Positions 1-13,150 of a stretch of DNA of 13,150 nt are shown piece after piece. The stretch is from NCBI GenBank assembly GCA_044359815.1, contig JBIKLL010000074.1, forward strand, positions 1 to 13,150. The letters are read 5' to 3'. Below the pieces are notes generated by a model that saw nothing but the letters and a program-made list of their open reading frames with translations, did no database searches and was not told where the DNA came from. Within the stretch, counting starts at the first letter, position 1, and each line of letters begins with the position of its first letter. A program made the translations under genes and the position numbers. The DNA comes from Pseudobdellovibrionaceae bacterium (GTDB taxonomy: Bacteria > Bdellovibrionota > Bdellovibrionia > Bdellovibrionales > Bdellovibrionaceae).

Positions 1-300
1 CGTAAATGCAAAGATAATTTTTTTCACTATTTTTAGACACTCGCTAACGGCCGCGGGCTCATCTCTCGTATTGAGTCATTTAGATTAGTCAGTTTTTCGA
101 TTAATTACTTAATTATCATAAAACAGACTAATCTAAATGACTCAACACCAGATATGCCCCGCACGCTCGCTGCATGTGTCTAAAAACAGTAAAAACAAAT
201 TACCTTTGCATTTATGCAATACGAGAGATGAGCTTGCGGCCGTTAGCGGGTATTCACAAGATGTAAATCATAGACATATTTTTAAAATTTAAAATTACCG
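1..300. repeat. Nested palindromic repeat element, copy 1 (left part cut off by window start)
   Basis: 1-81 aligns to 1610-1690 and ~135-300 aligns to ~1718-1885 with few differences. Internal inverted repeats are 1-40/176-216 (stem B), 43-73/217-247 (X/X', 29/31) and a 75-nt central hairpin at 71-145. Confidence 0.95.
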
Positions 301-345
301 AAGCCTGATATGGCAGCTTCTAGGTTATTGGAAATTTTTTTGATG

Positions 346-376
346 AAAAGCCTCTCAGATTGGGCTGAGGGGCTTT
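346..376 (-). terminator. Intrinsic terminator of the 390-749 gene
   Basis: Minus strand reads AAAGCCCCTCAG-cccaat-CTGAGAGGCTTTT: a 12-bp stem with one mismatch ending in a short T run, 13 nt after the stop codon. Confidence 0.7.
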
Positions 377-389
377 GGTATGGGCGCGG

Positions 390-749
390 TTAGTTGGAAG
401 CTTTTTTCTTGGCGGCTTTTTTCTGGGCCTTTTTGGCTTTCTTGACTGCCTTTTTTTCCTTTTTCTTCATTAAATTGCTCAGGCATTTGTTTGCGTTTTT
501 CTTGCCCTTACATTTTTTAACCATTGCCTGACATTTATCCGCACTGTGCTGGGCTGTACATTTGTCCATCATAGGATCAGCCGCTGGTGCAGGCGCGGCC
601 TCGACAACCGGTGGAGCAATCGGAGGTTCGGCAGTTGTTGCTGCAGATGGAGCGCCTGTGTCCAATGGCGGTGGTGGTTCGACTTCGTCCTGTGCAAACG
701 CGATCACGGATACCAAACTACAAATTACAATCAGCATTAGGGCTTTCAT
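390..749 (-). CDS. Small exported hypothetical protein: signal peptide, Pro/Ala-rich linker, C-x8-C-x6-C-x8-C module, Lys/Ala-rich basic tail
   Basis: ATG preceded by GGAGG. MKALMLIVICSLVSVIAFA|QD is a typical Sec signal peptide. A terminator follows the gene. Confidence 0.85.
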   Translation of the reverse strand: MKALMLIVICSLVSVIAFAQDEVEPPPPLDTGAPSAATTAEPPIAPPVVEAAPAPAADPMMDKCTAQHSADKCQAMVKKCKGKKNANKCLSNLMKKKEKKAVKKAKKAQKKAAKKKASN

Positions 750-837
750 TCATCCTCCACCAGATATTAAAATAATCCATAGTTAGTTTAAGAGACATTT
801 TTATTAAAAACCAATTAATTTTTTTAGGGGGAATTTT

Positions 838-1485
838 ATGAGAAATTTAATAGCAATCAGCACTGCTGTGATTTTTATAACAACAGGATGTGCTACATCG
901 GATAACAAAAACACAATGAAGGGTGCTGGTATCGGAGCTGCCGCCGGAGCGTTGGTGGGCGGAGTCCTGGGGCATCAAAGCGGTAAAAGAAACGAAGGCG
1001 CATTGATTGGGGCAGCTATTGGTGCAGCCATTGGTGGTAACGCAGGTCACAGAATGGACAAGCAGGCTAAGGAATTGGAGCGCATTGCTGAAACCAAAAG
1101 AACCGAACAGGGTTTGGTTACAAAATTAAAAAGCGATATTTTGTTTGATACCGGTAAGGCTGACCTAAAGCCTGCAGCTAAAAGCAATCTGAAACAAATG
1201 GCTGATATTATGAAAAAGTATCCTGAAAATGTTTTGACGATAAAGGGCTACACAGACAACACAGGATCATTGAAGGTTAATGAAGAGCTGTCGCAAAAGC
1301 GTGCTGAAGCTGTTCGAGGGCAACTGATCGCATCGGGCATGCCCGAGTCTGTGATGGCTTCAAAGGGCATGGGTCCCAGTGAGCCGGTGTCTGACAATTC
1401 ATCCAATGAAGGCCGCAGCAAAAATCGCCGTGTCGAAATCGAAGTCACCGTCGATCCATCCAAGGTCCCACCCGAGAAAAAATAA
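838..1485 (+). CDS. OmpA-family (YiaD-like) lipoprotein with glycine zipper and C-terminal OmpA-like peptidoglycan-binding domain
   Basis: Lipobox ITTGC and glycine-zipper repeats (GAGIGAAAGALVGG, GALIGAAIGAAIGG). OmpA C-terminal motifs ILFDTGKA, GYTDNTG, NEELSQKRAEAV and NRRVEI. G-rich RBS upstream. Confidence 0.95.
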   Translation: MRNLIAISTAVIFITTGCATSDNKNTMKGAGIGAAAGALVGGVLGHQSGKRNEGALIGAAIGAAIGGNAGHRMDKQAKELERIAETKRTEQGLVTKLKSDILFDTGKADLKPAAKSNLKQMADIMKKYPENVLTIKGYTDNTGSLKVNEELSQKRAEAVRGQLIASGMPESVMASKGMGPSEPVSDNSSNEGRSKNRRVEIEVTVDPSKVPPEKK

Positions 1486-1511
1486 ATCTGATTTGCGCGC
1501 TCCCTCATCTA

Positions 1512-1885
1512 CGGTAATTTTAAATCTTAAAAAATATTTCTATGATTTTATACCTTGAGAATACATTTGCGAGCGCGACGTTTAATTTTTCGCCGCATAT
1601 CTCGTGATGCGTAAATGCAAAGGTAATTTTTTTCACTATTTTTAGACACTCGCTAACGGCCGCGGGCTCATCTCTCGTATTGAATCATTTTATAAAAGCA
1701 ATTTTTTTGCTTTTATAAAATGACTCAACACCAGATATGCCCCGCACGCTCGCTGCATGTGTCTAAAAACAGTAAAAACAAATTATCTTTGCATTTATGC
1801 AATACGAGAGATGAGCTTGCTGCCGTTAGCAAGTATTCTTAAGGTATAAAATCATAGAAATATTTTTTAAGATTTAAAATTAACG
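1512..1885. repeat. Nested palindromic repeat element, copy 2 (complete; MITE/REPIN-like, non-coding)
   Basis: Stem A is a 53-bp terminal inverted repeat, 1512-1564/1833-1885, with 2 mismatches. Stem B is 1608-1649/1759-1801 and stem C is 1680-1701/1707-1728. Degenerate pairing extends out to about 1488/1907. The element fills the gap between two convergent genes. Confidence 0.95.
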
Positions 1886-1903
1886 AATACGAGAGGGGGC
1901 AGA

Positions 1904-3103
1904 TCAGCTGGCTTTTTTCTTGGTGAAGGCCGCCAGGAAAGTTTCGATAGGCTGAGGCTTTCCATATAGATAGCCCTGACCATACTGACATTGCATGTCC
2001 TTTAAGGCCTTGGCCTGAGACTTTTCTTCGATGCCTTCGGCGATCACCGCCAGGCCCAGGTCCTTGGCTATGTTGGCAATGGATCTGCACAAGATCATGG
2101 ATTTTTCGTCGACCATCATTTTTTTAACAAAGCTTCTGTCGATTTTTATAAAATTAAATTGCAGCTCAGACAGGTAACTAAGTGATGAATAACCAGTTCC
2201 AAAATCATCCAGGGTGACGTGAAAACCCAGTTCGTGAAGTTTCTTGATGCAATTGATTGCAAAGGCGCCATTCAACAATACGCCCTCGGTGATTTCCAGC
2301 CGCAGGTCTTTTCTGTCGATTTTTTGTTCTTTGACAGCAGATTCCAGATCGTTGAAAAAATTAGGATCCTGAAACTGCCTGCCAGAAATATTGATGCCCA
2401 CGTAGAATTTTTTCCCGTAGATTTTTTGAAAGGCCTTCAGGTCTTTGCTGGCTTGATTGATCACCCATCTGCCAATAGGAACAATCATCGAAGTTTCTTC
2501 AGCAATACCCATAAAAATATCTGGTGAAACCAATCCGCGACTGTGGCTTTGCCATCGGATCAAGGCCTCGACACCAATCAGTGCTTGGGTTTTTAAATCA
2601 ACTATGGGTTGGTAAAACAACACAAAATGATTTTTTTCCAGAGCTTCCAGCAGCTCGCTTTCAAACTTAATTTTCTCCATCACGATTTTTGGATCTGCAG
2701 GGGAGACCGGTTTGTTAAATGATTGCACCATATCCAAACCAAAATTATTTTGGCTGATGGATTCATTGTTAGATCTGATGCGCTTTAATAAAATCATCAG
2801 CAGCAATCGGACAATCGAGTCGGCTTTTTCAACACGCTCTTGCACTTGGCTTTGAAACACCACAGTCAACACACAATCTGTAAAGGCCCGGGCTGTGGCA
2901 GATCTGCGTCTGCCGTCGATGATTGCCATTTCACCAAAAATTTCACCTTCTGCAAATATACTCAAGGGTGTTTCTACGCCTTGAGCTTCTACAAAAATTT
3001 CCACCTGACCCTTGTCAATGATGTAAGCGCAATCTGCATTATCACCTTGATTAAAGATTGTTTGTCCGGCTTTGAATTTTGTCTTTTTAGTAAAGGCGCT
3101 CAT
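1904..3103 (-). CDS. cNMP-binding domain + EAL domain c-di-GMP phosphodiesterase (Bd1971-like architecture)
   Basis: N-terminal cNMP motif FGEMAIIDGRRRSATARA. EAL motifs YQPIVD, EALIRW, INIS, LEITE, DDFGTGYSS, IKID, AEGIE and QGYLY are all intact. Confidence 0.95.
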   Translation of the reverse strand: MSAFTKKTKFKAGQTIFNQGDNADCAYIIDKGQVEIFVEAQGVETPLSIFAEGEIFGEMAIIDGRRRSATARAFTDCVLTVVFQSQVQERVEKADSIVRLLLMILLKRIRSNNESISQNNFGLDMVQSFNKPVSPADPKIVMEKIKFESELLEALEKNHFVLFYQPIVDLKTQALIGVEALIRWQSHSRGLVSPDIFMGIAEETSMIVPIGRWVINQASKDLKAFQKIYGKKFYVGINISGRQFQDPNFFNDLESAVKEQKIDRKDLRLEITEGVLLNGAFAINCIKKLHELGFHVTLDDFGTGYSSLSYLSELQFNFIKIDRSFVKKMMVDEKSMILCRSIANIAKDLGLAVIAEGIEEKSQAKALKDMQCQYGQGYLYGKPQPIETFLAAFTKKKAS

Positions 3104-3111
3104 TCAATAAC

Positions 3112-3138
3112 TCATCGGAAAATTCTGTGAATCTATTA
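3112..3138 (-). promoter_or_regulatory. Putative sigma-28 (FliA) promoter of the cNMP-EAL gene
   Basis: Minus strand TAAT-N15-TCCGATGA versus consensus TAAA-N15-GCCGATAA. It ends 8 nt before the ATG. Confidence 0.5.
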
Positions 3139-3236
3139 ACCTACAGTCTAAGGTCTGCTGGCTCGGTTTGACCAAAGAATGGTGTGGTCGAAAGCTCAAA
3201 AAAATAACAGCGCAGAAAGGATTTGCAGGCTGTTAA

Positions 3237-3265
3237 TTGAAATTGACGCGTCCAAAAATTAGAAT
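3237..3265 (+). promoter_or_regulatory. Putative sigma-70 promoter of the XRE gene
   Basis: TTGAAA (3237-3242), a 17-nt spacer, then TAGAAT (3260-3265), 64 nt upstream of the ATG. Confidence 0.5.
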
Positions 3266-3329
3266 CTGTTTGAACAAAGCAAGTAAACAAAATTTACTCT
3301 ACTGGACTTTTAGCGGAAAGGCTTAATGC

Positions 3330-3608
3330 ATGTCTAAAAAATTTTTGTATATGGGTAATTTGCTAAGACAAAGCAGAATTGACAACCGCTTCACTCAAGA
3401 TTCGCTGGCCGAACAGTTTGGGTTCGGCGCTCAGTTGGTTTCCAATTGGGAACGGGGAGTGTGCTCGCCACCCGGAGACATTTTCTACAGTCTGATTAAG
3501 ATTTTAAAAATAAATAAAGAACAACTCGTCAACGTCATGGTCGAAGACGCCAGGGATCGCATCGAGCAAAAAATTGATTCTTTAATGAAAACCAAAAAAC
3601 GAGCCTGA
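3330..3608 (+). CDS. XRE/Cro-CI family helix-turn-helix transcriptional regulator
   Basis: LRQSR..FTQDSLAEQFGFGAQLVSNWERGVCSPP matches the HTH_3 pattern. Confidence 0.9.
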   Translation: MSKKFLYMGNLLRQSRIDNRFTQDSLAEQFGFGAQLVSNWERGVCSPPGDIFYSLIKILKINKEQLVNVMVEDARDRIEQKIDSLMKTKKRA

Positions 3609-6413
3609 GTTTTTTATTTTCTGAACAGCCGCATGATAAGCCAGTTTCAGTGCAATACCGGTGTGACCGTTGAGGCTGGCAATTTGGTAGGCCGAAAGAC
3701 CCTTGTTGGTTTTTAGTGACAGATTTATCCCAGGATTATTTAGTAATAAATTAACCGTTTCCCTTTGTCCTTTTTGTGAAGCCAAAATCAAAGCGGTCCT
3801 GCCGTATCTGTCTTGGGCATTGATGCTTAAGGTTTTGGATTCTAAAAGTGTTTTAATCGCATCCATTGAATTTCGTTCGATCGCTGCCATCAAAGCATTA
3901 TACCGTTTAATTCGATTGCTTAGATTAATATCTGTTCTTTTGTCAGCCAGCAGTCTTTTGATGATTTCTGATTTATCACTTTTTGCAGCTTTGATCAGTG
4001 ATGTGTCTCCCCATTTATCTGCAGCATTAGGATCAGTGGCCTGGTGGTTCAGCAACATATCTGTTGTCTGCAAAAAACCTTCATGGGCGGCAATCATCAA
4101 TCCAGTGTTTCGCTTGCTGTCCCAATGACTGACGTTGATCTGTGGATGACTCAGCAAGATTTTTACAACAGGGACATTGTCCAATCGTATGGCGTCCAAC
4201 AAGGCGCTAGTGGCAGATTCATTTTTAGCATTCACGTCTAATTCTGGATGCGACAGTAATGTTGCTACGATTTCAGCAGACCGATTGACCGAACACATCA
4301 GGGCCGTGATCCCAAAAGTATTTTTTTGATTCACACTAATATTGGGATAGCTTAACAAAAATTTTATCATTGGGACCGAGCTCTGTTCAGCAGCCAGCAT
4401 CAGTGGGGTTTTGTTGTGAAAGCTTTCGTTGATTTCAATCAGCTTCATATCCAGTAAAGCTTTTGCCACCGTGATGTTATTATATTTTAGGGCAGTTATA
4501 ATCAGGTTTCTAATTTTGTGATGCAGTTCAAGCTTTCTTTTGTCGGCAGATTTATTAAGTTGTTTTAGTTCTGAAACAATCTGCGTTTTCTCAACTGCCG
4601 AAAAATTTTCGCCTTCCAAAGCTAAAATCAAATCTTCATTTTGACTTAGCAGCAGTGATTCAAACAGGGCTTGCTTACGGACTTTTAAGCTCAGATTTTT
4701 ATCCCTGACAATCATATCCAGATTATTGATAAATTCATTAAAGATCTGCGCATTGTTCAAAGCCTTTATGGTTTCACCACCAGCTATGTATTTTAAAATA
4801 TCTCGGTCTTGGTTTGAATTTTTCAGTGTCAGCAGTTCCTGAACCAAGCTTCTGGCATCAGTTTCTGGGTTTGCCCATTTGGGTTGGTAATCAAAGCCTG
4901 GATGGATTTCTACATCTGTGCTTTTGCTCAAAGGTTCAAACAAAACCAATAGGGGCTTTAGATAAGCCCTGGAATACATATTTTCAAAATAGTACTGATG
5001 GGGGTGGGGTTCAAATCCAACTAGGGGTTCAGAATTTATTTTTTTAATCACTTCTGATTCAACATACTGTCTGGTTGAATCCATATTTGAAAGCCCATTG
5101 TGATCCCCAACGTCCTTAGGTAAGGCCAATCTGTAGCCTTTTTCAGAAACCGACAAACTGATGGCTTGCAAAAAGTCCTTAATCAATCTGTTTGGGATAT
5201 TTTGAATCTTATCGACAAAGGCGATTTTATAAATGGATCCCGCTTTGTCTTTTGCAGATCCTAACACCACTGTGGCTTGCCCGGTGGATTGGTTTTCAGA
5301 ATTAGTCATCGTAAAATAATTAAAATTGGGATCAAGAGCCTTTTTAAAATAGGTCCGGCTTGAGCAATCAGATCCACCCAAACATGATCGAAACGGGGCT
5401 TCCTGAATCGACAATGAGCGCACACGGATTTTTTGAACAGGCAGCACCTTGGTGTGACCATTTAAAATTTCTTGTTCGATTTCAAAAATTTGTTTTGATT
5501 CATCAATTGTCTTTCCTAAAAACGAAGGGGCCTCGATATTTAGGATTTCCAGCATTGATTTAAAATGCCCGGTAAATCCCAATTCCATGGCCATGCTGTC
5601 ACGTTCAGACAAAATTTTATAAAGGCCTTCGATTCTTTCGATGGCATTTTTGCTTTTAAGCAATTCTTGAGTGGCCTTGTTGTTAAATCCCGTAGTGGCG
5701 ATCAGATCAACGATGGCCTGACGCAAAAACTGGGTATTCCTGCCGTTTTTAGTTTGCTGTTTCAGCAATTGGTTGAACACGGCATACAGGGTTTTGATTT
5801 TAAGTCTGTAATCAATCATGTCGTCTTTGAGCAGCTCTCGGTTTTTGTATGAAATCAATCGATTGAAATACCTGTAAAATTTCAGATAAAAATTGTCTTG
5901 GATCTGGATTTTTTCGATTTTTGAAATTCCTGGGGGATAAACTGGATCCGAAAATCCAAAAAGCTTTTTCCAAAATCCAATGTTGGCATCGATAATAAAT
6001 AAATTGGATCTGATTTTACCAGCGTTGGCATTGAGCGATCGTAATAAACGATCCAAGGATTCAGGCGAATCATAAATTTTTTGAACCAACACGATTTCGT
6101 ATTCTCGAAAATGCGGTTTCTTCAGTTCGGGATGATCGCGCAGCACTGCGTGCACGTCGGCTAAACTGTTTTCTAAAAAAGTCAGCGTGTAGTCGCCAAA
6201 ATAAATTCGTTTATAGAACTCAAACAGGTCTTCTTGGTGGGGATGTAACAACAAGCCCTCGGTCATCGCCTGCGAAAAGGCCTTAAGCTCAGAAGGTGGC
6301 TTTGCACCAGCAGGATTAAAGCTTTCCTGGCACAACAGATCCTGTTGTGAGGTGGCCACCGCTAGGGGAGCTAAAGCTAAAATAAGCAGGCTCAATACAA
6401 CCGGTTTAATCAT
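3582..6413 (-). CDS. Exported 943-aa protein with an unassigned N-terminal region and about 9 C-terminal ankyrin repeats
   Basis: Signal peptide MIKPVVLSLLILALAPLAVA with GGAG upstream. Repeats of 33-35 aa (TPLMLAA, TALMCS, SALLDA, TGLMIAA, TSLIKAA, NALMAA, TALILAS, SAYQIAS) are encoded at about 3630-4508. Confidence 0.9.
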   Translation of the reverse strand: MIKPVVLSLLILALAPLAVATSQQDLLCQESFNPAGAKPPSELKAFSQAMTEGLLLHPHQEDLFEFYKRIYFGDYTLTFLENSLADVHAVLRDHPELKKPHFREYEIVLVQKIYDSPESLDRLLRSLNANAGKIRSNLFIIDANIGFWKKLFGFSDPVYPPGISKIEKIQIQDNFYLKFYRYFNRLISYKNRELLKDDMIDYRLKIKTLYAVFNQLLKQQTKNGRNTQFLRQAIVDLIATTGFNNKATQELLKSKNAIERIEGLYKILSERDSMAMELGFTGHFKSMLEILNIEAPSFLGKTIDESKQIFEIEQEILNGHTKVLPVQKIRVRSLSIQEAPFRSCLGGSDCSSRTYFKKALDPNFNYFTMTNSENQSTGQATVVLGSAKDKAGSIYKIAFVDKIQNIPNRLIKDFLQAISLSVSEKGYRLALPKDVGDHNGLSNMDSTRQYVESEVIKKINSEPLVGFEPHPHQYYFENMYSRAYLKPLLVLFEPLSKSTDVEIHPGFDYQPKWANPETDARSLVQELLTLKNSNQDRDILKYIAGGETIKALNNAQIFNEFINNLDMIVRDKNLSLKVRKQALFESLLLSQNEDLILALEGENFSAVEKTQIVSELKQLNKSADKRKLELHHKIRNLIITALKYNNITVAKALLDMKLIEINESFHNKTPLMLAAEQSSVPMIKFLLSYPNISVNQKNTFGITALMCSVNRSAEIVATLLSHPELDVNAKNESATSALLDAIRLDNVPVVKILLSHPQINVSHWDSKRNTGLMIAAHEGFLQTTDMLLNHQATDPNAADKWGDTSLIKAAKSDKSEIIKRLLADKRTDINLSNRIKRYNALMAAIERNSMDAIKTLLESKTLSINAQDRYGRTALILASQKGQRETVNLLLNNPGINLSLKTNKGLSAYQIASLNGHTGIALKLAYHAAVQKIKNSGSFFGFH

Positions 6414-6579
6414 TGGCTCCCTATGCCTAAGTTGTTGAAACTACAGAGGCAAATATATGCATTAAAAGGGCTGCAAAATTGCCCTACAGGTGAAAAATAG
6501 CTGAACAACCAAAGGCATTTTGGTGGTTCAGGCATGCAATCACACCCGTCATATCTGGGATATGAAATTTCTGTGCCCA

Positions 6580-7506
6580 TCATGGGGTCAGGCTGTGGAC
6601 TTTAAAAAATCTGTAGGGCGGAGTTCCGGCTACAAAATTAACGGTCTCTATTTGGGGGACGATAACCACATCAGAAATTTTTTGGATTTCGATCAAAAAC
6701 ACAGTGGTGGTTTTGTAAGTGGTTTTGATTTGGTCTTTGATGAGTATTTGGTGTTTGATTCCCCGAACCTGATCGAACAAAAATTTAACTGAATTCTGGC
6801 TGCCACTGATTAAATTTAATCTGTGATCAAAAATTTTGTCAGTGTCGATGTCTTTGGGTGCTCCTTCGGTGACTGTATACAAAAATCGAAGCTTGGCGTT
6901 TTTCTTAAGCAGTTTAAAATAAATATTTAAAACTTTGTCCAAATCTGAGGTGTAACTGATGGGTCCAAAAATATCAGTGATCAAATCAGCCTTGTTTTGA
7001 AAGGGTCTGATCTGTTCAGATAAAAATTCGCTTTCAATGTGGTTTTCCAGATAACCGGTTTCCAGGTATTTGATCCGCCCATTGGATTCAGTTTGCAGAG
7101 CGTGGATGTTTAGGCCCATGGGGGCTGCAAACGACAGTCCCAGCATTTGTGAAATGTGGTTAAAGCGGGGATCGCTGAAGACTGTTTTAAAAGCCGCTCC
7201 ATAGCCTGCACCCGCATCAATCCAATATGAATTTTTGGGTAAATTCTGCAGAGTCTGATCCAGGCTTGCGATTTCTGGTTCCAATCCCAACAGACGATTG
7301 TATTCGGCAAAACCTCGGTTGGTCACAAAGCCTCTGTTTGAGGTTAATTGTTCCCTGGTATTTGACAGGTGGTAATTGATTTCGTCCTTTGAAAATACAA
7401 ACTCATCCAGATTTAAAGAATAATCACAGTGCGTGGGATTGGTCGATCCAGAGGCCGCAGTGAAAATCAAAAACAAGAATGAAAATACAGGTGTAAACAT
7501 ATCCAC
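6580..7506 (-). CDS. Class I SAM-dependent methyltransferase-like protein with N-terminal signal peptide (start may be the ATG at 7500)
   Basis: Motif I-like WIDAGAGYG, motif ADLITDIFGPISY and motif LLKKNAKL. Hydrophobic N-terminus MFTPVFSFLFLIFTAA. Confidence 0.75.
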   Translation of the reverse strand: MDMFTPVFSFLFLIFTAASGSTNPTHCDYSLNLDEFVFSKDEINYHLSNTREQLTSNRGFVTNRGFAEYNRLLGLEPEIASLDQTLQNLPKNSYWIDAGAGYGAAFKTVFSDPRFNHISQMLGLSFAAPMGLNIHALQTESNGRIKYLETGYLENHIESEFLSEQIRPFQNKADLITDIFGPISYTSDLDKVLNIYFKLLKKNAKLRFLYTVTEGAPKDIDTDKIFDHRLNLISGSQNSVKFLFDQVRGIKHQILIKDQIKTTYKTTTVFLIEIQKISDVVIVPQIETVNFVAGTPPYRFFKVHSLTP

Positions 7507-7639
7507 AGATTGTTAGTGCAATCACACCATAAAATGAATTCCGAAATTGAAATTTGAAATCGATTCATGTCAGATTTGGCTTGATTTGCCTGTGCAAACC
7601 AGACAAAACCTTTCAAAACACAATAAGGATCTTTAATTA

Positions 7640-8509
7640 ATGAATTCGGTCGGGATCAACGCAAAATTCTGGGCACTGGCAATCTGCTTGTTCAGTATAA
7701 TAGGTGTCTTCAGCATAGAGGCTGAGGCAGGTGATAGTGGTCCCAACCGTTGTGAATTTGCGTTTTATGAACCAGCTCACCCCGTATCGAATCGGTTTTT
7801 TGAAAATCGTGACAGGCTGGATGCTAAATCCCTAAATCATCTGCAGGAGCTGTTTGCCAGCAGGGATCCGGATCGTTATGAAAAAGGCGCCAGGTTTTTT
7901 ATCCTGAAACAGCTTGAAGCTCTGGGTTTGGCGGGGGATTCAAAGCTGATCCAGAAATTGGAATCACTTAAAATCACCTATGGTGATGAGACCGCTTTTA
8001 GAGCTGATGAAATCAAAATCATTTTGCCTGAAAGTTTGCGTGAAACTGCTGTGCCTGGATTTATATTAGCCCATGAACTGCAACACAATATCCAAAGGTA
8101 TAAGTTCAACCCGAACTCTAGGTATTTAATAAATGTATTAAAGAATGCTCAGGCATTGTTGGTTCATGATGTCTTGTACCGCAATGAATACGAGGCCATG
8201 TTGTCAGAAAAAGCTTTTTTGGATTTATTGTCGGTAAATGATATCTATAAAACACTAGATGCCGTTGAAGGGTCCGAACTAAAAGGGCATTTAAAATATT
8301 TCCTAGTGACTTCGCTCAGACAGGTTAAACAGCCTTGGGAAAATTATCTGGAAACCCAGTTTTGGGATATTGCTAGGTATGAACCCGAAATGCTCAGGAC
8401 CGAGGTCAACGTCAATCGGTTTAAATTTGCGTCCTACGGTTTTATGTTTGGCGGTACCTGCATGGCCTACATGTTCCCCGAGACCTTAAGAAGTCTTTTG
8501 GGACTATAA
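7640..8509 (+). CDS. Exported hypothetical protein with HEXXH motif (putative zinc metallopeptidase)
   Basis: AAGGA RBS and a signal peptide ending AEA. ILAHELQHNIQ is followed about 35 aa later by NEYEA, a possible third zinc ligand. Hydrophobic C-terminal segment. Confidence 0.75.
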   Translation: MNSVGINAKFWALAICLFSIIGVFSIEAEAGDSGPNRCEFAFYEPAHPVSNRFFENRDRLDAKSLNHLQELFASRDPDRYEKGARFFILKQLEALGLAGDSKLIQKLESLKITYGDETAFRADEIKIILPESLRETAVPGFILAHELQHNIQRYKFNPNSRYLINVLKNAQALLVHDVLYRNEYEAMLSEKAFLDLLSVNDIYKTLDAVEGSELKGHLKYFLVTSLRQVKQPWENYLETQFWDIARYEPEMLRTEVNVNRFKFASYGFMFGGTCMAYMFPETLRSLLGL

Positions 8510-8530
8510 TTAATTTTCAAATTTTAAAAA

Positions 8531-9550
8531 CTAATCGCAGATTGAAAATTTGCTGGTGTCAGTCCTGCGGGTCAAGCTGTCTGTGTCTGATTGGGTGCCC
8601 AGTCTTAGGCTGGAAGTGCTTTTTAAATGTTCGTTTGTAAAAATATTTTCAGCATTCTTTTGTCCCAGGGACAGTGTCAGCGAGGACTTTTTAAGTTCAG
8701 GCTTTGCTGTCACTTTGATGTCTGAAATTTCGATGGGATTTTCGGGGCTGTTTTCTGGGATTTCCATTTCCAGAATGTATGAGCTTCGGTCCCACTCCGC
8801 CGTGATTGAAAAGGCCTTGTATGACCTATCAGTGAAAGGATTCATTTTGTCATCGAGTCTGAGGCGTCTGGAAAATACCTGCCAGGTGGTTTCTGGATTC
8901 AGACAAACGATTTTCGGATAGGTTACGCGTTCCAGGGTTTTGATGTTGACCAGTTTTAAAACCACAGAATTTTTAACTACATAAATTTGTTTGATTGGCA
9001 GGGGTAAATAGCGATCAGCGACCACGGCATCCACATTGCCAATCAGGCTTTCAAAAATGGACTGAGCATCAAAGGTTTCAGTATCTGTTTTTGCATCCGC
9101 AGTTGATGATTGTATCCCCAGTTCCTGTAGGGTGATTTTGTCAGACAGTTTTAAGGGAACAAAAGATTTATCCAGTTCGGCTTTCATGGCTGTGGCCATT
9201 TCGGCAATGACCTGTTGGTAAAGCTGAGCTTTGACGGTATTAGCATCAACAATAGAATCATCGGCTGGATTGCCAATGGGATTGCCGTCTGAATTTCCAA
9301 CGGCAGTGCCAGTTGAATCAGAGTCTGAGGCCTGTGTTATGCCTTCAGCTGAAATATTTTGTGTGTCTGCTGTGTCGGTGGTGTCGGTGGTGTCAGTGGG
9401 GCTGGACTGATTGGTTGTATCTGCATTGCTTTCCGCACTGTCTGCGGGCTTGGCAGATTGGTCCTGCATGCTGGCCTTTTTTAAGGTGCAGGCTGACAGC
9501 GAGCTGATCACTGCTAAAGCTAAAAAAATATTTTTGTAAGCGGTTGTCAT
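8531..9550 (-). CDS. Hypothetical lipoprotein with Thr/Asp/Ser-rich linker
   Basis: AGGAG RBS and lipobox LSAC. About 80 aa of low-complexity linker precede a globular region I cannot assign. Confidence 0.85.
   Translation of the reverse strand: MTTAYKNIFLALAVISSLSACTLKKASMQDQSAKPADSAESNADTTNQSSPTDTTDTTDTADTQNISAEGITQASDSDSTGTAVGNSDGNPIGNPADDSIVDANTVKAQLYQQVIAEMATAMKAELDKSFVPLKLSDKITLQELGIQSSTADAKTDTETFDAQSIFESLIGNVDAVVADRYLPLPIKQIYVVKNSVVLKLVNIKTLERVTYPKIVCLNPETTWQVFSRRLRLDDKMNPFTDRSYKAFSITAEWDRSSYILEMEIPENSPENPIEISDIKVTAKPELKKSSLTLSLGQKNAENIFTNEHLKSTSSLRLGTQSDTDSLTRRTDTSKFSICD
9362..9397. repeat. In-frame 9-bp tandem repeat x4 in the lipoprotein linker
   Basis: tgtgtctgc-tgtgtcggt-ggtgtcggt-ggtgtcagt, encoding TDT-TDT-TDT-ADT on the minus strand. 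Confidence 0.8.
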
Positions 9551-9654
9551 GATCCAACTCCTGTAGCTATTTAAGTAATTGCCTTTATCGGTTATCCTCG
9601 TAAGTTCACCGATGCCGCCATGCCTTGCTATAGGCGCAGCCAGGCTTTAGACAC

Positions 9655-9670
9655 AGCAAGCTTTAAGCCA
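9655..9670 (-). promoter_or_regulatory. Putative sigma-54 (-24/-12) promoter of the lipoprotein gene
   Basis: Minus strand TGGCTTAAAGCTTGCT has the exact GG-N10-GC spacing, about 105 nt upstream of the ATG at 9550. Confidence 0.5.
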
Positions 9671-9762
9671 TGGCTGAGGCGTGCAGTATTGGGGACTAGC
9701 ATTTAATTAATGCCCAGCTGTTTTACACAGATGACAAATTTCGGACTGCATACAGATTTGAA

Positions 9763-10119
9763 ATGGTTTCTACAGGGCTGTCGTACATGATGGGTTTTGG
9801 GACTGGTCAGCAGTTTGGTAACAAAGGCGATTACAAACCCACAGATATTGGACTGTATGTTGATTATCCCATCCCCATGGATTTCAGTTTGTTTGCCAGT
9901 TACATTTTTAGTTCCAGCGCAAAAATTCAATCCAGTGAAAACTCGGCAAGCTTCACAGGTACAGGTTACAGATTGGGAATCAGTTGGATGGGATTGTCTG
10001 TGGGATCAATATTACTGGAAACAGCTTCAAGGACATTTGCAAAATACGACAGCAGCACGCTGACCAATGCAATCAAAGACTCATCAACCAGTGTTTCGTT
10101 TGTTTATCCGTTAAAATAG
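9763..10119 (+). pseudogene. Probable 5'-truncated outer-membrane beta-barrel gene
   Basis: Alternating amphipathic strands (IGLYVDYP, FSLFASYIF, GYRLGISW, C-terminal VSFVYPLK) but no signal peptide and no RBS. The frame is open upstream only as far as a TAG at 9697-9699. Confidence 0.5.
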
Positions 10120-10128
10120 GGTAAAAAT

Positions 10129-11307
10129 TTGGAAACTAAAATCTGTTTTAAAATATTACTGGCAATAGGATTTGTTTTTTCTGTCGCTTGCACTAAAAAA
10201 TCCGAAGACCTGACCTACACCAATTGCAAACTGCCCATTGCTGATGGGCGTGGTGGTGTGGCCATCGGGGGATTTCCCAGATATTCAGAACGATTGGCAT
10301 CAACAGGTACAGTGAATGCCACAGTTATTTTTGTGGATTTTTCGGATGCTGTGGCCACTCTGACGCCTGCGCAGGCTTTTGCCCTAGTGTCTGGCGCTGC
10401 AGCTACTTTTACCGAACAGTCTTATGGCGAATTGACTTACACGATGACGCCGACCCTGCAATGGTTTCGGATGAACAGCCCCAGTACCTCGTACAATTAC
10501 GCGGGTTCGGGTCACAAAAACTTTATCGCCGAGGCCGTCAGTGTTGCAGACTCAGTGGTTAATTTTGCAAACACAGAGTCGTTGGTTATCATTGTTAATC
10601 CTGATGTGACGTCATTTACAATTGGTCCTGCGATGAATGAAAGTCCCGGCAATGGAGTCACGGCAGATGGGAATGAGATGCTGAATGCCGTAACCTCGGG
10701 CTATGATTTAAACACCTGGGGATCCATTTGGCTGAATCACGAAGTCACTCACAATATGGGGTTGGTGGATCTGTACAGTTACACAAGTACAAGTTACCCA
10801 GCAGTTTTGTATGATATGGGTAAATTTAGTTACATGGGATTTAACAGCTTTACGTCCAATGCGCCCGGACTGACTGCGTGGGAGCGCTGGGTGTTGGGAT
10901 GGTTGGATGATGCGCAAGTGCTTTGCGCAAATCCCAGAATCAGTGGCGAAATCAACACCACGATCACGCCCATTGGTACAGCTGGTGGGCAAAAGGCCGT
11001 TGTCATACCTGTGGGTGAAACCAAGGCCGTTGTTGTTGAATCCTGACGTGCCAGCGGAATTGATGCCAACATCGCAAAAATCGGAGCTCTGGTTTACACA
11101 GTGGATTCATCAATACAATCCGGTAGGGGTGCCATCAAGGTTTTTCCAAAAGGCGGTGACAGCGATCCCTATCACACAACAGCGCCACGAACGACAGGTG
11201 AATCTGTTACGGTTTCTGGCATCACGGTTGAGGTTTTAAATTCAGACTCATCAGCTGGCGACACGGTTCGCATCACTGCCGATAAATTGTGGGTGGATAA
11301 GGAATAA
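10129..11307 (+). pseudogene. M6-family (InhA-like domain) metalloprotease lipoprotein interrupted by an in-frame TGA at 11044-11046
   Basis: Lipobox FSVAC and motifs VIFVDFSD, HEVTHNMGLVDLY, SYMG and AWERWVLGWL. The same frame continues past the TGA (VVES*RASGIDANIAKIGALVYTVDSSIQSG...) into ORF 11101-11307, giving 392 codons in total. Confidence 0.8.
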
Positions 11308-11351
11308 GGGATTTTCAGTTTGAAAATCTGATCACATGAAATTTCGAATTT

Positions 11352-12539
11352 TCAATTACATGCAGGGGTTGGCCAAGCTGGTGCGCATTGCGCTTGACCG
11401 CTAATGACTTGACGATTGTAACAGCCCCCGGGGCCATTGGCGCACACATAGTACAAATTATTGGGGCAAATAACTGCCAAATTGCCGTCACCGTGGACTC
11501 CGCCCAGAGTGTCCCCATCGCTCATACAGTCTTGGTCGCTCAAGATAGCAATGGCATTCAGAGTATCAGTGGCTAAAAAAGGCGTGGTTTGCATAATTCC
11601 GTCGCGAGTGACTTTGCCTGATTCGCCGACCATCATAATGGGACTGTCAACGTATCTTTGGATTCCGTTGATTTGACTGGTGCCAAATCCCGATGCCAAC
11701 AAATTCCAACTGCCACTGCCTGTGGCAGAATCTCTGGAAAGCCCATTTTGACCGGCACCCATAGCACGAGACATACCATAGTATGTTGATAAAGTTTTGA
11801 CCCTGCCGGTAAATCCAGCGCCAGGGTTCATGATAAAAGCAGAACTCAATGAAGCATCGTTTGAATACCCAATGGAAGCATTGGATCCAGCCATATAGCG
11901 GTGATCATTATAAAGACCAAAACTGTCTTGTTCAGAAAAAGAAGTGATCGAATAAATATCAGCAAACCCAAAACCCGATGTCATCAACGTCGATGTGAAA
12001 AATGCATTTGAGGATTTAACCATCGTCCCCAGTTTGCCAGCAGCTACCCATCGACCAAAGCGGTTGTGCACATCCAGCAAATCATTAGTGGTTCCCGAAT
12101 TACCAAAGGTCCAATTGATTGCGTCCGACGTTCGCAGGACCACGCCACCATCGCCGACAGCAACCGTCCAATCTCCGTAAGAATCGACTGCATTTAAATT
12201 ATTTGTGGTCAGAGTAGCTACGGGAATCCACACATGGCCGGTTTTACTGATCGAAATTTTTCCGGAATCGCCCACGGCAATCCAGTAATCGTGAGCTGCA
12301 TCCCAAACCACGTCGTTGATGTTGGATCCATTGAAATTTGAATTAAAAACTCGTTGCCAATAATCCAAGGTGCTGCGAGTGCTGATGGCCATCTTGCCAC
12401 CGTTGGCGACGATGACGGCATAGGCGGGTTTTTGATTTACGCCTACAAATCCAAAGGGTGCTGAAAACGGATACTCGGCCTTGATCATCAAGCCAAAAAA
12501 TATCATCCCCACAATACATACAGCAGGCCAAACCCTCAT
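11352..12539 (-). CDS. Exported YCF48/BNR-like beta-propeller repeat protein with Cys-rich C-terminal tail
   Basis: Hydrophobic N-terminus. Repeats of about 40 aa (WIAVGDSGKISISKTGHVW, TVAVGDGGVVLRTSDAINW, WVAAGKLGTMVKSS, MMVGESGKV). Six Cys in the last 58 aa. Confidence 0.8.
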   Translation of the reverse strand: MRVWPAVCIVGMIFFGLMIKAEYPFSAPFGFVGVNQKPAYAVIVANGGKMAISTRSTLDYWQRVFNSNFNGSNINDVVWDAAHDYWIAVGDSGKISISKTGHVWIPVATLTTNNLNAVDSYGDWTVAVGDGGVVLRTSDAINWTFGNSGTTNDLLDVHNRFGRWVAAGKLGTMVKSSNAFFTSTLMTSGFGFADIYSITSFSEQDSFGLYNDHRYMAGSNASIGYSNDASLSSAFIMNPGAGFTGRVKTLSTYYGMSRAMGAGQNGLSRDSATGSGSWNLLASGFGTSQINGIQRYVDSPIMMVGESGKVTRDGIMQTTPFLATDTLNAIAILSDQDCMSDGDTLGGVHGDGNLAVICPNNLYYVCANGPGGCYNRQVISGQAQCAPAWPTPACN

Positions 12540-12748
12540 GTAATATAGGTTATTTTAGATTTTCCGATTTTGGAACACGATCTTTGAATGCGTACGTATA
12601 TGACACAATTAGCAGCTTATTTTGGGACAGGGGTGGTGGATGGGTTCTGCAGTGATTATTATGAATCGTTTTAAGCAATAGCAGCAGACTTATTTATCTA
12701 TTTTAAATATTTAAAAATTTTCTGTAATGTCTGATGCAAGAGGTACCT

Positions 12749-13150
12749 ATGAAAAAACAATTACTGATTCATTTTATCCGCAAATGGAAGAGCTCACCAC
12801 GGTTTCGTCGGAATGCAATTATTTTTGCGGCTTGCAGTTTTGTTGTCTTCACAATTGTTTCAGTGACATCTGTGTGGTTGGCTTATTCGGCACTGAAGAC
12901 TGCTTACAATTGGGGTTCTGATCCCACTGTGCAAACCCAAATCGTTTCACAGGCGGAAAATTTGCTGAAACAATCTGATGCCGTCACAACTCAAGCTGCC
13001 AAAGAAATCGATTCCAGATTATCACAGCCGGGTTTGGTTCAAAGCTTGATCAGTGTGAATTGTTGGAACAAGGCTTTTTCGTTATTAAATCCGTTTTATG
13101 TTTTAGGAAAACCCCTGAGCAATCATTTTGAAGCCTTGAAAGAAAAGTGT
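12749..13150 (+). CDS. Hypothetical single-pass membrane protein, partial (runs off the window; absent from the ORF track)
   Basis: GAGGT RBS, then ATG at 12749 and 134 open codons. It reads MKKQLLIHFIRKWKSSPRFRRN, a transmembrane segment AIIFAACSFVVFTIVSVTSVWLAYSAL, and ends ...NCWNKAFSLLNPFYVLGKPLSNHFEALKEKC. Confidence 0.85.
   Translation, partial: MKKQLLIHFIRKWKSSPRFRRNAIIFAACSFVVFTIVSVTSVWLAYSALKTAYNWGSDPTVQTQIVSQAENLLKQSDAVTTQAAKEIDSRLSQPGLVQSLISVNCWNKAFSLLNPFYVLGKPLSNHFEALKEKC

Follow-up and report, generated by a model that had tools for sequence, protein, structure and literature searches.

A nested palindrome in a Pseudobdellovibrionaceae genome as a probable copy of a lineage-amplified family of non-coding hairpin repeats

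A long imperfect palindrome that occupies the entire spacer between two converging genes of a Pseudobdellovibrionaceae bacterium is one copy of a non-coding, probably mobile hairpin repeat family of about a hundred copies, and we consider it likely that this family is a lineage-amplified palindromic (foldback) family of the REP, REPIN and MITE kind. The palindrome lies in the window, the whole stretch of 13,150 nucleotides analysed here, which is contig C87 of the source assembly (G000; 2.95 Mb, 125 contigs, 41% G+C, 91% complete). The evidence comes from the copies in this genome, from a related strain recovered from metagenomes and from a conserved hairpin core found in other families of the order.

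Results

Architecture and fold of the window copy

Positions 1497-1900 form a single long imperfect palindrome with the modules A-Y'-B-X-C-Y-B'-X'-A'. Re-reading of the sequence bore out, within a few bases, the order A-Y'-B-X-C|C'-Y-B'-X'-A' given in an earlier note on this DNA, and coordinates, arms and fold confirm the nested palindromic element with an X/Y module on each strand that it described. The features are as follows.

1..303: second copy of the same composite type, B-X-69-nt centre-Y-B'-X'-A', cut by the contig start (BLAST and module map)
838..1485, plus strand: gene for an OmpA-family protein with a glycine zipper; stop codon 11 nt before the palindrome
1497..1564, no strand: outer arm A, noted earlier as 1512-1564, with the palindrome extending to 1497; inverted with 1833-1900
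1565-1568: linker ATTT
1569..1609, minus strand: Y', the Y module of the outer unit, Y3 variant (motif scan)
1610..1649, no strand: middle arm B, pairing with B' (inverted repeats I3 and I5)
1650-1651: linker TC
1652..1682, plus strand: X module of the inner unit, GG subtype (motif scan)
1683..1725, no strand: apical hairpin C (43 nt), at the centre of the inner unit (inverted repeat I4)
1726..1753, plus strand: Y module of the inner unit, Y1 subtype, opposing X as a mismatched duplex
1754-1758: linker TGCAT
1759..1799, no strand: middle arm B' (inverted-repeat search, diversity comparison)
1800..1830, minus strand: X', outer-unit X module of the AA subtype, carrying one additional change (BLAST and motif scan)
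1831-1832: linker AA
1833..1900, no strand: outer arm A', noted earlier as 1833-1885 and extending to 1900 (inverted-repeat search)
1904..3103, minus strand: converging gene for a protein with cNMP-binding and EAL domains; stop codon 3 nt after the palindrome

The outer arms 1497-1564/1833-1900 (inverted repeat I1) are 68 nt long and 88% complementary, and the three inner arm pairs are 84-88% complementary. The proximal part of arm A, ending ...CCTTGAGAATAC, is common to most copies, and its distal part is specific to each copy; the Y3 variant at 1569-1609 has an additional small AT-rich stem-loop. X' is identical to the reverse complement of X at 28 of 31 positions. X and Y are not unrelated modules, a point that adds to the earlier picture: each is a diverged inverted copy of the other, and the duplex in which they are opposed has mismatches at regular intervals. 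The window copy is a composite, in which a GG/Y1 unit with short arms (B) is centred in an opposite AA/Y3 unit with long arms (A).

Both DNA and RNA folding turn the region 1490-1905 into one hairpin. The DNA fold reaches -123.2 kcal/mol against -42.2 +/- 4.3 in 100 shuffles (z -18.7), none of which folded equally well, and the RNA fold has a z of -20.1. A promoter and terminator scan of window 1400-2000 found no terminator-like sites and two weak promoter-like ones, for which shuffles give 1.4 +/- 1.3. The stretch is contained in 24 sequencing runs, all recorded as DNA. In Logan contigs of four runs there are breaks at 1544 and 1853, within the element, whose summed depth is about 50-170 times that of its flanks; the two joints listed among these contigs are single contigs, probably from other copies, and neither an empty site nor a flip could be made out in them. 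Elsewhere in the window, the minus strand encodes a 943-aa protein rich in ankyrin repeats (3582-6413), near which lie ORFs of about 300 aa without a Pfam match (6580-7506, 7640-8509, 8531-9550 and 10129-11046).

A large repeat family in the source genome

BLAST with the element identified 111 loci in the source genome, 24,424 bp in total or about 0.8% of its DNA; 30 of these loci touch a contig end, and many contig breaks coincide with the family. Motif scans returned 121 X modules, 104 of them identical throughout to either of two 31-mers, the AA subtype (56) or the GG subtype (48), and 122 Y modules, which fall into three main forms, Y1, Y2 and Y3, the last with the extra small stem-loop. 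With these numbers, the possibility raised earlier that only two copies exist genome-wide falls away.

When 241 motif matches were parsed as brackets they gave 84 complete X..Y units, pairing GG-type X with Y1 (41 units) and AA-type X with Y2 (27) or Y3 (13), while 55 of the 73 unpaired motifs lie within 450 nt of a contig end. Simple units have centres of 8, 29, 65 or 77 nt, and other units enclose another unit, so that X/Y does occur at differing nesting depths. It also occurs with at least four unrelated stem types, namely the A type, the B type and two further stems, one on contig C48 and one on contigs C10 and C85; both kinds of variation had been proposed as checks on the nested model. 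Composites of type I, the window's kind, have gaps of 42/43-or-65/46 nt, and those of type II gaps of about 105/26-81/104 nt. Among 20 type-I composites the inner centre measures 42/43 nt in 11, 65 nt in 8 and 12 nt in 1.

Many arms share an outer-end consensus of approximately CTGGCCCACTTGYCTGCGGTTAATTT, recognisable but poorly kept, and solo end-like remnants are present in the genome. We also observed a sister foldback repeat of about 180 bp that has the outer ends of the main family around a different, G+C-rich and asymmetric core of about 55 nt (C101:4331-4514, C109:15397-15580, C104:16887-17050 and C67:about 11900-12093).

Nesting is mostly inherited

Nested units number 35, and in 34 of the 35 the nested unit is opposite to its host unit. 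All type-I copies share asymmetric B/B' stems, in which two mismatches are fixed in 31 and 32 of 32 copies, and type-II copies share a conserved asymmetric pair of linking stems. Because each lineage has its own shared, fixed stem asymmetries, the data point to a few nesting events followed by copying of the composites, not to 34 independent events: nesting is real, and mostly inherited from two ancestral composites. The earlier inference that a unit inserts at the apex of another unit's hairpin is therefore upheld in part, in that nested units are opposed in 34 of 35 cases, and has to be amended in part, in that these cases represent two composite lineages, not many independent insertions. 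Short-centre units such as those on C5 and C110 were considered as ancestral empty forms and rejected, since they look rather like products of deletion between short direct repeats.

Conservation decreases from the core outwards

Mean pairwise diversity among 20 complete type-I composites is 0.013 for X, 0.010 for X', 0.033 for Y and 0.096 for Y'; it is 0.037-0.051 for B/B' (0.037 for arm B alone), 0.135-0.153 for proximal A, 0.49-0.52 for distal A and 0.64-0.66 for the flank. X is thus nearly invariant, and the stems vary between copies yet remain symmetric within each. In ungapped comparisons, symmetry between the two arms of a copy is 94-95% over the first 40 nt and falls to 80% at 40-60 nt, whereas the same stretches are 82%, 62% and then 34% alike between copies. 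The inverted arms have a median length of 61 nt.

At 11 of 38 loci the palindrome outruns the similarity to other copies by at least 10 nt, and at 7 of 38 by at least 20 nt; in chosen examples of this overrun the sequence occurs only twice in the genome, once per arm. Locus-specific inverted flanks as a general rule were rejected on the systematic count, which found them at only those 11 loci. Palindromes that overrun in this way may reflect insertion into older palindromes or outward growth of the palindrome. Of the long hairpins in the source genome, 34 fall within element loci and 15 outside.

The core hairpin is found across the order

Searches with the whole element by BLAST in 40 relatives and 181 genomes of the family gave weak AT-rich matches only, among the 3-16 candidates scored per genome; the X pattern had no match in public genome contigs, and plasmid and phage records contained no element match. 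A first covariance model (R1), built from 21 units, identified one diverged copy in another genus (genome G069) and copies in a genome of another family (G226). A second model (R2) was built from the copies found by R1 and short forms of the source genome, and it matched 21 of 150 other genomes of the order at an E value of 0.01 or lower, including G226 and G069, which match by construction; 15 of the genomes had a best E value of 1e-5 or lower. By coded family, matches were found in 8/26 genomes of f2, 8/31 of f6, 3/3 of f9, 1/2 of f4, 1/5 of f8, 0/31 of f1 and 0/30 of f12. Three genomes (G226, G370 and G381) each have at least 23 R2 hairpins, and the source genome has at least seven short-form copies. 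The core hairpin family extends over at least five families of the Bdellovibrio-like order. In other genera X/Y takes the form of hairpins of about 100 nt without the arms of the source genome. The sole, diverged hairpin of G069 (L069:343-1325, on G069:C66) has an AbiEii-type toxin gene and a partner ORF of 96 aa immediately upstream.

The X side of the core reads roughly CGGCCGCA.GTCGTCT..CG.A..GC.TCA and the Y side roughly G.CGC...C.GATACGC..TGCGCG; the modelled hairpin comprises two helices with 17 pairs in all, interrupted by mismatches, and its apex varies. We examined covariation in 37 hairpins from 13 genomes, using 500 shuffles and slid controls, in an alignment fitted to the model. 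Standard pairs make up 94.1% of cells against 79.0% in shuffles, and 87 cells are changed on both sides against 23.8 expected (0/500 shuffles as high in either measure), while slid controls pair at 22-49%. An equal covariation signal in the core can arise from upkeep of symmetry at the DNA level. Within the mismatches, a C opposite T is invariant in 36/36 rows of the core alignment, as is the C of the adjoining, mostly T-opposite-C mismatch (36/36 rows), and an A opposite C is kept in most rows. The earlier idea of a recognition structure would seem to fit such a conserved X/Y hairpin, found as it is well beyond the source genome.

Rfam returned nothing at the gathering score, only sub-threshold matches to microRNA hairpins (window copy and 15 short forms); the earlier note, too, had recognised no named repeat family in the element.

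Copies rearrange between related strains

A metagenome scan with part of X yielded 13 loci, five of which are chance matches without the rest of X. The remaining eight are contigs of a related strain whose flanks match the source genome at 85-98%, and thereby allow orthologous sites to be compared. At two of the eight (L017/C110 and L028/C49) the whole interior is inverted between unchanged A arms, linkers included, and at one (L026/C6) a type-I interior stands against type II in the source genome, the switch falling exactly at the X end. Y2 and Y3 differ at three of the eight sites; the ortholog of the window copy (L019) has a short Y2-like form without the AT-rich insert of Y'. The source genome has deletions at three of the eight (C110, C34 and C73), and only L021/C113 and L027/C102 are unchanged in the part covered. 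No empty site, which the earlier note had proposed looking for, was found.

Since the arms of orthologous copies are nearly identical, the stems are not fast-mutating. The copies rearrange, on the simplest reading by recombination between inverted arms and by copy-to-copy recombination through shared modules.

Candidate mobilising enzymes

In the 91%-complete source assembly, searches found no IS110 (PF01548), DDE_Tnp_1 (PF01609), TnpB or reverse transcriptase match. There is one rve match (PF00665), on another contig and beside no copy examined; there are two Phage_integrase matches of 312 and 324 aa. The sole PF01541 match of the source genome is in a 650-aa ORF, and no Ssn-like small GIY-YIG gene was detected. 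A mobilising gene, which the earlier note had proposed looking for beside X/Y, was not found in this assembly, and five solo ends examined had no transposase beside them.

PF01797 matches in the source genome comprise one RAYT-like ORF and eight paralogues of a 206-aa Y1-like gene. The RAYT-like ORF (C8:9501-10136) encodes 211 aa and scores 72.5 bits with NF047646, below the 80-bit cut-off; the repeat that flanks it in inverted copies is a different one, about 30 nt long and unrelated to X/Y. The arrangement around it (G000:C8:9474-10305) is a classic REP/RAYT one, and the flanking repeat occurs as doublets on many contigs (C106, C49, C116, C28, C32 and others). No R2 hairpin lies within 1.5 kb of the Y1_Tnp genes at 12 loci of about 2-3.6 kb, six from the source genome and six from four other genomes, and G226 has no PF01797 match despite its many hairpins. 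The link to RAYTs and REPINs drawn in the earlier note thus fails on all three counts.

The eight Y1/HUH-like paralogues (C23:201-821, C48:48177-48797, C56:2969-3616, C47:11964-12584, C49:93331-93951, C100:633-1253, C125:2378-2998 and C8:23373-24056) are 87-93% identical to the C49 copy. They were rejected as movers of the element: what they have in common is the coding region plus about 90 nt upstream and nothing else, and they contain neither X/Y nor element ends. Of 80 other genomes of the family, 53 have the gene in several copies, one of them with as many as 27 matches, and X/Y was not found in the family genomes searched. The shared upstream stretch is promoter-like, and the gene family could be a domesticated or unusual transposase family. 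Simple tandem repeats adjoin two of the paralogues (G000:C23:about 1-130 and C125:3235-3549), one being a AACTATCT array and the other an ORF of NQ(P/S)I-type repeats.

At about 45 ends inspected by eye the flanks show no consistent direct repeat, the element ends not being defined to the base; AT-richness is common in these flanks, and where they repeat it is often in inverted, not direct, orientation. That the family moves is an inference, based on how many copies there are and how the family is structured.

Placement at gene 3' ends

Placement was scored with crude ORF calls at the 56 loci that lie at least 600 nt from a contig end. Thirty-five are convergent, 18 tandem and 3 divergent, and none is inside an ORF; by the same crude calls, the baseline for convergent spacers is 18.5% (binomial p 5e-13). 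The copies are thus located at gene 3' ends. Fourteen hairpin loci in other genomes are distributed as 7 convergent, 6 tandem and 1 divergent. Copies in the source genome, like the hairpins in other genomes, are dispersed between unrelated housekeeping genes, and in two other genomes the hairpin clusters enclose housekeeping genes.

Discussion

The location of copies just past stop codons, chiefly between converging genes, raises the question of whether the X/Y core is primarily a functional host element as RNA, for instance a 3'-end stabiliser, a bidirectional terminator or a processing site, with spread being secondary. Such a role would suit a structure kept with compensatory changes across 13 genomes and the invariant unpaired positions of the core, as well as the balance of G.U over A.C on the X-to-Y strand (23 vs 10, p 0.035, with non-independent cells and an alignment fitted to that strand). 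We nevertheless consider it unlikely. The orientation relative to co-directional genes follows no rule (9 sense, 4 antisense, p 0.27), the A arms show no bias of G.T vs A.C (18 vs 27, p 0.23), and there is no canonical terminator-like site in window 1400-2000. Nested units, moreover, carry the core in both strand orientations, only the opposite strand would make a wobble pair of the conserved A.C mismatch, and DNA-level upkeep of symmetry yields equal covariation. A strong A.C excess, taken up at one stage as a wobble bias, was discarded, as it stems from two mismatches inherited by 32 B-type copies.

There are two further readings. If the family were an ordinary MITE, its arms would be the terminal inverted repeats of a DDE-type IS whose autonomous copy is unassembled or lost, and X/Y would be a passenger. 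Many copies do share an outer-end consensus, the sister family combines equal ends with a different core, solo end-like remnants exist, and the assembly is 91% complete in 125 contigs with many breaks at repeats. Yet conservation is lowest at the ends and highest in X/Y, where transposase binding at the ends would predict the opposite; the roughly 45 ends, which are not base-defined, showed no direct target duplication, the five solo ends examined adjoin no transposase gene, and X/Y sits on unrelated stems and, in other genera, in armless hairpins of about 100 nt. On balance we regard a MITE of this ordinary kind as very improbable. The core might instead be bound or cut by a dedicated host enzyme specific for single strands, after the pattern of Ssn nucleases with NTS/dRS3 repeats or of RAYT with REPs, and the repeats would then shape recombination or DNA uptake. 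Invariant mismatches within a conserved hairpin, dispersed copies at tens per genome across an order, and recombination breakpoints at module borders are all consistent with this, but we think it quite unlikely, given that the source genome has no Ssn-like small GIY-YIG gene (PF01541 being confined to the 650-aa ORF), that no Y1 gene adjoins the hairpins and that no candidate partner was found.

We favour a lineage-amplified foldback family. Its basic unit is a hairpin consisting of outer arm, X, variable apical hairpin, Y and outer arm', to which the fixed mismatches in the X/Y pairing give a direction. The family would spread, or once have spread, as a folded single strand whose mismatched X/Y core is recognised by a candidate enzyme supplied in trans. 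A few nestings by insertion at a hairpin apex would have been followed by copying of composites as a whole, later flips would result from recombination between inverted arms, and later swaps from copy-to-copy recombination through shared modules such as X, with hairpin-promoted deletions as a further source of change. A side role as the 3'-end hairpin of flanking genes is possible. Several observations weigh against this account: no mobilising gene was found in the 91%-complete assembly, the RAYT has another REP on its flanks, empty sites were not seen, and no target-site duplication is definable. X/Y is also invariant at loci shared with a strain of 2-15% flank difference, which mobility alone is hard-pressed to explain; invariance at such old shared loci needs either selection on each copy or homogenisation between copies. 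Finally, simple cut-and-paste movement predicts neither the palindrome overrun at 11/38 loci nor the rarity of other long hairpins.

As a more speculative proposal, and a long shot in our estimation, the mismatched X/Y hairpin may be what an undescribed strand-specific enzyme recognises, whether a hairpin-directed recombinase, a transposase or a nuclease, with no relation to RAYT, Ssn or IntI; such an enzyme would place units at hairpin apices and invert or swap them where they stand. If true, the nested 400-bp palindromes would owe their origin to a new hairpin-targeted mobility and not to ordinary recombination.

What is new here is a repeat family outside Rfam with an order-wide mismatched core that is small enough for bench testing. 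It offers a second independent system, beside the CGTC REPs, in which to ask how such repeats spread and why their mismatches persist. In the source genome flips, swaps and deletions alter the family faster than point mutation does, and its repeats and rearrangements matter for the assembly, binning and comparison of uncultured predators.

Comparison with known systems

The Correia (CREE/NEMIS), ERIC and RUP MITEs are non-coding elements of 100-400 bp with long inverted arms, which form long hairpins near gene ends, show internal insertion and deletion variation and have defined ends; Correia and RUP have TA target duplications and a related IS family. The present family resembles these MITEs in being non-coding, in its long inverted arms, long-hairpin fold, proximity to gene ends and internal indels. 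It differs in that its ends are the most variable part and in that no duplication or parent IS was found. The insertion of one repeat into the centre of another palindrome also has precedents, in IS1397 and ISKpn1 within BIMEs and ISRm22 within Sinorhizobium REPs, which are protein-coding IS that occupy palindrome centres with target duplications. Exact centring in another palindrome is shared with IS1397/ISKpn1, but here host and guest are both non-coding, belong to one family, are opposed (34/35) and are mostly inherited as composites. Unlike integron attC arrays, which lie beside IntI and have cassettes between the sites, our copies are dispersed between unrelated housekeeping genes.

A literature search, with most subscription journals outside its coverage, found no description of the element family. 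REPINs are REP doublets associated with the tyrosine transposases called RAYTs, as set out in the available part of Bertels & Rainey 2011 (PMC3116915). Like the REPINs of that part of the paper, the copies are high-copy extragenic hairpins with two inverted, imperfectly matching halves, mostly at gene 3' ends, and they persist in a lineage as several subtypes. The family nevertheless lacks a short tagged REP, an imperfect palindrome of 20-40 nt with a conserved unpaired 5' tetranucleotide such as GTAG, and has no GTAG in its consensus, X and Y are two sides of one hairpin and not separate hairpins as in REPs, the units are much longer (170-400 bp) and nested, and, where REPIN/RAYT systems have a single-copy RAYT gene between their own REPs, the RAYT-like gene here is accompanied by another REP family, with no hairpin near the Y1 genes examined.

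The available portion of Di Nocera et al. 2013 (PMC3733652) gives CGTC REPs a stem of 8-9 bp and a loop of 4-5 nt, together with a short tail and a terminal tag that stays unpaired, and its authors describe them as having no dedicated transposase. To judge from that portion, they and our family are alike in being palindromic, in occurring in many taxa, chiefly between co-directional and converging genes, and in lacking a dedicated transposase. At about 70-100 nt, with mismatches inside it and an apical stem that varies, the core hairpin here is unlike CGTC REPs and lies outside the definition of CGTC/GTAG-tagged REPs given in that portion, which calls for a 5-13-bp stem, a 2-20-nt loop and a terminal tag left unpaired (PMC3733652). 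NTS/dRS3 repeats, according to the part of Chenal et al. 2025 that was available (PMC11893778), are paired with Ssn GIY-YIG single-strand nucleases; they too are many-copy, dispersed small hairpins recognisable by a single-strand-specific enzyme, but relative to the sequences in that part our motifs are unrelated, and no Ssn-like gene was found in the source genome. Taken together, the family acts like REP/REPIN and MITE repeats, yet stands apart from REPIN/RAYT systems, tagged REPs, NTS/Ssn pairs, attC sites and the families of Rfam.
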